Assembly: GCF_003018255.1 (NCBI RefSeq)
Contig: NZ_CP027440.1
Direction: 5' to 3' (one strand)
DNA length: 64,000 nt
Source of the DNA: Escherichia coli
GTDB lineage: Bacteria > Pseudomonadota > Gammaproteobacteria > Enterobacterales > Enterobacteriaceae
Shown: positions 1 to 64,000 of the stretch, one piece after another
Position numbering within the stretch: the first letter of the stretch is position 1
How the letters are laid out: each line of letters begins with the position of its first letter
Translations under genes and position numbers: made by a program
Notes under the pieces: generated by a model
Seen by the model: only the letters and a program-made list of their open reading frames with translations
Database searches by the model: none
What the model was told of the DNA's origin: nothing

Positions 1-67
1 AACTCCATTTTTATGCGTTTTGCCCTAATATTTATTCTTCTTGTCACGTTTTAATCACTGGATATCG

Positions 68-1450
68 ATGGAAAAGAAACTGGGACTGAGCGCACTCACC
101 GCGCTGGTATTAAGCTCAATGCTGGGCGCGGGTGTTTTCAGTCTGCCGCAAAATATGGCGGCAGTTGCCAGCCCGGCAGCACTGCTCATCGGCTGGGGCA
201 TTACTGGCGCTGGCATTTTATTGCTGGCCTTTGCCATGCTGATCCTCACGCGCATTCGTCCCGAACTTGACGGCGGTATCTTTACCTATGCCCGCGAAGG
301 GTTTGGCGAGCTAATCGGCTTTTGTTCCGCATGGGGATACTGGCTGTGCGCAGTCATCGCCAACGTCTCCTATCTGGTGATCGTTTTTTCCGCGTTAAGC
401 TTTTTTACGGACACGCCGGAATTGCGCCTGTTTGGCGATGGTAATACATGGCAATCGATCCTCGGTGCATCGGCTTTATTGTGGATTGTTCACTTTTTGA
501 TCCTGCGCGGAGTGCAAACCGCTGCCAGCATTAACCTGGTGGCGACACTGGCAAAATTGTTGCCGCTGGGTCTGTTTGTTGTGCTGGCGATGATGATGTT
601 CAAACTGGATACCTTCAAGCTCGACTTCACCGGACTTGCACTTGGCGTACCCGTTTGGGAACAGGTGAAAAACACCATGCTGATCACCCTGTGGGTTTTC
701 ATTGGTGTGGAAGGTGCCGTGGTTGTTTCTGCGCGTGCGCGTAATAAACGTGATGTTGGCAAAGCGACACTGCTGGCGGTTCTCTCCGCTCTGGGCGTTT
801 ACTTGCTGGTAACGCTGCTTTCGCTGGGCGTGGTGGCACGTCCTGAACTGGCTGAAATTCGTAACCCGTCAATGGCCGGACTGATGGTGGAAATGATGGG
901 ACCGTGGGGCGAAATCATCATCGCTGCCGGTTTGATCGTTTCCGTTTGCGGTGCGTACTTAAGCTGGACCATCATGGCGGCAGAAGTTCCGTTCCTGGCA
1001 GCCACTCATAAAGCATTCCCGCGCATTTTTGCGCGCCAGAACGCACAAGCTGCGCCATCCGCTTCACTGTGGCTGACCAATATCTGCGTGCAAATTTGTC
1101 TGGTACTCATCTGGCTGACCGGTTCCGATTACAACACATTGCTGACCATCGCCTCAGAAATGATTCTGGTGCCCTATTTCCTGGTCGGCGCGTTCTTGCT
1201 GAAAATCGCAACCCGTCCACTGCATAAAGCGGTAGGTGTCGGTGCCTGCATTTATGGCTTATGGTTATTGTACGCCTCTGGTCCAATGCACTTGCTGTTA
1301 TCCGTTGTTCTGTATGCACCGGGGCTGCTGGTTTTCCTGTACGCGCGTAAAACGCATACCCATGATAATGTACTGAATCGTCAGGAAATGGTGCTGATTG
1401 GCATGCTGTTAATTGCCTCAGTTCCGGCGACCTGGATGCTGGTGGGATAA
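68..1450 (+). CDS. ydgI: APC-family amino acid transporter (arginine:ornithine antiporter-like), 460 aa from ATG at 68 (ORF track opens at 41)
   Basis: ORF 41..1450; multi-TM hydrophobic protein recognised as YdgI; position upstream of folM. Confidence 0.85.
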   Translation: MEKKLGLSALTALVLSSMLGAGVFSLPQNMAAVASPAALLIGWGITGAGILLLAFAMLILTRIRPELDGGIFTYAREGFGELIGFCSAWGYWLCAVIANVSYLVIVFSALSFFTDTPELRLFGDGNTWQSILGASALLWIVHFLILRGVQTAASINLVATLAKLLPLGLFVVLAMMMFKLDTFKLDFTGLALGVPVWEQVKNTMLITLWVFIGVEGAVVVSARARNKRDVGKATLLAVLSALGVYLLVTLLSLGVVARPELAEIRNPSMAGLMVEMMGPWGEIIIAAGLIVSVCGAYLSWTIMAAEVPFLAATHKAFPRIFARQNAQAAPSASLWLTNICVQICLVLIWLTGSDYNTLLTIASEMILVPYFLVGAFLLKIATRPLHKAVGVGACIYGLWLLYASGPMHLLLSVVLYAPGLLVFLYARKTHTHDNVLNRQEMVLIGMLLIASVPATWMLVG

Positions 1451-1486
1451 CGTTCATCCCATCGTTGGATAGCAAAGGAGATAACG

Positions 1487-2209
1487 ATGGGTAAAGCCCA
1501 ACCCTTGCCAATATTAATTACTGGCGGAGGTCGTCGCATCGGCCTCGCCCTCGCCTGGCATTTCATTAATCAAAAGCAACCGGTGATTATCAGCTATCGG
1601 ACGCACTATCCCGCCATTGATGGACTGATTAACGCAGGTGCGCAGTGTATTCAGGCTGATTTTTCGACCAACGACGGTGTGATGGCGTTTGCCGATGAAG
1701 TACTAAAAAGCACCCATGGCCTGCGTGCTATTTTGCATAACGCCAGCGCGTGGATGGCAGAAAAACCAGGTACACCACTGACCGACGTTCTGGCTTGCAT
1801 GATGCAGATCCACGTTAATACCCCATACCTACTCAACCATGCACTGGAAAGATTACTGCGTGGGCACGGACACGCCGCCAGCGATATCATTCACTTTACC
1901 GATTATGTGGTGGAGCGCGGTAGCGACAAACATATTGCCTATGCTGCAAGCAAAGCGGCACTGGATAATATGACCCGCTCGTTTGCCCGCAAGCTGGCAC
2001 CGGAAGTGAAAGTGAATTCTATTGCGCCATCGCTGATCCTGTTTAATGAGCATGATGATGCCGAATACCGACAACAGGCGCTGAATAAATCACTGATGAA
2101 AACCGCGCCTGGCGAGAAAGAAGTGATCGACCTGGTCGATTACTTACTTACCAGCTGCTTTGTCACCGGACGCAGTTTCCCTCTTGATGGCGGTCGTCAT
2201 CTGCGTTAA
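1487..2209 (+). CDS. folM: dihydromonapterin reductase / alternative dihydrofolate reductase (SDR family)
   Basis: 240 aa ORF; N-terminal GGGRRIG Rossmann motif; recognised as FolM. Confidence 0.9.
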   Translation: MGKAQPLPILITGGGRRIGLALAWHFINQKQPVIISYRTHYPAIDGLINAGAQCIQADFSTNDGVMAFADEVLKSTHGLRAILHNASAWMAEKPGTPLTDVLACMMQIHVNTPYLLNHALERLLRGHGHAASDIIHFTDYVVERGSDKHIAYAASKAALDNMTRSFARKLAPEVKVNSIAPSLILFNEHDDAEYRQQALNKSLMKTAPGEKEVIDLVDYLLTSCFVTGRSFPLDGGRHLR

Positions 2210-2541
2210 TGCAGCTTTATCCAGCATATAATCAACACCCATGCGCTTATCCCCCAGCATGCAACAGAACCAACAAAAGCGGCGGGCAAGCGCATCATTC
2301 CGGTGAAATACCACAGCGACGCCAGGTAAACAAAATAGGGAATAATCGACCACATGCTAAAAATGATGGTTGCGCGTAAGGCTTCAATGCCGCGTTCGCT
2401 GGCAACAATATAATGCGCGATGAGCGCAAAGGTCGGGAAAAGTGGTATCAGCCCGGCGATATAATAATTTTTCGTTTTTGCTAAAACACCAATCAACAGC
2501 ACTACCAGCGCACCGAGCGCGGCTTTGATTACCAGCCCCAT
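2206..2541 (-). CDS. ydgC: GlpM-family inner membrane protein
   Basis: 111 aa hydrophobic ORF convergent with folM, 4-nt stop overlap. Confidence 0.8.
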   Translation of the reverse strand: MGLVIKAALGALVVLLIGVLAKTKNYYIAGLIPLFPTFALIAHYIVASERGIEALRATIIFSMWSIIPYFVYLASLWYFTGMMRLPAAFVGSVACWGISAWVLIICWIKLH

Positions 2542-2669
2542 CTTTTTACCTTAACACTTCCATAACAAGTTATCAGTAGAATACCTGATGAAACCTTGTT
2601 TAGAAACGATTGATAGTAAGTAAAAACAGCGCGGTGTATTGTGACGTTTTTATATCTACCGTGAATGTT

Positions 2670-3389
2670 ATGAACACTATCGTATTTGTGGAAGATGATG
2701 CGGAAGTCGGTTCACTGATTGCCGCGTACCTGGCAAAACATGATATGCAGGTTACCGTGGAACCGCGCGGCGACCGGGCCGAAGAAACTATTCTGCAAGA
2801 AAATCCGGATTTGGTGTTACTCGACATCATGCTACCAGGCAAGGACGGCATGACCATTTGTCGTGATTTACGCGCAAAGTGGTCCGGACCGATTGTTCTT
2901 CTAACCTCTCTCGATAGCGATATGAACCACATCCTGGCACTGGAAATGGGTGCCTGCGACTATATTCTCAAAACGACGCCCCCTGCTGTTTTGTTAGCGC
3001 GTTTACGTTTGCATTTGCGTCAGAATGAGCAAGCCACACTGAGCAAAGGTCTTCAGGAAACGTCTCTGACTCCCTACAAAGCCCTGCATTTCGGCACGTT
3101 GACCATCGATCCTATCAACCGCGTAGTCACCCTGGCTAACACTGAAATCTCGCTCTCGACAGCTGATTTCGAATTATTGTGGGAATTAGCTACCCATGCT
3201 GGGCAAATCATGGACCGCGATGCATTGCTGAAAAATTTACGCGGCGTCAGTTATGACGGACTGGATCGTAGCGTGGACGTGGCTATTTCGCGGTTAAGAA
3301 AAAAACTGCTCGATAACGCCGCAGAACCTTATCGCATTAAAACTGTGCGTAACAAAGGCTATCTTTTTGCGCCTCATGCATGGGAATAA
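2670..3389 (+). CDS. rstA: two-component response regulator RstA (OmpR family), 239 aa from ATG at 2670
   Basis: ORF 2610..3389; receiver domain (VLLDIMLPGKDG) plus winged-helix C-terminus; start MNTIVFVEDD. Confidence 0.9.
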   Translation: MNTIVFVEDDAEVGSLIAAYLAKHDMQVTVEPRGDRAEETILQENPDLVLLDIMLPGKDGMTICRDLRAKWSGPIVLLTSLDSDMNHILALEMGACDYILKTTPPAVLLARLRLHLRQNEQATLSKGLQETSLTPYKALHFGTLTIDPINRVVTLANTEISLSTADFELLWELATHAGQIMDRDALLKNLRGVSYDGLDRSVDVAISRLRKKLLDNAAEPYRIKTVRNKGYLFAPHAWE

Positions 3390-3392
3390 GCG

Positions 3393-4694
3393 ATGAAAAA
3401 ACTGTTTATCCAGTTTTACCTGTTATTGTTTGTCTGCTTCCTTGTGATGTCTCTGCTGGTTGGGCTGGTGTACAAATTTACCGCCGAACGCGCGGGCAAA
3501 CAGTCGCTGGATGATTTGATGAACAGTTCGCTGTATCTGATGCGCAGCGAATTGCGTGAGATCCCCCCACACGATTGGGGTAAGACGCTGAAGGAGATGG
3601 ATTTAAATCTCTCTTTCGATCTGCGAGTCGAGCCACTGAGTAAATACCATCTTGATGATATTTCCATGCACCGGCTGCGTGGCGGCGAAATTGTCGCCCT
3701 GGACGATCAGTACACTTTTTTGCAACGTATCCCGCGCAGCCACTACGTGCTGGCAGTTGGTCCTGTTCCTTATCTTTATTACCTCCATCAGATGCGATTA
3801 CTGGATATCGCCCTGATCGCTTTTATTGCCATTTCCCTCGCCTTTCCGGTGTTTATTTGGATGCGTCCGCACTGGCAGGATATGTTAAAACTGGAAGCAG
3901 CGGCGCAACGATTTGGCGATGGGCATCTCAATGAACGTATCCACTTTGATGAAGGTTCGAGCTTTGAACGACTTGGCGTCGCATTTAACCAGATGGCGGA
4001 CAATATCAACGCCTTGATTGCCAGCAAAAAACAGCTTATTGACGGTATCGCTCACGAACTGCGAACACCGTTAGTGCGCCTGCGTTATCGACTGGAGATG
4101 AGCGATAACCTGAGCGCCGCCGAATCCCAGGCGTTGAATCGCGATATCAGTCAACTTGAAGCTTTAATTGAAGAGCTGCTGACTTATGCCCGACTCGATC
4201 GCCCACAAAATGAGCTTCATCTTAGCGAGCCAGACCTGCCGTTGTGGCTGTCAACGCATCTGGCAGATATTCAGGCAGTAACGCCCGATAAAACGGTACG
4301 GATAAAAACGCTCGCGCAAGGCCATTATGCGGCGTTGGATATGCGCTTAATGGAGCGCGTGCTGGATAATTTGCTCAATAACGCCCTGCGCTACTGTCAC
4401 TCAACGGTTGAAACCAGCCTGCTACTGTCGGGGAATAGAGCGACATTAATTGTTGAGGATGATGGCCCAGGGATTGCCCCAGAAAACCGCGAACATATCT
4501 TTGAACCTTTTGTTCGCCTCGATCCCAGCCGGGATCGCTCAACCGGCGGCTGCGGGCTGGGGCTGGCCATTGTCCACTCTATAGCACTGGCAATGGGCGG
4601 TACGGTTAATTGTGACACCAGCGAACTGGGTGGTGCCCGCTTCTCGTTCAGCTGGCCGTTATGGCATAACATCCCGCAATTTACCTCTGCCTGA
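3393..4694 (+). CDS. rstB: sensor histidine kinase RstB
   Basis: 433 aa; two N-terminal TM segments, H-box (IAHELRTPL), G-box (GLGLAIV); 3 bp after rstA. Confidence 0.9.
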   Translation: MKKLFIQFYLLLFVCFLVMSLLVGLVYKFTAERAGKQSLDDLMNSSLYLMRSELREIPPHDWGKTLKEMDLNLSFDLRVEPLSKYHLDDISMHRLRGGEIVALDDQYTFLQRIPRSHYVLAVGPVPYLYYLHQMRLLDIALIAFIAISLAFPVFIWMRPHWQDMLKLEAAAQRFGDGHLNERIHFDEGSSFERLGVAFNQMADNINALIASKKQLIDGIAHELRTPLVRLRYRLEMSDNLSAAESQALNRDISQLEALIEELLTYARLDRPQNELHLSEPDLPLWLSTHLADIQAVTPDKTVRIKTLAQGHYAALDMRLMERVLDNLLNNALRYCHSTVETSLLLSGNRATLIVEDDGPGIAPENREHIFEPFVRLDPSRDRSTGGCGLGLAIVHSIALAMGGTVNCDTSELGGARFSFSWPLWHNIPQFTSA

Positions 4695-4736
4695 CACTAT
4701 GCGCACGGTGGTCAAGTCACCACCATTGTGCTATAA

Positions 4737-7099
<2,363 letters not shown>

Positions 7100-7212
7100 G
7101 GCCTGCTCCTCACCTGATTAATTTTTTCTTTCTGTTTTGCTTTCGTTAAGCAACTTTTAGCTCACTCATTATTTACCATTTGATAACAAACGTTTGGTCT
7201 TTCGTGCCATGT

Positions 7213-7236
7213 AAAAAAACCGCCCCGAAGGGCGGC
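7213..7236 (-). terminator. rho-independent terminator downstream of fumA
   Basis: On minus strand GCCGCCC-TTCG-GGGCGG hairpin followed by a run of 7 U, immediately after the fumA stop. Confidence 0.7.
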
Positions 7237-7241
7237 TCTGT

Positions 7242-8888
7242 TTATTTCACACAGCGGGTGCATTGTGTGAGTTGTATCTGCTGGAAGAAGTCATTTCCTT
7301 TATCATCCACAAGGATAAACGCCGGGAAATCTTCCACTTCAATTTTCCAGATGGCTTCCATTCCTAGTTCCGGATATTCAACACATTCCAGGCTCTTAAT
7401 ACTTCCCTGCGCCAATACAGCTGCCGGACCACCGATACTGCCGAGGTAGAAACCGCCGTGTTTTTTACAGGCATCTGTCACCTGCTGGCTGCGGTTGCCT
7501 TTCGCCAGCATGATCATACTTCCGCCCTGCGCTTGCAGTTGATCGACATAAGAATCCATCCGTCCGGCGGTCGTTGGGCCAAGAGAACCGGAGGCATAAC
7601 CTTCCGGCGTTTTGGCCGGACCCGCGTAGTAAATCGGATGATCTTTAATATACTGCGGCAGCCCTTCGCCGTTATCCATCCGCTCTTTCAGTTTGGCGTG
7701 AGCAATATCACGACCAACGATAATCGTGCCATTCAGCGATAAGCGTGTAGAAACGGGATACTGCGACAACTGTGCGAGGATCTCTTTCATCGGACGGTTA
7801 AGGTCAACGCGCACCGCTTCGCCTTCTCCCGCTTTACGCAGCTCTTCCGGGATATATTTGCCTGGATTATGTTCCAGTTTTTCGATCCAGATCCCCTGAC
7901 GGTTGATCTTCGCTTTGATATTACGGTCAGCAGAGCAGGAGACGCCCATACCGACCGGGCAGGATGCGCCGTGACGTGGCAGGCGAATCACGCGGATGTC
8001 GTGAGCGAAGTATTTACCACCAAACTGCGCACCCAGACCAAGATTTTGCGCTTCGATCAGCAATTCTTTTTCCAGTTCCACATCGCGGAACGCCTGTCCG
8101 TGCTCATTCCCTTCCGTTGGCAGTTCATCATAGTATTTAGCGGAAGCCAGTTTCACCGTTTTAAGGTTCGTTTCTGCAGAAGTTCCACCAATAACGAACG
8201 CAATATGATACGGAGGACAGGCCGCCGTACCCAGCGTGCGCATCTTCTCAACCAGGTAATTTTTCAGTTTCCCCGGCGTCAGTAACGCTTTGGTTTCCTG
8301 ATAGAGATACGTCTTGTTTGCCGAACCGCCACCTTTGGCGATACAGAGGAATTTGTACTCGTCACCATCAACGGCATAAAGATCGATCTGCGCTGGTAAG
8401 TTAGTGCCGGTATTCACCTCTTTATACATATCCAGCGGCGCGTTTTGCGAGTAGCGCAGATTATCCTCGATATAAGTGTTATAGACACCGCGCGCCAGCG
8501 CCGCTTCATCACCGCCACCGGTCCATACACGCTGCCCTTTTTTACCAACAATAATCGCGGTGCCGGTATCCTGACAGGTTGGCAGAACGCCTTTTGCGGC
8601 GATGTCGGAGTTACGCAGGAATTGCAGCGCCACATATTTATCATTTTCGCTGGCTTCAGGGTCACGCAGAATGTCGGCCACCTGTTGTTGGTGAGCCGGA
8701 CGCAGCATAAATGACGCATCATGAAACGCCTGACGCGCCAACAAAGTTAACGCTTCGGGTGCGACTTTCAAAATCTCCTGCCCTTCAAATTCAGATACGC
8801 TAACGTGTTCTCTGGTTAGCAGGTAATACTCAGTATCATCTTTTTTGAGTGGAAAAGGAGCCTGATAATGAAAGGGTTTGTTTGACAT
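7242..8888 (-). CDS. fumA: fumarate hydratase class I (fumarase A, Fe-S)
   Basis: 548 aa; recognised FumA sequence; upstream of fumC in same orientation. Confidence 0.93.
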
Positions 8889-9086
8889 TGTTCTCTCACT
8901 TACTGCCTGGTTTGGTTATGCTCTGGGCGGGTGTTCCGTTGCCCTGTTAAAAGCGAGTAACAATATCCTACACACTTTTTTAACAAAAACTGAGACTAGT
9001 ACGACTTTTTGCGGCTCCAGGTTACTTCCCGTAGGATTCTTGCTTTAATAGCGGGATTAATTTCCACATTAAAACAGGGATTGATC

Positions 9087-10262
9087 ATGCAAAAACTCAT
9101 TAACTCAGTGCAAAACTATGCCTGGGGCAGCAAAACGGCGTTGACTGAACTTTATGGTATGGAAAATCCATCCAGCCAGCCGATGGCCGAGCTGTGGATG
9201 GGCGCACATCCAAAAAGCAGTTCACGAGTGCAGAATGCCGCCGGAGATATCGTTTCACTGCGTGATGTGATTGAGAGTGATAAATCGACTCTGCTCGGAG
9301 AGGCCGTTGCCAAACGCTTTGGCGAACTGCCTTTCCTGTTCAAAGTATTATGCGCAGCACAGCCGCTCTCCATTCAGGTTCATCCAAACAAACGCAATTC
9401 TGAAATCGGTTTTGCCAAAGAAAATGCCGCAGGTATTCCGATGGATGCCGCCGAGCGTAACTATAAAGATCCTAACCACAAGCCGGAGCTGGTTTTTGCG
9501 CTGACGCCATTCCTTGCGATGAACGCGTTTCGTGAATTTTCCGAGATTGTCTCCCTGCTCCAGCCGGTCGCAGGTGCACATCCGGCGATTGCTCACTTTT
9601 TACAACAGCCTGATGCCGAACGTTTAAGCGAACTGTTCGCCAGCCTGTTGAATATGCAGGGGGAAGAAAAATCCCGCGCGCTGGCGATTTTAAAATCGGT
9701 GCTCGACAGTCAGCAGGGTGAACCGTGGCAAACGATTCGTTTAATTTCTGAATTTTACCCGGATGACAGCGGTCTGTTCTCCCCGCTGTTGCTGAATGTG
9801 GTGAAATTGAATCCTGGCGAAGCGATGTTCCTGTTCGCTGAAACACCGCACGCTTACCTGCAAGGCGTGGCGCTGGAAGTGATGGCGAACTCCGATAACG
9901 TGCTGCGTGCGGGTCTGACGCCTAAATACATTGATATTCCGGAACTGGTTGCCAATGTGAAGTTCGAAGCCAAACCGGCTAACCAGTTGTTGACCCAGCC
10001 GGTGAAACAAGGTGCAGAACTGGACTTCCCGATTCCTGTTGATGATTTTGCCTTCTCGCTGCATGACCTTAGTGATAAAGAAACCACCATCAGCCAGCAA
10101 AGTGCCGCCATTTTGTTCTGCGTCGAAGGCGATGCAACGCTGTGTAAAGGTTCTCAGCAGTTACAGCTTAAACCGGGTGAATCAGCGTTTATTGCCGCCA
10201 ACGAATCACCGGTGACTGTCAAAGGCCGCGGCCGTTTAGCGCGTGTTTACAACAAGCTGTAA
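9087..10262 (+). CDS. manA: mannose-6-phosphate isomerase, 391 aa from ATG at 9087
   Basis: ORF 9009..10262 opens at an upstream TTG; true start MQKLINSVQNYAWGSK. Confidence 0.93.
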   Translation: MQKLINSVQNYAWGSKTALTELYGMENPSSQPMAELWMGAHPKSSSRVQNAAGDIVSLRDVIESDKSTLLGEAVAKRFGELPFLFKVLCAAQPLSIQVHPNKRNSEIGFAKENAAGIPMDAAERNYKDPNHKPELVFALTPFLAMNAFREFSEIVSLLQPVAGAHPAIAHFLQQPDAERLSELFASLLNMQGEEKSRALAILKSVLDSQQGEPWQTIRLISEFYPDDSGLFSPLLLNVVKLNPGEAMFLFAETPHAYLQGVALEVMANSDNVLRAGLTPKYIDIPELVANVKFEAKPANQLLTQPVKQGAELDFPIPVDDFAFSLHDLSDKETTISQQSAAILFCVEGDATLCKGSQQLQLKPGESAFIAANESPVTVKGRGRLARVYNKL

Positions 10263-10319
10263 GAGCTTACTGAAAAAATTAACATCTCTTGCTAAGCTTA
10301 TTAAAGGCTTATAACACCT

Positions 10320-10350
10320 TCAGGCGGCCAGTCCGCCTGATTTCATTTTA
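10320..10350 (+). terminator. candidate terminator hairpin after manA
   Basis: TCAGGCGG-CCAGT-CCGCCTGA stem-loop followed by TTTCATTTTA. Confidence 0.5.
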
Positions 10351-10362
10351 TGGATAATCATT

Positions 10363-11871
10363 ATGAATAAATCGCTGGTAGCGGTAGGCGTCATTGTTGC
10401 GCTAGGCGTAGTCTGGACAGGCGGCGCATGGTATACAGGCAAGAAGATTGAAACCCATCTCGAAGACATGGTCGCGCAGGCGAACGCGCAACTCAAACTG
10501 ACCGCTCCTGAATCCAACCTGGAAGTGAGTTATCAAAACTATCATCGCGGCGTATTCAGCAGTCAGCTGCAACTGTTGGTGAAACCCATTGCCGGGAAAG
10601 AAAATCCGTGGATTAAAAGCGGTCAGAGCGTCATCTTCAACGAATCGGTTGATCATGGTCCCTTCCCCCTTGCCCAGCTAAAAAAACTGAACCTGATCCC
10701 GTCGATGGCATCAATTCAAACCACGCTGGTTAATAATGAAGTAAGCAAACCACTGTTTGATATGGCAAAAGGTGAAACGCCTTTTGAGATTAACTCCCGC
10801 ATTGGTTACAGCGGTGATTCCAGTTCCGATATTTCGCTCAAGCCGCTGAATTACGAGCAAAAGGATGAAAAAGTCGCCTTTAGCGGCGGCGAGTTCCAGT
10901 TAAATGCGGACAGAGACGGCAAAGCTATCTCCCTTTCCGGGGAGGCGCAAATTGGTCGGATAGACGCAGTTAACGAATACAACCAGAAAGTGCAGTTGAC
11001 CTTTAATAATCTGAAAACCGACGGTTCCAGCACGCTGGCAAGTTTTGGTGAGCGCGTAGGAAACCAAAAACTGTCACTGGAAAAAATGACCATTTCAGTG
11101 GAAGGCAAAGAACTGGCACTGCTGGAAGGCATGGAGATCAGCGGTAAATCGGATCTGGTCAATGACGGTAAAACGATCAATAGCCAACTGGATTACTCGC
11201 TAAACAGCCTGAAGGTACAGAATCAGGATCTGGGCAGCGGCAAGCTGACTTTAAAAGTCGGCCAGATTGATGGCGAAGCCTGGCATCAGTTTAGCCAGCA
11301 ATATAACGCGCAAACTCAGGCGCTGCTGGCACAGCCAGAAATTGCCAACAATCCCGAACTTTATCAGGAGAAAGTGACGGAAGCCTTCTTTAGCGCCCTG
11401 CCGCTGCTGCTGAAAGGCGATCCGGTGATTACTATCGCGCCACTAAGCTGGAAAAACAGTCAGGGTGAAAGTGCGCTGAATCTGTCGCTGTTCCTGAAAG
11501 ATCCGGCAACGACTAAAGAAGCGCCGCAAACGCTGGCGCAGGAAGTAGATCGTTCGGTTAAATCTCTGGATGCGAAACTGACCATTCCGGTGGATATGGC
11601 AACTGAGTTGATGACTCAGGTAGCGAAGCTGGAAGGTTATCAGGAAGATCAAGCGAAAAAACTGGCGAAACAGCAAGTTGAAGGTGCATCAGCAATGGGG
11701 CAGATGTTCCGTCTGACCACCTTGCAGGACAATACCATCACCACCAGCCTGCAATATGCTAACGGTCAGATCACGTTAAACGGGCAGAAAATGCCACTGG
11801 AAGATTTCGTTGGTATGTTTGCAATGCCGGCATTAAACGTTCCGGTCGTACCCGCTATTCCGCAGCAGTAA
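10363..11871 (+). CDS. ydgA: DUF945-family periplasmic/membrane protein
   Basis: 502 aa with N-terminal signal/TM; position between manA and uidC. Confidence 0.8.
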   Translation: MNKSLVAVGVIVALGVVWTGGAWYTGKKIETHLEDMVAQANAQLKLTAPESNLEVSYQNYHRGVFSSQLQLLVKPIAGKENPWIKSGQSVIFNESVDHGPFPLAQLKKLNLIPSMASIQTTLVNNEVSKPLFDMAKGETPFEINSRIGYSGDSSSDISLKPLNYEQKDEKVAFSGGEFQLNADRDGKAISLSGEAQIGRIDAVNEYNQKVQLTFNNLKTDGSSTLASFGERVGNQKLSLEKMTISVEGKELALLEGMEISGKSDLVNDGKTINSQLDYSLNSLKVQNQDLGSGKLTLKVGQIDGEAWHQFSQQYNAQTQALLAQPEIANNPELYQEKVTEAFFSALPLLLKGDPVITIAPLSWKNSQGESALNLSLFLKDPATTKEAPQTLAQEVDRSVKSLDAKLTIPVDMATELMTQVAKLEGYQEDQAKKLAKQQVEGASAMGQMFRLTTLQDNTITTSLQYANGQITLNGQKMPLEDFVGMFAMPALNVPVVPAIPQQ

Positions 11872-11880
11872 TTCACGGCC

Positions 11881-11912
11881 AAAACGCCGGAGGTTTTTCT
11901 CTCCGGCGTAAT
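11881..11912. terminator. bidirectional terminator between convergent ydgA and uidC
   Basis: CGCCGGAG-GTTTTTCT-CTCCGGCG perfect 8-bp stem, A/T runs on both sides. Confidence 0.6.
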
Positions 11913-11915
11913 TTC

Positions 11916-13181
11916 TTACTTCAGCATAAAGTCATACTGAATACTCATTTTCACATCCCAGTAATTCAGGCGATCGCCCAGCGCACTGCCATCTCGCTTT
12001 TCCTGCCCTTTATCGGCAGCAAGAAAGAAATTCATCCCTTGTAACGGCCCTTCGCTGACCCGATAGTTCATACCACCTAAGATACCCGCGCCTTCAATCC
12101 GCACATCTCGTTTACTGGATTCATAGCCGCGAGTCACAATCGGTGCAAATGTCAGTGTAAATTGCGGCGTTAAACGATAGTTGACGCCCAATTGCCAGGA
12201 CTGCATTCCTTCACGGTTACGATCAAGACTTAATGAAAAGGGATAGCCAATGTCGGTATCCACCACGGCACCATTCATTGCATGGCGCAAATAACCACCA
12301 CTGCCAAATACGCTTCCCCACGGCGCATTCCAGGTCAATTGTCCACTAACCAACGCCGTTTCATTGGGCTGCCTGGTATTACGACTTAAACCTTCGAGTT
12401 GCGCGTAAAAGCCGAGCAACTCCCCTTTCAACGTATAATTCGGGTCGAGCGGTATGCTTTTCTCGAGAATACTTTGTATCTGATTGGATACATCTTTCTG
12501 TACCGATGCCCCCAGAGAATAGCGACTGGTATCATCATGCCAACTGGCGGCTAAAAAAGAACGTGCGCGATGTTTATCGTATTTTCCCGTCTGGCTGTTA
12601 TACACCCCTTCATCACGAATACCGGTTGTTGAATCGGTCCATAAAAATACTCGTGACCGCCACATTCCCCACAGATCAATATTTGGCGTTAAAGCCCAAT
12701 AACCTAATGCTCCTTCAGAAACTGTCGGTAATGTACGTTGCGAACTGCCAGCCATTAACGGAATACGATAAGGTAAGCTACCATAACTATAATCCGTCCC
12801 GAAGCGACCTAATTTAAGCAGGCTATTTTCACTGGGTTTTATTTTTACTGCCCCCAGGGCAAAGCCAAAACTTTTATCACCATCAAGATACCACCGGGTA
12901 CTCATATCAGCACGAGCACCTAATTTATAAACATAATACGCCCCGCCTTCAACGCCAATAATATTGGAATAATAACCACTATTGAAATCGAGCAATCCTC
13001 CCTGTACCCATGCGTAAATATCTCTTCCCGTGCCAGCACTGGGCTTATCAGCCCTGCGTAATTCGTTTTTCAGTCTGATGCGTAGTCCCGCTTCATCGTC
13101 AGCCGGTTGCGCCGCATAAGCAGAGGTAAGGCCAGAGGCAGCCGTCAGGCAAATAACGGCCATGGCCACTATTTTTCTCAT
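11916..13181 (-). CDS. uidC: outer membrane porin-like protein of the glucuronide operon
   Basis: 421 aa with signal peptide, ends in aromatic residue context typical of beta-barrels; downstream of uidB. Confidence 0.85.
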   Translation of the reverse strand: MRKIVAMAVICLTAASGLTSAYAAQPADDEAGLRIRLKNELRRADKPSAGTGRDIYAWVQGGLLDFNSGYYSNIIGVEGGAYYVYKLGARADMSTRWYLDGDKSFGFALGAVKIKPSENSLLKLGRFGTDYSYGSLPYRIPLMAGSSQRTLPTVSEGALGYWALTPNIDLWGMWRSRVFLWTDSTTGIRDEGVYNSQTGKYDKHRARSFLAASWHDDTSRYSLGASVQKDVSNQIQSILEKSIPLDPNYTLKGELLGFYAQLEGLSRNTRQPNETALVSGQLTWNAPWGSVFGSGGYLRHAMNGAVVDTDIGYPFSLSLDRNREGMQSWQLGVNYRLTPQFTLTFAPIVTRGYESSKRDVRIEGAGILGGMNYRVSEGPLQGMNFFLAADKGQEKRDGSALGDRLNYWDVKMSIQYDFMLK

Positions 13182-13219
13182 AGTTGCACCTTTGATGTTC
13201 TGATTATTTTTATTGAATA

Positions 13220-16462
<3,243 letters not shown>

Positions 16463-16790
16463 CTGTGTTGCACACAGTTATCTGTGAGAAACCCATGGAA
16501 GAGAAATGGAAATAAAAAGAACTGACACCGGGATCAAAAAACCAAAAACTGCAATACCCACAGCGTGATATAGATCGCATTAATCTTTAAAACGGCGTTG
16601 ACAGAAGCCATAAAATAAGCAACCGAACGTTCGTTCGAGCATAATGGGAACGATAAACTCTCATGATATATTGCTACGATGAATATTTAGGTGGGATTCT
16701 CCGATCCCTGGGAGGATGATTTTTGCACAGAGAAATTACGATATGAAACGCGGGCTCAGTTGTCACCAGCCCGCGGAAAGAGAGAGAGGA

Positions 16791-17381
16791 TCAGGATACG
16801 GTTAAGATACCGCCAATCATCGCGCGTAATCCCTGAGCAAACGACGCTTCACGTGCCAGATCTTCCGCTTCGATATCGGCCAGTACACCGTAGGTCAGAT
16901 CCAGCAGTAAACGTGAAGTCATTGCCGTGTTGATGTCTGGGCTTATCTCGCCTTTTTGCTGGGCATCACGCATCCGCTGGGCAACAAATTCCGTGATCGT
17001 CATATGCTTATTTTTAAGCATGGCGGCGACCTGTGGGTTACGCATCCCTTCCGCCATAATTTCGACCACCAGCGCCCGTTGTCCAAAGGCTTCATGGGTG
17101 AGAGATACAATGGACTCGACCATATAGTCAACGAAATGAATCCCTTCAATCGGTTCCCGGAAACGGGCCAGCGCCCTCTCCTGGTCCTGTAAGATAATCG
17201 CCTGAATCAAGGCTTCTTTGGAGATGAAATGGTGATAGAGCGTCCCGGGACTAATGGCGCAAGATTTACAGATGGCTTTCATCGAGGCACTGTGAAATCC
17301 ATTTTCTGAAAAAATCTCTCTGGCAGCATTGAGGATCCGGGTCCGTGTCGGTTGTGCTTCAGTCTGCATGTTATCCATCAT
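16791..17381 (-). CDS. uidR: TetR-family repressor of the uid operon
   Basis: 196 aa; N-terminal TetR HTH; adjacent to uidA. Confidence 0.9.
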   Translation of the reverse strand: MMDNMQTEAQPTRTRILNAAREIFSENGFHSASMKAICKSCAISPGTLYHHFISKEALIQAIILQDQERALARFREPIEGIHFVDYMVESIVSLTHEAFGQRALVVEIMAEGMRNPQVAAMLKNKHMTITEFVAQRMRDAQQKGEISPDINTAMTSRLLLDLTYGVLADIEAEDLAREASFAQGLRAMIGGILTVS

Positions 17382-17484
17382 TAAACCATTATAGTTAGCG
17401 TGAATAACTAGTTTACCGCGTTGTCAGGTGAGCGCCTATCATTGCTGTTGAATAGTGCGAAGGCACACTCTATTCGTATACTTT

Positions 17485-17498
17485 TCACTCGGAAATTG
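17485..17498. promoter_or_regulatory. perfect 14-bp palindrome, candidate UidR/UxuR operator upstream of uidR
   Basis: ATTGGTTAACCAAT in the uidR 5' region. Confidence 0.45.
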
Positions 17499-17601
17499 GT
17501 TAACCAATAGCCGTAATTTGGCTGCCAGTTATTTAGCTGAGACGTTGATGAGTTTATCCCGGTAAACAACACGCACGGTTGTTTACCGGTCCGTTAGTGT
17601 A

Positions 17602-18369
17602 TTAATTGAGCTCCTGTACCCCACCACCGGAGACGGTGAGAATTTGTCCGCTTACCCAGCTGGCTGCAGGCGAGCAAAGGAACAGCGCCGCGTTAGCAAT
17701 ATCTTGCGGTTGGCCCAGACGTCTGATCGGCGTGTGCTGTAACATTTTTTGTTCAATTTCTGGTGTAATAACGGATTTCAGGGCATCGGTTAATATTGCC
17801 CCCGGCGCAATGCCATTCACCCGAATATTTTTTTCACCCAGGTCAAACGCCATATTTCTGACCAGATGACTGGCCGCAGCTTTAGATGATGCATAAGAAG
17901 TCATGTTTATATTTTTATTTTCTGCCGCCATAGAAGTGATGGTCAGAATAACGCCACCGCCATTTTTTTCCATTTCTGGCGCAACAAGTTGTGACAGATG
18001 GAAAAAAGAAAACACATTCAGTTCATAAGCACGGCGAAAATCTGCCATTGGCATATCAAACGGTTTAGGACCACCGCCACCGGCGTTGTTAACCAGGATA
18101 TCAACTTTACCCAGCTTACTGACGGCAAAGTCTGCCAGTGCAGAGAGTTCCTGTTCGGAAGTAATATCACAACGGCAGGCAAATGCCTGACCACCCAGTT
18201 GTTGAATTTCATCAACAACATGGTTAGCTGCGTCGGCGTTAATATCACTGACCACCACAGATGCGCCAGCTGTCGCGAATGTAATGGCAATTTCTTTACC
18301 AATACCTGCACCGGCACCTGTGATGATGGCACATTTTCCGTCGAGTCTCAGGTTGTCAGAATTAAACAC
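17602..18369 (-). CDS. hdhA: 7-alpha-hydroxysteroid dehydrogenase (SDR)
   Basis: 255 aa; GAGAGIG Rossmann motif and SDR catalytic Y-x3-K; recognised HdhA. Confidence 0.92.
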   Translation of the reverse strand: MFNSDNLRLDGKCAIITGAGAGIGKEIAITFATAGASVVVSDINADAANHVVDEIQQLGGQAFACRCDITSEQELSALADFAVSKLGKVDILVNNAGGGGPKPFDMPMADFRRAYELNVFSFFHLSQLVAPEMEKNGGGVILTITSMAAENKNINMTSYASSKAAASHLVRNMAFDLGEKNIRVNGIAPGAILTDALKSVITPEIEQKMLQHTPIRRLGQPQDIANAALFLCSPAASWVSGQILTVSGGGVQELN

Positions 18370-18392
18370 ATAAACCTCCTGTGAACTTCAGT

Positions 18393-18419
18393 AAAAATAA
18401 AAGGCACCGCCTGTGTGCC
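18393..18419 (-). terminator. candidate rho-independent terminator after malI
   Basis: Minus strand GGCAC-ACAGGCG-GTGCC hairpin followed by UUUUAUUUUU. Confidence 0.5.
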
Positions 18420-18480
18420 ACATTTTTTATCATTAACCTTGAGGAAAGGACACTACCAGGTATAGCAGATAAAGAGAGGA

Positions 18481-21282
<2,802 letters not shown>

Positions 21283-21291
21283 GGATAAGAT

Positions 21292-22464
21292 ATGTTCGAT
21301 TTTTCAAAGGTCGTGGATCGTCATGGCACATGGTGTACGCAGTGGGATTATGTCGCTGACCGTTTCGGCACTGCTGACCTGTTACCGTTCACGATTTCAG
21401 ACATGGATTTTGCCACTGCCCCCTGCATTATCGAGGCGCTGAATCAGCGCCTGATGCACGGCGTGTTTGGCTACAGCCGCTGGAAAAACGATGAGTTTCT
21501 CGCGGCTATTGCCCACTGGTTTTCCACCCAGCATTACACCGCCATCGATCCTCAGTCGGTGGTGTATGGCCCTTCTGTTATCTATATGGTTTCAGAACTG
21601 ATTCGTCAGTGGTCTGAAACAGGTGAAGGCGTGGTGATCCACACACCCGCCTATGACGCATTTTACAAGGCCATTGAAGGTAACCAGCGCACAGTAATGC
21701 CCGTCGCTTTAGAGAAGCGGGCTGACGGCTGGTTTTGCGATATGGGCAAGCTGGAAGCCGTGTTGGCGAAACCAGAATGTAAAATTATGCTCCTGTGTAG
21801 CCCACAGAATCCTACCGGGAAAGTGTGGACGTGCGATGAACTGGAGATCATGGCTGACCTGTGCGAGCGTCATGGTGTGCGGGTTATTTCCGATGAAATC
21901 CATATGGATATGGTTTGGGGCGAGCAGCCGCATATTCCCTGGAGTAATGTGGCGCGCGGAGACTGGGCATTGCTAACGTCGGGATCGAAAAGTTTCAATA
22001 TTCCCGCCCTGACCGGTGCTTACGGGATTATAGAAAATAGCAGCAGCCGTGATGCCTATTTATCGGCACTGAAAGGGCGTGATGGCCTTTCTTCCCCTTC
22101 AGTACTGGCGTTAACTGCCCATATCGCCGCCTATCAGCAAGGCGCGCCGTGGCTGGATGCCTTACGCGTCTATCTGAAAGATAACCTGACGTATATTGCA
22201 GATAAAATGAACGCCGCGTTCCCTGAACTCAACTGGCAGATCCCGCAATCCACTTATCTGGCCTGGCTTGATCTACGTCCATTGAACATTGACGACAACG
22301 CGTTGCAAAAAGCGCTTATCGAGCAAGAAAAGGTCGCGATCATGCCGGGATATACCTACGGTGAAGAAGGTCGTGGTTTTGTCCGACTCAATGCCGGGTG
22401 CCCGCGTTCGAAACTGGAAAAAGGTGTGGCTGGATTAATTAACGCCATCCGCGCTGTTCGTTAA
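21292..22464 (+). CDS. malY: PLP-dependent cystathionine beta-lyase / MalT regulation modulator MalY
   Basis: 390 aa; 9 bp after malX. Confidence 0.92.
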   Translation: MFDFSKVVDRHGTWCTQWDYVADRFGTADLLPFTISDMDFATAPCIIEALNQRLMHGVFGYSRWKNDEFLAAIAHWFSTQHYTAIDPQSVVYGPSVIYMVSELIRQWSETGEGVVIHTPAYDAFYKAIEGNQRTVMPVALEKRADGWFCDMGKLEAVLAKPECKIMLLCSPQNPTGKVWTCDELEIMADLCERHGVRVISDEIHMDMVWGEQPHIPWSNVARGDWALLTSGSKSFNIPALTGAYGIIENSSSRDAYLSALKGRDGLSSPSVLALTAHIAAYQQGAPWLDALRVYLKDNLTYIADKMNAAFPELNWQIPQSTYLAWLDLRPLNIDDNALQKALIEQEKVAIMPGYTYGEEGRGFVRLNAGCPRSKLEKGVAGLINAIRAVR

Positions 22465-22470
22465 CCCCAA

Positions 22471-22512
22471 TTGCGCAACGTAAAAAATCGTTGCGCAATC
22501 GTGGATTTTTAC
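22471..22512 (+). terminator. rho-independent terminator after malY
   Basis: TTGCGCAACG-TAAAAAAT-CGTTGCGCAA 10-bp stem, then TCGTGGATTTTTA. Confidence 0.6.
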
Positions 22513-22567
22513 CCTGCTTTGTTTTTATAATGGTGCGCACTTTTATATCCAGAAAAAGAGTGCGACC

Positions 22568-23569
22568 ATGATTGATACCACCCTGCCATTAACTGATATC
22601 CATCGCCACCTTGATGGCAACATTCGTCCCCAGACCATTCTTGAACTTGGCCGCCAGTATAATATCTCGCTTCCTGCACAATCCCTGGAAACACTGATTC
22701 CCCACGTTCAGGTCATTGCCAACGAACCCGATCTGGTGAGCTTTCTGACTAAACTTGACTGGGGCGTTAAAGTTCTCGCCTCTCTTGATGCCTGCCGCCG
22801 CGTGGCATTTGAAAACATTGAAGATGCAGCCCGTAACGGCCTGCACTATGTCGAGCTGCGTTTTTCACCGGGCTACATGGCAATGGCACATCAGCTGCCT
22901 GTAGCGGGTGTTGTCGAAGCGGTGATCGATGGCGTACGTGAAGGTTGCCGCACCTTTGGTGTGCAGGCGAAGCTTATCGGCATTATGAGCCGGACCTTCG
23001 GTGAAGCCGCCTGTCAGCAAGAACTGGAGGCCTTTTTAGCCCACCGTGACCAGATTACCGCACTTGATTTAGCCGGTGATGAACTTGGTTTCCCGGGAAG
23101 TCTGTTCCTTTCTCACTTCAACCGCGCGCGTGATGCGGGCTGGCATATTACCGTCCATGCAGGCGAAGCTGCCGGGCCGGAAAGCATCTGGCAGGCGATT
23201 CGTGAACTGGGGGCGGAACGTATTGGACATGGCGTAAAAGCCATTGAAGATCGGGCGCTGATGGATTTTCTCGCCGAGCAGGAAATTGGTATTGAATCCT
23301 GTCTGACCTCCAATATTCAGACCAGCACCGTGGCAGAGCTGGCGGCACATCCGCTGAAAACGTTCCTTGAGCATGGCATTCGTGCCAGCATTAACACGGA
23401 CGATCCCGGCGTACAGGGAGTGGATATCATTCACGAATATACCGTTGCCGCGCCGGCTGCTGGGTTATCCCGCGAGCAAATCCGCCAGGCGCAGATTAAT
23501 GGTCTGGAAATGGCTTTCCTCAGCGCAGAGGAAAAACGCGCACTGCGAGAAAAAGTCGCCGCGAAGTAA
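22568..23569 (+). CDS. add: adenosine deaminase
   Basis: 333 aa; metal-binding HxH motif near N-terminus (DIHRHLDG); recognised Add. Confidence 0.93.
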
Positions 23570-23576
23570 CAAAAAT

Positions 23577-23606
23577 GGATGGTGCTAATTGCACCATCCC
23601 CTTTTC
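23577..23606 (+). terminator. terminator hairpin between convergent add and ydgJ
   Basis: GGATGGTGC-TAATT-GCACCATCC 9-bp stem followed by CCTTTT; overlaps the ydgJ stop. Confidence 0.6.
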
Positions 23607-24645
23607 ACGCAAGGCACAAAGTCGCGCGATGTTTGGCGGATTCGATGCCCAGCTCAATCAACTCCATTACCTGGATTGCCTGACTTGCCGGAACCGGATT
23701 TTCACCATCGCCATTTAACGCATCACGAATAGCCGCATAGTAAGCCGGATAATTCCCTGGTACTGTCAACAGCGTTTCTTCGACACGTTCCTCACCTTCC
23801 ACGCGGGTAAGTACGCCATCACGCATATCGTAGCCCCAGTCTTCCTGCGGCAGACGCTCGCCATTTTTCAGACGTTCTTCCTGTGGATCGAGGCCATATT
23901 TCACATAACTGCCTCGGGATCCATGCACGATATAACGTGCTGAATCAGCGGCTGCCAGCATGGTGCCGTGTAAAATGACTCGCCGCTGCGGATAGGACAA
24001 GATGGCGTGGAAATAATCAGTCGACTGCGCTCCGGGCCGTAACTGTGCCAAATCTACCGTCATGCTAACCGGTAAACCAAATAGCGTAATGGCCTGATCA
24101 AGAAGATGCGGTGCTAAATCGTACCAGATACCGCTGCCAGGGCCGCCCTGTTCACGCCAACGATCGCGCACCTGCGGACGGAAGCGGTCAAAATGAGACT
24201 CAAAGTAAGCAACTTCCCCCAGCACGCCTTCCGTGAGCAAACCTTTTAGCGTCAGGAAATCGCTATCCCAGCGACGGTTATGGAATACAGACAGCACACG
24301 CCCCAGGCTTTTTGCCAGCGCTTCCAGCTCTCGCGCTTGTGACAGTGTCACGGTAAAGGGTTTATCAACGACCACATGTTTACCCGCCTCAAGCGCCGCT
24401 TTGGCTAACGGGAAATGGGTATCGTTGGGTGTAGGGATGACAATCAGGTCTATGTTGGGATCGTTAAACAGATGCTTCGGCTCAGAGACAACCGTAACCG
24501 TTGGCCAGTCGGCTTTTACTTTTGTTTCATCGCTGCTGGATATTACCGCCAGTTCCAGCCCGGGCGTGCCCGCAATCAGGGGCGCATGGAAGGTTTTGCT
24601 CGCATAACCATACCCAATCAACCCAACACGGATGTTGTCGCTCAT
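23605..24645 (-). CDS. ydgJ: Gfo/Idh/MocA-family oxidoreductase, 346 aa from ATG at 24645
   Basis: ORF 23605..24684; N-terminal Rossmann fold GLIGYGYASKTFH. Confidence 0.85.
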   Translation of the reverse strand: MSDNIRVGLIGYGYASKTFHAPLIAGTPGLELAVISSSDETKVKADWPTVTVVSEPKHLFNDPNIDLIVIPTPNDTHFPLAKAALEAGKHVVVDKPFTVTLSQARELEALAKSLGRVLSVFHNRRWDSDFLTLKGLLTEGVLGEVAYFESHFDRFRPQVRDRWREQGGPGSGIWYDLAPHLLDQAITLFGLPVSMTVDLAQLRPGAQSTDYFHAILSYPQRRVILHGTMLAAADSARYIVHGSRGSYVKYGLDPQEERLKNGERLPQEDWGYDMRDGVLTRVEGEERVEETLLTVPGNYPAYYAAIRDALNGDGENPVPASQAIQVMELIELGIESAKHRATLCLA

Positions 24646-24887
24646 GTCATTGCCTCTCATTGAAGTATGATGGCTATTTGACACTATCCTTTACCCTCGC
24701 TCAACAGTTTAATAACCTGCCAGCAATAAGGGATGTTGTTTAACTTAAGTCAAAAAAATAGCGAATTTTCCAACGACAAAAGCTAAATATCGCAAAAACC
24801 TCAGTAAAAATCTTGCTGGAGCTATTATTGCTAAGTAACATTTACCCCCTGAAGTTAATGGATCAATCAACAGAGATGTGGGCTGTA

Positions 24888-25013
24888 ATGAATCGTCTTA
24901 TTGAATTAACAGGTTGGATCGTTCTTGTCGTTTCAGTCATTCTTCTTGGCGTGGCGAGTCACATTGACAACTATCAGCCACCTGAACAGAGTACTACGGT
25001 ACAACACAAGTAA
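24888..25013 (+). CDS. blr: small membrane protein Blr (41 aa)
   Basis: MNRLIELTGWIVLVVSVILLGVASHIDNYQPPEQS... single TM; lies inside the 66-aa ORF 24813..25013. Confidence 0.8.
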   Translation: MNRLIELTGWIVLVVSVILLGVASHIDNYQPPEQSTTVQHK

Positions 25014-25285
25014 GCTCTGCGCTTGTAGAGCGACATGCTGGCCGACCGGGTGCATGTTTTAACTTGTCGGATATTAAACCAGGAATTTATTATCTTGTTC
25101 GATGTTGTTGGTGATTGTCAGAGATAGTAAAGCGCGTTACTCTTTTCAGAGCAGTTTTTCATCCCTGAATATTTGCCATCAGCGCATTCTTATTATTGTA
25201 ATAACACAAGCGTTCACTTTTGGTGAAATTTTATCATCACTAATAATACCTACCCCTTTGGTATTAATTATTTTATGGACCTTTT

Positions 25286-25501
25286 ATGACTGTTCAGGAC
25301 TACTTATTAAAATTTCGCAAAATCAGTTCACTCGAAAGTTTGGAAAAACTCTACGACCATCTTAATTACACCCTGACGGACGATCAGGAACTGATCAATA
25401 TGTATCGTGCTGCCGATCACCGTCGCGCAGAGCTGGTTTCTGGCGGGCGTTTGTTTGACCTCGGCCAGGTACCGAAGTCCGTCTGGCACTATGTCCAATA
25501 A
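25286..25501 (+). CDS. cnu: Hha-family H-NS-binding modulator Cnu (YdgT)
   Basis: 71 aa; recognised Cnu sequence. Confidence 0.92.
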
Positions 25502-25586
25502 AGAAAGTAGCGATCGGTTATAAAAGCCTTATAATAACGCCCCTAAAATTAGATTTGCCTGTTTGCGTCGCTATTCTGGAGAACCT

Positions 25587-26027
25587 ATGACCACCACAAC
25601 GCCACAACGTATTGGAGGCTGGTTGCTTGGCCCATTGGCCTGGCTTTTAGTCGCTCTGTTAAGTACGACGCTGGCGTTGTTGCTGTATACCGCTGCGTTA
25701 TCTTCTCCGCAAACATTTCAAACGCTCGGCGAACAAGCACTGACGACACAAATCTTATGGGGCGTTTCTTTTATTACCGCTATCGCCATGTGGTATTACA
25801 CACTGTGGTTGACCATCGCTTTCTTTAAACGTCGGCGTTGTGTTCCTAAACACTATATTATCTGGCTGCTTATTTCCGTATTGCTGGCAGTAAAAGCGTT
25901 CGCTTTTTCACCCGTGGAAGATGGCATAGCCGTTCGCCAGTTACTGTTTACTTTGTTGGCAACCGCATTGATCGTCCCCTATTTTAAACGCTCGTCGCGG
26001 GTGAAAGCGACGTTTGTGAATCCGTAA
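25587..26027 (+). CDS. ydgK: inner membrane protein YdgK, 146 aa from ATG at 25587
   Basis: ORF 25563..26027; four predicted TM segments; upstream of rsxA. Confidence 0.8.
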   Translation: MTTTTPQRIGGWLLGPLAWLLVALLSTTLALLLYTAALSSPQTFQTLGEQALTTQILWGVSFITAIAMWYYTLWLTIAFFKRRRCVPKHYIIWLLISVLLAVKAFAFSPVEDGIAVRQLLFTLLATALIVPYFKRSSRVKATFVNP

Positions 26028-26103
26028 TAACCTTACAGTTAACCTGTTGTCGCCTGCTCTGGATTAACGGATAATAGGCGGCTTTTTTATTTCAGGCCGA
26101 AAA

Positions 26104-26684
26104 ATGACTGACTACCTGTTACTGTTTGTCGGAACTGTACTGGTCAATAACTTTGTACTGGTCAAGTTTCTCGGTCTCTGTCCGTTTATGGGGGTTTCCA
26201 AAAAGCTGGAAACCGCGATGGGCATGGGGCTGGCAACAACGTTTGTGATGACGCTGGCGTCTATTTGCGCCTGGCTTATCGATACGTGGATTTTGATCCC
26301 ACTTAATCTGATTTACCTGCGCACCCTGGCATTTATTCTGGTGATTGCTGTGGTCGTGCAGTTCACCGAGATGGTGGTGCGCAAAACCAGCCCGGTGCTT
26401 TACCGTCTGCTGGGGATTTTTTTGCCGCTTATCACCACCAACTGTGCAGTGCTCGGCGTGGCGTTGCTGAATATCAATCTCGGGCACAATTTCTTGCAGT
26501 CGGCGCTGTACGGTTTTTCCGCCGCTGTCGGTTTTTCGCTGGTGATGGTTCTCTTCGCAGCTATCCGCGAACGCCTTGCTGTGGCTGATGTCCCGGCACC
26601 TTTTCGCGGTAATGCCATTGCGTTAATTACCGCAGGTCTTATGTCTCTGGCCTTTATGGGCTTTAGTGGTTTGGTGAAGTTGTA

Positions 26685-26685
<1 letters not shown>
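26104..26685 (+). CDS. rsxA: Rsx/Rnf complex subunit A
   Basis: 193 aa polytopic membrane protein; first gene of the rsxABCDGE cluster. Confidence 0.92.
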
Positions 26686-29382
<2,697 letters not shown>

Positions 29383-30440
29383 ATGGTATTCAGAATAGCT
29401 AGCTCCCCTTATACCCATAACCAGCGCCAGACATCGCGTATTATGCTGTTGGTGTTGCTCGCAGCCGTGCCAGGAATCGCAGCGCAACTGTGGTTTTTTG
29501 GTTGGGGTACTCTCGTTCAGATCCTGTTGGCGTCGGTCAGTGCTCTGTTAGCCGAAGCTCTCGTACTCAAACTACGCAAGCAGTCGGTAGCCGCAACGTT
29601 GAAAGATAACTCAGCATTGCTGACAGGCTTATTGCTGGCGGTAAGTATTCCCCCCTCGCGCCATGGTGGATGGTCGTGCTGGGTACGGTGTTTGCGGTGA
29701 TCATCGCTAAACAGTTGTATGGCGGTCTGGGGCAAAACCCGTTTAATCCGGCAATGATTGGTTATGTGGTCTTACTGATCTCCTTCCCAGTGCAGATGAC
29801 CAGCTGGTTACCGCCACATGACATTGCGGTCAACATCCCTGGTTTTATCGACGCCATACAGGTTATTTTCAGCGGACATACCGCCAGTGGTGGTGATATG
29901 AACACACTACGCTTAGGTATTGATGGCATTAGTCAGGCGACACCGCTGGATACATTTAAAACCTCTGTGCGTGCCGGTCATTCGGTTGAACAGATTATGC
30001 AATATCCGATCTACAGCGGTATTCTGGCGGGCGCTGGTTGGCAATGGGTAAATCTCGCCTGGCTGGCTGGCGGCGTGTGGTTGCTATGGCAGAAAGCGAT
30101 TCGCTGGCATATTCCCCTCAGCTTCTTAGTAACGCTGGCGTTATGCGCAACGTTGGGCTGGTTGTTCTCACCAGAAACACTGGCATCACCGCAAATTCAT
30201 CTGCTGTCTGGTGCGACTATGCTCGGCGCATTCTTTATTTTGACTGACCCGGTTACTGCTTCTACGACCAATCGTGGTCGTCTTATTTTCGGCGCGCTGG
30301 CGGGTATATTAGTCTGGTTGATCCGCAGTTTCGGCGGCTATCCTGACGGCGTGGCTTTTGCCGTCCTGCTGGCGAACATCACGGTTCCTCTGATCGATTA
30401 CTACACGCGTCCGCGCGTCTACGGCCATCGCAAAGGGTAA
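29383..30440 (+). pseudogene. rsxD: rsxD (Rsx/Rnf subunit D) interrupted by an apparent -1 frameshift; fragments 29383..29700 and 29670..30440
   Basis: Two ORFs in different frames are colinear with one RnfD-type protein; the frame switch maps to a C6 run at 29650-29655. Confidence 0.8.
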
Positions 30441-30443
30441 ACC

Positions 30444-31064
30444 ATGCTGAAAACTATCCGAAAACACGGCATTACACTGGCACTATTTGCAGCGGGTTCT
30501 ACAGGGTTAACTGCGGCCATCAACCAGATGACCAAAACGACAATTGCTGAACAGGCCAGTCTGCAACAAAAGGCGTTATTTGATCAGGTGCTGCCAGCCG
30601 AACGCTATAACAATGCGCTGGCACAGAGTTGCTATCTGGTCACTGCGCCAGAGTTAGGTAAAGGTGAGCATCGGGTTTACATCGCCAAACAGGATGACAA
30701 ACCGGTAGCCGCCGTTCTGGAAGCAACCGCGCCAGATGGCTATTCTGGTGCGATTCAGCTGCTGGTGGGAGCCGATTTTAACGGCACGGTACTAGGCACG
30801 CGCGTGACAGAGCACCACGAAACGCCAGGGCTTGGCGATAAAATCGAACTGCGCCTTTCTGACTGGATCACCCATTTTGCGGGTAAAAAAATCAGTGGTG
30901 CGGATGATGCGCACTGGGCGGTGAAGAAAGATGGTGGTGATTTCGACCAGTTCACCGGCGCGACGATTACTCCCCGCGCGGTGGTAAATGCGGTAAAACG
31001 CGCCGGATTGTACGCTCAGACGTTACCGGCACAACTTTCTCAACTTCCTGCCTGTGGAGAATAA
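30444..31064 (+). CDS. rsxG: Rsx/Rnf complex subunit G (FMN-binding)
   Basis: 206 aa; N-terminal TM; operon position. Confidence 0.9.
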
Positions 31065-31067
31065 AGC

Positions 31068-31763
31068 ATGAGCGAAATTAAAGACGTTATTGTTCAGGGG
31101 TTGTGGAAAAACAACTCTGCGCTGGTCCAGTTGCTCGGCCTTTGTCCGCTGCTGGCGGTCACGTCCACTGCCACCAACGCCCTGGGTTTAGGACTTGCGA
31201 CTACGCTGGTACTGACGCTGACCAACTTGACCATTTCGACGCTGCGTCACTGGACGCCAGCCGAGATCCGCATTCCCATTTACGTGATGATCATCGCCTC
31301 GGTGGTCAGCGCTGTCCAGATGCTGATCAACGCCTACGCCTTTGGCCTGTATCAATCATTAGGGATTTTTATTCCGCTGATTGTCACTAACTGTATCGTT
31401 GTGGGCCGCGCTGAAGCCTTCGCCGCCAAAAAAGGTCCGGCGCTTTCGGCACTGGACGGTTTTTCAATTGGTATGGGCGCAACCTGCGCCATGTTCGTGC
31501 TGGGTTCACTACGCGAAATTATCGGCAATGGCACGTTGTTTGACGGTGCAGATGCGCTGTTAGGTAGCTGGGCAAAAGTATTACGCGTGGAAATTTTCCA
31601 CACCGACTCCCCTTTCCTGCTGGCGATGCTGCCACCAGGTGCATTTATTGGCCTGGGACTGATGCTGGCAGGAAAATACCTGATTGATGAAAGAATGAAA
31701 AAGCGCCGTGCTGAAGCAACTGCCGAACGTGCATTGCCAAACGGTGAAACAGGGAATGTCTGA
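31068..31763 (+). CDS. rsxE: Rsx/Rnf complex subunit E
   Basis: 231 aa polytopic membrane protein, paralogous to rsxA. Confidence 0.9.
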
Positions 31764-32398
31764 TGAACAAAGCAAAACGCCTGGAGATCCTCACTCGCCT
31801 GCGTGAGAACAATCCTCATCCCACCACCGAGCTTAATTTCAGTTCGCCTTTTGAATTGCTGATTGCCGTACTGCTTTCCGCTCAGGCGACCGATGTCAGT
31901 GTTAATAAGGCGACGGCGAAACTCTACCCGGTGGCTAATAAACCTGCAGCGATGCTTGAACTGGGCGTCGAAGGGGTGAAAACCTATATCAAAACCATTG
32001 GGCTTTATAACAGCAAAGCAGAAAATATCATCAAAACCTGCCGTATCTTACTGGAACAACATAATGGCGAGGTTCCGGAAGATCGTGCTGCGCTTGAAGC
32101 CCTACCTGGCGTAGGTCGTAAAACAGCCAACGTCGTATTAAACACTGCATTCGGCTGGCCGACTATTGCTGTCGATACGCACATTTTCCGCGTTTGTAAT
32201 CGTACTCAATTTGCGCCGGGGAAAAACGTCGAACAGGTAGAAGAAAAGCTACTGAAAGTGGTTCCGGCAGAGTTTAAAGTCGACTGCCACCATTGGTTGA
32301 TCCTGCACGGGCGTTATACCTGCATTGCCCGCAAGCCCCGCTGTGGCTCTTGTATTATTGAAGATCTTTGTGAATACAAAGAGAAAGTTGACATCTAA
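31763..32398 (+). CDS. nth: endonuclease III (DNA glycosylase/AP lyase)
   Basis: 211 aa; HhH motif and C-terminal Cx6CxxCx5C Fe-S cluster; 1-nt overlap with rsxE stop. Confidence 0.93.
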   Translation: MNKAKRLEILTRLRENNPHPTTELNFSSPFELLIAVLLSAQATDVSVNKATAKLYPVANKPAAMLELGVEGVKTYIKTIGLYNSKAENIIKTCRILLEQHNGEVPEDRAALEALPGVGRKTANVVLNTAFGWPTIAVDTHIFRVCNRTQFAPGKNVEQVEEKLLKVVPAEFKVDCHHWLILHGRYTCIARKPRCGSCIIEDLCEYKEKVDI

Positions 32399-32404
32399 TG
32401 ATAA

Positions 32405-32424
32405 GGGGTAACACCGATTACCCC
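32405..32424 (+). terminator. candidate hairpin after nth
   Basis: GGGGTAA-CACCGA-TTACCCC 7-bp stem 7 nt after the nth stop, T-rich downstream but no immediate U-run. Confidence 0.35.
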
Positions 32425-33008
32425 ATTGATAACCTTTCTTTATCCTCTTTTAAAACATCTTTTTAACGTCAATGATGCCATTGCTTAGCGTTATCATCAG
32501 GTAATCCGTTTGCGGATAACCAAAAATGCAGGTTAATTGTTTTTTTAATAGCGAAATTTTCTATTCATTCGTGATCAAGATCACGATGCTGTGGCAATGT
32601 AAAAACATTGCAAGAACTAGGTTAAAATCATTTAAATTTACACACGCAACAAATATTGACCTACAAAACATTACACTGGCTATTTTTCAGAAACTGGACT
32701 ATCTCACTAGGAAAAACGCTAAATAGCAGAACATATCGCCGTTAAGCCATCATCCCCCTCTCAGGGTAGTGAAAAAATCTGCCGTTACGTTTTTTGAAAA
32801 ATTTAACGCTGGATAACATTTCCCGGAATGGTTGAATTCCCCGCCTCAGTTATATGTAACAGATTATTACAAAGGACTTGTCTGAAAATGCAAGATAGTG
32901 AACATTACCTGCCGTTTCCCCTCCCACTATAACAATTGCGCGTATGTTTTTTAGGCATAACGCGAGAAAGCACCCCCGTTAATATGGGATGTAAAAAAAG
33001 AGGTAAAA

Positions 33009-34511
33009 GTGTCCACTGCAAACCAAAAACCAACTGAAAGCGTCAGTTTGAACGCTTTCAAACAACCGAAGGCGTTCTATCTCATCTTCTCGATTGAGTT
33101 ATGGGAACGTTTTGGTTATTACGGCCTACAAGGAATTATGGCTGTTTACCTGGTTAAACAACTGGGTATGTCTGAAGCGGATTCAATCACCCTTTTCTCT
33201 TCCTTTAGTGCCCTGGTTTATGGTCTGGTCGCTATCGGCGGCTGGTTAGGTGACAAGGTACTGGGTACTAAACGCGTAATTATGCTTGGCGCTATTGTGC
33301 TGGCGATTGGTTATGCTCTGGTTGCCTGGTCTGGTCACGACGCCGGTATCGTTTATATGGGTATGGCGGCTATTGCGGTCGGTAACGGCCTGTTTAAAGC
33401 TAACCCGTCTTCTCTGCTTTCTACATGCTATGAGAAAAACGACCCGCGTCTGGACGGTGCATTCACCATGTACTACATGTCCGTCAACATCGGCTCTTTC
33501 TTCTCTATGATCGCCACCCCGTGGCTGGCCGCGAAATACGGCTGGAGTGTTGCGTTTGCGTTGAGCGTTGTAGGCCTGCTGATCACTATCGTTAACTTCG
33601 CCTTCTGCCAACGCTGGGTTAAACAGTACGGTTCAAAACCAGACTTCGAGCCTATCAACTACCGTAACCTGCTGCTGACCATTATTGGTGTTGTGGCACT
33701 GATCGCTATCGCCACCTGGCTGCTGCACAATCAGGAAGTTGCGCGTATGGCGCTGGGCGTTGTTGCCTTCGGTATTGTGGTTATCTTCGGTAAAGAAGCT
33801 TTCGCGATGAAAGGTGCTGCGCGTCGTAAAATGATCGTTGCCTTCATCCTGATGCTCGAAGCAATCATCTTCTTCGTGCTGTACAGCCAGATGCCAACGT
33901 CACTGAACTTCTTTGCGATTCGTAACGTTGAACACACCATTCTGGGCCTGGCCGTAGAACCTGAGCAGTATCAGGCACTGAACCCGTTCTGGATCATCAT
34001 TGGTAGCCCGATTCTGGCCGCTATCTATAACAAGATGGGCGATACCCTGCCGATGCCAACTAAGTTTGCAATCGGTATGGTGATGTGTTCTGGTGCGTTC
34101 CTGATTCTGCCGCTGGGTGCAAAATTCGCGTCTGACGCAGGTATCGTGTCTGTAAGCTGGCTGGTCGCAAGCTATGGCCTGCAGAGTATCGGGGAACTTA
34201 TGATCTCTGGTCTGGGTCTGGCAATGGTTGCACAACTCGTTCCGCAGCGTCTGATGGGCTTCATTATGGGTAGCTGGTTCCTGACCACTGCCGGTGCAAA
34301 CCTGATTGGTGGTTATGTTGCGGGTATGATGGCTGTGCCGGATAACGTTACCGATCCACTGATGTCACTGGAAGTCTATGGTCGCGTATTCTTGCAGATT
34401 GGTGTCGCTACTGCCGTTATTGCAGTACTGATGCTGCTGACCGCGCCGAAACTGCACCGCATGACGCAGGATGACGCTGCAGACAAAGCGGCGAAAGCAG
34501 CCGTAGCGTAA
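33009..34511 (+). CDS. dtpA: proton-dependent di/tripeptide permease (POT family), GTG start
   Basis: 500 aa; POT/PTR2 motifs; recognised DtpA (TppB/YdgR). Confidence 0.92.
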
Positions 34512-34532
34512 AATTCAGGGAAACTCTTTTAC

Positions 34533-34568
34533 AAGCCGCTAACTTTTCGTTAGCGGCTTTTTTTTTTG
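34533..34568 (+). terminator. strong rho-independent terminator after dtpA
   Basis: AAGCCGCTAA-CTTTTCG-TTAGCGGCTT stem followed by about 10 T. Confidence 0.85.
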
Positions 34569-34617
34569 TTCAGCAACGCACTACCATACTTTAAACCACA
34601 GACAAAAGGAGTTACCG

Positions 34618-35223
34618 ATGAAATTGTTCTACAAACCGGGTGCCTGCTCTCTCGCTTCCCATATCACCCTGCGTGAGAGCGGAAAGGATTTTACGCTCGT
34701 CAGTGTGGATTTAATGAAAAAACGTCTCGAAAACGGTGACGATTACTTTGCCGTTAACCCTAAGGGACAGGTACCTGCATTGCTGCTGGACGATGGTACT
34801 TTGCTGACGGAAGGCGTAGCGATTATGCAGTATCTTGCCGACAGCGTCCCCGACCGCCAGTTGCTGGCACCGGTAAACAGTATTTCCCGCTATAAAACCA
34901 TCGAATGGCTGAATTACATCGCCACCGAGCTGCATAAAGGTTTCACACCTCTGTTTCGCCCTGATACACCGGAAGAGTACAAATCGACAGTTCGCGCGCA
35001 GCTGGAGAAGAAGCTGCAATATGTGAACGAGGCACTGAAGGATGAGCACTGGATCTGCGGGCAACGATTTACAATTGCTGATGCCTATCTGTTTACGGTT
35101 CTGCGCTGGGCATACGCGGTGAAACTGAATCTGGAAGGGTTAGAGCACATTGCGGCATTTATGCAACGTATGGCTGAACGTCCGGAAGTACAAGACGCGC
35201 TGTCAGCGGAAGGCTTAAAGTAA
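34618..35223 (+). CDS. gstA: glutathione S-transferase
   Basis: 201 aa; recognised GstA. Confidence 0.92.
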
Positions 35224-35231
35224 TAGCCATC

Positions 35232-35253
35232 GGCCCACAGGTCGTTGTGGGCC
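35232..35253. other. GC-rich hairpin between convergent gstA and pdxY
   Basis: GGCCCACA-GGTCGT-TGTGGGCC 8-bp stem; no adjacent U-tract on either strand. Confidence 0.35.
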
Positions 35254-35266
35254 GAAATGAGATATT

Positions 35267-36130
35267 TCAGAGCTTTGTTGCGCTGAAATAATGTTCTGGT
35301 TTGGCAATACGATCCTGAGCAGCAACCACTTGCAGCTCATATTCCTGCATTGCTTTGGTGGTCACCATGATTTCGTATACTGCAGCGGTCACATGTTCCA
35401 GAGCCTCCTGCAGCGTTGCCCCCTGAAGCAGTTTCACCAGCAGTAAACCGCTCGTCACATCACCAACACCTACCGGCTGGCGCATACCAAAATCCACCAG
35501 CGGACGGCTGATATGCCAGGCTTCATCGGCGGTAACCAGCAGCATTTCAAAACGGTCACGGCTGTAGCCAGCCCGCGCCAGGTGTTTAACCAACACAATT
35601 TGTGGCCCTTGCGCAATGAGTTCACGCGCTGCCAGAACCGCTTCTTCGACGTTATTTACCGCATGCTCACAGAGTATTTCCAGCTCAACCAGATTCGGCG
35701 CAATGATATCGCTGGCAGGCAAACCGTGCCGCACATGAAACTCTGCGACACCCGGTGCAACGATACAGCCTTTTTCCGGATGACCCATTACCGGATCGCA
35801 AAAATATTTCGCCTGCGGATTCGCTGCTTTCACCTGACGAACGATACCGAGAATATGTTCACCCTGCTCCGCCGAACCCAGATAGCCACTTAATACGGCA
35901 TCACAGGTGTGTAATTTATCAATGGCGGCAATGCCTTGCACAATTTCGGTTAAATGGCTGGGCGGCATCACGCAGCCAGTCCATTTGCCGTATTGAGTGT
36001 GATTAGAAAATTGAACGGTGTTCAGCGGCCAGACGTTCGCGCCCAGGCGGCGCATCGGAAACTCTGCCGCACTGTTACCCGCATGACCATAAACAACGTG
36101 AGACTGGATAGCGAGAATATTTTTCATCAT
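35267..36130 (-). CDS. pdxY: pyridoxal kinase 2
   Basis: 287 aa ribokinase-fold; immediately downstream of tyrS. Confidence 0.9.
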
Positions 36131-36188
36131 GTTCCCTGTATAAAAACCAGGGGGAGTGATTTCTCACTCCCCCTTTCCACTTAATGCA

Positions 36189-37463
36189 TTATTTCCAGCA
36201 AATCAGACAGTAATTCTTTTTGCCGCGACGCAATAAGGTAAAACGACCAAACAGACGATCTTCTTCTTTAAAGAAGTATTCAGGATCGGACTGTTTTTCA
36301 CCGTTAATGGTGATGGCATTGGAGGCGATAGTTTTACGCGCCTGACCACGGGAAGGTTGCAGTTCAGAATCGACCAGCGCCTGCATCAGGTCTGCGCCCT
36401 TCTCCATCTCAACCATCGGTACGCCGTCCTGCGCCAGCTGTTCGAAGTCCGCTTCACTCAGCGCACTCAAGGAACCGCTGAACAGGCATTCGGTAATACG
36501 TTTTGCCGCCTGCAAACCGTCTTCACCATGCACCAGACGTGTCACCTGTTCTGCAAGCACATACTGGGCGCGCGGTGCTTTACCGCTGTTTTTATCTTCT
36601 TCTTCCAGGGCGTTGATCTCTTCAATGCTCATGAAGGTGAAGAACTTCAGGAAGCGGTAAACGTCGGCATCCGCAGTGTTGATCCAGAACTGGTAGAATT
36701 TGTACGGGCTGGTTTTCTTCGGATCCAACCAGACTGCGCCGCCTTCAGTTTTACCAAATTTGGTGCCGTCTGCTTTGGTGATCAGCGGAACGGTCAAGCC
36801 AAACACCTGATTCTGATGCAGACGACGGGTCAGGTCGATACCAGAAGTGATGTTACCCCACTGGTCAGAACCACCGATTTGCAGCACCACACCGTACTGT
36901 TTGTTCAGACAGGCGAAGTCATAACCCTGCAACAGGTTGTAGGAAAACTCAGTGAACGAAATCCCCTGATCTTCACGGTTGAGACGCTGCTTAACCGCTT
37001 CTTTGTTGATCATCTGGTTAACGGAGAAGTGTTTGCCAATATCGCGCAGGAAGGTCAGCACATTCATATTGCCGAACCAGTCATAGTTGTTCGCCGCGAT
37101 AGCAGAGTTTTCTCCACAGTCGAAATCGAGGAACGGGGCAACCTGCTTGCGGATTTTGTCCACCCACTCCTGAACAGTTTCTTCAGTGTTCAGCTTACGC
37201 TCGGCAGCTTTGAAGCTCGGGTCGCCAATCAGACCCGTCGCGCCGCCTACCAGCGCAACCGGCTTGTGGCCCGCCTGCTGGAAGCGTTTCAGGCATAACA
37301 ATGGAACAAGATGCCCCAAATGCAAGCTGTCAGCGGTAGGATCGAAGCCGCAATAGAGCGCGATCGGGCCTTGCGCCAGTCGCTCTGCTAACGCTTCCTC
37401 GTCCGTCACCTGGGCTACCAGCCCCCGCTCTTGCAATTGTTTAATCAAGTTACTGCTTGCCAT
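36189..37463 (-). CDS. tyrS: tyrosyl-tRNA synthetase, 424 aa from ATG at 37463
   Basis: ORF 36189..37475; class I HIGH (HLGH) and KMSKS-type (KFGKT) motifs. Confidence 0.95.
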
Positions 37464-37591
37464 CAAAATCTCCATGTATATAACGACTGCACCTTTGCCG
37501 GTACACGACTTTTCGCCAGATGCGAAAGAGACATAGAATAAAGTGCCAGAATCAGGAGTACCAGCGATTAAAGCAAGATTTTTGCATCTTT

Positions 37592-38248
37592 TCAGGGTGC
37601 AAGACGATCAATCTTCCACGCATCATTTTCACGCTGGTACAAAAAGCGGTCATGCAGGCGATGCTCACCGCCCTGCCAGAACTCAATCTGTTCAAGGCTG
37701 ACGCGAAAACCGCCCCAAAAACTCGGCAATGGCACTTCGCCCTGTTGAAACTTCTGCTTCAGCTCCAGGAATTTACTTTCAAGGATACCGCGGGCAGAAA
37801 TGCGACTGGACTGCTTCGAAACCCATGCACCAATCTGGCTATCACGTGGGCGACTATGAAAATATTTCATCACTTCGAGAGTCGAAAGTCGTTCCGCTTT
37901 ACCGATCACCATCACCTGGCGCTCAAGGGTATGCCACGGGAACAGCAGGCTAACGCGCGGATTATTTTCGATTTGATGTGCTTTACGGCTGCCGAGGTTG
38001 GTGTAAAACACCATGCCTTTTTCGTCGTAATGTTTGAGTAAAACGATGCGCTGATAAGGCTGACCATGTTCATCCACGGTAGCGACCACCATCGCGGTAG
38101 GGTCCGCCAGTTTGGCTTCACACGCCTGAGAGAGCCAGCGTTCAAAAAGGGTTAATGGATCGGCGGGAAGATCGCGGCGGCGTAATCCGCCTTTGGTGTA
38201 TTCACGGCGCAGATGCGCGATTTGCTGCAATTCGTCGTTATCAGACAT
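37592..38248 (-). CDS. pdxH: pyridoxine/pyridoxamine 5'-phosphate oxidase
   Basis: 218 aa; recognised PdxH; upstream of tyrS. Confidence 0.93.
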
Positions 38249-38306
38249 GGTTTTCTTTACGGATTGTCAGTGGGTGACGCTATTGTGCGCCGCCCCTGGA
38301 AAAATC

Positions 38307-38636
38307 TCAACGCTGTGGATTTTGTAACTGACAGTTATTCAAGACGATGCGGTCGCGTTTATAGACAGTCGCTTCCTCGCCTTTCGACCAGAAAACATAG
38401 ATCCCGTCGGTGTAACGTGCACCAGACGCAGAAATGCCCTGTTTGAGATGCAGTAGTTGATTATCGTAAACAAAACTGACTTCCTGGCGCGGATTATTCA
38501 GTTTGACCGTCAACGGTTTTTCATCACACTGGTATTCCAGCGTATCGGTTTGCATGCGCTCAAACAGTTGATTGAACGCGCTACAGTCGGTGAGAAGGAC
38601 CGGCAAACAGATCAGTAACAGTTTTTTCATAGACAT
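38307..38636 (-). CDS. mliC: membrane-bound lysozyme inhibitor of C-type lysozyme (lipoprotein)
   Basis: 109 aa; lipoprotein signal with lipobox LTDC. Confidence 0.85.
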
Positions 38637-38733
38637 ATCCCGAAGACTTTCCTGGTCTGGAGGGCAATACGCCCTCCCTAACGTTCCAAGTGTAACGGCA
38701 GACGCGGTAAGAAAAATTCAGTTAACTCTGATA

Positions 38734-39843
38734 TCACGGGTTAGCGGGGAAAATAGCCCCGAGTACCGTCTCCTGGCTTGCGCCAGTGACGGAAGGCAGA
38801 TTTCCTGGTAATCCCGCAAGCGTCCGCCAGGCAAGCCAGGCGAAAGCCAATGCTTCCATGTCATCGCCACTAATGCCAACGGCATCAGTGGTGGTGACTT
38901 CTGTGCCTGGCAGTAATGCCGCCAGACGCGCCATGAGTAGCGGATTACGACTTCCTCCACCACATACCATCAATCGTTCACAGCCACCGCTCAACAAAAC
39001 TTGTTCAGAAATGGTCACGGCGGTGAGTTCTGCCAGTGTGGCCTGCACATCACGGGGATCAACACCCGGAAAATGGCGCAAATGGCGCTCCAGCCAGCCG
39101 TAGTTAAAGTATTCGCGTCCGGTGCTTTTCGGTGCGGGTTGCGAGAAATACGGGTCGCTGAGCATATTTTGCAGCAGTGGGAGAATAACTTTACCCGCCC
39201 GTGCCCACTCGGCATCTTTATCGTAAGGTTTACCGGCCTGACGCCAGATCCAGGCATCCATCAGCATGTTACCAGGACCGGTATCGTAGCCCCCAACCGG
39301 CTGCCCAGGAATGAGCAGTGACAGATTGGCGATGCCGCCAATATTGAGCACCATTCGTCGCTCGGTTGGGTGAGCCAGCAGCGCATGATGGAACGCAGGT
39401 ACCAGCGGTGCGCCTTGTCCTCCCAAGGCAATATCGCGACGGCGAAAATCACCGACAACCGTAATTCCGGTGCGTGCCACAATTTGATTGTTATCGCCAA
39501 TCTGTAAAGTGTGTGGTGCCACGCCCGTCGGTTCATGCCAGACGGTTTGACCGTGACAGCCGATCGCAACGATATCTCTCGCCTGCAGGTTTTGTTCCTT
39601 AAGCAAGGCATTGACCGCATCAGCAAAAAGTCGCCCGAGTTGAGTATCAAGCTGTCCAAACTGAGAAAGTGTAAGCTGCTGGCCCTGGCAAATATCCAGT
39701 ACAGCCTGTTTCAGAGACACCGGGATCGGCCAGCTCAAACTTGCCAGCTGTGCGACCCGGTGTTCATCAATTGTCGCCAACACAACATCAACACCATCAA
39801 GGCTGGTGCCTGACATAACGCCAATAAAGCGGCCCGATTTCAT
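38734..39843 (-). CDS. anmK: anhydro-N-acetylmuramic acid kinase
   Basis: 369 aa; recognised AnmK (YdhH). Confidence 0.9.
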
Positions 39844-39976
39844 AGTTCATCCTTTTTCAATCTGACGTTTGCGCACCACTCAAACATAAACTTTTCGTGA
39901 ATACCATGCGGAATGACCGATTTTTACCGTTGGTAGTAAAACATTATCTTCAAATCAATAATCATCATGAATGTTT

Positions 39977-39993
39977 TGTTTATAATTGGTTGA
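39977..39993 (+). promoter_or_regulatory. candidate PhoP box upstream of slyB
   Basis: TGTTTA-TAATT-GGTTGA, direct repeat with 5-bp spacer about 125 bp upstream of slyB ATG. Confidence 0.4.
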
Positions 39994-40116
39994 TCCTACT
40001 TTCATTATGATTTGCTCATATTTGGTAGAACATGTAACCATGGATTCACATATGCCATATACTTTGACCATGAGGGATGCTTGCGTGGCGTTTCATGGTG
40101 AACAGGAGATTTTTCA

Positions 40117-40584
40117 ATGATTAAACGCGTATTGGTTGTTTCAATGGTAGGTCTGTCTCTTGTCGGTTGTGTTAATAACGACACCCTGTCAGGGGATGTT
40201 TATACCGCTTCTGAAGCGAAACAAGTACAGAATGTCAGCTATGGCACCATCGTTAACGTACGTCCGGTACAGATTCAGGGCGGTGATGATTCCAACGTTA
40301 TCGGCGCAATTGGCGGTGCTGTTCTTGGTGGTTTCCTGGGGAATACTGTTGGTGGCGGAACCGGGCGTTCTCTGGCTACTGCTGCAGGCGCTGTTGCAGG
40401 TGGCGTAGCCGGTCAGGGCGTACAGAGTGCAATGAACAAAACGCAGGGTGTCGAGCTGGAAATTCGTAAAGACGATGGTAATACCATCATGGTGGTACAG
40501 AAACAAGGCAACACTCGTTTCTCTCCGGGCCAACGTGTCGTACTGGCCAGCAATGGCAGTCAGGTGACCGTTTCCCCGCGCTAA
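40117..40584 (+). CDS. slyB: outer membrane lipoprotein SlyB (glycine-zipper)
   Basis: 155 aa; lipobox LVGC; Gly-rich GxxxG repeats. Confidence 0.92.
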   Translation: MIKRVLVVSMVGLSLVGCVNNDTLSGDVYTASEAKQVQNVSYGTIVNVRPVQIQGGDDSNVIGAIGGAVLGGFLGNTVGGGTGRSLATAAGAVAGGVAGQGVQSAMNKTQGVELEIRKDDGNTIMVVQKQGNTRFSPGQRVVLASNGSQVTVSPR

Positions 40585-40592
40585 ATAAGTTT

Positions 40593-40620
40593 GCGTGTGG
40601 TCAGGTTACTGACCACACGC
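40593..40620. terminator. bidirectional terminator hairpin between slyB and slyA
   Basis: GCGTGTGGTCAG-GTTA-CTGACCACACGC perfect 12-bp stem. Confidence 0.6.
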
Positions 40621-40630
40621 CCCCTTCATT

Positions 40631-41071
40631 TCACCCTTTGGCCTGTAACTCAATGATATTATGCTCAAGTTTTGCGATGAGCTTAATCAGTTGTTCCAGT
40701 TCCTCTGCGGAGATGCCATGTAAAATTTCCGCGCGGGTTTTGTTAATAACAGCTTCCATTTCGCTGATCAGCGGCTCTGCCTTTTCCGTCAGTTTAATAC
40801 GTTTAGCCCGACGATCGCTGGCACAAGTTTGACGCGAAATTAACCCTTTTTCTTCCAGTTGGTCCAGAGTACGGACCAGTGATGGCTGCTCGATGCCAAT
40901 CGCTTTTGCCAGTTGAATTTGCGACTGGTCTGGAGGTAACTGATGGATATTGTGTAACGTAACCCAATGGGTTTGTGTTAACTCCAGCGGTTTCAGGCGA
41001 TGGTCTATCAGAGCACGCCATATGCGCACCAACCGTGCCAGATCAGAACCTAGTGGCGATTCCAATTTCAT
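40631..41071 (-). CDS. slyA: MarR-family transcriptional regulator SlyA
   Basis: ATG-initiated ORF of 146 aa; the commonly annotated 144-aa form would start at TTG 41065. Confidence 0.92.
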
Positions 41072-41081
41072 CTCCTTATAA

Positions 41082-41093
41082 TTAGCTTGCTAA
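41082..41093. promoter_or_regulatory. SlyA binding site in the slyA leader
   Basis: Minus-strand TTAGCAAGCTAA, matching the SlyA consensus as I recall it; just upstream of the slyA SD (AAGGAG). Confidence 0.6.
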
Positions 41094-41265
41094 GATATTA
41101 TGCGGCTTTTAGAATAGTGTGCAGCAATTGTATTGCTAAAACAAATGTATTGCTGCATTTGGTTACCGTCAGACATATTTTTCAGAAATTGCGCGTAAAT
41201 TTTTCGCACTTAAAGAATATTTATTAATCTAACGCAATATATTCGGTCGTAAAGGAATCTACTTT

Positions 41266-41502
41266 GTGAAGTTTATGCTCAATGCAACAGGATTGCCCTT
41301 ACAAGATCTGGTGTTCGGTGCGTCCGTCTACTTTCCTCCGTTTTTCAAAGCCTTCGCGTTTGGATTCGTCATCTGGCTTGTCGTACACCGCCTGCTTCGT
41401 GGCTGGATCTACGCCGGTGACATCTGGCATCCCTTGTTAATGGATTTATCGCTGTTTGCGATTTGCGTTTGCCTTTCCCTGGCAATACTGATTGCGTGGT
41501 AA
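41266..41502 (+). CDS. ydhI: small inner membrane protein (DUF1656), GTG start
   Basis: 78 aa, two predicted TM segments; first gene of ydhIJK, divergent from slyA. Confidence 0.8.
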
Positions 41503-41504
41503 CT

Positions 41505-42362
41505 ATGTCAATTAAAACAATTAAGTATTTCTCAACAATCATTGTAGCGGTAGTTGCGGTTCTTGCCGGATGGTGGCTGTGGAATTATTACATGCAATCT
41601 CCGTGGACACGCGACGGGAAAATACGCGCAGAACAGGTTTCTATCACCCCTCAGGTGTCGGGACGTATTGTTGAGCTGAATATAAAAGACAACCAACTGG
41701 TTAACGCGGGGGATCTTCTGCTCACGATCGATAAAACGCCCTTTCAGATCGCCGAGCTGAACGCACAGGCTCAGTTGGCGAAAGCGCAATCTGACCTCGC
41801 AAAAGCCAATAACGAAGCGAATCGTCGTCGTCATCTCTCACAAAATTTTATTTCTGCCGAAGAACTCGATACCGCTAACCTCAATGTTAAAGCGATGCAG
41901 GCCAGTGTTGATGCCGCACAGGCGACGCTGAAACAGGCACAATGGCAACTGGCGCAAACGGAAATTCGCGCCCCGGTGAGTGGATGGGTGACTAACCTCA
42001 CTACCCGCATCGGCGATTACGCTGACACCGGGAAACCGCTGTTTGCCCTTGTCGACAGCCACTCGTTTTACGTCATTGGTTATTTTGAAGAAACCAAGTT
42101 GCGCCATATCCGCGAAGGTGCACCAGCACAAATTACCCTCTATAGTGATAACAAAACGTTACAGGGTCACGTTTCCAGTATCGGTCGGGCGATTTATGAT
42201 CAGAGCGTTGAAAGTGACTCAAACCTTATTCCGGATGTGAAACCTAACGTCCCCTGGGTTCGCCTCGCCCAACGAGTTCCCGTCCGCTTTGCGCTGGATA
42301 AAGTCCCAGGCGATGTCACGCTGGTGTCGGGCACCACCTGTAGTATTGCCGTAGGTCAATAA
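41505..42362 (+). CDS. ydhJ: HlyD-family membrane fusion protein, 285 aa from ATG at 41505
   Basis: ORF 41463..42362; N-terminal TM then coiled-coil periplasmic adaptor. Confidence 0.85.
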
Positions 42363-44374
42363 TGAACGCATCGTCATGGTCCTTGCGCAATTTGCCCTGG
42401 TTCAGGGCCACGCTGGCGCAATGGCGTTATGCGTTACGCAATACCATTGCCATGTGTCTGGCGCTGACGGTTGCCTATTATTTAAATCTGGATGAACCCT
42501 ATTGGGCGATGACCTCGGCTGCCGTGGTTAGCTTTCCCACCGTTGGAGGTGTCATCAGCAAAAGCCTCGGACGCATCGCTGGCAGTTTGCTCGGAGCCAT
42601 TGCGGCACTGCTTCTTGCCGGACATACGCTCAATGAGCCGTGGTTTTTTCTTTTGAGCATGGCGGCGTGGCTTGGCTTTTGTACCTGGGCCTGTGCGCAC
42701 TTCACGAATAATGTCGCGTATGCATTTCAACTGGCGGGCTACACAGCTGCCATCATCGCCTTTCCGATGGTTAATATTACTGAGGCCAGCCAGCTGTGGG
42801 ATATCGCTCAGGCGCGCGTTTGCGAGGTGATTGTCGGTATTTTGTGCGGCGGCATGATGATGATGATCCTGCCGAGCAGTTCCGATGCTACAGCCCTTTT
42901 AACCGCATTGAAAAACATGCACGCCCGATTACTGGAACATGCCAGTTTACTCTGGCAGCCTGAAACAACCGATGCCATTCGTGCAGCACATGAGGGGGTG
43001 ATTGGACAGATACTGACCATGAATTTGCTCCGTATCCAGGCTTTCTGGAGCCACTATCGTTTTCGCCAGCAAAACGCACGCCTTAATGCGCTGCTCCACC
43101 AGCAATTACGTATGACCAGTGTCATCTCCAGCCTGCGACGTATGTTGCTCAACTGGCCCTCACCGCCATGTGCCACACGAGAAATTCTCGAACAGCTGCT
43201 GACGGCGCTCGCCAGTTCGCAAACAGATGTTTACACCGTCGCACGTATTATCGCCCCGCTACGCCCGACCAACGTCGCCGACTATCGGCACGTCGCCTTC
43301 TGGCAGCGACTACGTTATTTTTGCCGCCTTTATCTGCAAAGTAGTCAGGAATTACAACATCTGCAAAGCGGTGTGGATGATCATACCAGACTTCCACGGA
43401 CATCCGGCCTGGCTCGTCATACCGATAACGCCGAAGCTATGTGGAGCGGACTGCGTACATTTTGTACGTTGATGATGATTGGCGCATGGAGTATTGCTTC
43501 GCAATGGGATGCCGGTTCCAATGCATTAACGCTGGCAGCAATTAGCTGCGTACTCTACTCCGCCGTCGCAGCACCGTTTAAGTCGTTGTCACTGCTGATG
43601 CGCACGCTGGTGTTACTTTCGCTATTCAGCTTTGTGGTCAAATTTGGCCTGATGGTCCAGATTAGCGATCTGTGGCAATTTTTACTGTTTCTCTTTCCAC
43701 TGCTGGCGACGATGCAGCTTCTTAAATTGCAGATGCCCAAATTTGCCGCATTGTGGGGGCAACTGATTGTTTTTATGGGTTCGTTTATCGCTGTCACTAA
43801 TCCCCCGGTGTATGATTTTGCTGATTTTCTTAACGATAATCTGGCAAAAATCGTTGGCGTTGCGCTGGCGTGGTTAGCGTTCGCCATTTTGCGTCCAGGG
43901 TCGGATGCTCGTAAAAGCCGTCGTCATATTCGCGCGCTGCGCCGGGATTTTGTCGATCAACTTAGCCGCCATCCAACACTGAGTGAAAGCGAATTTGAAT
44001 CGCTCACTTATCATCACGTCAGTCAGTTGAGTAACAGCCAGGATGCGCTGGCTCGCCGTTGGTTATTACGCTGGGGTGTAGTGCTGCTGAACTGTTCTCA
44101 TGTTGTCTGGCAATTGCGCGACTGGGAATCGCGTTCCGATCCGTTATCGCGAGTACGGGATAACTGTATTTCACTGTTGCGGGGAGTGATGAGTGAGCGT
44201 GGCGTTCAGCAAAAATCACTGGCGGCCACACTTGAAGAATTACAGCGGATTTGCGACAGCCTTGCTCGTCATCATCAACCTGCCGCCCGAGAGCTGGCGG
44301 CAATTGTCTGGCGGCTGTACTGCTCGCTTTCGCAACTTGAGCAAGCACCGCCGCAAGGTACGCTGGCTTCTTAA
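42362..44374 (+). CDS. ydhK: FUSC/AaeB-family putative efflux membrane protein
   Basis: 670 aa with two multi-TM blocks; 1-nt overlap with ydhJ. Confidence 0.85.
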
Positions 44375-44896
44375 TTACTTAATTACACCACAGGCATAGC
44401 GTTCACCGCCACCGCCCAGCGGTTTAGGTTGATCGGACATATTATCGCCGCCAACGTGGACCATCAGTGCTTTGTCTTTGACTTCATCCAGTGATTTCAG
44501 ACGAGGCGCGATGACGGCATCGGTAGCTTTGCCGTCATTATTGACGACCAGTGCAGGCAGATCGCCTAAATGCCCGGCACCTTCTGGCCCTTCATGTTTA
44601 CCGGTATTTTGTGGATCAAGATGCCCGCCTGCGGATTCTGCGGCGCTGGCTTTGCCATCTTTGGTGGCTGGCTGGCAGCTTCCTTTGGCATGAATATGGA
44701 AGCCATGTTCACCGGGAGGTAATGCTTTCAGATCGGGCGAAAACTCCAGACCTTTATCGGTTTCAGTAATGGTGACGCTACCAATTGACTGCCCAACCCC
44801 TTGCGACGTGACGAGGTTCATCTCGACTTTTTCACTGGCAGCTTGTGCGCCGGTCGCAACAACCAGCGCCAGAATGGCCAGACTAAAACGTTTCAT
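44375..44896 (-). CDS. sodC: periplasmic Cu,Zn superoxide dismutase, 173 aa from ATG at 44896
   Basis: ORF 44375..44947; signal peptide; His-rich Cu/Zn ligand motifs (HGFHIHAKG); GGAGG SD before ATG 44896. Confidence 0.92.
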   Translation of the reverse strand: MKRFSLAILALVVATGAQAASEKVEMNLVTSQGVGQSIGSVTITETDKGLEFSPDLKALPPGEHGFHIHAKGSCQPATKDGKASAAESAGGHLDPQNTGKHEGPEGAGHLGDLPALVVNNDGKATDAVIAPRLKSLDEVKDKALMVHVGGDNMSDQPKPLGGGGERYACGVIK

Positions 44897-44976
44897 AAGA
44901 CCTCCGTTCATTGTGCATTCCTGAATAAGTGTAAACCAGTGACACATTTTTGAACGGCAGCTATTCCTAAAAGTGC

Positions 44977-45873
44977 TTACGGTACGTCGTAACCTAGTGC
45001 CGCTTTACGGATACGGAACCATTGTTGACGGGTCATTTTCAGTGTTTCTGCTTCGACTGCTGCCCGTACGCGCTCAATTTTACCTGAGCCGATAATTGGC
45101 AGCGGCTGCGACGGTAAACGTAATACCCAGGCGTAAACCACCTGTTCAATCGAGCCCGCGTTTAACTCCTCTGCCACCACAGCCAGTTCATCACGCAGCG
45201 GCTGGAAATAATCATCATTAAACAGACGACCACCACCAAGGCAGGACCACGCCATCGGACGAACACGCAGTTGTTGCAGTTGGTCGAGCGTGCCATCCAG
45301 CAGTAACGGCTGATGTACCGGGGATATTTCCACCTGATTAGTGGCAAGGGTAAACGGCAGGCGTGATTGCAAAAGCGCAAATTGCACAGGCGTAAAGTTC
45401 GATACGCCAAAATGACGCACTTTGCCGCTCTGATGCAGATGTTTAAACGCGTCCGCCACTTCATCGGCATCCATTAACGGGTCTGGTCGGTGGATTAACA
45501 GCAGATCCAGATGATCGGTCGCGAGATTAATTAGCGACTGTTCGGCGCTCTTAATGATGTGATCGCGGTCAGTGATGTAATGACCAATGACGTTTTCTTC
45601 ACGCGCGGTCGTCGCGATACCGCATTTACTGACGATTTCCATCCGTTCACGCAGGTGAGGTGCCAGTTTCAACGCCTCGCCAAACGCCGCTTCGCACTGA
45701 TAGCCACCATAAATATCAGCATGGTCCACGGTGGTCACGCCGAAATCCAGATGCTCTTCAATAAAACTGACCAGCTGGCGGGCGGACATATTCCAGTCCA
45801 TCAATCGCCAGTAGCCCATCACAAAACGGGAAAACTCCGGGCCTTGCGGCGCAATAGTAATACGCTGAACCAT
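44977..45873 (-). CDS. ydhF: aldo/keto reductase family oxidoreductase
   Basis: 298 aa. Confidence 0.85.
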   Translation of the reverse strand: MVQRITIAPQGPEFSRFVMGYWRLMDWNMSARQLVSFIEEHLDFGVTTVDHADIYGGYQCEAAFGEALKLAPHLRERMEIVSKCGIATTAREENVIGHYITDRDHIIKSAEQSLINLATDHLDLLLIHRPDPLMDADEVADAFKHLHQSGKVRHFGVSNFTPVQFALLQSRLPFTLATNQVEISPVHQPLLLDGTLDQLQQLRVRPMAWSCLGGGRLFNDDYFQPLRDELAVVAEELNAGSIEQVVYAWVLRLPSQPLPIIGSGKIERVRAAVEAETLKMTRQQWFRIRKAALGYDVP

Positions 45874-45921
45874 AATCGCTTCCTCTTATCAGATATGAGA
45901 GGAGTATACGCAAGATTAGGC

Positions 45922-46161
45922 TCAAAAGAGTGATGGTTGCTCCGGTTCGTCTGATGACGCTGGCTTATTTGCGCGTAATTTGCGCATTAATCGCTGCCGA
46001 CAAAGGCGCAGCACCTCTTGTTTTTCGCCATCGCTCATTTTATTCCAGTTAAAACGCTCATCCCGACTACGAAAACAGCCGCGACAAAACCCGCGTTCGT
46101 CAGACTGGCAAATTCCCCGGCACGGGCTCTGGACGGGAAAGAACTCTAATTGCTCCGCCAC
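45922..46161 (-). CDS. ydhL: DUF1289-family Cys-rich small protein, GTG start, 79 aa
   Basis: ORF 45922..46332 is over-extended; GTG at 46161 is preceded by GAGGAGGG SD; CxxxC...CxxC motifs. Confidence 0.75.
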   Translation of the reverse strand: MAEQLEFFPVQSPCRGICQSDERGFCRGCFRSRDERFNWNKMSDGEKQEVLRLCRQRLMRKLRANKPASSDEPEQPSLF

Positions 46162-46233
46162 TTCGCCCTCCTCAAATAAGATTATTACCATTATTGAAGC
46201 TGTTAATGCCCAAAGTAGCAACTTTGCTTGCAC

Positions 46234-46249
46234 TAGACCGACTGGTCTA
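46234..46249. promoter_or_regulatory. NemR operator (NemR box)
   Basis: TAGACC-GACT-GGTCTA inverted repeat 15 bp upstream of nemR ATG. Confidence 0.6.
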
Positions 46250-46263
46250 CTACACTCCAACGC

Positions 46264-46863
46264 ATGAACAAACACACCGAACATGATACTCGCGAACATC
46301 TCCTGGCGACGGGCGAGCAACTTTGCCTGCAACGTGGATTCACCGGGATGGGGCTAAGCGAATTACTAAAAACCGCTGAAGTGCCGAAAGGGTCCTTCTA
46401 TCACTACTTTCGCTCTAAAGAAGCGTTTGGCGTTGCCATGCTTGAGCGCCATTACGCCACATATCACCAACGACTGACTGAGTTGCTGCAATCCGGCGAA
46501 GGTAACTACCGCGACCGCATACTGGCTTATTACCAGCAAACACTGAACCAGTTTTGCCAACATGGAACCATCAGTGGTTGCCTGACAGTAAAACTCTCTG
46601 CCGAAGTGTGCGATCTGTCAGAAGATATGCGTAGCGCGATGGATAAAGGCGCTCGCGGCGTGATCGCCCTGCTCTCGCAGGCGCTGGAAAATGGCCGTGA
46701 TAGCCATTGTTTAACCTTTTGTGGCGAACCGCTGCAACAGGCACAAGTGCTTTACGCACTATGGCTGGGTGCGAATCTGCAGGCCAAAATTTCGCGCAGT
46801 TTCGAGCCACTGGAAAACGCGCTGGCACATGTAAAAACCATTATTGCGACGCCTGCCGTTTAG
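46264..46863 (+). CDS. nemR: TetR-family electrophile-sensing repressor NemR
   Basis: 199 aa; N-terminal TetR HTH; upstream of nemA-gloA. Confidence 0.9.
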   Translation: MNKHTEHDTREHLLATGEQLCLQRGFTGMGLSELLKTAEVPKGSFYHYFRSKEAFGVAMLERHYATYHQRLTELLQSGEGNYRDRILAYYQQTLNQFCQHGTISGCLTVKLSAEVCDLSEDMRSAMDKGARGVIALLSQALENGRDSHCLTFCGEPLQQAQVLYALWLGANLQAKISRSFEPLENALAHVKTIIATPAV

Positions 46864-46899
46864 CAGGCATTTTTTATCACCAGACGACCGGGAGCCTTT

Positions 46900-47997
46900 A
46901 TGTCATCTGAAAAACTGTATTCCCCACTGAAAGTGGGCGCGATCACGGCGGCAAACCGTATTTTTATGGCACCGCTGACGCGTCTGCGCAGTATTGAACC
47001 GGGTGACATCCCTACCCCGTTGATGGCGGAATACTATCGCCAACGTGCCAGTGCCGGTTTGATTATTAGCGAAGCCACGCAAATTTCTGCCCAGGCAAAA
47101 GGGTATGCTGGTGCACCTGGCATCCATAGTCCGGAACAAATTGCCGCATGGAAAAAAATTACCGCTGGCGTTCATGCTGAAAATGGTCATATGGCCGTAC
47201 AGCTGTGGCACACCGGACGCATTTCTCACGCCAGCCTGCAACCTGGCGGTCAGGCACCGGTAGCGCCTTCCGCACTTAGCGCGGGAACACGTACTTCTCT
47301 GCGCGATGAAAATGGTCAGGCGATCCGTGTTGAAACATCCATGCCGCGTGCGCTTGAACTGGAAGAGATTCCGGGTATCGTCAATGATTTCCGTCAGGCC
47401 ATTGCTAACGCGCGTGAAGCCGGTTTTGATCTGGTAGAGCTCCACTCTGCTCATGGTTATTTGCTGCATCAGTTCCTTTCTCCTTCTTCAAACCATCGTA
47501 CCGATCAGTACGGCGGCAGCGTGGAAAATCGCGCACGTCTGGTGCTGGAAGTGGTCGATGCCGGGATTGAAGAATGGGGTGCCGATCGCATTGGCATTCG
47601 CGTTTCGCCAATCGGTACTTTCCAGAACACAGATAACGGCCCGAATGAAGAAGCCGATGCACTGTATCTGATAGAACAACTGGGTAAACGCGGCATTGCT
47701 TATCTGCATATGTCAGAACCAGATTGGGCGGGGGGTGAACCGTATACTGATGCGTTCCGCGAAAAAGTACGCGCCCGTTTCCACGGTCCGATTATCGGCG
47801 CAGGTGCATACACGGTAGAAAAAGCCGAAACGCTGATCGGCAAAGGGTTAATTGATGCGGTGGCATTTGGTCGTGACTGGATTGCGAACCCGGATCTGGT
47901 CGCCCGCTTGCAACGCAAAGCTGAGCTTAACCCACAGCGTGCCGAAAGTTTTTACGGTGGCGGCGCGGAAGGCTACACTGATTACCCGACGCTGTAA
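46900..47997 (+). CDS. nemA: N-ethylmaleimide reductase (Old Yellow Enzyme family, FMN)
   Basis: 365 aa; recognised NemA. Confidence 0.93.
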
Positions 47998-48077
47998 TCC
48001 AACATTGCGAGCGGCGCAAAGCCGCCGCTATACTAAAACAACATTTTGAATCTGTTAGCCATTTTGAGGATATAAAG

Positions 48078-48485
48078 ATGCGTCTTCTTCATACCATGCT
48101 GCGCGTTGGCGATCTGCAACGCTCCATCGATTTTTATACCAAAGTACTGGGCATGAAACTGCTGCGTACCAGCGAAAACCCGGAATACAAATACTCACTG
48201 GCGTTTGTTGGCTACGGCCCGGAAACCGAAGAAGCGGTGATTGAACTGACCTACAACTGGGGCGTGGATAAATACGAACTCGGCACTGCTTATGGTCACA
48301 TCGCGCTTAGCGTAGATAACGCCGCTGAAGCGTGCGAAAAAATCCGTCAGAACGGCGGTAACGTCACCCGTGAAGCGGGTCCGGTAAAAGGCGGCACTAC
48401 GGTTATCGCGTTTGTGGAAGATCCGGACGGTTACAAAATTGAGTTAATCGAAGAGAAAGACGCCGGTCGCGGTCTGGGCAACTAA
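48078..48485 (+). CDS. gloA: glyoxalase I (lactoylglutathione lyase)
   Basis: 135 aa; recognised GloA ([26 protein letters not shown]...). Confidence 0.95.
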
Positions 48486-48587
48486 TCTCCTGCCGGGCGT
48501 GAACTCATCGCGCCCGCATCTTTACTGCATCGACAAGTAATATTTGTCATAATGCGCGCTGCAATTTATCCGTATTAAGAGAATCAG

Positions 48588-49235
48588 ATGTCCGATAACG
48601 CTCAACTTACCGGTCTGTGCGACCGTTTTCGTGGTTTTTATCCTGTTGTGATCGATGTTGAAACAGCTGGATTTAACGCCAAAACCGATGCGCTGCTTGA
48701 GATTGCCGCCATCACCCTGAAAATGGATGAACAAGGCTGGCTGATGCCGGACACCACATTACATTTCCACGTCGAACCATTTGTCGGCGCAAATTTGCAG
48801 CCAGAGGCCCTCGCCTTCAACGGCATTGACCCGAACGATCCCGATCGCGGCGCGGTCAGCGAATACGAGGCGCTGCACGAAATTTTTAAAGTTGTGCGTA
48901 AAGGTATTAAAGCGAGCGGTTGTAACCGCGCCATTATGGTGGCGCACAACGCCAATTTCGATCACAGCTTTATGATGGCCGCCGCAGAACGCGCCTCACT
49001 GAAACGTAACCCGTTCCACCCTTTCGCCACTTTTGACACTGCTGCACTGGCCGGGCTGGCACTCGGACAAACCGTATTGTCAAAGGCTTGCCAGACCGCT
49101 GGCATGGACTTCGACAGCACCCAGGCGCACTCCGCGCTGTACGACACCGAACGCACTGCTGTGCTGTTTTGTGAAATCGTCAACCGCTGGAAACGTCTGG
49201 GAGGCTGGCCGCTACCTGCCGCCGAAGAGGTGTAA
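48588..49235 (+). CDS. rnt: ribonuclease T (DEDDh exonuclease)
   Basis: 215 aa; DVETAG exonuclease motif. Confidence 0.93.
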
Positions 49236-49327
49236 TCGAGTCGATGCCTGATGACATGCAATGATTCAGGCATCTATAGTGAGGCTATTCCACGCATCAT
49301 GCATGATATTCACGGGGAATAGCGTTA

Positions 49328-52300
49328 ATGGCAGATAATCCAAACCTTTCATCGCCCCTGCCGGACGTGTTTTCACCGGCAACCCGCGACTGGTTTCTTC
49401 GCGCCTTTAAACAGCCGACCGCTGTCCAGTCGCAAACATGGCATGTGACGGCGCGAGGCGAACATGCGCTGGTGATTGCACCGACCGGCTCCGGGAAAAC
49501 GCTGGCAGCATTTCTCTACGCCCTCGATCAGCTCTTCCGCGAAGGCGGCGAAGATACCCGCGAGGCGCATAAACGTAAAACCTCACGCATCCTCTATATT
49601 TCACCGATAAAAGCCCTTGGCACCGACGTTCAGCGCAACTTGCAGATCCCGTTACAGGGTATTGCCGATGAACGGCGGCGGCGCGGCGAAACGGAAGTCA
49701 ATCTTCGCGTGGGGATCCGTACTGGCGATACGCCCGCACAGGAACGCAGCAAACTCACCCGTAATCCGCCGGATATTCTGATCACCACACCCGAATCACT
49801 CTATCTGATGCTGACCTCCCGCGCGCGCGAAACGCTACGCGGCGTCGAAACGGTAATTATTGATGAAGTCCACGCGGTAGCAGGCAGTAAACGTGGTGCG
49901 CATCTGGCGTTAAGTCTGGAGCGGCTCGATGCGCTGCTCCACACCTCAGCACAGCGAATTGGCCTTTCTGCCACTGTGCGTTCAGCCAGCGATGTGGCAG
50001 CATTTCTTGGTGGCGATCGCCCGGTTACGGTAGTCAACCCGCCCGCAATGCGCCATCCGCAGATACGGATTGTCGTACCGGTCGCCAATATGGATGATGT
50101 CTCATCGGTCGCCAGCGGCACCGGCGAAGACAGCCATGCCGGCCGGGAAGGCTCCATCTGGCCATATATTGAAACGGGTATCCTTGATGAAGTTTTGCGC
50201 CATCGCTCGACCATTGTCTTTACTAATTCACGCGGGCTGGCGGAAAAACTGACGGCACGATTAAATGAGCTTTACGCCGCACGCTTACAGCGTTCCCCAT
50301 CTATCGCCGTTGATGCGGCCCATTTCGAGTCGACCTCCGGCGCAACCTCTAACCGTGTACAAAGTAGCGACATTTTTATTGCCCGCTCACACCACGGCTC
50401 CGTCTCTAAAGAACAACGAGCAATCACCGAACAGGCGCTGAAATCGGGTGAATTACGCTGTGTGGTTGCAACCTCCAGTCTCGAACTGGGGATTGATATG
50501 GGCGCGGTGGATCTGGTGATTCAGGTGGCAACGCCGCTTTCTGTTGCCAGTGGGTTACAACGCATTGGACGTGCCGGACACCAGGTAGGTGGTATCTCCA
50601 AAGGGCTTTTTTTCCCCCGAACCAGGCGTGACTTAGTCGATTCCGCAGTCATTGTTGAGTGTATGTTCGCAGGCAGGCTGGAAAACCTGACACCACCGCA
50701 TAATCCACTCGACGTCCTTGCGCAGCAAACCGTTGCCGCCGCGGCGATGGATGCATTACAGGCAGACGAATGGTACTCCCGCGTACGCCGTGCCGCACCG
50801 TGGAAAGATCTGCCAAGACGTGTTTTTGACGTCACGCTGGATATGCTTTCCGGGCGCTATCCCTCTGGCGATTTTTCTGCTTTTCGACCAAAACTGGTCT
50901 GGAACAGGGAGACCGGGATATTGACCGCCCGACCTGGCGCTCAGCTGTTGGCGGTTACCAGCGGTGGCACCATTCCGGATCGTGGCATGTATAGCGTGTT
51001 ATTACCCGAAGGTGAAGAACAGGCCGGTTCGCGGCGGGTGGGTGAACTGGATGAGGAGATGGTATATGAGTCGCGGGTGAACGACATTATCACTCTCGGC
51101 GCTACCTCATGGCGGATCCAGCAAATCACCCGCGATCAGGTGATTGTGACTCCTGCTCCAGGTCGTTCTGCCCGCCTTCCCTTCTGGCGTGGTGAAGGTA
51201 ACGGACGTCCGGCAGAATTAGGCGAGATGATCGGCGATTTTCTCCATTTACTGGCGGATGGCGCGTTCTTTTCCGGGACTATTCCCCCGTGGTTGGCAGA
51301 AGAAAATACGATCGCCAATATTCAGGGGTTGATTGACGAGCAGCGCAACGCGACGGGCATCGTTCCGGGGAGTCGTCATCTGGTCCTCGAACGGTGCCGT
51401 GATGAAATTGGTGACTGGCGTATTATTTTGCACTCTCCCTATGGAAGACGGGTGCATGAACCCTGGGCGCTGGCGATTGCCGGGCGAATACATGCACTAT
51501 GGGGCGCTGACGCGTCTGTGGTTGCCAGTGATGACGGCATTGTTGCGCGCATTCCTGACACCGATGGTAAATTGCCTGATGCCGCGATTTTTTTGTTTGA
51601 ACCAGAAAAGTTGCTGCAAATTGTCCGCGAGGCGGTAGGCAGCTCGGCACTTTTCGCCGCCCGTTTTCGCGAATGCGCCGCGCGGACATTATTAATGCCG
51701 GGCCGCACGCCGGGCCATCGCACCCCGCTCTGGCAACAACGGCTGCGCGCCAGTCAGTTGCTGGAAATCGCTCAGGGATATCCAGATTTTCCGGTCATTC
51801 TCGAAACCCTACGCGAATGTCTGCAAGATGTTTATGATCTTCCCGCGCTGGAACGTTTGATGCGTCGCCTGAACGGTGGCGAAATTCAAATATCCGATGT
51901 AACGACCACTACGCCTTCGCCTTTCGCCGCCAGTTTATTGTTCGGCTATGTCGCGGAATTTATGTACCAGAGCGACGCCCCGCTGGCAGAGCGCCGGGCA
52001 TCCGTACTGTCGCTGGACAGCGAGTTACTGCGCAATCTACTCGGACAGGTCGATCCGGGGGAATTACTCGACCCACAGGTCATTCGCCAGGTGGAAGAAG
52101 AGTTGCAACGACTGGCTCCTGGCAGAAGAGCGAAAGGTGAAGAAGGATTGTTCGACCTGCTGCGCGAACTGGGGCCAATGACCGTTGAAGACCTGGCGCA
52201 ACGACATACAGGCAGCAGTGAAGAGATTGCGTCGTATCTGGAAAATCTTCTTGCAGTAAAACGAATCTTCCCGACCATGATTAGCGGGCAGGAGCGTCTT

Positions 52301-53944
52301 GCCTGTATGGATGATGCCGCCAGGCTGCGCGATGCTCTCGGCGTACGACTACCAGAGTCACTGCCAGAGATTTATTTGCACCGAGTCAGTTACCCGCTTC
52401 GCGACCTCTTTCTGCGCTATCTCCGGGCTCATGCTCTGGTCACGTCTGAACAACTGGCTCATGAGTTTAGTCTCGGTATTGCCATTGTCGAAGAGCAACT
52501 TCAGCAACTGCGCGAACAGGGGCTGGTGATGAATCTGCAACAAGACATCTGGGTGAGCGATGAAGTATTTCGTCGTCTGCGTTTGCGCTCGCTGCAAGCC
52601 GCCAGAGAAGCGACGCGTCCCGTTGCGGCCACGACCTATGCGCGATTGCTGCTGGAACGTCAGGGCGTATTACCCGCCACCGATGGTAGCCCGGCACTCT
52701 TTGCCTCAACATCGCCAGGCGTTTATGAGGGCGTGGATGGCGTCATGCGGGTGATCGAACAGCTTGCCGGAGTCGGTTTACCCGCCTCACTCTGGGAAAG
52801 CCAGATCCTGCCTGCCCGCGTACGCGACTATTCGCCAGAAATGCTCGATGAATTACTGGCAACCGGTGCGGTTATCTGGTCGGGGCAAAAAAAGCTGGGT
52901 GAAGATGACGGTCTGGTGGCACTGCATCTACAGGAATATGCCGCAGAATCGTTCACTCCCGCCGAAGCGAATCAGGCGAATAGTTCGGCGCTGCAGCAAG
53001 CGATAGTCACGGTTCTGGCTGACGGAGGAGCCTGGTTTGCACAACAAATCAGCCAACGGATACGCGATAAAATCGGCGAATCGGTTGATCCCTCAGCCAT
53101 GCAAGAGGCGTTATGGGCGCTGGTCTGGCAAGGCGTCATCACCAGCGACATTTGGGCACCGTTACGCGCCCTCACCCGCAGCAGTACCAACACACGCACC
53201 TCAACTCGCCGCAGTCACCGGGCTCGTCGTGGACGTCCTGTCTATGCGCAACCCGTCTCGCCGCTGGTATCTTACAACACACCAAAGCTTGCTGGACGCT
53301 GGTCGTTATTGCAGGTGGAGCCACTAAACGATACCGAAAGGATGCTGGCGCTGGCGGAAAATATGCTCGACCGCTACGGCATCATCAGTCGTCAGGCGGT
53401 GATAGCCGAAAATATCCCTGGCGGGTTTCCATCGATGCAAACGCTTTGTCGAAGTATGGAAGACTCCGGGCGAATTATGCGAGGTCGTTTTGTAGAAGGT
53501 CTGGGTGGCGCGCAATTCGCTGAACGTCTGACTATTGACCGATTGCGCGATCTGGCGACACAAGCCACGCAAACGCGCCACTATACACCAGTGGCGCTCT
53601 CTGCCAACGATCCGGCTAATGCATGGGGAAATCTTCTGCCCTGGCCTGCACATCCGGCAACGCTGATACCAACGCGTCGGGCGGGTGCGCTGGTGGTCGT
53701 TTCTGGCGGCAAATTGTTACTCTATCTGGCGCAAGGTGGCAAAAAAATGCTGGTCTGGCAGGAAAAAGAGGAATTACTCGCCCCAGAGATTTTCCACGCG
53801 CTGACTACCGCACTGCGTCGCGAACCACGGCTGCGCTTTACGCTAACAGAAGTGAATGACCTACCGGTCCGGCAAACGCCGATGTTTACGCTGCTGCGTG
53901 AGGCGGGATTTTCAAGTTCGCCACAAGGGCTGGATTGGGGATAG
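49328..53944 (+). CDS. lhr: large ATP-dependent helicase Lhr (superfamily 2)
   Basis: 1538 aa; Walker A (APTGSGKT), DEVH box, helicase C domain. Confidence 0.93.
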   Translation: MADNPNLSSPLPDVFSPATRDWFLRAFKQPTAVQSQTWHVTARGEHALVIAPTGSGKTLAAFLYALDQLFREGGEDTREAHKRKTSRILYISPIKALGTDVQRNLQIPLQGIADERRRRGETEVNLRVGIRTGDTPAQERSKLTRNPPDILITTPESLYLMLTSRARETLRGVETVIIDEVHAVAGSKRGAHLALSLERLDALLHTSAQRIGLSATVRSASDVAAFLGGDRPVTVVNPPAMRHPQIRIVVPVANMDDVSSVASGTGEDSHAGREGSIWPYIETGILDEVLRHRSTIVFTNSRGLAEKLTARLNELYAARLQRSPSIAVDAAHFESTSGATSNRVQSSDIFIARSHHGSVSKEQRAITEQALKSGELRCVVATSSLELGIDMGAVDLVIQVATPLSVASGLQRIGRAGHQVGGISKGLFFPRTRRDLVDSAVIVECMFAGRLENLTPPHNPLDVLAQQTVAAAAMDALQADEWYSRVRRAAPWKDLPRRVFDVTLDMLSGRYPSGDFSAFRPKLVWNRETGILTARPGAQLLAVTSGGTIPDRGMYSVLLPEGEEQAGSRRVGELDEEMVYESRVNDIITLGATSWRIQQITRDQVIVTPAPGRSARLPFWRGEGNGRPAELGEMIGDFLHLLADGAFFSGTIPPWLAEENTIANIQGLIDEQRNATGIVPGSRHLVLERCRDEIGDWRIILHSPYGRRVHEPWALAIAGRIHALWGADASVVASDDGIVARIPDTDGKLPDAAIFLFEPEKLLQIVREAVGSSALFAARFRECAARTLLMPGRTPGHRTPLWQQRLRASQLLEIAQGYPDFPVILETLRECLQDVYDLPALERLMRRLNGGEIQISDVTTTTPSPFAASLLFGYVAEFMYQSDAPLAERRASVLSLDSELLRNLLGQVDPGELLDPQVIRQVEEELQRLAPGRRAKGEEGLFDLLRELGPMTVEDLAQRHTGSSEEIASYLENLLAVKRIFPTMISGQERLACMDDAARLRDALGVRLPESLPEIYLHRVSYPLRDLFLRYLRAHALVTSEQLAHEFSLGIAIVEEQLQQLREQGLVMNLQQDIWVSDEVFRRLRLRSLQAAREATRPVAATTYARLLLERQGVLPATDGSPALFASTSPGVYEGVDGVMRVIEQLAGVGLPASLWESQILPARVRDYSPEMLDELLATGAVIWSGQKKLGEDDGLVALHLQEYAAESFTPAEANQANSSALQQAIVTVLADGGAWFAQQISQRIRDKIGESVDPSAMQEALWALVWQGVITSDIWAPLRALTRSSTNTRTSTRRSHRARRGRPVYAQPVSPLVSYNTPKLAGRWSLLQVEPLNDTERMLALAENMLDRYGIISRQAVIAENIPGGFPSMQTLCRSMEDSGRIMRGRFVEGLGGAQFAERLTIDRLRDLATQATQTRHYTPVALSANDPANAWGNLLPWPAHPATLIPTRRAGALVVVSGGKLLLYLAQGGKKMLVWQEKEELLAPEIFHALTTALRREPRLRFTLTEVNDLPVRQTPMFTLLREAGFSSSPQGLDWG

Positions 53945-53994
53945 AGAAAGGACTGACGAATGCCCGTTCGCATCCGTCAGTATTGCAGGACGGA

Positions 53995-54342
53995 TTATTC
54001 AGCGTCCGGCTCTTCAGACTTGTATTTAGCGGCAGTTTCTTTGATCAGCTGCTGCAGTTCGCCACGCTGATACATTTCGATCACGATATCACAACCGCCG
54101 ACCAGCTCGCCGTCAACCCACAGTTGCGGGAAGGTCGGCCAGTTAGCATATTTCGGCAGTTCCGCACGAATGTCCGGATTCTGCAGGATATCAACATAGG
54201 CAAAACGTTCGCCACATGCGGCAAGCGCCTGGACTGCCTGGGCAGAGAAACCGCAGCTCGGCAGTTTCGGTGAACCTTTCATGTACAGCAGGATCGGGTT
54301 TTCAGCAATCTGGCGTTGGATTTTTTCGATAGTGGTGCTCAT
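53995..54342 (-). CDS. grxD: monothiol glutaredoxin Grx4
   Basis: 115 aa; CGFS active-site motif (PKLPSCGFS). Confidence 0.93.
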   Translation of the reverse strand: MSTTIEKIQRQIAENPILLYMKGSPKLPSCGFSAQAVQALAACGERFAYVDILQNPDIRAELPKYANWPTFPQLWVDGELVGGCDIVIEMYQRGELQQLIKETAAKYKSEEPDAE

Positions 54343-54676
54343 TGTCTTGCTTCCTCAAACTTCTTTACGGCAGTAATCTGACATTGTAGCGGGTCAGTGC
54401 GGCATCGGAAAATAACATTTTCATCACGCTTTTGCTATTTTATCCCTTTGCTCTATTTGTTGCATTTCAAATATTCGTTTCTTCCCTGACGCACGGCAAA
54501 CTGGCGTATTTATAACCATTTTTAGCTTTCACTGCTGCATTTTTTTGCGCTCGCCAACGAAACGTATTTTTTAACAATAAAAGCTATTAACTTTCTCTTC
54601 TTCTATGCATTAGAATCATCAAGTTTTGTAAATCAGACGCAGGCATGATAGACCTGCCTTAACAGAGGGACGCTCA

Positions 54677-55504
54677 GTGGCGCGGATAAACCGTATTTCG
54701 ATCACGCTCTGTGCTTTACTTTTTACCACCCTGCCTTTAACGCCTATGGCCCATGCTTCAAAGCAAGCCAGGGAGAGTTCTGCTACTACTCATATCACCA
54801 AAAAAGCAGATAAAAAGAAAAGCACGGCAACCACCAAAAAGACCCAGAAAGCCAGCCAGAAAACAGCGAAAAAAGCCGCCAGTAAAAGTACGACCAAAAG
54901 CAAAACCGCTTCTTCCGTTAAAAAATCTTCCATTACCGCTTCTAAAAACGCCAAAACTCGCAGCAAACATGCCGTCAATAAAACGGCCTCAGCCAACTTT
55001 ACCGAAAAGTGTACCAAACGTAAGGGCTATAAATCGCATTGTGTGAAAGTCAAAAATGCCGCGTCAGGAACCCTTGCCGACGCGCACAAAGCGAAGGTGC
55101 AAAAAGCCACGAAAGTGGCAATGAATAAACTGATGCAACAAATTGGTAAGCCATATCGTTGGGGCGGCAGCTCACCGCGTACCGGTTTTGATTGCAGCGG
55201 CCTGGTTTATTACGCTTATAAAGATTTGGTGAAAATTCGTATTCCGCGTACGGCGAATGAAATGTATCACCTGCGTGATGCAGCACCTATCGAACGTAGT
55301 GAACTGAAAAACGGCGACCTGGTCTTCTTCCGTACTCAGGGACGCGGTACAGCCGATCATGTCGGCGTGTATGTCGGCAACGGCAAATTTATTCAGTCAC
55401 CGCGCACGGGCCAAGAAATTCAAATCACTTCTCTCAGTGAAGACTACTGGCAGCGCCACTATGTTGGCGCTCGTCGGGTAATGACCCCAAAAACACTTCG
55501 CTAA
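54677..55504 (+). CDS. mepH: NlpC/P60-family peptidoglycan DD-endopeptidase, GTG start
   Basis: Signal peptide, Lys/Thr/Ser-rich linker, C-terminal NlpC/P60 domain with catalytic Cys (FDCSGLV) and His. Confidence 0.88.
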   Translation: MARINRISITLCALLFTTLPLTPMAHASKQARESSATTHITKKADKKKSTATTKKTQKASQKTAKKAASKSTTKSKTASSVKKSSITASKNAKTRSKHAVNKTASANFTEKCTKRKGYKSHCVKVKNAASGTLADAHKAKVQKATKVAMNKLMQQIGKPYRWGGSSPRTGFDCSGLVYYAYKDLVKIRIPRTANEMYHLRDAAPIERSELKNGDLVFFRTQGRGTADHVGVYVGNGKFIQSPRTGQEIQITSLSEDYWQRHYVGARRVMTPKTLR

Positions 55505-55631
55505 AACTTTACCCTGTTGTTACGGCAACAGGGTAAGTTCATCTTTTGTCTCACCTTTTAATTTGCTACCCTATCCATACGCACAATAAGGCTATTGTAC
55601 GTATGCAAATTAATAATAAAGGAGAGTAGCA

Positions 55632-56213
55632 ATGTCATTCGAATTACCTGCACTACCATATGCTAAAGATGCTCTGGCACCGCACATTTCTGCGGAAACC
55701 ATCGAGTATCACTATGGCAAGCATCATCAGACTTATGTCACTAACCTGAACAACCTGATTAAAGGTACCGCGTTTGAAGGTAAATCACTGGAAGAGATTA
55801 TTCGCAGCTCTGAAGGTGGCGTATTCAACAACGCAGCTCAGGTCTGGAACCATACTTTCTACTGGAACTGCCTGGCACCGAACGCGGGTGGCGAACCGAC
55901 TGGAAAAGTCGCTGAAGCTATCGCCGCATCTTTTGGCAGCTTTGCCGATTTCAAAGCACAGTTTACTGATGCAGCAATCAAAAACTTTGGTTCTGGCTGG
56001 ACCTGGCTGGTGAAAAACAGCGATGGCAAACTGGCTATCGTTTCAACCTCTAACGCGGGTACTCCGCTGACCACCGATGCGACTCCGCTGCTGACCGTTG
56101 ATGTCTGGGAACACGCTTATTACATCGACTATCGCAATGCACGTCCTGGCTATCTGGAGCACTTCTGGGCGCTGGTGAACTGGGAATTCGTAGCGAAAAA
56201 TCTCGCTGCATAA
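55632..56213 (+). CDS. sodB: Fe superoxide dismutase
   Basis: 193 aa; recognised SodB ([36 protein letters not shown]...). Confidence 0.96.
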
Positions 56214-56262
56214 TAACTGATGGCAAATGCAACATTGCCTGATGCACTTCGCTTACCATGCC

Positions 56263-56295
56263 AACTCGGATGAAGCGTTAACACCGCATCCGGCA
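56263..56295 (-). repeat. degenerate REP-like element downstream of sodB
   Basis: Minus-strand GCCGGATGCGGTGTTAACGCTTCATCCG resembles the REP consensus GCCGGATGCGGCGTAAACGCCTTATCCG as I recall it. Confidence 0.45.
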
Positions 56296-56324
56296 AGATA
56301 AATCGCACGTTGCCAGCAACTGTA

Positions 56325-56353
56325 ACGCAGAAGGTTATCCTTCTGCGTTTTTG
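56325..56353 (+). terminator. rho-independent terminator of sodB
   Basis: ACGCAGAAGG-TTAT-CCTTCTGCGT 10-bp stem followed by TTTTT. Confidence 0.8.
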
Positions 56354-56358
56354 TGTAA

Positions 56359-57528
56359 TTAGCTGTTGGCAACGCAAACTGCCTCAGGTTGTTTTCTGGC
56401 TGACATAAACACCAGCAATAATGCCAGTCCCGCGACAATCGCCCCCATCACCGGCACAAAGCTGTATCCCAGCCCAGCGGAAATTACCGCACCACCAGCA
56501 GCAGCTCCCAGCGCATTTCCAAGATTAAAGGCACCAATATTGACTGATGAAGACAGACCAGGCGCTTCACTGGCGACACGCATCACGCGCATCTGTAACG
56601 GCGGTACGACCGCAAAGGTTGCAGCTCCCCACACCACCATGCTAATAGCTGCGCCGAACTCATTGCGGGCCAGGAACGGGATTGCTAGCATAATCACCAT
56701 CAGCAGCAACAAAAAGCCTTTCAACGTGCCGTTAACTGAACGATCTGCCAGTTTGCCGCCGAGATAGTTACCGATAGAGAATCCGACACCAATCAGCACC
56801 AGCATTGCCGTAACGAACACCGGCGTTGCGTGGGTAATACTTTGCAGTACCGGAGAGATATAGGTGTAGAGGGTAAACATTGCACCAGCTCCCAGTACCG
56901 TCGTCAGCAATGCAGACAGCACCTGCGGACGCATTAATACCGCCAGCTCTTTTTTCACTTCAGGTCGCGCCCCTGCGCCACCTTTAGGTAATGAGAAGAA
57001 CAGACTTACCATTGAAATCACGCCCAGCCCCGCCGTTGCCAGAAATGACATCCGCCAGCCGATGGTTTCGCCCAACCAGGTCGCTGCCGGAACGCCACCG
57101 ATATTTGCCAGGGTTAACCCCATAAACATAGTGGCAACTGCGCTGGCCTGTTTATGTTTTGGCACCACGCTTGCGGCCACAACTGAACCCAAACCAAAAA
57201 ATGCTCCGTGATTCAGGCTGGTCAAAATGCGTGAAAGCATCAGCGTCATATAATCCGGCGCGATGGCGGAAAGTACGTTGCCGAGCGTGAAAATCGCCAT
57301 CAGGAAAATCAACGCACTGCGGCGAGCACGATGAGAAAGTAGAAGCGTCATCAGCGGCGCGCCAACCATTACGCCAACTGCATAGGCACTGATTAACATT
57401 CCGGCAGCGGGAATCGAGACATCCACACCGCGCGCAATGACGGGCAATAAGCCCATTGGCGAGAACTCCGTTGTCCCGATACCAAACGCGCCAATCGCCA
57501 GCGCCAGCAACGGATAGTTAATTTTCAT
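56359..57528 (-). CDS. ydhP: MFS transporter (12-TM)
   Basis: 389 aa. Confidence 0.85.
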   Translation of the reverse strand: MKINYPLLALAIGAFGIGTTEFSPMGLLPVIARGVDVSIPAAGMLISAYAVGVMVGAPLMTLLLSHRARRSALIFLMAIFTLGNVLSAIAPDYMTLMLSRILTSLNHGAFFGLGSVVAASVVPKHKQASAVATMFMGLTLANIGGVPAATWLGETIGWRMSFLATAGLGVISMVSLFFSLPKGGAGARPEVKKELAVLMRPQVLSALLTTVLGAGAMFTLYTYISPVLQSITHATPVFVTAMLVLIGVGFSIGNYLGGKLADRSVNGTLKGFLLLLMVIMLAIPFLARNEFGAAISMVVWGAATFAVVPPLQMRVMRVASEAPGLSSSVNIGAFNLGNALGAAAGGAVISAGLGYSFVPVMGAIVAGLALLLVFMSARKQPEAVCVANS

Positions 57529-57663
57529 GCCTTATCTCCACCTCTTCGCGTCATTACGCGATATTCATTAAAGTGGCGAAAGCATGACAGCAATCACAAA
57601 AAAATGAAAATAACAAAAAGAGAAAACACTTTTGCCATTTTGCTAACAAACAGGAAGGAGATG

Positions 57664-57685
57664 CGAGGGAGAACGCGCTCCCTCG
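57664..57685 (-). terminator. candidate hairpin downstream of ynhF
   Basis: CGAGGGAG-AACGCG-CTCCCTCG 8-bp stem; downstream U-rich but not a clean U-run. Confidence 0.35.
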
Positions 57686-57693
57686 AGAGGAAA

Positions 57694-57783
57694 TCAGTGC
57701 AGCGCGGCAGTCAAACCCACGGCCACGATCAAACCGAGGACGATAATCGTTGTTACCAGTGAAAATTTAAGGTCGGTGCTCAT
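57694..57783 (-). CDS. ynhF: 29-aa single-TM small protein
   Basis: Minus-strand ORF MSTDLKFSLVTTIIVLGLIVAVGLTAALH with AAGGAG SD 8 nt upstream; below the ORF-track size cutoff. Confidence 0.7.
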   Translation of the reverse strand: MSTDLKFSLVTTIIVLGLIVAVGLTAALH

Positions 57784-58021
57784 CAAGTTTTCTCCTTTTT
57801 TATTACCACACAAAAAGTGATATTACGCATTTTTACACACTGTGATGAAAAAATCTCCCGTCATTTATAATGATAAGTGTTTTTACCACTTCCCCTTTTC
57901 GTCAAGATCGGCCAAAATTCCACGCTTACACTATTTGCGTACTGGCCATTGACCCCTTCCTGACGCTCCGTGTCGTTTTTCCGGCGTACCGCAACACTTT
58001 TGTTGTGCGTAAGGTGTGTAA

Positions 58022-58037
58022 AGGCAAACGTTTAGCT
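58022..58037. promoter_or_regulatory. PurR operator O1 (PUR box) in the purR leader
   Basis: AGGCAAACGTTTAGCT contains the PUR box core GCAAACGTTT, about 45 bp upstream of purR ATG. Confidence 0.6.
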
Positions 58038-58081
58038 TGCGATTTTGCAGGAGCTGAAGTTAGGGTCTGGAGTGAAATGGA

Positions 58082-59107
58082 ATGGCAACAATAAAAGATG
58101 TAGCGAAACGAGCAAACGTTTCCACTACAACTGTGTCACACGTGATCAACAAAACACGTTTCGTCGCTGAAGAAACGCGCAACGCCGTGTGGGCAGCGAT
58201 TAAAGAATTACACTACTCCCCTAGCGCGGTGGCGCGTAGCCTGAAGGTTAACCACACCAAGTCTATCGGTTTGCTGGCGACCAGCAGCGAAGCGGCCTAT
58301 TTTGCCGAGATCATTGAAGCGGTTGAAAAAAATTGCTTCCAGAAAGGTTACACCCTGATTCTGGGCAATGCGTGGAACAATCTTGAGAAACAGCGGGCTT
58401 ATCTGTCGATGATGGCGCAAAAACGCGTCGATGGTCTGCTGGTGATGTGTTCTGAGTACCCAGAGCCGTTGCTGGCGATGCTGGAAGAGTATCGCCATAT
58501 CCCAATGGTGGTGATGGACTGGGGTGAAGCAAAAGCTGACTTCACCGATGCGGTCATTGATAACGCATTCGAAGGCGGCTACATGGCCGGGCGTTATCTG
58601 ATTGAACGCGGTCATCGCGAAATCGGCGTTATCCCTGGCCCGCTGGAACGTAACACCGGCGCAGGCCGCCTTGCCGGTTTTATGAAGGCGATGGAAGAAG
58701 CGATGATCAAAGTGCCGGAAAGCTGGATTGTACAGGGTGACTTTGAACCTGAATCCGGTTATCGCGCCATGCAGCAAATACTGTCGCAACCGCATCGCCC
58801 TACTGCCGTCTTCTGTGGTGGCGATATCATGGCAATGGGCGCACTTTGTGCTGCTGATGAAATGGGTCTGCGCGTGCCGCAGGATGTTTCGCTGATCGGT
58901 TATGATAACGTGCGCAACGCCCGCTATTTTACGCCAGCGCTGACCACGATCCATCAGCCAAAAGATTCGCTGGGCGAAACGGCGTTCAACATGCTGTTGG
59001 ATCGTATCGTCAATAAACGCGAAGAACCGCAGTCCATTGAAGTGCATCCGCGCTTGATTGAACGCCGCTCCGTGGCTGACGGCCCGTTCCGCGACTATCG
59101 TCGTTAA
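58082..59107 (+). CDS. purR: purine repressor PurR (LacI family)
   Basis: 341 aa; recognised PurR ([33 protein letters not shown]...). Confidence 0.96.
58109..58124. promoter_or_regulatory. PurR operator O2 (PUR box) inside purR codons 10-14
   Basis: CGAGCAAACGTTTCCA contains GCAAACGTTTCC. Confidence 0.6.
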
Positions 59108-60036
59108 TCACCCGTTGCGGGAGTCTCTTCCGGCTCCCGCAGCCACTCCTTATTCAGCGTCTCACTATCGCCGAGATACTCAAGCAACCAGGTTAACGCA
59201 GGCGACATATCATTTTGCTGCCATGTCAGACAACATGCCGAATCCGGGAAGGGGTTTTCCAGTTCTAGTGCTACCCACTTCCCCTCATTAAGCCACGGTT
59301 TGGCGAAATGTGTTGGCACCATCCCTATGCATAATCCTGCCGAGATACAGGTTGCCGATGATTCCCAGTCAGGCACGACAAGTCTTTTTTGGTTATCCAG
59401 CAACCAGGTAATACGTTTAGGTAGCGTTCGCGAGGTGTCTTCGCGCACCAACGACGGCCAGTTGCGCAACGTATCATCGCTGAACGGGCCATCCATCAAC
59501 GCCAGCGGGTGGTGGCTGGCAACAACGCAACTCCAGCTTAGCATCCCCATATCGCGGAAGGCATAACGACCGCCTACCGGAATCGCGCGTGTTGCGCCAA
59601 TCGCCAGTTCCACGCGCCCGTCGGAAAGCGCATCCCAGACACCGTTGAACACTTCCTGAAAGACAAGAAGTTCGACATCATCAAAATGGCGATAAAAATC
59701 AACGATCATCTGCCGTGTACGTTCTGGCCTGACAATATTATCCACTGCGATAGCTAACTGACCGCGCCAGCCGTTCGCTATCTGCTGACATTGCTGCCGG
59801 GTGATCTGCATTTTTTTGACAACAGAGCGCCCTTCTTTGAGAAACCACGCCCCGGCAGCGGTCAGTTCCACATCACGGTGACGTCGTTCAAACAGCGGCA
59901 CCGCCAGCCACTCTTCCAGCTGACGCACGGTATAGCTGACCGCAGAAGGAACGCGATGCAACTCCTGTGCCGCAGCGCTAAAACTACCATTACGCGCTAC
60001 CGCATCAACAACTTCGAGTGAATATTCTGACCACAT
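59104..60036 (-). CDS. punR: LysR-family transcriptional regulator
   Basis: 310 aa; N-terminal LysR HTH; divergent from punC; 4-nt stop overlap with purR. Confidence 0.88.
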
Positions 60037-60148
60037 AGTCTGCCTGCAAAATTTTTGAAACCAGTCATCAAATATTACCGTTTCACAACACTAATTTCAC
60101 TCCCTACACTTTGCGGCGGTGTTTAATTGAGAGATTTAGAGAATATAC

Positions 60149-61360
60149 ATGCAACCTGGGAAAAGATTTTTAGTCTGGCTGGCGGGTTTGAGCGTACTCG
60201 GTTTTCTGGCAACCGATATGTATCTGCCTGCTTTCGCCGCCATACAGGCCGACCTGCAAACGCCTGCGTCTGCTGTCAGTGCCAGCCTTAGTCTGTTCCT
60301 TGCCGGTTTTGCCGCAGCCCAGCTTCTGTGGGGGCCGCTCTCCGACCGTTATGGTCGTAAACCGGTATTATTAATCGGCCTGACAATTTTTGCGTTAGGT
60401 AGTCTGGGGATGCTGTGGGTAGAAAACGCCGCTACGCTGCTGGTATTGCGTTTTGTACAGGCTGTGGGTGTCTGCGCCGCGGCAGTTATCTGGCAAGCGT
60501 TAGTGACGGATTATTATCCTTCACAGAAAGTTAACCGTATTTTTGCGACCATCATGCCGCTGGTGGGTCTATCTCCGGCACTGGCTCCTCTGTTAGGAAG
60601 CTGGCTGCTGGTCCATTTTTCCTGGCAGGCGATTTTCGCCACCCTGTTTGCCATTACCGTGGTGCTGATTCTGCCTATTTTCTGGCTCAAACCCACGACG
60701 AAGGCCCGTAACAATAGTCAGGATGGTCTGACCTTTACCGACCTGCTACGTTCTAAAACCTATCGCGGCAACGTGCTGATATATGCGGCCTGTTCAGCCA
60801 GTTTTTTTGCATGGCTGACCGGCTCACCGTTCATCCTTAGTGAAATGGGCTACAGCCCGGCAGTTATTGGTTTAAGTTATGTCCCGCAAACTATCGCGTT
60901 TCTGATTGGTGGTTATGGCTGTCGCGCCGCACTGCAGAAATGGCAAGGCAAGCAGTTATTACCGTGGTTGCTGGTACTGTTTGCTGTCAGCGTCATTGCG
61001 ACCTGGGCTGCGGGCTTCATTAGCCATGTGTCGCTAGTCGAAATCCTGATCCCATTCTGTGTGATGGCGATTGCCAATGGCGCGATCTACCCGATTGTTG
61101 TCGCCCAGGCGCTGCGTCCCTTCCCACATGCAACTGGTCGCGCCGCAGCGTTGCAGAACACTCTACAACTGGGTCTGTGCTTCCTCGCAAGTCTGGTAGT
61201 TTCCTGGCTTATCAGTATCAGCACGCCATTGCTCACCACCACCAGCGTGATGTTATCAACAGTAGTGCTGGTCGCTCTGGGTTACATGATGCAACGTTGT
61301 GAAGAAGTAGACTGTCAGAATCATGGCAATGCCGAAGTCGCTCATAGCGAATCACACTGA
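60149..61360 (+). CDS. punC: MFS (Bcr/CflA-type) transporter, purine nucleoside transport
   Basis: 403 aa, 12 TM. Confidence 0.88.
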
Positions 61361-61650
61361 TCTATATCGATATGATTATACTTAGGCTGCTAACAAAATT
61401 TTGTTGTATGATTGAAATTAGCGGCCTATACTAATTTCGAGTTGTTAAAGCTACGATAAATATTATGTTTTTACGGGGACAGGATCGTTCCCGACTCACT
61501 ATGGATGGTCATTTCGGCAAGGGTTCCTCCTTTCCCTCTGTTCTACGTCGGATTATAGACTCGCGGTTTTTTCTGCGAGATTTCTCACAAAGCCCAAAAA
61601 GCGTCTACGCTGTTTTAAGGTTCTGATCACCGACCAGTGATGGAGAAACT

Positions 61651-62799
61651 ATGAGTTCATCGTGTATAGAAGAAGTCAGTGTACCGGATGACAACTGGTA
61701 CCGTATCGCCAACGAATTACTTAGCCGTGCCGGTATAGCCATTAACGGTTCTGCCCCGGCGGATATTCGTGTGAAAAACCCCGATTTTTTTAAACGCGTT
61801 CTGCAGGAAGGATCGTTGGGGTTAGGCGAAAGTTATATGGATGGCTGGTGGGAATGTGACCGACTGGATATGTTTTTTAGCAAAGTCTTACGCGCAGGTC
61901 TCGAGAACCAACTCCCCCATCATTTCAAAGACACGCTGCGTATTGCCGGCGCTCGTCTCTTCAATCTGCAGAGTAAAAAACGTGCCTGGATAGTCGGCAA
62001 AGAGCATTACGATTTGGGTAATGACTTGTTCAGCCGCATGCTTGATCCCTTCATGCAATATTCCTGCGCTTACTGGAAAGATGCCGATAATCTGGAATCT
62101 GCCCAGCAGGCGAAGCTCAAAATGATTTGTGAAAAATTGCAGTTAAAACCAGGGATGCGCGTACTGGATATTGGCTGCGGCTGGGGCGGACTGGCGCACT
62201 ACATGGCATCTAATTATGACGTAAGCGTGGTTGGCGTCACCATTTCTGCCGAACAGCAAAAAATGGCTCAGGAACGCTGTGAAGGCCTGGATGTCACCAT
62301 TTTGCTGCAAGATTATCGTGACCTGAACGACCAGTTTGATCGTATTGTTTCTGTGGGGATGTTCGAGCACGTCGGACCGAAAAATTACGATACCTATTTT
62401 GCGGTGGTGGATCGTAATTTGAAACCGGAAGGCATATTCCTGCTCCATACTATCGGTTCGAAAAAAACCGATCTGAATGTTGATCCCTGGATTAATAAAT
62501 ATATTTTTCCGAACGGTTGCCTGCCCTCTGTACGCCAGATTGCTCAGTCCAGCGAACCCCACTTTGTGATGGAAGACTGGCATAACTTCGGTGCTGATTA
62601 CGATACTACGTTGATGGCGTGGTATGAACGATTCCTCGCCGCATGGCCAGAAATTGCGGATAACTACAGTGAACGCTTTAAACGGATGTTTACCTATTAT
62701 CTGAATGCCTGTGCAGGTGCTTTCCGCGCCCGTGATATTCAGCTCTGGCAGGTGGTGTTCTCACGCGGTGTTGAAAACGGCCTTCGAGTCGCTCGCTAA
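61651..62799 (+). CDS. cfa: cyclopropane-fatty-acyl-phospholipid synthase (SAM-dependent)
   Basis: 382 aa; SAM-binding motif VLDIGCGWGG; recognised Cfa. Confidence 0.95.
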   Translation: MSSSCIEEVSVPDDNWYRIANELLSRAGIAINGSAPADIRVKNPDFFKRVLQEGSLGLGESYMDGWWECDRLDMFFSKVLRAGLENQLPHHFKDTLRIAGARLFNLQSKKRAWIVGKEHYDLGNDLFSRMLDPFMQYSCAYWKDADNLESAQQAKLKMICEKLQLKPGMRVLDIGCGWGGLAHYMASNYDVSVVGVTISAEQQKMAQERCEGLDVTILLQDYRDLNDQFDRIVSVGMFEHVGPKNYDTYFAVVDRNLKPEGIFLLHTIGSKKTDLNVDPWINKYIFPNGCLPSVRQIAQSSEPHFVMEDWHNFGADYDTTLMAWYERFLAAWPEIADNYSERFKRMFTYYLNACAGAFRARDIQLWQVVFSRGVENGLRVAR

Positions 62800-62809
62800 A
62801 GGCTATTCT

Positions 62810-62835
62810 ATCGCCCCCTCTCCGGGGGCGATTTC
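62810..62835. terminator. bidirectional terminator hairpin between cfa and ribC
   Basis: ATCGCCCCC-TCTCC-GGGGGCGAT 9-bp stem. Confidence 0.55.
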
Positions 62836-62838
62836 AGA

Positions 62839-63480
62839 TCAGGCTTCTGTACCTGGTTGATTCATGGCATTTTCTCGTGCTGCCAGCACACGTTCTACGG
62901 TATCTACCACTGCCTGAGTTTGTGGATCAATTTCAATGTTGACGCGTGCGCCGAGTTTTTTCTTCCCAAGAGTCGTGCGTTCCAGGGTTTCCGGAATTAA
63001 ATGGACGCAAAAACGCGTTGGCGTGACTTCGCCGACGGTCAGGCTAATACCGTCGATGCCAATAAATCCTTTGTACAGAATATATTTCATCAACTGACTA
63101 TCCTGGACTTTAAACCAGATCTGGCGATTATTTTCCGAGGTTAATATTTTCGCCACTTCAGCGGTGGTCATAATATGACCTGACATTAAGTGTCCGCCAA
63201 TTTCATCACTGAATTTCGCCGCACGCTCAACGTTTACCCAATCCCCCACTTTTAAATCGCCAAGATTGGTAATGCGTAACGTTTCTTTCATCAGGTCAAA
63301 ACTGACATGGTTGCCGTTAATTTCCGTCACGGTCAGGCAGCAACCGTTATGCGCCACGGACGCACCGGTTTCCAGGCCCTCCAGCATGTGGTCGGGTAAC
63401 TCCACCACATGCGTACGAAAATTTGGTTTCTCGTCAATCGACACCAGTTTTGCGGTGCCCTGTACAATCCCCGTAAACAT
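62839..63480 (-). CDS. ribC: riboflavin synthase (alpha subunit)
   Basis: 213 aa; N-terminal [10 protein letters not shown]; internally duplicated lumazine-binding halves. Confidence 0.93.
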
Positions 63481-63673
63481 ACTTACAACTCCTGAAATCA
63501 GTTAAGACATTCTGTTCAGCACAATAGCAGGTGGCAAACGCCCTTACCAGTGAAGGGGTAAGAATGACTATTTTTTCACTGGAGAATTAATAAATCCTCG
63601 CTACAATAGACTGAATTTCCCCTGCTTCTTCTTTTTGCTGCCCATTCAGGCGGCTTTTTAGTCTCTCATATAA

Positions 63674-64000
<327 letters not shown>

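Follow-up and report, generated by a model that had tools for sequence, protein, structure and literature searches.

A putative UxuR-type operator box upstream of the Escherichia coli uidR gene

The uid (gus) operon controls bacterial β-glucuronidase, an enzyme that restores the activity of glucuronidated drugs and hormones in the gut, and knowing which repressor acts at which site matters both for engineering uid regulation and for interpreting it. The question raised by this locus is which repressor would recognize a perfect palindrome that lies upstream of uidR (gusR), a repressor gene of the TetR family. A sequence-only reading of the DNA had taken the palindrome as a sign of uidR autoregulation. 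We analyzed a window of 64 kb of E. coli DNA carrying the hdhA-uidR-uidABC region, all genes of which are on the minus strand (Table 1). The genes were identified with family models and by comparison with complete E. coli genomes, of which 5419 out of 5426 gave matches, and in the E. coli arrangement uidR is co-directional with uidA and upstream of it. The class of box discussed below and the control of uidA by UxuR have been published already, as has the assignment of uidR to the UxuR regulon; our analysis corrects the label of autoregulation to one of putative cross-regulation by UxuR and otherwise adds little to the published regulon descriptions.

Table 1. Features of the hdhA-uidR-uidABC region (window positions; a dot marks features given without a strand)
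Feature	Position	Strand	Remarks
uidC	11916-13181	-	
uidB	13220-14593	-	
uidA	14590-16401	-	
Second, weaker UxuR-type box near uidA, core TGGTCAACCT	16428-16441	.	12.6 bits, one core mismatch
Sister box near uidA, ATTAGTTAACCAAT (ATTGGTTAACTAAT in gene direction)	16448-16461	.	13/14 identical to ATTGGTTAACCAAT
GAACGAACGTTCGGTTG, probable UidR/GusR (TetR-family) operator, corresponding to published 'O1'	16620-16636	-	Only copy in the window
uidR (gusR), TetR-family repressor gene	16791-17381 (as annotated)	-	Probable true start codon 17369-17367
Nearly invariant block between box and uidR	17376-17471	-	13 lineages; holds TAGGCG-17-TAAACT and TATAAT
Perfect TATAAT hexamer	17388-17393	-	7 nt before annotated uidR ATG; TATAAT or TATATT in Escherichia
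TAGGCG-17-TAAACT, promoter-like	17410-17438	-	Cross-genus alignments
TTAACC-17-TATACG, promoter-like	17475-17503	-	-35 hexamer (17498-17503) inside box
Perfect palindrome ATTGGTTAACCAAT, putative UxuR-type (GntR/FadR-subfamily) operator box	17495-17508	.	Sequence, matrix, conservation
Perfect 12-bp hairpin past the hdhA stop codon	17559-17589	-	No T run behind; not reported as a terminator
hdhA	17602-18369	-	

The palindrome and its likeness to UxuR operators

The 14-bp perfect palindrome ATTGGTTAACCAAT is indeed present, as a single copy, in the spacer between hdhA and uidR, 114 to 127 nt upstream of the annotated uidR ATG, but it had been placed at 17485-17498, which is wrong by 10 nt. Its core, TGGTTAACCA, occupies positions 17497-17506, and its conserved footprint extends over 17495-17506. 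The start of uidR had likewise been taken to be 17381, which is the annotated position, but published in vitro ribosome profiling (INRI-seq) and the N-terminal peptide MQTEAQPTR put it at 17369. The annotated start is probably four codons too early, the ATG at 17369 being favored; the annotated first ATG is replaced by ACG in two Escherichia lineages, E. whittamii and strain SCPM-O-B-8794.

Perfect palindromes of at least 14 bp are found in the window at the rate expected by chance (five, against a mean of 5.04 in first-order Markov simulations), and we therefore rejected bare palindrome statistics as evidence. The number of matches to ATTGGTTAACCAAT with up to three mismatches is also unremarkable (6 versus 2.9 expected). 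Copies with at most one mismatch number only two in the window, and both lie within uid regulatory spacers. The significance of the box rests on this placement of its copies, on its rank under a UxuR matrix and on its invariance across lineages, not on palindromy. Elsewhere in the window, the malI-malX spacer contains the perfect palindromes TAAAACGTTTTA (19542-19553) and GATAAAACGTTTTATC (19618-19633), which are presumably MalI operators.

The palindrome had been said to share its half-site with an element of the uidA promoter, and this was borne out by the sister box ATTAGTTAACCAAT, which lies 47 to 60 nt upstream of the uidA ATG. E. whittamii has kept this sister box, and so has the remnant of the promoter in strain SCPM-O-B-8794. 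The sister box and the second, weaker box are 20 bp apart, the same tandem spacing as that of the two boxes upstream of uxuR. An inverted repeat, CTGTGTTGCACACAG (16463-16477), adjoins the uidA-proximal box and is only partly kept in E. whittamii and strain SCPM-O-B-8794.

The published UxuR operator is AAATTGGTATACCAATTT. The site upstream of uidR, AAATTGGTTAACCAATAG, equals it at 14 of 18 positions, every arm position included, and the mismatches are confined to the central dinucleotide and to the outermost positions on one side only. Its architecture is TGGT-N2-ACCA with ATT/AAT flanks, the core being TGGT-TA-ACCA with 2 nt between GT and AC. A published comparative study (PMC4494728) gives the interval between GT and AC as 2 nt for UxuR sites, against 3 nt for those of ExuR, FadR and PdhR; neither uidR nor UxuR is mentioned in the supplement text consulted. 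In K-12, the gntP/uxuA spacer contains two copies of the core TGGTYRACCA, and the region upstream of uxuR has it as a pair of boxes spaced by 20 bp, whereas the ExuR-controlled spacers (exuT/uxaC, uxaB and exuR) contain no TGGTYRACCA box. ExuR was rejected as the binder of the uidR-upstream box on both grounds, the GT/AC spacing and the lack of such a box in the spacers that it controls; the boxes of ExuR, PdhR and other members of the FadR subfamily have the same type of TGGT/ACCA arms but 3 nt between GT and AC.

We then scored the window with a UxuR weight matrix trained on uxu-locus sites only, a small set (n = 4), with P values from 1000 simulated windows. The uidR-upstream site (17493-17510) ranked first in the 64 kb with 19.6 bits (P = 0.001), and the uidA-proximal sister box ranked second with 15.7 bits (P = 0.015); the weak uidA box (16426-16443) came eighth with 12.6 bits. 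Like the UxuR operators at gntP/uxuA and uxuR, the uidR box has TGGT/ACCA arms, ATT/AAT flanks, a 2-nt spacing and a central Y-R dinucleotide, and like them it sits in a control region of glucuronide or glucuronate genes. It differs from them in being a lone box and not one of a tandem pair at 20 bp, in lying ~100 bp upstream of conserved promoter-like elements, in not having been recovered by genomic SELEX with UxuR, and in being followed by a gene, uidR, that shows no visible response. We judge, with a probability of roughly 55%, that the protein for which this palindrome serves as an operator-type site is UxuR, the GntR/FadR-family repressor of glucuronate catabolism, and not UidR.

The GusR-linked motif and the question of autoregulation

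The competing view is that the palindrome is a UidR/GusR operator through which uidR represses itself, possibly a low-affinity second GusR site. TetR-family repressors are commonly autoregulated, and a 1985 study with a uidR-lacZ fusion reportedly found that the uidR product represses uidR. Published work names two sites for GusR upstream of gusA, O1 and O2, and O2 could be the sister box. However, the motif that travels with gusR is a different one. Exactly one copy of GAACGAACGTTCGRTTG, written GAA(C/T)GAACGTTCGRTTG, was found in the gusR-gusA spacer of each of the nine taxa examined, ~220 to 240 bp upstream of gusA and in a constant orientation to it (loci including L005, L008, L010, L012 and L022-L025). 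On this sequence pattern, GAA(C/T)GAACGTTCGRTTG is probably the UidR/GusR operator. Its E. coli representative corresponds to the published O1, a TetR-family site of high affinity for GusR that PMC9881133 credits to Little et al. 2018. Primers DE6279 and DE6280 delimit an O1 deletion at ~16579-16741, so that GAACGAACGTTCGGTTG falls within the deleted segment and the sister box ATTGGTTAACTAAT outside it. In published work, deletion of the O1 region, with the sister box left intact, abolished both GusR-dependent and glucuronide (pNPG)-dependent control. Because control was lost while ATTGGTTAACTAAT was still present, the sister box is insufficient for UidR action.

Upstream of uidR itself (17382-17601), neither a pattern search nor a matrix search found an O1-type motif, the best match to the core having 3 mismatches in 10 positions, and a GusR-type operator at this place was rejected. 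The class of the uidR-upstream box is, moreover, not specific to gus loci, since the same class occurs at gntP/uxuA and uxuR, promoters with no known link to UidR. O1 and the uidR box belong to the same locus and regulatory system and are both short palindromes (the core of O1 is CGAACGTTCG), but their sequences are unrelated: each gus locus examined has a single copy of the O1 motif, and there is none at uxu loci or ahead of a co-directional gusR. We would assign UxuR to the boxes of the ATTGGTTAAC type and UidR/GusR to the site of the CGAACGTTCG type, and we regard a UidR operator at the palindrome as very improbable. Full-text searches of the literature on uidR autoregulation found nothing specific.

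In classical TetR-type autoregulation, a single operator is common to the divergent regulator and target genes. Such an arrangement is seen in Enterobacter, Salmonella, Cedecea, Buttiauxella and Pantoea, where divergent gusR and gusA have an O1-type motif in common and where autoregulation is plausible. In E. coli, by contrast, uidR has the O1-type motif on its downstream side and a palindrome of another class on its upstream side. The proposal that uidR is autoregulated through the palindrome is consequently left unsupported, the gusR-linked motif GAACGAACGTTCGRTTG being different and having no copy there. The broader proposal, that uidR is under the same repressor(s) as uidA, is supported at the sequence level for UxuR but not for UidR acting through this palindrome. 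As the box points to UxuR, one of the two repressors of uidA, what it suggests is cross-control, not autoregulation.

Two further observations concern the gusR-gusA spacer. In Enterobacter, a promoter-like TAGAAT hexamer abuts the O1-type motif and points toward gusA. In BL21(DE3), the O1-type motif carries a substitution and reads CGAACGAGCGTTCG (L027, 16494-16510), and just upstream of uidA the strain has TATTTGAATG in place of TATCTTAATG.

Conservation of the box and its apparent attachment to gusR

We aligned the region upstream of uidR from 13 Escherichia lineages, made up of K-12, O157, ST131, ATCC 25922 and further E. coli phylogroups together with E. whittamii, one genome of a cryptic clade and one divergent strain. 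The sequence TTGGTT[A/G]ACCAAT (17506-17495) is invariant in all 13 apart from its central A/G, whereas the seven bases just downstream of it show pairwise differences of 0.5 to 0.67. The central A/G variant gives TGGTTGACCA, the form that is present upstream of uxuR, and the A and T at the two ends of ATTGGTTAACCAAT vary outside E. coli. The conservation of the box is symmetrical over 12 nt, as would be expected if a dimeric protein, and not a -35 hexamer, were its cause.

The box is also retained where its surroundings have changed. In Escherichia sp. MOD1-EC7003 (L006, 4589-5100), the box and an orphan uidR are intact although the upstream neighbor is another gene, uidABC has been deleted and the O1 region has decayed. 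E. coli SCPM-O-B-8794, like MOD1-EC7003, lacks uidABC and retains an intact uidR with its upstream box; in this strain a remnant of the uidA promoter with both boxes is still present (L007, 4586-4860).

A scan of genome contigs gave only three close Escherichia relatives, and more distant species were reached through UidR homologs and the contigs that carry them. UxuR-type boxes lie beside gusA in Enterobacter, Salmonella, Yersinia, Cedecea and Erwinia. In Enterobacter and Cedecea, a second UxuR-type box lies 76 to 94 nt upstream of gusR, so that two boxes, 259 to 285 bp apart, flank the O1 motif; no gusR-proximal UxuR-type box was seen in the Salmonella, Yersinia, Buttiauxella and Pantoea loci. 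Since the box accompanies gusR whichever way the genes are arranged and persists where uidABC is missing, it appears to belong to gusR. A single inversion of the segment [box-gusR] would turn the divergent arrangement into that of E. coli, which likewise ties the box to gusR. In Erwinia sp. S43 (L025, 2203-3591), a gene for a GntR/FCD-family (UxuR/ExuR-like) regulator ends 15 bp before gusR, in a cluster made up of a mannitol-dehydrogenase-family gene, uxaC, the GntR/FCD regulator gene, gusR, gusA and gusB, and the two repressors are thus physically linked there.

Promoters, expression and possible modes of action

How a UxuR-type site at this position could act depends on where uidR transcription starts. 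An RNA polymerase SELEX peak in the hdhA-uidR spacer is experimental, and the hexamers TTAACC-17-TATACG (the Shimada promoter), whose -35 element falls inside the box, were picked in silico and attributed to uidR on the strength of that peak. In other lineages the -10 hexamer reads CATACG, CTTACG, TAAACG or TTCATG, and this lack of conservation makes the function of the element doubtful; as both its hexamers are in silico assignments and the -10 varies, we retain it as no more than a weak possibility for the mechanism. TAGGCG-17-TAAACT, on the other hand, lines up with the TAGGCG-N17-TACACT that precedes gusR in Enterobacter, Cedecea and Salmonella, and it is probably the ancestral gusR promoter. 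The TATAAT hexamer, if it acts as a promoter element, would give a transcription start near 17381 and a 12-nt leader to the ATG at 17369. The center of the box is at about -98 relative to TAGGCG-17-TAAACT and at about -120 relative to the TATAAT element, and in Enterobacter and Cedecea the box is at about -60 relative to the TAGGCG-N17-TACACT counterpart. A 65-bp 'native gusR promoter' fragment, from which GusR protein is still made, contains both TAGGCG-17-TAAACT and TATAAT and excludes the box.

The block of ~100 bp that holds these two promoter-like elements (17376-17471) is better conserved than the flanking spacer, which the two elements explain in part. It matched nothing in Rfam, its RNA folding is ordinary (z = -0.04), and an RNA element in this block was rejected on those two results.

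We infer that a UxuR dimer would bind TTGGTTAACCAA in the absence of fructuronate or glucuronate. From a position ~98 to 120 bp upstream of the conserved uidR promoters, it could restrain only transcription that arrives from further upstream, namely that from the weak TTAACC-17-TATACG element and read-through from hdhA, which is plausible because the hairpin behind hdhA has no T run. The conserved proximal promoters would be left untouched by UxuR at the box, and the effect on total uidR mRNA would therefore be small or conditional. UidR would work at the separate motif GAACGAACGTTCGRTTG between uidR and uidA.

Published binding and expression data bear on the size of such an effect. The published UxuR regulon text lists uidR among the regulator genes controlled by UxuR and describes "uidABR" as activated in a uxuR deletion. 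In the supplementary list of the same paper, uidA, uidB, uidC, gntP, uxuA and uxuB are raised by 6 to 8 log2 units in the uxuR deletion; uidR is absent from that list, which appears to contain large changes only. In an independent BL21(DE3) data set with gusA silenced, which prevents glucuronate formation, gntP, uxuA and uxuB were down 3.3 to 3.85 log2 (10- to 14-fold), and uidR mRNA was unchanged (log2FC -0.07, padj 0.999; counts ~1550-1900 versus ~1660-1990). The gene mapping in this set was confirmed by gene order, and the box was confirmed to be intact in BL21. Published genomic SELEX with UxuR alone recovered the gntP/uxuA spacer only. Taken together, the evidence on UxuR regulation of uidR is mixed and leans against a strong effect, and an effect of UxuR on uidR through the box is unproven. 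The puzzle is that of a well-conserved, near-consensus site with no visible effect on uidR mRNA.

One answer to this puzzle would be that the box serves uidABC, as an auxiliary operator at which bound UxuR would cooperate over ~1 kb with UxuR at the two weaker boxes near uidA, and possibly with UidR at O1, and so tighten the repression of uidA. No other UxuR-type site in the locus is as strong (19.6 bits, against 15.7 and 12.6 at the uidA-proximal boxes), deletion of uxuR raises uidABC by ~6 to 7 log2 with no visible response of uidR, two boxes 259 to 285 bp apart flank the O1 motif in Enterobacter and Cedecea, and the title of a cited paper speaks of 'cooperative regulation of uidA expression'. 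Yet in E. coli a distance of 1047 bp, which takes in a whole gene, separates the two sites. The box goes with gusR whether the genes are divergent or not, it has survived intact in a lineage without uidABC and with a decayed O1, and Salmonella and Yersinia repress with gusA-proximal boxes only. We also know of no evidence for UxuR tetramers. An auxiliary operator of this kind seems to us unlikely. We give slightly less credence still to a distal anchoring operator, in which the box would act over ~1 kb across uidR together with the uidA-proximal boxes and the UidR site; if true, this would provide a strong two-repressor 'cooperative' shut-off of uidABC.

The lack of a visible effect could also mean that the box has no regulatory function, being a chance palindrome or the decaying relic of an ancestral site. 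The chance rate of perfect 14-bp palindromes (5 versus 5.0), the lack of a UxuR SELEX signal and of a uidR mRNA response, and the exclusion of the box from the 'native gusR promoter' fragment would all fit with this. A functionless box is nevertheless hard to reconcile with a matrix score beyond that of 99.9% of simulated windows, with a core that is invariant in 13 lineages amid a hypervariable stretch, lineages with another upstream neighbor included, and with counterparts in two other genera, and we hold it to be quite improbable.

The spacer around the box is variable in other respects. Over the 269-bp region upstream of uidR, more than half of the complete E. coli genomes are merely 90 to 95% identical to the window, and an 8-bp indel polymorphism, GCGTGTGC, lies just past the hdhA hairpin (window 17545-17560; alignment columns 59-66). 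In E. coli GmM062 (L021, 1-400), IS1 has taken the place of the end of hdhA, with the junction ~50 nt upstream of the box, which is intact, as is the promoter block of uidR.

Follow-up and report, generated by a model that had tools for sequence, protein, structure and literature searches.

A stretch of 64,000 nucleotides of Escherichia coli DNA (contig NZ_CP027440.1 of assembly GCF_003018255.1), in the following called the window, contains at positions 24888-25013 a very short reading frame, and the questions that this locus raises are which protein is encoded there, at which of several in-frame start codons this protein begins, and what the two residues mean in which its tail differs from that of K-12. 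The first question has a plain answer: 24888-25013 on the plus strand, to which all coordinates below refer unless stated otherwise, is blr (b4409), a known E. coli gene of a small membrane protein, and the translation is MNRLIELTGWIVLVVSVILLGVASHIDNYQPPEQSTTVQHK (41 aa, followed by the stop). A 41-aa blr at this place had been proposed in the preliminary description, and both family models as well as the gene order of K-12 bear this out. The NCBIfam equivalog model small_Blr (NF033231) covers residues 2-41 with its profile positions 1-40 of 40 and scores 91.3 bits at a cut-off of 40, the Pfam model Blr_divisome (PF24673) covers residues 1-41 with positions 1-41 of 41 and scores 87.9 bits at a cut-off of 27, and this family match of the window protein to Blr is far beyond chance.

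The gene order in the list of open reading frames, malY-add-ydgJ-blr-cnu/ydgT-ydgK-rsxABC with ydgJ on the minus strand, agrees in order and spacing with that of MG1655 and DETEC-S792, in both of which the blr coding sequence is annotated at the same relative position, and blr has its orthologous place between the divergent ydgJ and cnu/ydgT, upstream of ydgK-rsxABC. A 651-nt query around blr matches 5,424 of 5,426 complete E. coli genomes, and what is annotated under the match is 'blr: division septum protein Blr' and ydgT. Also the exact protein is present in RefSeq as WP_001296096.1 ('division septum protein Blr'), which bears a 'MULTISPECIES' name for the Enterobacteriaceae and is found on at least 1,000 contigs of a large protein collection; gene, protein and allele are thus all already catalogued, and the allele is common. 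The AT-rich intergenic setting that had been described is real as well, with a GC content of 0.372 upstream (24646-24887), 0.421 in the coding sequence and 0.379 downstream (25014-25285), as compared to 0.509 in the whole window. Antisense reading frames of 20-40 aa that run across blr were considered and found to be without support. Two database records deserve a remark: one plasmid-labelled record carries the blr region with the window-type allele, which is probably due to a mis-assigned replicon or to a chromosomal segment on a plasmid, and a 542-aa GroEL that is listed in the 90%-identity cluster of Blr is a clustering artefact of the protein collection.

What Blr does has been studied with the K-12 allele; cells that lose it are reported to become more susceptible to some inhibitors of peptidoglycan synthesis. 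Wong et al. 2000 speak in their title of an 'intergenic' 41-residue membrane protein that affects the intrinsic susceptibility to inhibitors of this type, and Karimova et al. [quoted passage not shown] In the literature, Blr is described as joining the division machinery at the septum, where it would help to stabilise the divisome when the envelope is under stress.

The window protein has the architecture of the family, a single helix, the motif HIDNYQPP and a short polar tail. Its one apolar stretch, the 18 residues LTGWIVLVVSVILLGVAS (residues 7-24, 24906-24959), is the longest apolar run and fits a single transmembrane helix, with a maximum Kyte-Doolittle hydropathy of 2.71 over 15 residues, and HIDNYQPP (24960-24983) adjoins this predicted membrane segment on the C-terminal side. 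The motif occurs in 32 of 32 homologues from an independent protein search; its invariance in 81 further loci has no independent weight, as these were retrieved by a DNA pattern made from the motif and the invariance therefore holds by construction. In the same 81 loci, which represent about 15 enterobacterial genera, R3, E6, G9, W10, L20 and A23 are invariant, and substitutions in the transmembrane stretch are conservative. As for topology, the likeliest arrangement has the short N-terminus in the cytoplasm and the 17-residue tail in the periplasm. Blr behaves as a class I substrate of RseP, whose usual targets are single-pass proteins of N-in/C-out orientation, and it is also cut in the periplasm by proteases that are not named; these findings, made with tagged constructs in which the tags can alter the orientation, place the tail there (PMC10470546). 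A search for solved structures that contain Blr returned none.

The second question, that of the start, arises from three in-frame ATGs in the window, at 24858 (51 aa), 24876 (45 aa) and 24888 (41 aa), and the mechanical list of reading frames contains in addition a 66-aa frame with a TTG start (24813-25013). The longer forms, the 51-aa protein from ATG 24858 and the 66-aa protein from TTG 24813, are very improbable as the true product. Both frames are open in the window, Salmonella, Citrobacter and Enterobacter have annotated proteins of 51-53 aa (51 aa in many Salmonella and Citrobacter genomes), and a few E. coli records have 66-68 aa, but the relatives do not keep these frames: the upstream part of the 66-aa frame is disrupted there by in-frame stops and frameshifting indels, codons -10 to -5 have a flat entropy by codon position (0.50/0.47/0.46) and contain 1-nt indels as well as stops in frame, only 40 of 80 loci have an in-frame ATG anywhere upstream of codon -4, and E. 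albertii, E. whittamii and two further Escherichia species have a TAG directly before the ATG that corresponds to 24876, and thus between 24858 and the coding sequence.

The upstream part of the 66-aa frame has a more likely role as a promoter. A CTTGC block and a (G)TAACAT block are conserved 17 nt apart across about 25 genera and species, and on this basis a blr promoter is inferred at 24813-24841, with TTGCTG (24813-24818) as the -35 element, a spacer of 17 nt and TAACAT (24836-24841) as the -10 element. The sigma-70 consensus scan did not report this promoter, because only 7 of the 12 consensus positions match. As the 66-aa frame runs through the conserved -35 and -10 blocks, it is an over-extension, just as the preliminary description had said, and with the promoter at this position, a leader of only about 9 nt would precede 24858. 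The 51-aa start was likewise rejected. It is interrupted in other Escherichia, lies in a stretch without codon periodicity and aligns with a Shine-Dalgarno element: the sequence ATGGAT (24858-24863) that opens the 51-aa frame shares its alignment column with AGGGAG in Kosakonia, Phytobacter and Pseudescherichia, with AAGGAG in Enterobacter sp. ENT03 and with AAGGAT in C. amalonaticus and C. sedlakii, and would thus be a degenerate form of that element and not a start. The comparison of the sequences already refutes the longer forms as a conserved feature. Just upstream of the -35 element, Enterobacter, Lelliottia, Salmonella and Citrobacter have a conserved near-palindromic motif (GGGAACCGTTCCC / TGAAATCGTTCCC), which in Escherichia is replaced by an unrelated sequence (CGCAAAAACCTCAGT) with no counterpart at about 24790-24805 of the window; it may be the binding site of a putative regulator that Escherichia has lost.

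The two remaining starts are four codons apart, and here a further reading has to be considered, namely that this strain, like the 92% of E. coli with TGG GCT after the upstream ATG, mainly makes the 45-aa protein from 24876, so that annotation and family models are too short. The preliminary description had named 24888, which stands as the reference and RefSeq start and as a start that is usable in E. coli; it may not be the sole start, and the in-frame ATG 24876 had been overlooked. The upstream ATG is followed here by three open codons, ATG TGG GCT GTA (MWAV, 24876-24887; these residues add about 0.49 kDa), the two ATGs correspond to MG1655 coordinates 1,704,539 and 1,704,551, and homologues from the protein search are annotated at 41, 45, 51 and 53 aa. 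For a survey of the start, 80 species-level enterobacterial loci were retrieved with a degenerate DNA pattern and their codons tabulated. At the position of 24876, ATG is found in 79 of the 80 loci, at the position of the annotated Met1 in only 29, and otherwise the latter position is occupied by ATT/ATC/ATA (34), TTC/TTT (14) or TTG (3). The residues at position 1, counted across 81 loci, are accordingly I in 34, M in 29, F in 14, L in three and V in one, and with Ile, Phe or Leu in 51 of the 80 surveyed species they resemble what is found at an internal hydrophobic position. In these 51 species the protein must start four codons upstream, as the codon equivalent to Met1 is not ATG. The only locus without the upstream ATG is that of C. 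amalonaticus S646, which has AAG there and ATG at position 1, and because this sole exception retains the position-1 ATG, there is not one locus among the 80 that lacks both.

Also the codons between the two ATGs point in this direction. In the Citrobacter/Salmonella/Escherichia clade, Ser-Ser-Val is kept at codons -3 to -1 by way of TCG/TCA/TCT and GTA/GTG/GTC/GTT, and the entropy by codon position is 0.34/0.13/0.82 bits, as compared to 0.21/0.07/0.90 bits in the core coding sequence of the same clade, which means that a periodicity of the coding type is seen even in a clade that has both ATGs. In most genera, the predicted Shine-Dalgarno pairing is placed for the upstream ATG, with a mean of -4.2 kcal/mol vs -0.8 kcal/mol for the annotated position, and some E. 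coli records, for example that of strain 042, already annotate 45 aa. In Enterobacter, RefSeq begins its 'MULTISPECIES' 41-aa Blr (MNRIIELAGW...) with an ATT codon, although the conserved ATG stands 12 nt before it (att ATG acg tca att ATT aat cga in GCA_037199315.1), and such calls appear to be forced by the 40- and 41-position family models that were built on the E. coli annotation. Since the Met1 ATG is present in only 29 of 80 species, the 41-position profiles reflect this annotation and not the whole family. Judged from these comparisons, it is the counterpart of ATG 24876 of the window that serves the family as its conserved and ancestral start, which would give a 45-aa protein. One assembly titled Chryseobacterium sp. 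18061 has a blr locus with an enterobacterial-type leader as well, and its Blr and start region are the same as those of Citrobacter sp. 18056 from the same project; mislabelling or contamination of the assembly is the most likely explanation.

What holds for the family does not decide the matter for E. coli, where the downstream ATG is sufficient. With allele-specific probes, the window-type start region ATG TGG GCT GTA ATG was found in 4,980 of 5,426 E. coli genomes (91.8%) and the haplotype ATG TGA GTT GTA ATG in 400 (7.4%), among them O157:H7, O55:H7 and O145:H28. Alignment of two divergent start regions, those of O157:H7 Z1835 and F2_81, places the stop of this haplotype at codon -3, and blr is annotated and intact in each of the 400 genomes. 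ATG 24888 must therefore work in E. coli, and on this account the simple idea of a mis-annotated E. coli start and a real protein of 45 aa was dropped as a lead. The ATG-TGA itself is a minimal start-stop reading frame 6 nt upstream of the annotated start. Strains of this type can make Blr only from the annotated ATG, possibly, if one may speculate, by re-initiation after a start-stop event. The leader speaks for the downstream ATG also in other ways: 5 nt upstream of it lies TGGGC, a weak Shine-Dalgarno-like motif that is common and unique to the Escherichia species, and in K-12 the predicted pairing favours the annotated ATG (-4.6 vs -3.1 kcal/mol for the upstream one). The window gives nearly the same value for both (-2.9 kcal/mol for the annotated vs -3.1 kcal/mol for the upstream ATG), and its leader differs from that of K-12 by a C at 24871 (K-12 has G), which weakens the AGAGAG purine run before the annotated start. 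Folding gives neither start an advantage, as the leader (24848-24925) is predicted to be slightly less structured than shuffled sequences (z = +1.31) and neither AUG is strongly sequestered.

Two further points count against a 45-aa main product: in C. amalonaticus S646 the upstream ATG is gone and the downstream one has to serve, so that the four extra residues are dispensable, and the original characterisation gave 41 residues, as stated in its title. That the 45-aa protein is the main product here and in most E. coli can thus be held only tentatively. The wider proposal, that the ancestral Blr had 45 aa and that most E. coli, this strain included, make the 45-aa form either alone or together with the 41-aa form, is somewhat more probable, though it still falls a little short of an even chance. 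If it is true, four residues are missing from the reference annotation, from the UniProt entry, from both family profiles (Pfam and NCBIfam) and from the ATT calls in Enterobacter, and the ATG-TGA of the O157:H7 type would be a natural variant that forces the use of the downstream start, possibly by re-initiation. No mapping of the blr start site was found in the searchable literature, including papers on retapamulin, Onc112 and N-terminal proteoforms and their supplements. The preferred reading is that ATG 24888 works as a start in E. coli and that this strain may make the 45-aa form besides the 41-aa form; translation can thus begin at ATG 24888 (41 aa, the reference form) and in this strain probably at ATG 24876 too (45 aa).

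The third question concerns the tail. It had been noticed that the tail appears to differ from the K-12 sequence, and alignment with the reference blr confirms this: MG1655 has ...EQSASVQHK where the window has ...EQSTTVQHK. The DNA alignment has exactly two differences inside the coding sequence, G to A at 24993 and T to A at 24996, which turn GCT TCG of K-12 into ACT ACG (codons 36-37, 24993-24998) and thereby cause A36T and S37T, both changes being non-synonymous, with no synonymous change beside them. The frequency of the two alleles was determined with 50-nt probes centred on codons 36-37 and a megablast search with an exact word of 28 nt, and since any 28-nt word must span both variable bases, a probe can detect only the matching allele. 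Among the 5,426 complete E. coli genomes, 2,234 (41%) have the window allele and 3,135 (58%) that of K-12; 753 of the window-type matches carry one mismatch, which is explained at least in part by a T-to-C exchange at 25016 after the stop, as it occurs in O157:H7. The suggestion of a possible strain polymorphism was thus right as to the polymorphism, and the variant is no peculiarity of the strain, as 41% of the complete genomes carry this one of the two major alleles of E. coli.

Does the difference matter? One could think that the Thr-Thr allele is functionally distinct from the Ala-Ser allele of K-12, in partner binding, in proteolysis or in an envelope-stress or beta-lactam phenotype, and that it is kept by selection. 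Two adjacent non-synonymous changes without a synonymous one in a coding sequence of 126 nt would fit this, as would the intermediate frequency of both alleles, the occurrence of still other alleles at the same two codons in Escherichia (SAT, STQ, STP and SAP) and the reported cleavage of the Blr tail by periplasmic proteases. However, residues 33-41 are hypervariable, with 51 distinct tails in the 81 loci from about 15 genera, and within each genus, too, the protein varies most in its tail, just as weak constraint predicts. In addition, exchanges between Ala, Ser and Thr are conservative and the sites are far too few for a test of selection, and a selected functional difference is therefore unlikely. 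As residues 36 and 37 are situated in the least constrained part of Blr, A36T and S37T are most likely neutral or nearly so. Both tails occur with the ATG TGA GTT leader, Thr-Thr in O157:H7 and Ala-Ser in F2_81, and that both are found on one leader haplotype suggests either recombination within about 120 bp or recurrent mutation.

Downstream of the stop, folding predicts two hairpins (25014-25031 and 25032-25058), the second followed by UUUU, which together reach a minimum free energy of -25.8 kcal/mol (z = -2.66 against shuffles) and form a probable intrinsic terminator of blr (25014-25062); the first hairpin is palindromic and was reported by the element scan on the minus strand. Five of the 11 differences from K-12 in the 651-nt alignment fall into these hairpins (25021, 25027, 25041, 25045 and 25061), and they do not look compensatory. 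A known RNA element is absent from 24400-25600, as the Rfam scan of this region at E <= 1 gave only a chance-level match to a nematode snoRNA (19.6 bits vs a gathering score of 45).

Taken together, blr would stand by itself, with a promoter and a terminator of its own, and encode a very small one-helix inner-membrane protein, and it is very likely that the joint picture is right, namely that the gene has these two signals of its own, that the Thr-Thr allele is more or less neutral, and that the start at 24888 works and the one at 24876 probably works too. The significance for biology at large is little, and the allele is that of two fifths of the sequenced E. coli, including O157:H7. Comparisons of Blr phenotypes across strains have to allow for the two major tail alleles, of which K-12 carries just one. 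The sole point of modest interest is the upstream start of the family, with a frame that is open or closed depending on the strain and with model-driven ATT calls in Enterobacter: the start of a textbook small protein is not settled by the comparative data, E. coli strains differ in the openness of the 45-aa frame, and as the family start is four codons upstream, constructs for tagging, antibodies or complementation that are based on 41 aa could omit native residues in many species.

The closest known relative that has been characterised is Blr of MG1655 (b4409, UniProt P56976), which is encoded at the same locus and has 39 of 41 residues identical to the window protein. Promoter region, start region and terminator architecture match and the 651-nt alignment has 99% identity, with the differences at A36T and S37T, at leader position 24871 and at several positions of the terminator hairpins. 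The 41-aa protein WP_001296096.1 of DETEC-S792 and of O157:H7 (Z1835) is identical to that of the window, and DETEC-S792 is 100% identical also over the 651-nt region, whereas O157:H7 has the leader ATG TGA GTT instead of ATG TGG GCT, which closes the 45-aa frame. The PF24673 homologues of Salmonella, Citrobacter, Enterobacter, Kosakonia and other Enterobacteriaceae share the N-terminus with R3 and E6, the one helix and HIDNYQPP; their tails have the same length of 9 residues in 68 of 81 loci and differ almost completely in sequence, and the flanks, as seen in Enterobacter loci, are those of E. coli, with a GFO/IDH/MocA oxidoreductase gene upstream and an Hha-family gene downstream. In a wider sense, Blr resembles YmgF, MgrB and AcrZ, which are of the same size class and, like Blr, bind larger membrane complexes with a single helix, but family profile searches found no sequence relationship to Blr, and the partner complexes differ. 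Blr and MgrB have a further trait in common, as both were found to be RseP substrates in one screen (PMC10470546).

Follow-up and report, generated by a model that had tools for sequence, protein, structure and literature searches.

The rsxD gene in the window, the whole 64-kb stretch of Escherichia coli DNA that was analysed, is recorded as two pieces in different reading frames, and this split most probably (with a probability of about 0.8) stems from a homopolymer-length error in the consensus sequence, an under-called run of seven C (C7) entered as six (C6), in a strain whose rsxD is intact. Such an error is favoured, on circumstantial evidence, because the private changes of the window are all indels, two of them at its longest homopolymers; because the sister genomes all have C7; because C6 turns up again in K-12 assemblies and in other, unrelated ones; and because it shows a strong association with megabase contigs. 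Judged by sequence comparison, the one-base deficit is a definite difference from every close relative and not a chance pattern; that this particular C6 call is an error is a step that we infer. A preliminary description of this DNA had offered as alternatives a genuine or phase-variable slip and a homopolymer sequencing or assembly error; on the grounds just given the error is favoured, and phase variation is unsupported.

The gene is unambiguously plain RsxD, identified by its colinearity with the annotated rsxD of E. coli genomes; gene, operon and position are the same as for E. coli RsxD/RnfD (PF03116), whereas the recorded form is split after residue 91. There is no uninterrupted ORF of approximately 352 amino acids in the sequence as recorded, the frame being broken at the C6 run. 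In intact rsxD the C7 run spans codons 90-92 (CCC CCC CTC, Pro-Pro-Leu) within the context ATT CCC CCC CTC GCG CCA, and alignment shows that the window has one C fewer. The upstream ORF (Table 1) consists of 91 native RsxD residues, ending in ...AVSIPP, followed by 14 out-of-frame residues. The downstream ORF contains RsxD residues 97-352, including an SGAT motif at 276-279; the start usually picked for it by gene callers is GTG 29676, giving 254 aa, and only a weak GGTGG element is found ahead of ATG 29670 and GTG 29676. The break is located in a hydrophobic segment (residues 82-116) and parts the first 91 residues from the portion with the SGAT motif, which we take to hold the FMN-binding threonine of RnfD and NqrB homologues. 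Both fragments of equivalent split loci match PF03116 (NQR2_RnfD_RnfE), as does the intact 352-aa RsxD of a sister genome.

The preliminary description had read rsxD as these two ORFs, the second of them colinear with the rest of an RnfD-type protein, and had attributed the split to a single missing nucleotide at the C6 run. The ORFs and their translations agree with this reading, and alignment with intact rsxD, which that description had proposed as a check, gives C6 versus C7, including in the comparison with MG1655. Inserting one C computationally produces, as had been expected of an extra base, a single ORF of 1059 nt for a 352-aa RsxD; this protein matches the RsxD of sister genome GCA_029307295.1 at every residue and that of K-12 at all but 4. 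The arrangement as two ORFs, which had been considered as a possible normal structure of the gene, is not the norm: an in-frame single ORF is, and PGAP treats C6 alleles as frameshifted pseudogenes. A missing G instead of a missing C, considered on the basis of the sequence CCCCCGCTC, was ruled out by the alignment, in which intact alleles including that of MG1655 have C7.

Table 1. Positions in the window of the rsx operon, the parts of the split rsxD, and the other private length changes
Feature	Coordinates	Strand	Remarks
malI indel pair	19081-19121	-	private; within ORF 18481-19509
rsxABCDGE operon	26104-31763	+	ORFs matched to DETEC-S792 and MG1655 annotation
rsxA	26104-26685	+	intact
rsxB	26685-27263	+	intact
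rsxC	27256-29382	+	intact
rsxD	29383-30440	+	membrane subunit (RnfD type) of the Rsx complex that reduces SoxR; frameshifted as recorded
Upstream rsxD ORF	29383-29700	+	105 aa; stop TGA 29698-29700
C6 homopolymer	29650-29655	+	site of one-base deficit; intact alleles have C7
Downstream rsxD ORF	29670-30440	+	256 aa from ATG 29670
rsxG	30444-31064	+	intact
rsxE	31068-31763	+	intact
T10 run	34558-34567	+	tail of gstA hairpin terminator; T9 in all relatives

The surroundings of the split gene are unremarkable. It sits between rsxC and rsxG, colinear with annotated operons, the other members of the operon are all intact, and the order rsxABCDGE-nth is normal. The window covers an ordinary stretch of the E. 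coli chromosome, from ydgH to mdtK; no IS elements or other decay were found in its 64 kb, and the closest complete genome, that of DETEC-S792, is colinear with it, 99.3% identical, and separated from it by only five indel events. Over rsxD, identity to complete E. coli genomes does not go above 99.2%, which raised the suspicion of pseudogene decay of the Shigella type; this was rejected because of the colinearity of the 64 kb with ordinary E. coli, the lack of IS elements, and the small number of indel events relative to DETEC-S792.

The 3' part of rsxC (28900-29340) contains tandem repeats of approximately 96 nt, and RsxC has 708 aa in the window versus 740-741 aa in K-12 and many others; therefore, the copy number of the repeat varies between lineages. 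In malX (20710-20727), the in-frame hexamer TTCCTG is present three times, versus twice in DETEC-S792 and two other contigs (L023 and L024), so that MalX has 532 aa in the window and 530 aa in the two-copy form; this looks like a genuine polymorphism because the three-copy form is common to the near-clonal sisters L021 and L025. A 66-aa ORF between nth and dtpA (32526-32726) is called as a gene in some public assemblies, has no Pfam match, and is probably spurious.

If the deficit is not an error, it could be a real loss of function private to this strain, in which replication slippage on C7 removed one C; we consider this unlikely, although the base is indeed missing from the recorded sequence and no site in rsxD is more prone to slippage than C7. 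In that case RsxD would be cut short after residue 91, in its hydrophobic segment, and the remainder would be translated poorly or never; with the Rsx complex out of action, SoxR would remain oxidised longer, and soxS and its regulon (efflux and oxidative-stress defence) would be up. Polar effects on rsxG and rsxE would be possible; such effects, or effects through translational coupling, were raised in the preliminary description and are relevant only to a real deletion.

The close relatives of the strain argue against a real deletion. The exact 708-aa RsxC of the window was used as a tag of its lineage, and in 23 of the 23 contigs carrying it that were read, an intact 352-aa rsxD lies directly downstream. 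The window also has a rare RsxD allele, defined by D147, T257, S269 and I309, the intact form of which is represented by 106 blocks; 24 contigs with this form were read, all of which have C7 and a 352-aa gene. Every sister contig read thus has C7, and exact searches with the frameshifted downstream fragment of the window's lineage, in its 256-aa and 254-aa versions, returned no record from public protein data. Sister genome GCA_029307295.1, obtained as three overlapping pieces, covers positions 7217-63944 of the window (56.7 kb), and 24.6 kb of the two are 100% identical. Only 2 SNPs separate them over the 56.7 kb (at 23886 and 34193), both of which are G to T changes (contigs L021 and L006) and, according to outgroups, derived in the sister, leaving the window with 0 private substitutions over this distance. 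Against this stand four private indel events in the window, namely C7 to C6 in rsxD, T9 to T10, and the two members of a -2/+2 pair in malI. The ratio, with a non-coding change and the malI pair among the indels, is unlike that of real divergence; four indel events and no substitutions relative to clone-mates look, on the sequence comparison, like a consensus artefact instead. A mutator strain was ruled out because it would have left many substitutions.

In a census of homopolymers in the ancestral state of the 64 kb, no G/C run other than C7 reached a length of 7 and no A/T run other than T9 reached 8. It is therefore the longest run of each kind that is altered, whereas none of the 25 A/T runs of 7 is, nor are the other G/C runs of 6 in the comparison of the window with the sister. 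The second private length change, the T10 run, follows the hairpin GCCGCTAAC-TTTTC-GTTAGCGGC of the gstA terminator, and among 5,422 complete genomes T10 at this site is sporadic, being present in 14. Mutation by slippage likewise depends on run length, so that real mutation would favour the longest runs as well, a point that counts against the reading as an error.

The malI pair consists of a -2 event (T5 to T3 at 19081) and a +2 event (duplication of CA, 19120-19121) that are 39 nt apart; the frame is kept and 13 residues are replaced (AGSSDDLRRMAEE becomes VQEAAMTCDGWQK). The pair is absent from the 5,413 complete E. coli genomes searched and from all sister contigs, and the protein index has no record of the variant MalI. 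It is probably another consensus error, but not of the homopolymer type. That it is not a typical homopolymer miscall counts against an error at rsxD.

Tract lengths were counted in complete E. coli genomes (about 5,420) within the same 76-base context. C7 is present in 4,431 genomes, C6 in 92 of 5,418, and C8 in 2, a bias toward under-counting (92 versus 2). The genomes with C6 come from lineages unrelated to one another, among them O157:H7, O145, O103, O22:H8 and ETEC O6:H16 as well as isolates of avian and canine origin, and at least 17 of the 60 matches listed are CDC STEC strains of one accession series (CP027xxx). According to a paper cited in PMC7285328, 77 such CDC STEC genomes were generated with PacBio; the connection of the CP027xxx series to PacBio goes by that citation and by the strain names. 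C6 is also present in the K-12 derivatives JW5437-1 and ER2683, each of which differs from MG1655 over 40 kb only by the missing C in rsxD, and in each of which rsxD is annotated as 'frameshifted' by PGAP. That these K-12 assemblies have C6 while matching MG1655 at all other positions of the 40 kb is a further argument against a real deletion. Among predicted proteins, the 105-aa product of C6 is found in identical form on 544 contigs from many E. coli, the 109-aa product of C8 on 236 contigs, and the 108-aa product of C5 on 24 contigs.

The size of the contigs was used as a stand-in for sequencing technology. Blocks of the C6 product number 158 on contigs larger than 1 Mb, 7 on contigs of 50 kb to 1 Mb, and 673 on contigs smaller than 50 kb (mostly smaller than 5 kb). 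For four control proteins of the window's lineage combined, the corresponding numbers are 10, 363 and 163. Contigs of 50 kb to 1 Mb are typical of short-read isolate drafts; C6 is common on megabase assemblies of the long-read type and nearly absent from contigs of draft size. This heavy enrichment on megabase contigs also speaks against a real deletion, whereas the few draft-size contigs that do have C6 speak for one; the 7 draft-size blocks and the 673 blocks on small contigs count against an error, and some real C6 alleles may exist among them. In three public C6 contigs larger than 4 Mb (L013, L014 and L015), rsxB, rsxC, rsxG and rsxE are also split or truncated within 6 kb; they exemplify noisy long-read assemblies that went into the databases unpolished.

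Selection can favour the loss of rsx function, which counts for a real deletion and against an error: in evolution experiments with antibiotics or oxidants, knocking out rsx is adaptive. Mutations of rsxC and rsxD were fixed under such selection; with amikacin plus chloramphenicol, the change in rsxD was a 1-bp deletion at nt 254 (PMC5405530); rsxD L23* arose under tetracycline selection (PMC9746992) and a SNP at nt 426 of rsxD under H2O2 selection (PMC3588905). Constitutive expression of soxS in rsx mutants is attributed to Koo et al. 2003 as cited by PMC5405530 and PMC3588905. An indel at the very C tract considered here, c.274dupC (p.Leu92fs), was called in a study based on Illumina data (PMC10967516). 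If the C6 of the window is real, its consequence would be the same as in these laboratory-selected mutants (no re-reduction of SoxR, soxS up); those mutants differ from it in having their changes at other positions (the deletion at nt 254, L23* and the SNP at nt 426) and in being confirmed under selection.

A more elaborate proposal regards the C7 run as a genuine mutational hotspot that is used repeatedly, C6 and C8 turning Rsx off and soxS on and raising multidrug and oxidative tolerance, slip-back or low-level -1 decoding on CCC CCC restoring the protein, and the window and part of the 92 C6 genomes being real; we find it quite improbable. The tract as a functional switch, either with phase-variable ON and OFF states of Rsx (C7, C6 and C8) or with C6 decoded by a -1 ribosomal or transcriptional slip, is hardly credible, although public data contain C5, C6 and C8 variants and CCC CCC would permit perfect -1 re-pairing of tRNA-Pro, from CCC 29653-29655 back to 29652-29654, to give exactly the wild-type protein (...IPPLAPWW...), a possibility that by itself does not show slipping: C7 is short for a G/C contingency tract, the counts of C7, C6 and C8 in complete genomes are far from even, the in-frame single ORF is the conserved state with nothing to suggest programmed recoding, no variation in tract length was seen among near-clonal sister contigs, and length variants follow contig size rather than lineage. 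The tract does resemble phase-variation contingency loci in being a homopolymer within a coding region whose length variants switch the frame; unlike such loci it is short, nearly universal as C7, and invariant among clonal sisters, and rsxD is a gene of a housekeeping redox complex, whereas contingency loci are surface or restriction-modification genes.

If the C6 call is instead a consensus error, a real C7 would have been under-counted by one while the consensus of the genome was being built; the strain would have an ordinary intact 352-aa rsxD in a normal rsxABCDGE operon, and the appearance of two ORFs would arise in the record, not in the cell. The window has in common with homopolymer under-calling by long-read or flow-based methods a single-base deficit in its longest G/C run without substitutions, and the C6 of rsxD has in common with it recurrence in unrelated assemblies and K-12 derivatives, annotation as 'frameshifted' by PGAP, a bias toward deletion, and occurrence on contigs larger than 1 Mb. 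The window is unlike products of such under-calling in being otherwise very clean (approximately 2 homopolymer changes in 64 kb) and in containing the malI pair, which is not a classic case. A search of the literature for rsxD together with a homopolymer tract found nothing. The split is nothing new biologically, being the 'frameshifted' rsxD already flagged by PGAP in many assemblies.

If the deletion were real, a strain without re-reduction of SoxR should over-express the soxS regulon, a phenotype that is linked to antibiotic tolerance and has been seen before in laboratory mutants. The split rsxD, if an artefact, matters mainly for data quality: the C7 run would give a false rsxD pseudogene in approximately 1.7% of complete E. 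coli genomes, K-12 derivatives included, and p.Leu92fs should be treated with suspicion wherever pseudogenes are counted, pan-genomes tabulated or losses of rsx claimed.

Follow-up and report, generated by a model that had tools for sequence, protein, structure and literature searches.

The ompF and ompC genes of E. coli have weak σ70 promoters, with tandem 10-bp OmpR half-sites that abut the -35 element and a further OmpR-like tandem upstream. The gltBDF operon (with Lrp, IHF, Crp and ArgR), ilvIH and pap have long AT-rich upstream regions, in which regulatory sites lie hundreds of bp from the transcription start site (TSS). In Salmonella, the leaders of oppA, dppA and tppB are repressed by GcvB. 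The control region of dtpA (tppB/ydgR), the gene of a peptide/drug-uptake transporter, can be compared with all of these systems.

Much is already known about the regulation of dtpA. The activity of a PdtpA-lacZ fusion was strongly lowered in a ΔompR strain (Brosse et al. 2016), the OmpR dependence is also found by qRT-PCR in the literature, and Seo et al. 2017 list the causal relationship between OmpR and dtpA as 'Y, Act' (PMC5438342). A fusion carrying the region from -201 to +15 was activated at low OmpR levels and repressed at high ones, and this biphasic response was described as 'reminiscent of ompF' (Brosse et al. 2016). Other regulators have been connected with the gene as well. ChIP-exo studies reported binding of the LysR-type regulator YdcI at the dtpA intergenic region and repression of dtpA by GadX, tppB is cited within the Lrp-affected set (Miyakoshi 2015), and there is one mention of tppB in a CRP genomic-SELEX paper. 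The tppB mRNA is reported as a GcvB R1 target; the regulation was verified in Salmonella, where it involves two disjoint sites, and RIL-seq chimeras support it in E. coli.

We analysed a 64,000-nucleotide stretch of E. coli DNA (the window; contig NZ_CP027440.1 of assembly GCF_003018255.1). In it, nth (31763-32398, stop codon TAA at 32396-32398) and dtpA (33009-34511, plus strand) are separated by a 610-bp gap at 32399-33008. The window is collinear with positions 1679510-1743762 of E. coli K-12 MG1655 at ~98% identity. The gap corresponds to MG1655 1712159-1712768, which is also 610 bp long and carries no feature in the RefSeq annotation, and we found it in 5423 of 5426 complete E. coli genomes. 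The window and MG1655 differ at 12 places in the gap, all of them within columns that are unconserved between species. A previous sequence-only reading of this DNA had described the gap as the longest non-coding stretch of the window, AT-rich and followed by a GTG-initiated dtpA, and our measurements agree. According to the MG1655 annotation, the next longest gap across the same span is uidA-uidR with 390 bp. The G+C content is 0.37 in the gap vs 0.51 in the whole window, 0.48 in nth and 0.51 in dtpA, and the GTG start codon is conserved in 79 of 80 species loci.

The alignment with MG1655 showed two further length differences in the window. The rsxC gene (window 28912-29335) contains tandem repeats of ~96 bp, visible as off-diagonal BLAST matches at ±96 and 192 bp, and is 96 bp (one unit) shorter in the window than in MG1655. 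In the ydgA-uidC gap (~11882-11909), ~150 bp of MG1655 are absent from the window. The 28 bp at 11882-11909 align to both sides of this MG1655-only segment, like a short direct repeat, and the segment is possibly a small mobile element or one of the REP type.

For the comparison between species, we scanned DtpA against one genome per species and obtained 80 Enterobacteriaceae loci. In all 80, nth lies directly upstream of dtpA, and in ~70 species the gap is 570-638 bp long. When 71 of the gaps were aligned, conservation was concentrated in sharply delimited blocks. Four blocks, B1 (32527-32584), B2 (32660-32740), B3 (32767-32781) and B4 (32796-32821), are followed by near-continuous conservation from 32850 up to the dtpA start codon, and the conserved, rigidly spaced control region amounts to ~480 of the 610 bp. 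The stretch in front of B1 (32399-32526) is a fast-evolving spacer, where 2% of the columns are at least 90% conserved and the length takes 22 different values among the 71 species. The gap is longer in Kosakonia and Phytobacter because of an extra ORF directly after nth, which encodes a predicted membrane protein of 141 aa (in Kosakonia oryzendophytica at 1835-2260 of its locus, minus strand); the dtpA control region is kept in these genera. In K. pneumoniae MGH78578, nth is KPN_01970 and dtpA is KPN_01972, and the locus tag between them, KPN_01971, is missing from the orthologue table of Kim et al. 2012. An ORF is therefore probably annotated within the equivalent gap of Klebsiella, and since no ORF is conserved in that gap, KPN_01971 is probably a spurious call.

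An OmpR-dependent dtpA promoter had been suspected in the region from the letters alone, and the published binding data, once placed on the window, locate it. Supplementary Table 1 of Seo et al. 2017 contains an OmpR ChIP-exo peak, P11, at NC_000913.2 1710621-1710680, with OmpR as an activator and the peak at -46.5 from the TSS (PMC5438342). To place the peak on the window we used an offset of 1677784, verified on dtpA, on gst and on the tppB primers of the same study. The footprint falls at 32837-32896, and the peak distance gives a dtpA TSS at ~32913. A position-weight scan of 68 species found one σ70-like promoter as the only conserved one in the gap, TTGTCT-17-AACATT (-35 at 32878-32883, 17-bp spacer, -10 at 32901-32906, plus strand), which scores above 4 in 97% of the species. 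The scan puts the TSS 7 nt past the -10, at ~32913, and so coincides with the position derived from the ChIP-exo peak; the coordinate (±2) rests on the supplementary table and this prediction. A strict consensus scan returned 0 promoters in the region, and the dtpA promoter is therefore weak, as expected for an activator-dependent one. Transcription of dtpA thus starts at ~32913 from a weak σ70 promoter. The genome-wide TSS table of Kim et al. 2012 lists no TSS anywhere in the gap.

The stretch bound by OmpR immediately precedes the -35 element. The core of the footprint, ATGTAACAGATTATTACAAAG at 32854-32874 (-59 to -39), consists of two tandem TAAC-type half-sites 10 bp apart. Within it, ATGTAACAGATTATTAC fits the reverse complement of the OmpR motif GTTACATTTTGTTACAT, as quoted in Seo et al. 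2017 (PMC5438342), at 13 of 17 positions, and its identity across genera is 0.82. The half-sites are of the GTTACA type when read on the strand opposite to dtpA. In 62% of the species, a minus-strand promoter-like pair overlaps with this site, probably as a by-product of the site being AT-rich. We also considered a covarying hairpin in the promoter spacer (CTTG..CAAG vs CCTG..CAGG) and rejected it after counting gave many A-A and C-A cells; the fixed length of this stretch is due to the 17-bp promoter spacer.

The blocks further upstream stand at fixed distances from this promoter. The distance between B1 (ATTTCTAT) and the -10 region (GGATAGTGAACATTAC) measures 335 bp in 62 of the species and 336 bp in a further 6, and the segment 32660-32912 (253 bp) shows no length variation among the 71 species. 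Between the blocks, however, the sequence is near saturation, with a pairwise identity of 0.33-0.46 vs 0.27 for random sequence.

The block nearest to the promoter, B4 (-117 to -92), reads TTTAACGCTG followed by GATAACATTT, with two TAAC cores 10 bp apart and a mean pairwise identity of 0.83. It resembles an OmpR site oriented like the proximal one, matches the reverse complement of GTTACATTTTGTTACAT at 9 of 16 positions and lies outside the published OmpR ChIP-exo peak. B3 (-146 to -132) reads TAGTGAAAAAATCTG and has a weak Lrp-like match on the minus strand, with 3 mismatches in E. coli and at most 4 in 92% of the species. B2 (-253 to -173) contains TTTTTCAGAnnnTGGnCTATATCACTG and the 20-mer AAATAGCAGAACATATCGCC. 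Its length is invariant in the 71 species, and it is presumed to hold transcription-factor sites.

The distal module B1 (-386 to -329) combines AGGTTAAT, a T-run, an Lrp-like site and a CRP-like palindrome. Its mean pairwise identity between genera is 0.69. A search for paralogous copies showed B1 to be single-copy in E. coli genomes, and among the E. coli records listed no RefSeq feature lies under the 81-base distal block at 32524-32604. The Lrp-like site (32549-32563, minus strand) agrees with the consensus YAGHAWATTWTDCTR at 14 of 15 positions and is the only match in the window with a single mismatch. In local dinucleotide shuffles this corresponds to P ~0.02, while the total number of Lrp-like matches gives P = 0.15; at most 3 mismatches are found in 82% of the species. 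The CRP-like palindrome, cGTGA-N6-TCACg at 32570-32585, lies 21 bp from the Lrp-like site. Here, cGTGATCAAGATCACg fits 15 of the 22 positions of the CRP 22-mer consensus, 50 of 71 species retain the GTGA-N6-TCAC core unchanged, and this core occurs 3 times in the 64 kb vs 0.85 expected. The palindrome GTGATCAAGATCAC (32571-32584) also includes a pair of GATC (Dam) sites spaced by 6 bp, of which the second is highly conserved across genera. By eye, we compared the blocks with σ54, ArcA, PhoP, IHF, CytR and NAC/LysR-type sites, and none of these readings was good enough.

From these sequence patterns we infer that the upstream blocks are most likely occupied by several regulators, in an arrangement that does not tolerate insertions or deletions. 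The 386 bp upstream of the TSS (32527-32912) would then present conserved blocks at fixed distances from the promoter: the OmpR-like tandem at ~-105, two further blocks, and the distal module with its Lrp-like (~-357) and CRP-like (~-335) sites. OmpR, Lrp, CRP and perhaps YdcI and GadX could bind these blocks in a nucleoprotein complex of fixed geometry which tunes the single promoter. Binding of CRP and Lrp at the distal module is suggested by the two motifs. Among the known dtpA regulators in Supplementary Table 3 of Seo et al. 2017, neither CRP nor Lrp is found (PMC5438342). The full version of this proposal, in which all 386 bp form one multi-regulator assembly of fixed geometry, the Lrp-like/CRP-like module is held at an exact distance across the Enterobacteriaceae and every base of the spacing is under selection despite the drift of its sequence, is tentative, and we regard it as possible rather than probable.

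The main alternative is that B1 and B2 belong to a second transcription unit. This would be either an activator-dependent upstream promoter of dtpA, giving a leader of 300-400 nt, or a divergent or antisense RNA that runs toward nth. CRP-like sites often belong to promoters, and conserved -10-like hexamers are present on both strands (for instance TAACCT at 32535 and TATGTT at 32735 on the minus strand, TAACAT at 32814 on the plus strand); however, these hexamers do not have the canonical spacing of 41.5 or 61.5 bp to the CRP-like centre (32577.5), and neither B1 nor B2 holds a complete, conserved -35/-10 promoter. The minus-strand promoter-like pair over the OmpR site, present in 62% of species, speaks for such a unit, as does the hairpin after nth, which could stop a leftward transcript. 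There is also an ambiguous entry in S1 Table of the Crp ChIP-exo study, 'rsxABCDGE-nth' with a 'TSS' at 1710182 (.2), that is, at the 3' end of nth (window ~32398; PMC5957442). This table seems to give the ends of transcription units for plus-strand units (thrLABC at 5020), and a ChIP-exo peak may lie near the start of the gap. Against a second unit, the scan of 68 species found no second conserved promoter on either strand of the gap, the sequence downstream of B1 is unconserved on either strand, no covarying helix was found outside the leader and no Rfam match, and none of the TSSs tabulated by Kim et al. 2012 falls in the gap. We therefore consider a second unit unlikely and continue to read B1 and B2 as parts of the regulatory assembly at the single dtpA promoter.

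Downstream of the TSS, the dtpA 5' leader covers 32913-33008 (plus strand). The sequence-only reading expected a long untranslated leader, but only ~96 nt of the 610 bp are leader and ~514 bp lie upstream of the TSS. On the plus strand, the leader starts with an invariant CU-rich element, GUUUCCCCUCCC at 32914-32925, followed by hairpin 1 (32940-32947 with 32955-32963), hairpin 2 (32975-32978 with 32985-32988) and an A-run with the invariant Shine-Dalgarno (SD) sequence GAGG at 33000-33003. Hairpin 1 shows covariation. In an alignment of 35 species, compensatory changes occur at 7 of its 8 pairs and 86% of the cells are paired; none of 500 shuffles reached the observed values, and slid controls were 20-44% paired. 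Its loop varies freely in length among the species. Hairpin 2 hardly varies; one of its pairs is GU, AU or GC, depending on the species. These patterns suggest that the leader folds into two hairpins.

Folding also predicts the SD to be paired, with a mean probability of 0.81, about half of which is with the CU-rich element; the bases of this pairing are invariant, so covariation is uninformative for it. The CU-rich 5' segment may thus be able to occlude the SD. The best predicted duplex with GcvB R1 (-21.6 kcal/mol) involves a CA-rich stretch in codons 4-11 of dtpA (33018-33042, plus strand), inside the coding sequence and outside the gap, and weaker duplexes are predicted within the leader. 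On this model, translation of dtpA is probably damped by its leader, with GcvB/Hfq acting at or near it. The covarying hairpin and the possible anti-SD element could explain how GcvB/Hfq and translational control act on this transporter.

At the other end of the gap, the stem-loop noticed right after nth is real. A GC-rich hairpin, GGGGTAA-CACCGA-TTACCCC at 32405-32424, follows the nth stop codon and has a folding energy of about -11 kcal/mol on both strands. It lacks a U-tract on either strand, the tails being AUUGAUAACC (plus) and UUAUCAUUAG (minus). Of the features of an intrinsic (Rho-independent) terminator, the hairpin is present and the U-run is absent, so we do not class it as one. The hairpin sequence is unconserved, and most of the species shown have a GC-rich hairpin of their own right after nth. 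It probably serves as 3'-end protection or as a weak terminator of the rsx-nth operon.

The region had further been named as a plausible place for unannotated small RNAs, which our scans do not support. An Rfam scan of 32200-33200 at E ≤ 10 gave only chance matches to eukaryotic snoRNAs and lncRNAs, far below their thresholds. A terminator scan found no hairpin with a U-tract in the gap; its terminator-like hits were the nth hairpin (minus strand) and two sites in coding sequence. Sliding-window RNAalifold on both strands found no covarying helix outside the dtpA leader, and the signals that it gave elsewhere lacked compensatory changes and corresponded to invariant blocks or to DNA palindromes, among them the CRP-like one. 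Two inverted repeats seen in E. coli, I1 and I2 (32682-32709 with 32767-32802), were rejected, being only 59-62% paired elsewhere with many invariant mismatches. A trans-acting small RNA could also be derived from the 3' end of nth or from the 5' leader of dtpA, given the stable hairpin directly after nth and a leader with a conserved single-stranded 5' part and two hairpins. However, the nth hairpin and its flanks are unconserved in sequence and lack a U-tail for Hfq, the leader contains no terminator-like site, and neither dtpA nor nth is among the E. coli Term-seq supplement entries listed. We regard such an RNA as very unlikely.

A small protein had been suggested as well. The 66-aa ORF (32526-32726, plus strand) exists, is intact in the window and in MG1655 and is the only ORF of at least 60 aa in the gap; the transcribed leader contains a 12-aa uORF (32944-32982, ATG at 32944), with a similar peptide (..HH.P..PR) in Escherichia, Citrobacter and Salmonella. 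That either encodes a protein is already close to refuted, as the 66-aa ORF is full length only in E. coli (in other genera ~10 codons remain before a shared stop), has no Pfam match, shows only non-synonymous substitutions vs MG1655 (3 of 3) and spans the conserved non-coding B1 and B2 with the unconserved stretch between them, as the 12-aa ORF occurs in only 27 of 81 species, has its AUG within the 5' arm of the covarying hairpin 1, changes frame with indels in the loop and owes its shared residues to nucleotides conserved for structure, and as a scan for small ORFs on both strands in 71 species found nothing conserved.

We consider it likely that the gap is a dedicated cis-regulatory region of dtpA, with ~125 bp of fast-evolving spacer in front, and that it encodes no independent RNA or protein gene. 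This closes the annotation question, since the longest gap of the window is a promoter and leader region and not a missing gene. The gap is largely already known as the dtpA regulatory region, and what is unreported is the distal, rigidly spaced conserved module and the covarying leader hairpin. The same nth-ydgR gap is widely chosen as a 'neutral' landing pad, into which reporters are integrated and in which massively parallel promoter assays are run (Kuhlman & Cox 2010; Urtecho et al. genomic MPRA). Depending on the insertion point, insertions there may disturb the regulation of dtpA or expose the reporters to OmpR, CRP and Lrp-type influences.

Of the known systems, ompF and ompC share with dtpA the weak σ70 promoter, the tandem OmpR half-sites directly at the -35 element (-59 to -39 in dtpA) and the further OmpR-like tandem upstream (~-105 in dtpA). 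The F4 site of ompF is at a position comparable to that of the conserved dtpA module ~330-390 bp upstream. However, the distal module of dtpA looks like an Lrp site with a CRP site and not like an OmpR site, and only the proximal site is in the ChIP-exo peak. The dtpA half-sites also differ in reading GTTACA on the opposite strand, and dtpA is reported to be unresponsive to osmolarity (Brosse et al. 2016).

The likeness to gltBDF, ilvIH and pap lies in the long AT-rich upstream region and in sites placed hundreds of bp from the TSS. In dtpA an Lrp-like site stands beside a CRP-like one, and the strict spacing suggests that a wrapped or looped complex may form. In contrast to those systems, dtpA has only one strong Lrp-like site, and the two GATC sites in its CRP-like palindrome are not arranged like those of the pap switch. 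Finally, dtpA resembles the GcvB-repressed leaders of oppA, dppA and tppB in being, as tppB, a GcvB R1 target itself and in having CA-rich stretches near the start codon. It differs from them in that the strongest predicted R1 complementarity of the E. coli gene is located in codons 4-11 instead of the leader.

Follow-up and report, generated by a model that had tools for sequence, protein, structure and literature searches.

The window analyzed here, i.e., the whole stretch of DNA under study, comprises 64,000 nucleotides of an Escherichia coli contig (NZ_CP027440.1). The open reading frames (ORFs) around the site described below match the K-12 order pdxH-mliC-anmK / slyB / slyA-ydhIJK, and according to the ORF list a spacer of 273 bp divides the minus-strand anmK ORF (start codon at 39843) from the slyB ATG at 40117. 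In K-12 the corresponding locus, b1641, carries the annotation 'outer membrane lipoprotein SlyB'. With 100% identity to E. coli K-12 MG1655 over the anmK-slyB intergenic region, the locus is the same as that of the PhoP-dependent slyB promoter of K-12, and no difference between the two was detectable. The features of the region are listed in Table 1. Downstream of slyB, a GC-rich inverted repeat of 12 bp was found at 40593-40620, between the convergent genes slyB and slyA; on the minus strand the scanner flagged it as terminator-like, and it likely acts as a bidirectional terminator.

Table 1. Features of the slyB promoter region (positions in the window; negative numbers are relative to the slyB P1 start).
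Feature	Position	Strand	Remarks
PhoP box TGTTTA-TAATT-GGTTGA	39977..39993	+	direct repeat, -41 to -25
Promoter-distal half-site TGTTTA	39977..39982	+	-41..-36; from sequence and conservation
Spacer TAATT, 5 nt	39983..39987	+	from sequence
Promoter-proximal half-site GGTTGA	39988..39993	+	-30..-25; G39992 is the sole departure from the consensus
Gap between box and -10, 12 nt	39994..40005	+	length fixed, sequence variable across species
-10 hexamer TATGAT of the PhoP-dependent P1	40006..40011	+	-12..-7
slyB P1 transcription start, +1	40018 (A)	+	published K-12 start, mapped via the identical intergenic region
slyB 5' leader, 99 nt	40018..40116	+	start of Kim et al. (2012) and sequence
TATACT, candidate -10 of a PhoP-independent P2	40058..40063	+	predicted from the alignment
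Shine-Dalgarno AGGAG	40104-40108	+	inside the slyB leader
slyB coding sequence	40117..40584	+	155 aa, outer membrane lipoprotein; ORF call

The first-pass annotation of this DNA had reported a direct hexamer repeat with a 5-bp spacer in this intergenic region and had proposed it as a PhoP box, and both its sequence and its coordinates proved exact. The repeat matches 11 of the 12 defined positions of the consensus (T/G)GTTTA-N5-(T/G)GTTTA; as had been noted, the one mismatch lies in the second half, where G39992 replaces the consensus T. The distance to slyB, estimated at about 125 bp, was measured as 124 bp from the end of the box to the ATG (140 bp from its beginning).

Within E. coli the promoter is present almost throughout the species. 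A promoter core of 66 bp was found in 5425 of 5426 complete genomes, the same number as for the whole intergenic spacer; the identity of the core is at least 99% in 4148 of them and 95-99% in the remaining 1277. The single recurrent SNP of the core that was examined in these genomes, G39973A, lies 4 nt outside the PhoP box. In the ST131 strain JJ2434 (NZ_CP013835.1), the sequence diverges 3 nt past the slyB +1, at the equivalent of window position ~40021, where an insert begins that contains a truncated wbuC, blaCTX-M-15 and ISEcp1. As this ISEcp1-blaCTX-M-15 unit lies just after +1, the PhoP promoter is parted there from its normal downstream DNA.

Architecture of the slyB promoter P1

One slyB transcription start (TSS) was recorded by Kim et al. 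(2012; PMC3415461, supplementary file 2), at position 1717801 (+) of K-12 NC_000913.2, with 193 reads and a 5' UTR of 99 nt; the upstream sequence given for it is TGAATGTTTTGTTTATAATTGGTTGATCCTACTTTCATTATGATTTGCTCA, ending in ...TATGATTTGCTCA. In the identical sequence of the window this start is A40018, which puts the box at -41 to -25, across the -35 position of a start determined by experiment. The distance to the transcription start, which the first-pass annotation had left open together with the chance that the site might lie far from the promoter, is thereby settled by the published start, and the box lies at the promoter. On the slyB strand, the hexamer TATGAT begins exactly 12 nt past the end of the box. 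No usable -35 hexamer was found for P1 (best match 2/6), and a scan with the sigma-70 consensus called no promoter on the plus strand at slyB, as expected for an activator-dependent promoter without a -35.

This arrangement corresponds to the promoter architecture I of Zwir et al. (2012; PMC3335776), in whose description one box in direct orientation overlaps the -35 and is separated from the -10 downstream of it by 12 nt or, in one case, by 11. At slyB we found a direct repeat, a single box in direct orientation, the phasing of 12 nt, the overlap with -35, a poor -35 and, as described below, conservation. For architecture I the same authors predicted class II activation, which was demonstrated for mgtA. 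The boxes of mgtA and phoP, described there with class II activation, consist of the same direct repeat placed 12 nt upstream of the -10; both of their halves contain TTTA, whereas the proximal half of the slyB box is off-consensus at its fifth base in nearly all species. From mgtA we infer that a class II contact would be made at slyB as well.

The closest parallel is the slyB promoter of Salmonella enterica, which in PMC3335776 likewise shows a single direct box, 12 nt to a TATGAT, 6 nt from there to +1 and no real -35. The leader is 100 nt long in Salmonella vs. 99 nt here. The Salmonella box, TCGTTTAAGATTGGTTAAT, reads CGTTTA-AGATT-GGTTAA compared to TGTTTA-TAATT-GGTTGA in the window, and the sequences of the spacer and of the 12-nt gap differ as well. 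For this Salmonella promoter, Zwir et al. (2012) described S1 mapping, a PhoP-dependent product and a DNase I footprint of PhoP-P. PhoP dependence of the start at 40018 in E. coli is probable from the parallel with Salmonella; the TSS of Kim et al. (2012) was mapped neither under low Mg2+ nor in a phoP mutant.

Evidence for PhoP binding has also been published for other enteric bacteria. Table 5 of Lin et al. (2018; PMC5775216) gives the 19-nt sequence ttGTTTAtaattGGTTgAt as the slyB PhoP box of Shigella flexneri; it is identical to the box of the window, and only the species label differs. In the same paper, a fragment of the Shigella slyB promoter was shifted in gels by PhoP-P in a concentration-dependent manner, and slyB expression dropped to 0.41 (microarray) and 0.19 (qRT-PCR) in a phoPQ deletion mutant; the footprints described there concern other promoters, not slyB. 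The slyB promoter of Yersinia pestis was analyzed by footprinting and primer extension (Perez et al., 2009; PMC2650801). That paper reports predicted slyB boxes in every enteric species it covered and credits the finding of direct PhoP regulation of E. coli slyB to Minagawa et al. (2003, J Bacteriol 185:3696), whose work is also cited in PMC3335776. In E. coli the SlyB protein is induced through PhoQ, and Xu et al. (2020) used it as a PhoQ-dependent read-out. No PhoP ChIP-seq data from E. coli that cover slyB were found in the literature search.

Conservation of the box and a candidate second promoter

The conservation of the promoter was analyzed in SlyB-encoding loci from 80 species belonging to Escherichia, Salmonella, Citrobacter, Kluyvera, Enterobacter, Lelliottia, Kosakonia, Atlantibacter, Mangrovibacter, Mixta and other genera; together with the window, these gave a comparison set of 81 upstream regions. 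In almost every locus the best box within 300 nt upstream of slyB was located 135-147 nt before the ATG and was followed, 12 nt past the match, by a TAnnnT hexamer. A box matching at least 9 of 12 positions, combined with TAnnnT at 12 nt and placed between -130 and -150 from the ATG, was present in 77 of the 81 upstream regions, compared to 0.12% of shuffled upstream regions with the box and TAnnnT at -130 to -150. In the four loci below the threshold, as in the Mixta species, the alignment still shows a recognizable variant, for example TATTGA-N5-TGTTTA followed by 12 nt and TATGCT in Mixta.

Since a profile anchored on the box makes use of the motif itself, the region from -230 to +30 of 80 distinct upstream regions was also aligned with MAFFT, blind to the motif. 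The conserved columns were GTTTA (39978-39982), GTT (39989-39991) and A (39993) of the box, and, in the -10 hexamer, T, A and the last T. The 5-nt spacer was variable, as were the 12-nt gap and the flank just upstream of the box. The GTTTA of the distal half-site was nearly invariant in this alignment and reached 1.65-2.0 bits in the box-anchored profile. At the fifth base of the proximal half-site (39992), 59 of 75 distinct orthologous promoters carried A, 7 carried G and 5 carried C; the consensus T, which the scoring of the sites favored, was present in only 4. The sequences are phylogenetically non-independent. The off-consensus base at this position looks conserved, judging from these counts, and it might tune the affinity for PhoP.

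The same alignment revealed blocks within the slyB leader (40026-40081) that were conserved as strongly as the PhoP box. The columns corresponding to 40058-40063 read a perfect TATAAT in 72 of the 80 distinct upstream regions, with a TGACC-like -35 block 17-18 nt upstream; the TATACT of E. coli is weaker than the TATAAT of most species. Scanning 39800-40700 against Rfam, at E-values up to 1, matched no family, and folding of 40018-40130 gave no excess stability over shuffled sequences (z = 0.20). An ORF starting at ATG 40052, whose stop overlaps the slyB ATG, was considered as a leader peptide and rejected; in most of the 80 species the frame is interrupted, hence the conserved leader blocks are not coding. 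With neither an Rfam match nor excess stability nor a conserved ORF in the leader, a promoter, P2, is the best reading of these blocks. For both Salmonella and E. coli, slyB was described as having two starts, of which one is PhoP-independent and stronger in high Mg2+ (PMC3335776), and the conserved leader element is probably this PhoP-independent second promoter of slyB.

It may be asked whether PhoP, besides activating P1, occludes a PhoP-independent promoter, in which case the box would double as an operator. The E. coli spacer does create a perfect TATAAT at 39981-39986 with a 3/6 match to the -35 located 16 nt upstream, and a PhoP-independent start that gains strength in high Mg2+ is what such an arrangement might produce. 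However, among the 80 loci only E. coli and its closest relatives carry this TATAAT, the spacer being variable elsewhere, and the Kim et al. (2012) data contain no TSS near 39993. Moreover, according to PMC3335776 high Mg2+ raised the level of the PhoP-independent product in a phoP mutant too; a response to Mg2+ that persists in this mutant cannot be explained by occlusion through PhoP. As a candidate for the second promoter, the leader element at 40058-40063 is also conserved far better. We consider a double role of the box as operator very improbable.

If P2 is indeed a promoter, the control region of slyB could be more than a simple PhoP switch, with the combination of P1 and P2 itself under selection and providing a basal level of SlyB and, at the same time, a raised threshold for induction by PhoP-P. 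This idea draws on the off-consensus base at 39992 (T in 4 of 75) and on the near-perfect candidate sigma-70 promoter (TATAAT in 72 of 80) inside the P1 leader, and we regard it as a speculative proposal that is rather unlikely to hold. Were it true, the two-promoter design would tune when SlyB, a lipoprotein that protects the envelope and damps PhoP, comes on.

The divergent gene, chance matches and the role of the box

As the box lies in the intergenic region shared by slyB and anmK, 134 bp from the anmK start codon, a site for PhoP or another regulator of the OmpR family could in principle mainly serve the divergent gene. A second conserved block, ATACCATGCGG...GATTTTTAC at 39901-39927, is situated 50-75 bp upstream of the PhoP box, and its minus strand includes TAAAAT (39925..39920); this block could be an anmK promoter, as which it would speak for anmK as the target. 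Against this, the repeat is in direct orientation for slyB and is phased to the slyB -10 and TSS, the data of Kim et al. (2012) list no TSS for anmK in the intergenic region, and anmK is not named in the passages on the PhoP regulon of PMC5775216, PMC2650801 and PMC3335776. A site that mainly serves anmK is, in our judgment, extremely unlikely.

The frequency of the motif was also assessed across the 64-kb window. Matches to the box with at most one mismatch numbered 2 compared to 0.95 expected, and two or more occurred in 22 of 100 shuffles; with at most two mismatches, 21 matches were observed compared to 15.6 expected. The bare motif is thus statistically unremarkable in 64 kb (not significant). 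The composite of a box with at most one mismatch, 12 nt and TAnnnT, in contrast, was present once in the window, at slyB, and 300 first-order Markov simulations gave an expectation of 0.017 per window. What sets the slyB site apart from chance, decisively, is the geometry of the promoter and not the count of the motif. The other match with one mismatch, CGTTTAGCGCGTGTTTA at 10233-10249, covers the last codons at the 3' end of an ORF of 417 aa; the ATG of the next ORF (10363) follows after ~115 bp. A check of the sequence found no -10 hexamer 12 nt downstream of it, and because of its position within the end of a coding ORF and this missing -10 it was rejected as a PhoP box and judged a chance match.

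That the slyB site, too, is a chance match to a short and degenerate consensus in an AT-rich intergenic region, devoid of any regulatory role, is suggested by the roughly one match with at most one mismatch expected per 64 kb and by the evidently non-functional match at 10233, but it has practically no probability left in view of the exact spacing of 12 nt to a -10 hexamer in front of a mapped TSS, the single composite, the position conserved in 77 of 81 upstream regions and the published binding of PhoP to a fragment whose listed box is identical and to orthologous promoters.

We are therefore highly confident that 39977-39993 is the known PhoP box of the PhoP-dependent E. coli slyB promoter P1, in the layout of a class II activator. 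The sequence, the geometry and the conservation were computed in this study, and the start site, the binding of PhoP and the dependence on PhoP were taken from publications. The box had been assigned to slyB by the first-pass annotation as well, and the phasing to the TSS, the conservation, the published binding of PhoP-P and the phoPQ-dependent expression all bear this out. It is a real and functional site, already known; as a textbook element it adds no new biology. Its value here is that of a positive control, a real transcription factor site located from raw sequence.

In the proposed mechanism, low Mg2+, acid pH or cationic peptides would be sensed by PhoQ, leading to the phosphorylation of PhoP. 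A dimer of PhoP-P would then bind the direct-repeat half-sites at -41..-36 and -30..-25 and, standing in for the missing -35, would recruit RNA polymerase to the TATGAT 12 nt downstream. Transcription starting at A40018 would yield a slyB mRNA with the 99-nt leader and the AGGAG Shine-Dalgarno sequence. Across all ten enteric species examined in PMC2650801, slyB and phoPQ are the only conserved direct targets of PhoP, which makes the slyB box the input to a circuit that is both ancient and of physiological importance.

A further box in the window, TGTTTA-GAAAC-GATTGA, was observed at 2597-2613, in direct orientation and with two mismatches, upstream of the ATG of rstA (~2670), a gene reported as PhoP-regulated in PMC5775216. 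It is located 23 nt upstream of a TATTGT -10, compared to 12 nt at slyB, which amounts to one further helical turn; this spacing refers to a recorded TSS at window position 2652 that is represented by only 2 reads. The architecture of the rstA promoter is different from that of slyB.

Follow-up and report, generated by a model that had tools for sequence, protein, structure and literature searches.

The 12-bp box on the minus strand at positions 41082–41093 of the Escherichia coli DNA analyzed here (64,000 nucleotides, hereafter the window) is a known operator of SlyA, located between slyA and ydhIJK, and is already in print. Our main reading, to which we assign a probability of about 0.8, is that this documented operator is common to two overlapping divergent promoters and serves a MarR-type repression of both the regulator gene slyA and the linked pump genes ydhIJK. 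The site itself, the binding of SlyA, slyA autoregulation, the control of ydhIJK by SlyA and the link to aromatic acids have all been published. The additions made here are the invariance of the box in 78 of 80 species, its overlap with the −35 hexamer at the mapped E. coli ydhI promoter and the back-to-back promoter pair, of which the slyA member is predicted. These additions sharpen a testable model and leave the classification of the element unchanged.

The SlyA box and the genes around it

The locus has the order slyB, slyA, ydhI-ydhJ-ydhK, sodC and ydhF, as in MG1655, and was found in 5425 of 5426 complete E. coli genomes with a best match of 99.7% over 4.5 kb. The slyA gene (40631–41065, minus strand; 435 nt in RefSeq) encodes a MarR-family winged-helix regulator of 144 amino acids counted from its TTG codon. 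The MarR winged helix-turn-helix was recognized by Pfam (PF01047, E = 7e-17, over the cut-off), and the protein matched the solved SlyA structures 3q5f, 3qpt and 3deu from the PDB with E = 3e-80. According to Will 2019 (PMC6401476), the SlyA structures, of a protein 92% identical to the one encoded here, include a complex with DNA. The Shine-Dalgarno sequence AAGGAG (41072–41077, minus strand) is invariant across species; it lies 6 nt from the annotated TTG start codon (41065–41063) and directly abuts, with 0 nt between them, an in-frame ATG (41071–41069). The ATG AAA TTG context (41063–41071, minus strand) was invariant in 79/80 species. In Cedecea (locus L046, positions 4990–5003), a 1-nt deletion creates an ATG at the position of the TTG and shifts the upstream ATG into another frame, which supports the TTG at 41065 as the true slyA start. 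Between the convergent genes slyB and slyA, a 12-bp G+C-rich hairpin (40593–40620), with a run of T after it on the minus strand, is probably a terminator common to both.

On the other side of the spacer, three genes follow each other on the plus strand. The ydhI gene (41266–41502, GTG start) encodes a 78-aa DUF1656 membrane protein paralogous to AaeX (PF07869, 2e-14), ydhJ (41505–42362) a 285-aa HlyD-type membrane fusion protein paralogous to AaeA (HlyD families, about 1e-17), and ydhK (42362–44374) a 670-aa FUSC-family inner-membrane protein paralogous to AaeB (PF04632, 8e-140). The FUSC family comprises proteins of fusaric acid resistance and aromatic acid export. By their Pfam assignments, the three genes follow the order of AaeXAB-like exporters (small protein, fusion protein, exporter), and ydhIJK is a putative AaeXAB-like aromatic-acid efflux system. 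The placement of the box given in a preliminary description of this DNA, between the slyA Shine-Dalgarno sequence and the divergent ydhI-ydhJ-ydhK genes, agrees with these coordinates, the Shine-Dalgarno sequence ending at 41077 and the ydhI GTG beginning at 41266.

Read directly from the window, the minus strand at 41082–41093 is TTAGCAAGCTAA (plus strand TTAGCTTGCTAA), a 5+5 inverted repeat TTAGC/GCTAA with a non-palindromic AA centre. It matches the SlyA consensus at 12/12 positions with the TTA and TAA ends intact, and it fits the pattern TTAN6TAA. The preliminary description had recognized TTAGCAAGCTAA as the SlyA consensus, and this is indeed the consensus that Curran 2017, Lithgow 2007 and McVicker 2011 cite from Stapleton 2002. 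The sequence is present in a single exact copy in the 64-kb window, where 0.01 copies were expected from dinucleotide-preserving shuffles (1/100 shuffles held a copy). Sites resembling it with up to three mismatches showed no excess over chance (38 observed, 53 expected), and near-consensus 12-mers elsewhere in the window, e.g. at 61382–61393, 58032–58043 and 303–314, were within the chance frequency. The TTAN6TAA motif was found in 21 copies in the window, with about 11 expected, two of them in the 200-bp slyA-ydhI spacer. This spacer is AT-rich (31.5% G+C), and two or more TTAN6TAA motifs per 200 bp appeared in about 3% of its composition-matched shuffles.

The perfect match to the consensus is partly circular because the Salmonella slyA promoter region, on which Stapleton 2002 reportedly did the footprinting, holds an identical box (two genomes, diarizonae and arizonae). 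Footprinting together with limited SELEX gave the consensus (Curran 2017, PMC5797941). Independent support for the operator is provided by the published binding data and by the conservation measured here, not by the consensus match.

The published binding data refer to the same DNA. Table 3 of Curran 2017 (PMC5797941) lists for PslyA the site TTAGCAAGCTAA, 22 bp upstream of slyA, and a second site, TTAGATTAATAA, 161 bp upstream of slyA, with distances measured between the start codon and the middle of the site. For the box at 41082–41093 and a weaker distal SlyA-like site, TTATTAATCTAA (41221–41232, plus strand), the window gives 22.5 and 161.5 bp between the site centre and the TTG codon (41065), and these matching distances identify both window sites as the pair of Curran 2017. 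The distal site matches the consensus at 9/12 positions in the ydhI orientation, fits TTAN6TAA and lies about 40 bp upstream of the ydhI GTG; among the 80 species surveyed, it was found only in the four Escherichia representatives. A third weak SlyA-like sequence, TTAGCAATACAA (41128–41139, minus strand; 9/12), overlaps the predicted slyA −35 hexamer and was picked up by sequence match alone. In EMSA, SlyA shifts a 200-bp slyA-ydhI fragment, with an apparent Kd of about 50–100 nM over the tested promoters (Curran 2017, PMC5797941), and the EMSA primers map to 41066–41265 of the window. McVicker 2011 used the DNA corresponding to 40999–41171 as a SlyA-positive control, citing Corbett 2007; this fragment contains the TTAGCAATACAA site and the main box as well. 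Finally, the slyA/ydhI spacer is entered in a genomic SELEX table with the note 'autogeneous regulation'. The binding of a SlyA dimer to DNA carrying TTAGCAAGCTAA has been shown, the published E. coli data being at the level of the fragment or the spacer, and the earlier placement of SlyA at the box is borne out by the Curran 2017 entry with its EMSA and by the genomic SELEX entry.

Conservation of the box and its surroundings

A scan with one genome for each species covered more than 25 genera of Enterobacteriaceae and yielded 80 loci. The box was identical in 78/80 species at −28 to −17 from the slyA start codon, and the two exceptions were one base off. Column identity was 99.8% in the box compared with 65% at the third codon positions of slyA in the same species. 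The flanks reached 99.9% (−16 to −1) and 96% (−60 to −41), and beyond about −95 upstream the spacer diverges between genera, likewise in Will 2019 (PMC6401476). Because about 60 bp are near-invariant and promoter, leader and ribosome-binding signals overlap the box, this conservation is not attributable to SlyA binding alone. The divergent slyA-ydhIJK linkage was observed in 77/80 species. In the remaining three (Intestinirhabdus alba, Kosakonia oryziphila and a soil metagenome-assembled genome), ydhIJK was lost or degraded and the box with the promoter block was intact, so that box and block are of use to slyA at least.

Within E. coli, 5405 of 5423 genomes had the 261-bp spacer (41040–41300) at 99% identity or more, as against only 366 complete genomes in which the 4.5-kb locus (40000–44500) reached this level, most showing 95–99%. 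Among E. coli genomes, this non-coding spacer thus varies markedly less than the genes on either side. An exact-sequence look-up of Yersinia RovA (sequence from PDB entry 4aih) gave no match. The conservation survey is an addition of the present work and is in line with Figure 6 of Will 2019.

Promoter anatomy and the reach of the operator

A blind promoter scan of 40560–41400 returned one hit, TTGCTA-17-TAGAAT on the plus strand. The −35 hexamer TTGCTA (41087–41092) lies wholly within the SlyA box and was found in 80/80 species; the −10 hexamer TAGAAT (41110–41115), separated from it by a 17-nt spacer, was found in 68/80. A ydhI transcription start of E. coli K-12 is given in Table S1 of Kim 2012 (PMC3415461) with 12 reads in one data set and a 143-nt 5′ UTR. 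Its 51-mer maps to 41073–41123 of the window and places the start at 41123 (plus strand), 8 nt past TAGAAT. This start fits TTGCTA-17-TAGAAT, and therefore the −35 hexamer of this mapped E. coli promoter lies entirely in the box. A second weak start in Kim 2012 (9 reads), assigned to ydhJ, maps to 41289 (plus strand), 23 nt into the ydhI coding sequence. In the E. coli chicken isolate SC516, an ISApl1 element of the IS30 family (2733–3707 of locus L084) is inserted in the slyA-ydhI spacer at the equivalent of about 41185, so that ydhI is cut off from its mapped promoter and from the SlyA box.

The transcribed part of the spacer was also considered at the RNA level. The 143-nt 5′ UTR of ydhI folded no better than its shuffles (z = +0.89), and an Rfam search gave no family match (best E = 0.087). 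A 9-bp perfect inverted repeat, TGCAGCAAT / ATTGCTGCA (41120–41128 / 41149–41157, 20 bp between the arms), begins at the mapped ydhI start and contains a 13-nt direct repeat (41125–41137 / 41142–41154). A conserved hairpin at 41120–41157 is unlikely because the left arm varies without compensation and the right arm is invariant across genera. With the null folding result, the lack of an Rfam match and a repeat unsupported in other genera, an RNA-level role is not supported.

On the slyA side, the promoter is predicted. The pair TTAGCA (−35; 41134–41139, minus strand) and TATTCT (−10; 41111–41116, minus strand), separated by 17 nt, scores 8/12 in the window, just below the scan threshold. The same scan of Salmonella and Enterobacter loci found the ydhI promoter again and, in the slyA direction, TTG(A/G)(G/C)A-17-TATTCT. 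TATTCT was present in 68/80 species; at the −35 position other genera have TTGGCA, TTGAGA and similar hexamers, and all 80 species have TT as its first two bases, in most cases followed by G. From the 8/12 match, the slyA transcript is predicted to start near 41104, which would give a leader of about 39 nt with the box at about +12 to +23. The −10 hexamers TAGAAT of ydhI and TATTCT of slyA share 5/6 bp on opposite strands, and because of this overlap RNA polymerase could probably sit on only one promoter at a time; the pair is conserved across genera. In E. coli, the box holds the −35 hexamer of the promoter that fits the published ydhI start at 41123, and on the slyA side its relation to a promoter is predicted.

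A stretch 3 nt upstream of the box, CATAAT (41097–41102, minus strand), is an alternative slyA −10 hexamer, from which transcription would begin within the box. In 56/80 species this hexamer is a perfect TATAAT; E. albertii, E. whittamii and one divergent genome under the name E. coli are among them. The window and K-12 share CATAAT with 10/80 species genomes, and the Citrobacter freundii group has CACAAT. The hexamer was kept only as an alternative because no −35 hexamer accompanies it in any genus. A weaker slyA promoter has been described in E. coli (Will 2019, PMC6401476), and CATAAT in place of TATAAT might be related to it. As for a mapped slyA start, the Cappable-seq and SMRT-Cappable-seq supplements have no entry for the locus, Kim 2012 (PMC3415461) has no slyA row, and Mendoza-Vargas 2009 gives just a slyA 5′RACE primer.

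The published regulation of both genes was compared with this anatomy. In Salmonella in vitro transcription, SlyA represses slyA 5.3-fold and ydhI about 19-fold, and salicylate relieves the repression of both (Will 2019, PMC6401476); RNA-seq likewise showed ydhIJK to be SlyA-repressed in Salmonella (Will and Fang 2025, PMC12506092). The latter study names 4-hydroxybenzoate and 2,3-dihydroxybenzoate as SlyA ligands, and both of these as well as salicylate and benzoate bind Salmonella SlyA and lower its DNA binding (Will 2019; Will and Fang 2025). In E. coli, ydhIJK expression rose 2.2-fold on SlyA overproduction (Curran 2017, PMC5797941). The autoregulation of slyA is reported to be positive in E. 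coli (Bartoli 2020; Corbett 2007, as cited), whereas in Salmonella it is negative (Will 2019, PMC6401476). Autoregulation by SlyA and a possible control of ydhIJK, both suggested in the preliminary description, are thus on record, with two refinements: the sign of regulation is species-dependent, and in Salmonella the control of ydhI is attributed to another site matching at 9/12 positions. A phenotype with aromatic carboxylic acids, which had been proposed as a check, is on record for Salmonella: in fusaric acid, growth of ydhIJK mutants is delayed and slyA mutants grow better (Will 2019, PMC6401476). The remark that the YdhJK system is poorly defined still applies, as Will and Fang 2025 (PMC12506092) call the physiological function of YdhIJK unknown.

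Judged from the anatomy, the box would be common to two overlapping divergent promoters. SlyA bound to it would hinder RNA polymerase at both the slyA and the ydhI promoter, which would amount to classical MarR-type repression of the regulator gene together with the linked pump. Aromatic carboxylates, whose effect on SlyA has been demonstrated in Salmonella, would reduce SlyA binding and in this way derepress the pump. An obstruction at both promoters agrees with the in vitro results from Salmonella and also with the finding there that ydhI is the more strongly repressed gene; apart from the ydhI start, the geometry is inferred. Against simple occlusion stand the published in vivo data from E. 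coli, in which the effect of SlyA on slyA and ydhIJK is positive. Net activation in E. coli could plausibly arise if SlyA counteracts H-NS on the AT-rich spacer or if the two overlapping promoters compete. In this regard, the code 'O' that stands with ydhIJK in Curran 2017 is taken here, as an assumption, to mark H-NS-bound regions.

The most serious competitor of the shared operator is the possibility, which we regard as real though clearly the weaker one, that the box serves slyA autoregulation only and that ydhIJK is controlled through weaker sites nearer to ydhI or through displacement of H-NS. The candidates for such sites are 41221–41232 in E. coli and TTGGTAAGCAAA in Salmonella. Will 2019 (PMC6401476) tied a salicylate-sensitive footprint to ydhI, on a 12-mer with a 75% match near the −35 of the Salmonella ydhI start. 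This 9/12 site is probably TTGGTAAGCAAA at −104 to −93, which was the sole 9/12 site in the Salmonella subspecies examined (diarizonae, arizonae) and is absent from E. coli, so the box may not be the main ydhI operator in Salmonella. The intact box in the three species without ydhIJK and the finding that excess SlyA raises rather than lowers ydhIJK in E. coli point in the same direction. The distal sites, however, are not conserved between genera, yet slyA and ydhIJK are linked in 77/80 species; moreover, the E. coli ydhI start at 41123 uses a −35 hexamer within the box, and the ydhI promoter hexamers are kept in nearly all species. E. coli and Salmonella appear to use different ydhI promoters, and a similar remark was made for slyA in Will 2019.

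It is far less probable that the 12-mer is conserved on account of overlapping promoter, 5′-leader and translation signals, independently of SlyA, and that its likeness to the consensus is a product of circularity. In favour of such an explanation, conservation in the flanks (99.9% and 96% in the two blocks given above) is as high as in the box, the box contains a −35 hexamer, and the consensus originated from footprinting and limited SELEX. Yet EMSA on two different fragments and genomic SELEX are independent evidence of binding, sites resembling the SlyA consensus are present in the unrelated promoters of fimB (TTAGCATGATAA) and hlyE, and the TTAGC/GCTAA dyad is needed neither for the −35 hexamer nor for the leader. 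The idea of a functionless chance 12-mer can draw on the low G+C content of the spacer and on the 3% of shuffles with at least two TTAN6TAA-type sequences, but it has next to no likelihood: an exact 12-mer was expected 0.01 times per 64 kb, the box keeps a fixed distance from the slyA start and is invariant in 78/80 species, and its binding is published. A chance origin of the box was ruled out on the shuffle expectation and the cross-species conservation.

The shared operator, which we continue to prefer, can be extended to a more speculative proposal that we consider improbable as it stands. Here, a single shared operator would serve two mutually exclusive divergent promoters, the direction of transcription would be set by SlyA occupancy, by H-NS and by competition of RNA polymerase, and changes specific to E. 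coli would explain the differences between species. These changes would be TATAAT to CATAAT, TTGGCA to TTAGCA at the slyA −35 position and the loss of the Salmonella-type distal ydhI promoter, and they would account for positive instead of negative autoregulation as well as for weaker slyA expression. An architecture of mutually exclusive promoters was not found stated in the literature searched; Corbett 2007 and Stapleton 2002 may already cover it.

Comparison with known systems

The MarR-family systems marRAB and emrRAB (MprA/EmrR) have a dimeric regulator on a short palindrome over the promoters of its own gene and a linked efflux operon, and aromatic carboxylates such as salicylate release regulators of this family. 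The slyA-ydhIJK pair differs from them in that its pump is of the FUSC/aromatic-acid-exporter type and not of the MFS or RND type, and the regulator and pump genes are divergent, not co-transcribed. The MarR-type scheme has been stated for SlyA (Will 2019, PMC6401476).

The gene arrangement resembles that of aaeR-aaeXAB, with the same three-gene order and a divergent regulator. The identities are 33% for YdhI/AaeX, 41% for YdhJ/AaeA (E = 5e-68) and 24% for YdhK/AaeB (E = 4e-28). AaeR, however, is a LysR-type activator, whereas SlyA is of the MarR type. The substrates of AaeAB are defined (4-hydroxybenzoate and others; Will and Fang 2025), in contrast to YdhJK, for which only an indirect phenotype, in fusaric acid and from Salmonella, is on record.

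The element is the same as PslyA of E. coli K-12, with the same sequence, 22 bp to the site centre and the same neighbours. The K-12 derivative J53 has the 261-bp spacer with 100% identity, and the 51 bases compared with MG1655 are identical; the window comes from another E. coli strain, and the element shows no difference. The slyA-ydhIJK region of Salmonella is also very similar: the box and its position (diarizonae, arizonae) and the proximal block of about 60 bp are identical, ydhIJK is divergent, and the two SlyA proteins share 92% identity over 142 residues. Just upstream of the box, diarizonae has the hexamer TATAAT, and arizonae and E. coli have CATAAT. Salmonella differs in its negative autoregulation, as opposed to the positive one reported in E. 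coli, and in a ydhI start that seems to lie at a greater distance from slyA and has a 9/12 site not shared by E. coli. Nearly identical proximal DNA is therefore associated with opposite signs of autoregulation in the two species, and the promoter anatomy described here gives a concrete handle on this contrast.

Follow-up and report, generated by a model that had tools for sequence, protein, structure and literature searches.

Over-extension of open reading frames (ORFs) by longest-ORF calling is the well-known reason why gene finders rely on models of the Shine-Dalgarno sequence (SD) and of homology instead of taking the longest ORF, and start codons other than ATG make up roughly 17% of starts genome-wide. 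Over-extension of this kind, generic in bacteria, appears without difference in the window, the whole 64-kb stretch of Escherichia coli DNA analyzed here, in which 14 of the 60 annotated genes have an in-frame ATG, GTG or TTG between the annotated start and the first upstream stop. The closest described counterpart of the locus of principal interest is ydhL of E. coli K-12 (b1648), which shares with ydhL of the window its GTG start, its SD, its length of 79 amino acids and its protein sequence. Three differences between K-12 and the window were identified in the 411 nt of the mechanically called ydhL ORF, one of them silent and within the coding sequence, the other two in the upstream non-coding stretch, and the start is unaffected by any of them. 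Likewise, slyA of K-12 (b1642), which has been described as having an 'unusual UUG start codon' (PMC5797941), agrees in its start with the TTG at 41065 of the window, no difference being evident.

The window extends from ydgI to mdtK on the E. coli chromosome (~1.680-1.744 Mb of K-12 MG1655) and is colinear over its whole length with the genome of strain DETEC-S792 (98.9-99.65% identity). Of 5,426 complete E. coli genomes, 5,425 contain a match of 95-100% identity to a 2-kb query around ydhL, under which ydhF, ydhL, nemR and nemA are annotated. The starts of coding sequences were mapped onto the window from the curated K-12 annotation (NC_000913.3) and from the PGAP annotation of DETEC-S792 (NZ_CP116067.1), and the 60 annotated genes and starts so obtained were the set for all SD and non-ATG counts; in the mechanical ORF list, each ORF begins at the first ATG, GTG or TTG after the upstream stop. 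For the six genes to which the initial annotation had assigned individual non-ATG starts (ydhL, dtpA, ydhI, mepH, mdtK and slyA), the assigned coordinates and codons are identical to those in both K-12 and PGAP. Several of the K-12 protein records are at versions higher than 1 (ydhL.2, rstA.2, manA.3, ydgJ.4, ydgK.2, slyA.2, ydhJ.4), presumably having been revised by curators over time.

The starts in question are real, were correctly read, and are already present in the K-12 and RefSeq annotations, mostly with published experimental support; because those annotations already carry them, they constitute no new biology. It is almost certain that ydhL is translated from GTG 46161 to give 79 amino acids, that the 57 codons upstream are non-coding, and that the true starts of the other genes are the curated K-12 ones. 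For promoter, leader and operator work in the window, the starts to be used are the curated ones, not those of the longest ORFs. The features discussed below are collected in Table 1.

Table 1. Coordinates of start codons and related features in the window, with annotation and published initiation evidence.
Feature	Position	Strand	Description and evidence
ydhL CDS	45922..46161	-	79 aa + stop, 240 nt; GTG start 46161-46159; K-12 (NP_416165.2) and PGAP identical
ydhL SD GAGGAGGG	46166..46173	-	read from the sequence; spacer to GTG of 4 nt, CGAA
Mechanical ydhL ORF	45922..46332	-	TTG start, 136 aa; in ORF list
In-frame extension of ydhL, 57 codons	46162..46332	-	almost certainly non-coding; ydhL-nemR intergenic region and antisense of nemR codons 1-23
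nemR	46264..46863	+	divergent from ydhL; first 23 codons antisense to the presumably spurious ydhL extension
Perfect palindrome TAGACCGACTGGTCTA	46234..46249		ydhL-nemR intergenic region; ends 14 nt before nemR ATG
dtpA GTG start	33009..33011	+	K-12 and PGAP; INRI-seq ~800-1000 RPF, 5/5 replicates; Ribo-RET 120.7 at K-12 1712769 (PMC9825163)
slyA TTG start	41063..41065	-	K-12 and PGAP; INRI-seq 490-970 RPF (PMC9825163); 11-residue N-terminal peptide (PMC13245402 Table S1)
ydhI GTG start	41266..41268	+	K-12 and PGAP; INRI-seq ~160-190 RPF, Ribo-RET 11.2 (PMC9825163)
mepH GTG start	54677..54679	+	K-12 and PGAP; INRI-seq 39-63 RPF, Ribo-RET 11.2 (PMC9825163)
mdtK GTG start	63695..63697	+	K-12 and PGAP; peptide MQKYISEAR (PMC13245402); INRI-seq 137-185 RPF, Ribo-RET 35.8 (PMC9825163)
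hdhA GTG start	18367..18369	-	K-12 and PGAP; N-terminal peptide MFNSDNLR (PMC13245402 Table S1)
mepH CDS	54677..55504	+	275 aa in window and DETEC-S792, 271 aa in K-12
tyrS CDS	~36189..37463	-	putative internal start at K-12 1716367 (PMC13245402)
rsxC internal repeats	28911..29335	+	tandem-like, ~96 nt apart

Translation start and conservation of ydhL

As read from the DNA, translation of ydhL would proceed by ordinary SD-directed initiation at GTG 46161, read by fMet-tRNA; the SD, 4 nt before the GTG, is predicted to pair with the 3' end of 16S rRNA, and the product would be the 79-aa DUF1289 protein YdhL. The minus strand before the start reads TTGAGGAGGGCGAA-GTG and continues GTG-GCG-GAG-CAA, a configuration that has the elements of canonical SD-led initiation, namely one of the codons ATG, GTG and TTG, a spacer in the range of roughly 4-9 nt, and complementarity to 16S rRNA. 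The duplex with the 16S 3' end has an energy of -12.7 kcal/mol, the strongest among the 60 annotated starts of the window, which bears out the earlier description of this SD as strong; in the background, -10 kcal/mol is attained by fewer than 1% of start-like triplets, and the nine in-frame candidates upstream of the GTG range from -1.9 to -6.9 kcal/mol.

The boundaries of the protein family point to the same codon. The Pfam domain DUF1289 (PF06945) matches residues 12-57 of the 79-aa form over profile positions 1-46 of 47, with a score (69.3 bits, E = 2.4e-19) that exceeds the gathering score of 27 bits and so places YdhL in the family. Numbered along the 136-aa form, the match covers residues 69-114, the family domain thus being contained within the 79-aa form, and a Pfam search of the 57-codon extension returned no match. 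Homologues of YdhL number 421 in a collection of 5.8 billion proteins. Among the 120 representatives listed, 87 are 79 aa long, and in 90 the N-terminus lies 12 residues ahead of the PCxGxC motif, the position that it has in the 79-aa form; most of these 90 begin with M-AEQLEFFP. In all of the longer gene calls among the 120, AEQLEFFP directly follows a V, consistent with retention of the GTG, and the listed sequences upstream of this V are wholly unrelated between genera; therefore, conservation of YdhL begins at the GTG codon.

Among ~5,400 E. coli genomes, identity in the extension region does not fall below 96%, and variation within E. coli is therefore unable to exclude a minor longer YdhL isoform; other genera were used instead. 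Orthologous loci were compared in Salmonella enterica, Klebsiella quasipneumoniae, Citrobacter farmeri, Cronobacter sakazakii, Enterobacter hormaechei and Yokenella regensburgei. All six have a start codon at the ydhL position (GTG in five, ATG in Yokenella) with a GGAGG-like SD a few nucleotides upstream, and all six have an in-frame stop upstream of the start (at codon -4 in Salmonella, -7 in Klebsiella, -5 in Citrobacter, -5 in Cronobacter, -32 in Enterobacter and -9 in Yokenella). The aldo-keto reductase gene ydhF follows ydhL in five of the six loci, and a divergent nemR precedes it in four. Across the Enterobacteriaceae, ydhL thus has orthologues that share its length and N-terminus and lie in conserved synteny (nemR or an eptA-like gene, then ydhL, then ydhF), and its GTG occupies a conserved start position at which coding conservation begins.

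These stops, 4-9 codons away in five of the six genera, weigh heavily against the proposition that a longer frame is the real gene, encoding a YdhL of 136 aa (from TTG 46332), 125 aa (from ATG 46299) or 89 aa (from ATG 46191) in which the GTG would be an internal valine codon. Such a gene would be compatible with the 57 codons of open frame found in E. coli, and some automated pipelines have called versions of 87-125 aa in this species (P0001, P0002, P0052), but the extension has neither sequence conservation nor a domain, the upstream candidates have weak SDs, and the longest forms would need an mRNA whose 5' end lies within nemR, a gene of the opposite strand. Both annotations reject a longer YdhL, the K-12 protein record having reached its second version, and the proposition is regarded as exceedingly improbable. 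The preference of the initial annotation for 79 over 136 amino acids is sustained by the two annotations, the SD, the Pfam boundary, the break in conservation and the upstream stops and conserved SD and start geometry in six genera, and in vitro initiation profiling supports it further.

Initiation data and the ydhL-nemR region

Published profiling of E. coli K-12 by INRI-seq, an in vitro retapamulin ribosome profiling of a synthetic transcriptome (PMC9825163 Table S2), gives 55-77 RPF at the annotated ydhL start in five of five replicates; the in vivo Ribo-RET column of the same table has a value of 0 for this start. Initiation at the GTG, which corresponds to K-12 position 1725920, would be expected to yield the tryptic N-terminal peptide (f)MAEQLEFFPVQSPCR, and no YdhL N-terminal peptide occurs in the available rows of Table S1 of a deformylation-assisted N-terminomics study of E. 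coli K-12 (PMC13245402). Because neither an in vivo initiation signal nor a YdhL N-terminal peptide was found, we only infer that GTG 46161 is the start of YdhL in vivo in E. coli. By title or abstract, no paper among the ydhL literature matches listed is on the topic of the E. coli ydhL start site. Many of the listed matches concern Bacillus subtilis, in which ydhL is a synonym of pbuE.

The sole alternative ydhL site in the INRI-seq data is an in-frame ATC 21 nt upstream of the GTG (48.8 RPF; PMC9825163). This peak would be accommodated by dual initiation, in which the GTG gives the main 79-aa YdhL and an upstream in-frame codon gives a minor, E. coli-specific, N-terminally extended proteoform, as would the open frame in E. 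coli; alternative in-frame starts are known in this species (bioRxiv 10.1101/520783, abstract). However, the ATC peak is confined to one of five replicates and was scored as not identified, initiation at ATC is very poor, and the codon lies in the SD-proximal region, to which footprints belonging to the GTG complex could be wrongly assigned. Conservation of the extension is also lacking, and dual initiation is considered very unlikely. No reproducible signal or peptide was found at any upstream in-frame codon of ydhL, within the reach of INRI-seq templates whose sequence ahead of the annotated start is just 30 nt long and which leave candidates farther upstream outside the template; a leader of this length can exclude near alternatives (those of tus, tyrS, slyA, ydgK and ydgI), not distant ones. 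E. coli, unlike the genera examined, keeps the 57 codons stop-free, and a minor lineage-specific extended YdhL, such as the 89-aa form from ATG 46191, might be made under conditions not yet profiled, a prospect to which we attach very little probability.

With initiation at GTG 46161, the 57 codons up to TTG 46332 would represent a stop-free non-coding stretch that the mechanical ORF caller has joined to ydhL. The stretch is free of stops in both strains compared, K-12 and that of the window, and both of the differences between them that fall within it change the amino acid in that frame, which, although a very small sample, agrees with the other evidence. The region between ydhL and nemR measures 102 bp and contains the palindrome TAGACCGACTGGTCTA, which we take to be the NemR operator (NemR box); this region is to be treated as non-coding DNA with an operator, not as the N-terminus of YdhL. 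A scan for sigma-70 promoters over 45850-46450 on both strands gave no match and is uninformative as to whether the ydhL transcript reaches the upstream candidates.

The annotated nemR start, ATG 46264, is preceded by no SD recognisable by SD scoring (CTACACTCCAACGC-ATG). INRI-seq and Ribo-RET are both negative at this start, and an out-of-frame ATG at +19 was detected in five of five INRI-seq replicates (PMC9825163). A search of the literature for a mapped nemR transcription start yielded nothing usable. A leaderless or very short-leader nemR mRNA would fit these observations.

Start codons of the other genes

The GTG starts that had been assigned to dtpA, ydhI, mepH and mdtK are all positive in both INRI-seq and Ribo-RET, that of mdtK being represented by an N-terminal peptide as well, and the TTG start of slyA, which the initial annotation had called probable, is experimentally supported by an N-terminal peptide and by INRI-seq (Table 1). 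The ATG of slyA at 41071, two codons upstream of the TTG, is not used (SD of -3.4 kcal/mol, versus -9.8 kcal/mol at the TTG). Missing from the earlier list of non-ATG starts was GTG 18369 of hdhA. Altogether, non-ATG starts account for 7 of the 60 in the window (binomial p = 0.39 against the genome-wide rate of ~17%) and are no commoner here than genome-wide. The available rows of the N-terminomics table (PMC13245402) contain no peptides of DtpA, YdhI, MepH, ManA, RstA, Tus, SodC, YdgJ or MalX.

An apparent disagreement over the start of mepH (828 nt in the PGAP annotation versus 816 nt in K-12) was ruled out, the GTG being shared and the lengths differing instead by a 4-aa in-frame indel. The indel consists of the residues QKAS and is located in a low-complexity linker, rich in Lys, Thr and Ser, after the signal sequence.

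Nine genes had been described as having ORFs 5'-over-extended relative to SD-supported starts: manA (by 26 codons), malX (68), rstA (20), tus (4), ydgJ (13), ydgK (8), sodC (17), tyrS (4) and ydhJ (14). According to both annotations all nine are over-extended, but the support from the SD fails for tus, rstA, ydhJ and ydgJ. The remaining over-extended genes of the window are ydhL (57 codons), slyA (2), ydgI (9), blr (25) and cydH (10), the last three of which had not been listed. The SD favors the annotated over the upstream start in malX, ydgK, sodC, slyA, manA, ydgI and ydhL. The annotated start of tus, in contrast, has an SD of -3.5 kcal/mol versus -6.8 kcal/mol for a GTG 4 codons upstream, and the annotated ATG of ydgJ (24645, minus strand) has -5.8 kcal/mol versus -8.9 kcal/mol for an in-frame GTG at 24684, 13 codons upstream; the annotated starts of rstA and ydhJ have SDs of -2.4 and -2.9 kcal/mol, respectively. 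SD energy was accordingly rejected as a universal discriminator of starts, these four genes being the failures. The start of ydhJ lies 3 nt after the stop codon of ydhI, and because of this spacing ydhJ is probably translationally coupled to ydhI.

The published initiation data examined here show no starts at the upstream codons of the extended ORFs, in agreement with the initial annotation. INRI-seq is positive at the annotated starts of tyrS, sodC, ydgJ, malX, manA, tus and rstA, and those of ydgK and ydhJ are negative in INRI-seq and positive in Ribo-RET (PMC9825163); the ATG of tyrS is further represented by a 13-residue N-terminal peptide (PMC13245402 Table S1). In the numbering of the annotated proteins, Pfam matches begin at residue 5 in YdgJ (Rossmann domain), residue 4 in RstA (receiver domain), residue 1 in ManA (catalytic domain), residue 9 in Tus, residue 6 in YdgK, residue 19 in MalX (EIIC) and residue 17 in YdhJ, and after the N-terminal leader in SodC; the matches of all eight therefore begin downstream of the extensions. 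Among the starts that the initial annotation named, that of ydgJ is the least settled: the upstream GTG lies outside the 30-nt INRI-seq leader and the K-12 record has reached a fourth version; both annotations pick the ATG.

The longer ORFs of these genes are almost certainly artefacts of taking the first ATG, GTG or TTG after the upstream stop. A stop-free stretch of 57 codons has a probability of ~0.065 per gene, calculated as (61/64)^57, so that 60 genes should include a few, and in the window two genes, malX and ydhL, have extensions of this length or more. Neither over-extension nor the number of non-ATG starts in the window exceeds chance.

Two further observations concern other coding regions of the window. 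Within tyrS, an N-terminally truncated TyrS of 139 aa, putatively initiated at an internal CTG, has been reported on the basis of a listed 13-residue peptide, for which the table records support from neither Ribo-RET nor INRI-seq (PMC13245402 Table S1). Within rsxC, alignment of DETEC-S792 with the window by BLAST revealed the internal repeats of Table 1, at 87-90% identity, and the gene is 2127 nt long in DETEC-S792 versus 2223 nt in K-12, which suggests that repeat copy number varies within the rsxC coding region.

Follow-up and report, generated by a model that had tools for sequence, protein, structure and literature searches.

Upstream of nemR, in the 64-kb stretch of the E. coli chromosome analysed here (the window), a short perfect inverted repeat stands close to the start codon, and the question it raises is which regulator uses it, and for which gene. 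Reading the sequence at 45900-46500 (E. coli chromosome) located the repeat TAGACC-GACT-GGTCTA at 46234-46249, exactly where a sequence-only reading had placed it. Its two arms, TAGACC and GGTCTA, pair without a mismatch and flank the 4-nt centre GACT within the sequence ...gcacTAGACCGACTGGTCTActacactccaacgcATG, and the layout in front of the gene is ...TTGCTTGCAC TAGACCGACTGGTCTA CTACACTCCAACGC ATG, where TAGACCGACTGGTCTA is the 16-mer, hereafter the NemR box. With the nemR ATG at 46264, 14 nt lie between box and start codon; counted from the A, the final base of the box stands 15 positions upstream, which is the 15-bp distance that had been claimed. We consider it very probable that this repeat is the already known operator of the nemRA-gloA operon, bound by NemR. 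Of what this interpretation draws on, the sequence, its conservation, the layout of the promoter and the identity of the genes were established here, and NemR binding, induction, read-through and the start site are taken from the literature. The 16-mer is presumably the footprinted NemR box published by Umezawa (2008), an assumption that secondary citations back.

A palindrome of this size is not by itself informative. The window contains 27 perfect 6-4-6 palindromes, compared with 15.5 +/- 4.3 in shuffled sequences, and because such palindromes are common, the symmetry alone proves little. What is non-random about the box is that it occupies a TetR-family gene's core promoter, together with its conservation at a fixed distance from the ATG. 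The 16-mer occurs once in the 64-kb window even when 3 mismatches are allowed, the degenerate form TAGACCNNNNGGTCTA likewise occurs once at 2 mismatches, and the box was recovered as repeat I1 in the inverted-repeat scan, with arms extendable to 11 nt at 82% pairing. A second perfect 6-4-6 palindrome, CAAAGT-AGCA-ACTTTG, was noticed at 46211-46226, 8 bp upstream of the box. It was considered as a second operator and rejected, being restricted to Escherichia, within chance expectation and simply holding the -35 hexamer TTGCTA of ydhL.

The ORF downstream of the box (46264-46863, plus strand, 199 aa) encodes the TetR-family repressor NemR, as the sequence-only reading had proposed. Comparison with PDB 4YZE, the K-12 crystal structure entitled 'HTH-type transcriptional repressor NemR', gave E = 1e-124, the ORF is annotated as nemR in 5425 E. 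coli genomes, and its product keeps Cys21, Cys98, Cys106, Cys116, Cys149 and Cys153 as well as Lys175. On the same strand follow nemA (46900-47997), which encodes the N-ethylmaleimide reductase of the Old Yellow Enzyme family (NF007899, 764-765 bits) and has its own Shine-Dalgarno sequence GGGAG, and gloA (48078-48485), which encodes glyoxalase I (lactoylglutathione lyase) according to the ORF list, a profile match and the annotation. On the other side of the box, ydhL (DUF1289) occupies 45922-46161 on the minus strand, with a GTG start at 46161 (annotation; Kim 2012). The gene order in the best-matching genome is ydhK, sodC, ydhF, ydhL, nemR, nemA, gloA, rnt and lhr. The K-12 nemRA-gloA operator (Umezawa 2008; Gray 2013; Lee, Shin and Park 2013) has the same locus and the same downstream genes, and the 51-nt nemRp sequence of K-12 is identical to that of the window. 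A few substitutions separate the two strains, all of them beyond the core promoter; one such falls in the 51-mer of the ydhL promoter.

Inspection of the region between the box and the genes, guided by conservation and the published transcription start site (TSS), indicates that the box overlaps the core promoter of nemR. It occupies the 17-bp spacer between a -35 hexamer TTGCAC (46228-46233, plus strand), which abuts it directly, and a -10 hexamer TACACT (46251-46256, plus strand), which begins 1 nt past it. In an alignment of 36 loci, cTTGCAy is conserved directly 5′ of the box, with TTGACC instead in Yersinia and Serratia, and TAnAnT is conserved 1 nt past it. The combination of TTG..., 17 bp and TAnAnT is characteristic of sigma-70 promoters. 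The generic promoter scan, whose threshold was 9/12, did not call nemRp because its hexamers match at just 8/12, and the promoter was assigned from the conservation and the mapped TSS instead.

The -10 hexamer ends only 7 nt before the nemR ATG, and no Shine-Dalgarno sequence was found on reading 46250-46263; together these predict a leaderless mRNA, which published start-site profiling confirms. Kim et al. (2012, PMC3415461, Table S1) mapped the K-12 TSS to 1724047, the position at which the nemR CDS begins, with 15 reads and a 5′ UTR of 0, and their Table S4 of 'Leaderless mRNAs' contains nemR and its Klebsiella orthologue ydhM (20 reads), which has the same promoter. The K-12 51-mer ending at this TSS maps to 46214-46264 with 0 mismatches, placing +1 at 46264 (plus strand), the A of the nemR start codon. 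The nemR mRNA is thus leaderless in E. coli K-12 and Klebsiella. Because +1 falls on the A of the ATG, the box lies at -30 to -15, so that the repressor is translated from a leaderless mRNA and its operator is never transcribed. A similar arrangement was observed more widely. Of 51 NemR/CurR-like loci from across Proteobacteria whose match begins at an ATG, 48 have a TANNNT hexamer that stops 5-9 nt short of this codon (background 3.7%), and an SD-like tetramer is present in only 3. Judged from these patterns, the leaderless design is family-wide in NemR/CurR-like loci.

Conservation of the box was determined in a scan using one genome per species, which gave 80 loci encoding NemR relatives. 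In 35 other Enterobacterales loci, whose NemR proteins are 50-97% identical, the box recurs with 0-2 mismatches, and for the 31 of them whose match begins at an ATG, its end lies 13-15 nt ahead of that codon. When the 36 Enterobacterales nemR loci were aligned with the box as anchor, the sole conserved upstream block was cTTGCAy, TAGACCGAnnGGTCTA and nTAnAnT in succession, and the columns upstream of this block, as well as those between it and the ATG, had approximately zero information content. Comparative footprinting of this kind picks out the 16-mer independently as the conserved element. Synteny of nemR and nemA was found in all 34 loci with sequence, gloA being next in most, and the box accompanies the pair with or without ydhL as the upstream neighbour.

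Within the species, matches to the region 45900-47000, with ydhL, nemR and nemA as the annotated genes, came from 5425 of 5426 complete E. coli genomes. Of the 5426 genomes, 5066 share an identical 40-bp core promoter and another 301 have one mismatch in it, whereas identity across the 1.1 kb around it reaches 99% or more in only 790. One of the 5426 assemblies carries the nemR region on a plasmid-labelled record rather than on the chromosome.

These results agree with what is known of NemR. Glyoxals and quinones reduce its DNA binding, Cys106-Lys175 is the sensor for chlorine species, and a point mutation in the operator de-represses the operon (review, PMC5297802). Deletion of nemR raises nemA expression 15-fold and gloA expression 5-fold, the latter via read-through (PMC3739934), genomic SELEX gave nemR as the sole NemR target (PMC5934670), and a nemR-promoter mutation predicted to eliminate repression suppresses the loss of RutE (PMC3045373). 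The description of NemR as a repressor responsive to electrophiles and reactive chlorine therefore accords with the literature (PMC5297802), and autoregulated transcription of nemR-nemA-gloA under its control is supported by the literature, the gene identities, the promoter geometry and the conservation alike.

The mechanism would be as follows. A dimer of NemR, as a TetR-family protein, would sit on the half-sites TAGACC and GGTCTA, and NemR bound in the 17-bp spacer would keep RNA polymerase off nemRp; this occlusion is what we infer from the promoter geometry. As nemR heads the operon, repression by NemR would amount to negative autoregulation. Modification of its cysteines, known to proceed by N-ethylmaleimide alkylation, by quinone or glyoxal oxidation or through the Cys106-Lys175 sulfenamide formed by hypochlorite, lowers the affinity for DNA and would allow nemRp to fire. 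A single transcript would then run through nemR and nemA and into gloA, which it would enter because no terminator follows nemA.

Indeed, no terminator-like site was found in the nemA-gloA gap (47997-48078), and a terminator-like hairpin is present 3′ of gloA at 48494-48516. A promoter-like sequence, TTGCGA-18-TATACT, precedes gloA at 48005-48034, and expression of gloA comes both from nemRp, through read-through, and from a promoter of its own. Inside nemA, a TSS with 31 reads (K-12 1725179, approximately 47396 in the window) is assigned to gloA (Kim 2012, PMC3415461, Table S1). This start lies approximately 680 nt upstream of gloA and does not coincide with the gloA promoter predicted at 48005-48034.

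The same 16-mer has, however, been described as a binding site of a second TetR-family protein, and this has to be weighed against the assignment to NemR. In a full-text literature search, the only match to TAGACCGACTGGTCTA was the RutR ChIP-chip paper (PMC2475637), which prints the 16-mer for the K-12 ydhM promoter as a RutR target, matching TTGACCAnnTGGTCAA at 11/14 and centred at -22.5 from the start codon. Since ydhM is absent from the four targets that were weak in gel shift, it is among the 16 shifted by RutR (PMC2475637), and binding of RutR to the 16-mer in vivo as well as in vitro means that NemR is not its sole ligand. Our own comparison with TTGACCAnnTGGTCAA likewise gave 11/14, with the critical positions 4 (A) and 13 (T) at consensus, and the RutR-binding site consensus and the box are both 16 bp with equal half-site spacing. 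It could accordingly be argued that the palindrome is primarily a RutR operator, by which the uracil-responsive regulator of pyrimidine catabolism controls nemRA with NemR as a secondary factor; RegulonDB-derived tables place nemR in the RutR regulon, and the suppression of RutE loss by mutations in nemR or its promoter (PMC3045373) provides a physiological link. We nevertheless judge this very unlikely. The RutR study detected an effect on transcripts only at ves (PMC2475637), and the review describes RutR as binding upstream of nemRA-gloA without a role in regulating it (PMC5297802). The box differs from the RutR optimum by A for T at base 2, T for A at base 15 and G for A at base 7, and its A/T pair at bases 2/15 is conserved in this form: the half-sites stay TAGACC/GGTCTA in the 36 loci and never drift to TTGACCA/TGGTCAA. 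The box is, moreover, inherited together with nemR. Binding of RutR at the box is real, and its regulatory function there is unproven.

Two further explanations concern the neighbouring gene and the nucleic acid itself. The promoter of the divergent ydhL (46186-46221, minus strand) has its TSS at 46186 (Kim 2012, Table S1, 2 reads, mapped onto the window), and its hexamers as read from the sequence are -10 TTCAAT (46198-46193) and -35 TTGCTA (46221-46216). Since ydhLp is back-to-back with nemRp and the box lies at -48 to -63 relative to the mapped ydhL start, the repeat might mainly control ydhL as an upstream site. This we regard as even less credible, because the box is outside the ydhL core promoter, is kept before nemR in approximately 14 loci that lack ydhL as a neighbour, and has a fixed register relative to the nemR -35, -10 and ATG. 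The least credible explanation, with a negligible probability, is that the repeat is a hairpin in RNA or DNA (a terminator, an attenuator or an mRNA-stability element) or a chance palindrome. A 6-bp stem is possible in principle, and the abundance of perfect 6-4-6 palindromes in the window lends this some plausibility, but across the 36 loci it is the sequence of the arms that is kept, with no covariation, which is beyond what chance can produce. Transcription from neither mapped start (46264 rightwards for nemR and 46186 leftwards for ydhL) includes the box, there is no T-run at it, the terminator scan made no call there, and no Rfam family matches it. With both starts leaving the box untranscribed and neither a terminator nor an Rfam match, an RNA-level function was rejected. 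The assignment of the box to NemR, acting on its own operon, is therefore retained.

The junction of nemR and nemA shows features of a different kind. A terminator-like hairpin, GCCTGC-CGTTTA-GCAGGC followed by ATTTTTTAT, spans the nemR stop codon (46851-46868, plus strand), and a hairpin or T-run (GGCGTTTTTATTT) is seen again in other genera. This hairpin fits awkwardly with simple co-transcription of nemR and nemA, and it could set the ratio of NemR to NemA transcripts. Just past it, at 46881, a weak K-12 TSS or 5′ end with 3 reads has been reported (Kim 2012, PMC3415461).

Between the T-run and the nemA Shine-Dalgarno sequence, approximately 10-25 nt upstream of nemA, all 33 non-Escherichia Enterobacterales loci carry a second NemR-like palindrome of 15 bp, acTAGnCGACCGGTCTAyT, one form of which is TAGACGACCGGTCTA. 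Changes in its left arm are not compensated in the other, a pattern that speaks for a protein site and against an RNA hairpin, and the palindrome is accordingly probably bound by a protein. A promoter belonging to this site in the other genera was considered and dropped, as no conserved -35 or -10 was discernible by eye on the alignment. A literature search with the variants of the 15-bp palindrome as sequence strings returned no match. In E. coli, a remnant, CAGACGACCGG, is left at 46881-46891, the right arm GTCTA having been deleted, and the intact site is absent from all complete E. coli genomes searched. Because E. coli alone lost a site that is kept in every other locus examined, its single-operator circuit would be derived and simplified relative to an ancestral two-site design.

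We also compared the box with the operators of more distant relatives. In 45 loci of NemR homologues that are 39-47% identical, including those of Burkholderia, Vogesella, Photobacterium and Pseudomonas, 34 carry a 15-bp palindrome TAGAC-N5-GTCTA located 30-60 nt upstream of the homologue start, often as TAGACGACTGGTCTA, which is the E. coli box less one C. Two half-site spacings thus coexist in the NemR/CurR-like subfamily. The second site ahead of nemA in the non-Escherichia Enterobacterales is of the 15-bp type as well. CurR (PA2196) of the CurR-curA system of Pseudomonas aeruginosa, likewise a TetR repressor sensing NaOCl and NEM, belongs to this group of homologues; NemR matches the CurR model with E = 6.6e-58 and 195 bits, under the family cut-off of 300. 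CurR-like loci resemble nemR in having TAGAC...GTCTA palindromes and a leaderless-type promoter, whereas their palindrome, at 15 bp, lacks one base compared with the nemRp box of enterobacteria, and their target genes are different.

AltR of Pantoea ananatis (PMC13178969) is a NemR-related autorepressor with a key cysteine and an inverted-repeat operator over its own promoter. Its operator, however, has a different sequence, CAATCTAC-N6-GTAGATTG, and extends over both the -10 and the ribosome-binding site, and the signal is thiosulfinates and not NEM (PMC13178969). Operators of the TetR/tetO type share with the NemR box the design of a short palindrome over the core promoter of the repressor gene, which is de-repressed on inactivation of the repressor. 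In the case of NemR, the inducer acts by covalent cysteine chemistry instead of reversible ligand binding, and a single operator in the promoter spacer takes the place of the tandem tetO1/tetO2. The tetR mRNA of Tn1721 is leaderless too.

The binding of RutR at the box and the lost second site can be combined in one scheme, in which the box is a two-input operator where RutR modulates or competes with NemR, with a lineage-specific loss of the ancestral second site in E. coli. We hold this to be unlikely, although less so than primary control by RutR; the suppression of delta-rutE by nemR mutations makes a functional link between NemR and RutR conceivable. If the scheme were true, pyrimidine catabolism would be coupled to the electrophile-defence operon; the toxic aldehyde that arises in the Rut pathway is an intermediate that NemA can remove in the stead of RutE.

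The finding correctly marks a regulatory site of textbook type in a well-studied operon for defence against electrophiles, methylglyoxal and bleach, and its use is one of annotation only. The sharing with RutR, the family-wide leaderless repressor mRNA and the lost second site are modest leads for specialists of the TetR family, and they leave the picture of the E. coli operon unchanged.

Follow-up and report, generated by a model that had tools for sequence, protein, structure and literature searches.

The window, by which we mean the whole 64-kb stretch of E. coli DNA analyzed here, contains the gene order lhr-grxD-mepH-sodB-ydhP, with lhr upstream and ydhP downstream, which is the arrangement of b1653-b1657 in K-12. 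The open reading frame in the middle is 100% identical at the nucleotide level to mepH of E. coli 2017.09.02CC (NZ_AP025214.2), whose product WP_000101182.1 is annotated as peptidoglycan DD-endopeptidase MepH. It uses the same start codon as K-12 b1655, and the match is annotated as mepH in 5,425 of 5,426 complete E. coli genomes. The name mepH, given to the gene by an earlier sequence-only reading of this DNA, is confirmed by the identity to the RefSeq protein and by the synteny with K-12. The gene, its neighbors and its parts are as follows.

53995-54342, minus strand: grxD, neighbor of mepH.
54677-55504, plus strand: mepH (ydhO) coding sequence in its long-allele form, GTG start, 275 aa plus stop (open reading frame list, identity, Pfam).
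54677-54757, plus strand: signal peptide, residues 1-27 (MARINRISITLCALLFTTLPLTPMAHA, then S), read from the sequence; mean cross-genus identity 81%.
54758-55000, plus strand: low-complexity polycationic tail, residues 28-108 (composition, AlphaFold2, charge-hydropathy, alignment).
54844-54855, plus strand: 12-nt segment CCAGAAAGCCAG (QKAS, residues 57-60), present in the window and missing from K-12 and B (protein and DNA alignment).
54905-54943, plus strand: direct repeats ACCGCTTCT (54905-54913 and 54935-54943), which bound a 30-nt in-frame deletion allele (261 aa; P0010, locus L026 against K-12).
54920-54925, plus strand: A6 run in the tail, A7 in a frameshift allele (L005, encoding P0035; loci L005-L007) from draft and read-archive assemblies.
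54998-55054, plus strand: Cys-X9-Cys beta-hairpin, residues 108-126 (invariant C112 and C122; AlphaFold2 strands 108-113 and 121-126).
55073-55141, plus strand: long helix into the catalytic core, residues 133-155 (AlphaFold2 secondary structure; 68% cross-genus identity over residues 109-156).
55145-55477, plus strand: NlpC/P60 catalytic domain, residues 157-267 (Pfam PF00877; 91% cross-genus identity, 0 gapped columns).
55632-56213, plus strand: sodB, neighbor of mepH.

The surroundings of the gene differ among strains (loci L001, L012, L014, L015, L018-L020). In the window lhr (49328-53944, plus strand) is intact and codes for 1538 aa; in 2017.09.02CC, a strain with a grxD-sodB region identical to that of the window, it is annotated as frameshifted. 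In the B2-type strains ST131 4993, 95-3322, PMV-1, PU-1, GN06758 and BEN2908 only a remnant of about 126 nt of lhr lies beside rnt. Matches to mepH in the plasmid collection (H141-H144) were rejected as plasmid-borne copies: the records of 4.8-4.9 Mb are chromosomes filed as plasmids, and the one remaining record, NZ_CP090612.1 of 420 kb, has a mepH of chromosomal type.

The C-terminal part of the protein is a well defined enzyme. The NLPC_P60 profile PF00877 matches with 125.8 bits (cut-off 23, E = 8e-37) over profile positions 1-105 of 105. Across 42 sequences neither C173 (motif GFDCSG) nor H228 (ADHVG) varies, and by analogy with MepS we take them to be catalytic residues. The relatives of this domain in the PDB include MepS 2K1G, 7V6S and 8XUD, while the PDB search returned no solved chain covering MepH residues 28-105. 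For K-12 MepH, DD-endopeptidase activity on 4-3 cross-links is given in literature cited in PMC11211486. A mepS mepM double mutant depends on MepH (PMC8996183). The K-12 protein (MepH/YdhO, b1655, NP_416172.1, 271 aa) has the same locus, start codon, signal peptide and catalytic domain as the protein of the window. Two other Pfam matches, Presenilin (15.7 bits, cut-off 34.3) and Peptidase_C92 (19.2, cut-off 27), are below threshold and were taken as noise of low-complexity or related-fold origin.

What lies between the signal peptide and this domain? The sequence-only reading had described here a Lys/Thr/Ser-rich linker of about 80 residues at 54760-55010, which corresponds to residues 28-112, and had quoted from it the string KKADKKKSTATTKKTQKASQKTAKKAASKSTTKSKTASS, that is, residues 42-80. 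The position is right in general, but the tail does not extend to the Pfam domain: a conserved stretch of about 48 residues (108-155), made of the hairpin and the helix, comes before it. Cysteines C112 and C122, conserved throughout the alignment, likely form a disulfide in the hairpin.

The word linker is less suitable. On the N-terminal side of the tail there is only a cleavable Sec signal peptide with no folded or anchored part, and the Pfam search gave no domain N-terminal of the tail. Inspection of the sequence reveals a basic n-region (MARINR, with R3 and R6), a hydrophobic core and the cleavage motif AHA/S. The same inspection found no lipobox in MepH, as C12 is preceded by I-T-L and the n-region is followed by only five hydrophobic residues. 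MepH has been classed as a soluble periplasmic enzyme (PMC7516022). Since the signal peptide is cleaved and the lipobox is absent, the tail should be N-terminally free in the mature protein rather than a linker, and any envelope tethering by it, of the kind proposed in the earlier reading, could only be non-covalent.

The composition of the tail is extreme. Residues 29-111 (83 aa) contain 26.5% K, 18% T, 17% A and 17% S, in sum 78% K/T/S/A; their Shannon entropy is 2.97 bits, their net charge is +21, and just five residues are hydrophobic. The remainder of MepH has 30% K/T/S/A and an entropy of 4.14. For the background, every stop-free stretch of 200 aa or more in the 64-kb window was read in windows of 83 aa, 15,558 in number. 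In these K/T/S/A averages 25.7% (sd 7%) and entropy 3.9 bits; only windows of mepH itself reach 78%. The K/T/S/A-rich stretch of about 80 residues noticed earlier is therefore real and stands far above this background. Just one further protein stretch of the window has strongly reduced entropy, namely the C-terminal end of an RsxC/RnfC-like open reading frame (27256-29382, plus strand, 708 aa), which consists of about five tandem units of ~28 aa; their copy number is probably variable, and we take the K-12 RsxC to be longer (740 aa).

At the DNA level the tail is 43% A and holds six A5-A6 runs, the longest homopolymer being A6. A 101-nt query from the tail (54800-54900) was fully masked by the low-complexity filter of BLAST and thus gave no match in 5,426 E. 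coli genomes, so a 221-nt query with unmasked flanks was used in its place.

Disorder prediction, which the earlier reading had proposed as a check, agrees with the composition. AlphaFold2 gives residues 10-106 a pLDDT below 50, with no helix or strand, although this is weaker evidence of disorder than it looks, because the whole model, built on 42 homologues, is mediocre (mean pLDDT 53.8, and only 60-72 in the catalytic core). The charge-hydropathy test also puts the tail on the disordered side, with <H> 0.36 against a boundary of 0.51. Residues 28-108 of MepH are thus predicted to be intrinsically disordered.

How much of this region has been retained along the different lineages? We compared the window protein with 41 Enterobacteriaceae homologues region by region. 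The mean identity is 81% in the signal peptide (0 of 27 columns gapped), 40% in the tail (minimum 23%; 66 of 105 columns gapped), 68% in the hairpin and helix (8 of 50 columns) and 91% in the catalytic domain (0 of 119 columns). Over 79 homologues, K/T/S/A in the tail averages 73% and net charge +19 (range +9 to +26), and tail length is 70-95 aa across genera, rare E. coli deletion alleles excepted. A few tail lysines, K42, K47, K48, K66 and K90, are nearly invariant. Against E. albertii, dN/dS is 0.18 for the tail and 0.02 for the catalytic domain; by this ratio, selection on the tail is relaxed yet purifying. Constraint on the tail among these homologues acts on composition, charge and approximate length and leaves the sequence free to change, a pattern typical of disordered regions selected for composition and not for sequence.

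The synonymous divergence from E. albertii (L028) is itself uneven: dS is 0.74 in the catalytic domain, but only 0.27 for the tail and 0 for the signal peptide. A recombination mosaic could be behind the low values at the 5′ end, or else the A-rich tail may be constrained in its codons or composition.

The tail differs in length within E. coli as well. In the window mepH has 828 nt (275 aa), and in K-12 MG1655 and the B strain 816 nt (271 aa). The difference is the 12-nt segment at 54844-54855, bounded by exact direct repeats CCAGAAA at 54844-54850 and 54856-54862, which leave a 7-nt microhomology at the junction. Apart from this 4-residue indel, a single substitution separates the window and K-12 proteins, N107 of the window being S in K-12 and B; besides the 12-nt indel, the genes differ at 14 nucleotides. 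The question of reference length, which the sequence-only reading had left aside, is answered in this way: the tail here is four residues longer than in K-12. The 12-nt unit amounts to two imperfect copies sharing 7 nt, not to a head-to-tail array. Tandem Repeats Finder reported no array with a score of 30 or more over 54600-55550, and a generic repeat finder gave only two-copy families at chance level, the CCAGAAA repeat surfacing solely through the allele alignment.

Both forms are common. With the 221-nt query, 1,878 genomes fell into the band of at least 95% identity, where 21 of 21 sampled rows had the 221-nt long form, and 3,546 into the 90-95% band, where 38 of 38 had the 209-nt short form. 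This puts the long form at ~35% and the short form at ~65% of 5,424 complete E. coli genomes, the split being one of identity bands (221-nt query against 5,426 complete genomes) with 59 sampled rows and not a census of lengths. The suspected length polymorphism thus exists: the 275- and 271-aa forms are both widespread, rarer deletions occur besides them, and length varies between genera; an invariant tail, which would have spoken against the earlier description, is not what the allele alignment displays. The 4-residue difference itself is probably nearly neutral. Public databases already contain the mepH gene, its protein and both length alleles with standard annotation, and the variable tail is ordinary biology.

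Which length is the older one? MepH of E. albertii is likewise 275 aa long, and its alignment to the window gene contains no gap; the QKAS site is also occupied by residues in Citrobacter, Salmonella and further genera. From this we infer that the 275-aa length is ancestral and the short K-12 form a derived deletion. Between the two species compared at the DNA level, the perfect 7-nt repeat occurs in E. coli only, the first repeat copy in E. albertii being CAATAAA.

The deletion may have happened more than once. A local neighbor-joining tree of 18 hand-picked haplotypes of the 2.2-kb grxD-sodB region requires at least three changes at this site. The short allele occurs on at least three backgrounds, B2-type (BEN2908, PMV-1, PU-1, GN06758), K-12-type and O157-type, each of which has close relatives with the long allele, and within a haplotype group the allele state is stable. 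At the informative SNPs closest to the site on either side (54787, 54970/54971 and 54996) these three short haplotypes are distinct from each other, which points either to independent deletions or to gene-conversion tracts shorter than ~180 nt, two histories that look alike in a sample of 18 such haplotypes.

One protein search and look-ups of exact proteins, which also supplied the outgroup, yielded rarer alleles. E. coli MepH proteins of 261, 244, 241, 239 and 210 aa have an in-frame deletion within the tail or starting in it, and this is their sole large difference from the common alleles. When the five were traced to DNA, 30, 81, 102, 96 and 183 nt were missing, with microhomology of 9, 3, 1, 5 and 5 nt, respectively. 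Such large deletions are singletons or near-singletons. Those lacking 27-34 tail residues keep an intact reading frame.

Some genomes have lost the gene. ST2747 (NZ_CP007394.1, L022) has a clean 226-nt deletion equivalent to 54652-54877 of the window. Its mepH is left with no ribosome-binding site or start codon and has also lost the signal peptide and the tail's first half, the right breakpoint being inside the tail; in TUM2805 (L003) only the last 114 nt of mepH remain. These two cases indicate natural loss of mepH in some complete genomes. Together with the intact-frame alleles lacking 27-34 tail residues, they imply that any function of the tail is dispensable in at least some backgrounds.

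Frameshifts in the tail are a separate matter. The P0035 cluster, with 101 member sequences, begins in the +1 frame and later returns to that of mepH, and its DNA has A7 in place of the A6 run at 54920-54925. A7 would truncate the true MepH, and gene callers instead emit a 246-aa 'putative exported hydrolase' from a +1-frame ATG at 54753. The allele had no 100% match in 5,426 complete genomes: the best 40 matches listed were each 99.9% identical and 816 nt long, and any 100% match would have come before them in the ranking. It may represent a small lineage or a homopolymer sequencing error. Three other proteins (P0007, P0013 and P0067) have double frameshifts in the A runs of the tail and look like sequencing errors. 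Annotators should be cautious here, as the A runs of the tail yield frameshifted gene calls that start in the wrong frame.

Taken jointly, the data suggest that mature periplasmic MepH probably carries a disordered, basic, K/T/S/A-rich tail which is constrained in composition, prone to indels, and acts as a polycation binding the envelope. Short in-frame pieces are gained and lost in the A-rich, repeat-laden DNA of the tail, probably by slippage between short direct repeats. Slippage is proposed because of the microhomology at the deletions, namely 7 nt at the common one and 9, 5, 5, 3 and 1 nt at the rare ones. At the protein level, the tail as a flexible polycation would make weak, multivalent, sequence-independent and salt-sensitive contacts with anionic peptidoglycan or other parts of the envelope. 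Through such contacts a hydrolase that otherwise diffuses freely could reach a higher local concentration on its substrate and dwell there longer. The electrostatic association of the tail with peptidoglycan or envelope is deduced from charge and composition; a search of the literature found no study of the binding, localization or truncation of the MepH tail.

The main rival to the electrostatic reading is control by NlpI and Prc, where the tail would be a regulatory element, an NlpI-binding or Prc entry site that sets MepH half-life, and its length would tune turnover. In nlpI and prc mutants the level of MepH does go up 3.5- to 5-fold, and its degradation depends on NlpI/Prc (PMC8996183). 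In MepS a disordered N-terminus of 37 residues is needed for NlpI binding and folds upon binding (PMC11211486), and MepH is predicted to have a disordered N-terminus too. However, MepS-NlpI binding relies on the conserved hydrophobic residues L24 and F31 (PMC11211486), whereas the MepH tail has 5 hydrophobic residues of 83 and no conserved hydrophobic motif. In PDB alignments the similarity of MepH to MepS begins only at MepH residue ~149, and the positional counterpart of the MepS element would be the conserved hairpin plus helix (108-155) rather than the K/T/S/A tail; the literature search found no direct data on MepH-NlpI binding. We therefore regard this explanation as unlikely, though a serious one. 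The same low probability may be given to the proposal that the tail is a functionless spacer whose composition comes from mutational drift of A-rich DNA and whose length changes are neutral noise. Very low sequence conservation, frequent indels, large natural in-frame deletions, two common lengths (271 and 275 aa) and a gene that is dispensable and lost in some strains all fit a spacer. Drift does not easily explain, however, a tail dN/dS well under 1 (0.18), five nearly invariant lysines, and the retention of 73% K/T/S/A, a charge of +9 to +26 and 70-95 aa at a tail identity of only 23-40%, and the large deletions are singletons or near-singletons instead of established alleles. On these comparisons a purely neutral spacer is disfavored.

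Two further ideas are prompted by the unusual DNA. Six A5-A6 runs, an A7 frameshift allele in many draft and read-archive assemblies and a 12-nt deletion that appears recurrent might suggest a contingency locus, in which A runs or the 12-nt repeat switch MepH at high frequency by phase variation. Yet the runs are only 5-6 nt long and Tandem Repeats Finder finds no array; with just two imperfect 12-nt copies, one deletion is irreversible; and the A7 allele has no 100% match in 5,426 complete genomes while each haplotype group keeps its allele state, so that phase variation seems very improbable. Open reading frames of 97 aa (plus strand), 70 aa (minus) and 75 aa (minus) overlap 54753-55046, and the database proteins P0013, P0035, P0043 and P0050, among them those named 'putative exported hydrolase', contain the peptide KKQIKRKARQPPKRP, as if a real gene were read in another frame. 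This we find hardly credible: 1-nt indels in the A runs lead gene callers to begin in the +1 frame and return to that of mepH afterwards, low-complexity DNA rich in A and C is expected to have alternative frames with few stops, and across genera the mepH frame alone links a signal peptide and a catalytic domain that are both conserved. The reading we prefer remains the composition-constrained polycationic tail.

Comparable regions are known in other cell-wall proteins. MepS (Spr) is the nearest case, a paralogous NlpC/P60 endopeptidase with a disordered N-terminus before the catalytic core and with NlpI/Prc control common to both enzymes. But the MepS region is short (37 residues), lipid-anchored and not polycationic, and it acts through L24 and F31 (PMC11211486), whereas the MepH tail has about 80 residues, a free N-terminus, a charge of +21 and almost no hydrophobic residues. 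PBP1 and RsgI of B. subtilis also have polar, charged and compositionally biased disordered regions, attached to cell-wall enzymes or sensors, with composition kept and sequence poorly conserved (PMC9732909). For these, non-specific multivalent contacts with peptidoglycan have been proposed, and scrambling is tolerated (PMC9732909). They differ in organism, envelope, host proteins and C-terminal position, and their function was demonstrated by deletion, swap and scramble (PMC9732909), while the MepH tail is known from sequence and a model.

Listeria p60 (Iap) and B. subtilis LytE share with MepH an S/T/N/K-rich low-complexity stretch upstream of the NlpC/P60 domain. MepH residues ~29-150 align to p60 (PRK13914, NCBIfam) and to LytE (8i2e, PDB), and these alignments are driven by composition. 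The Thr-Asn repeat of Listeria p60 varies in length between strains. However, in p60 and LytE the linkers connect the catalytic domain with folded wall-binding domains of the LysM or SH3 type, and MepH has neither such a domain by Pfam nor a true tandem repeat.

A more ambitious version can be formulated, according to which the tail is a composition-encoded module, for targeting soluble MepH to anionic or loosened peptidoglycan, as with the disordered regions of B. subtilis PBP1 and RsgI, or for gating NlpI-Prc turnover, and the 12-nt deletion arose at least three times and reached ~65% by selection for a shorter tail. We consider it doubtful. If it were true, the length alleles would represent parallel adaptive tuning of a cell-wall hydrolase instead of neutral slippage.

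For the biology of MepH, the polycationic reading, which we hold to be probable, concerns a large part of the enzyme: the polycationic tail with its conserved composition makes up about a third of mature MepH. In MepS the disordered N-terminus, the counterpart of this tail region, proved to be the docking site of NlpI (PMC11211486).
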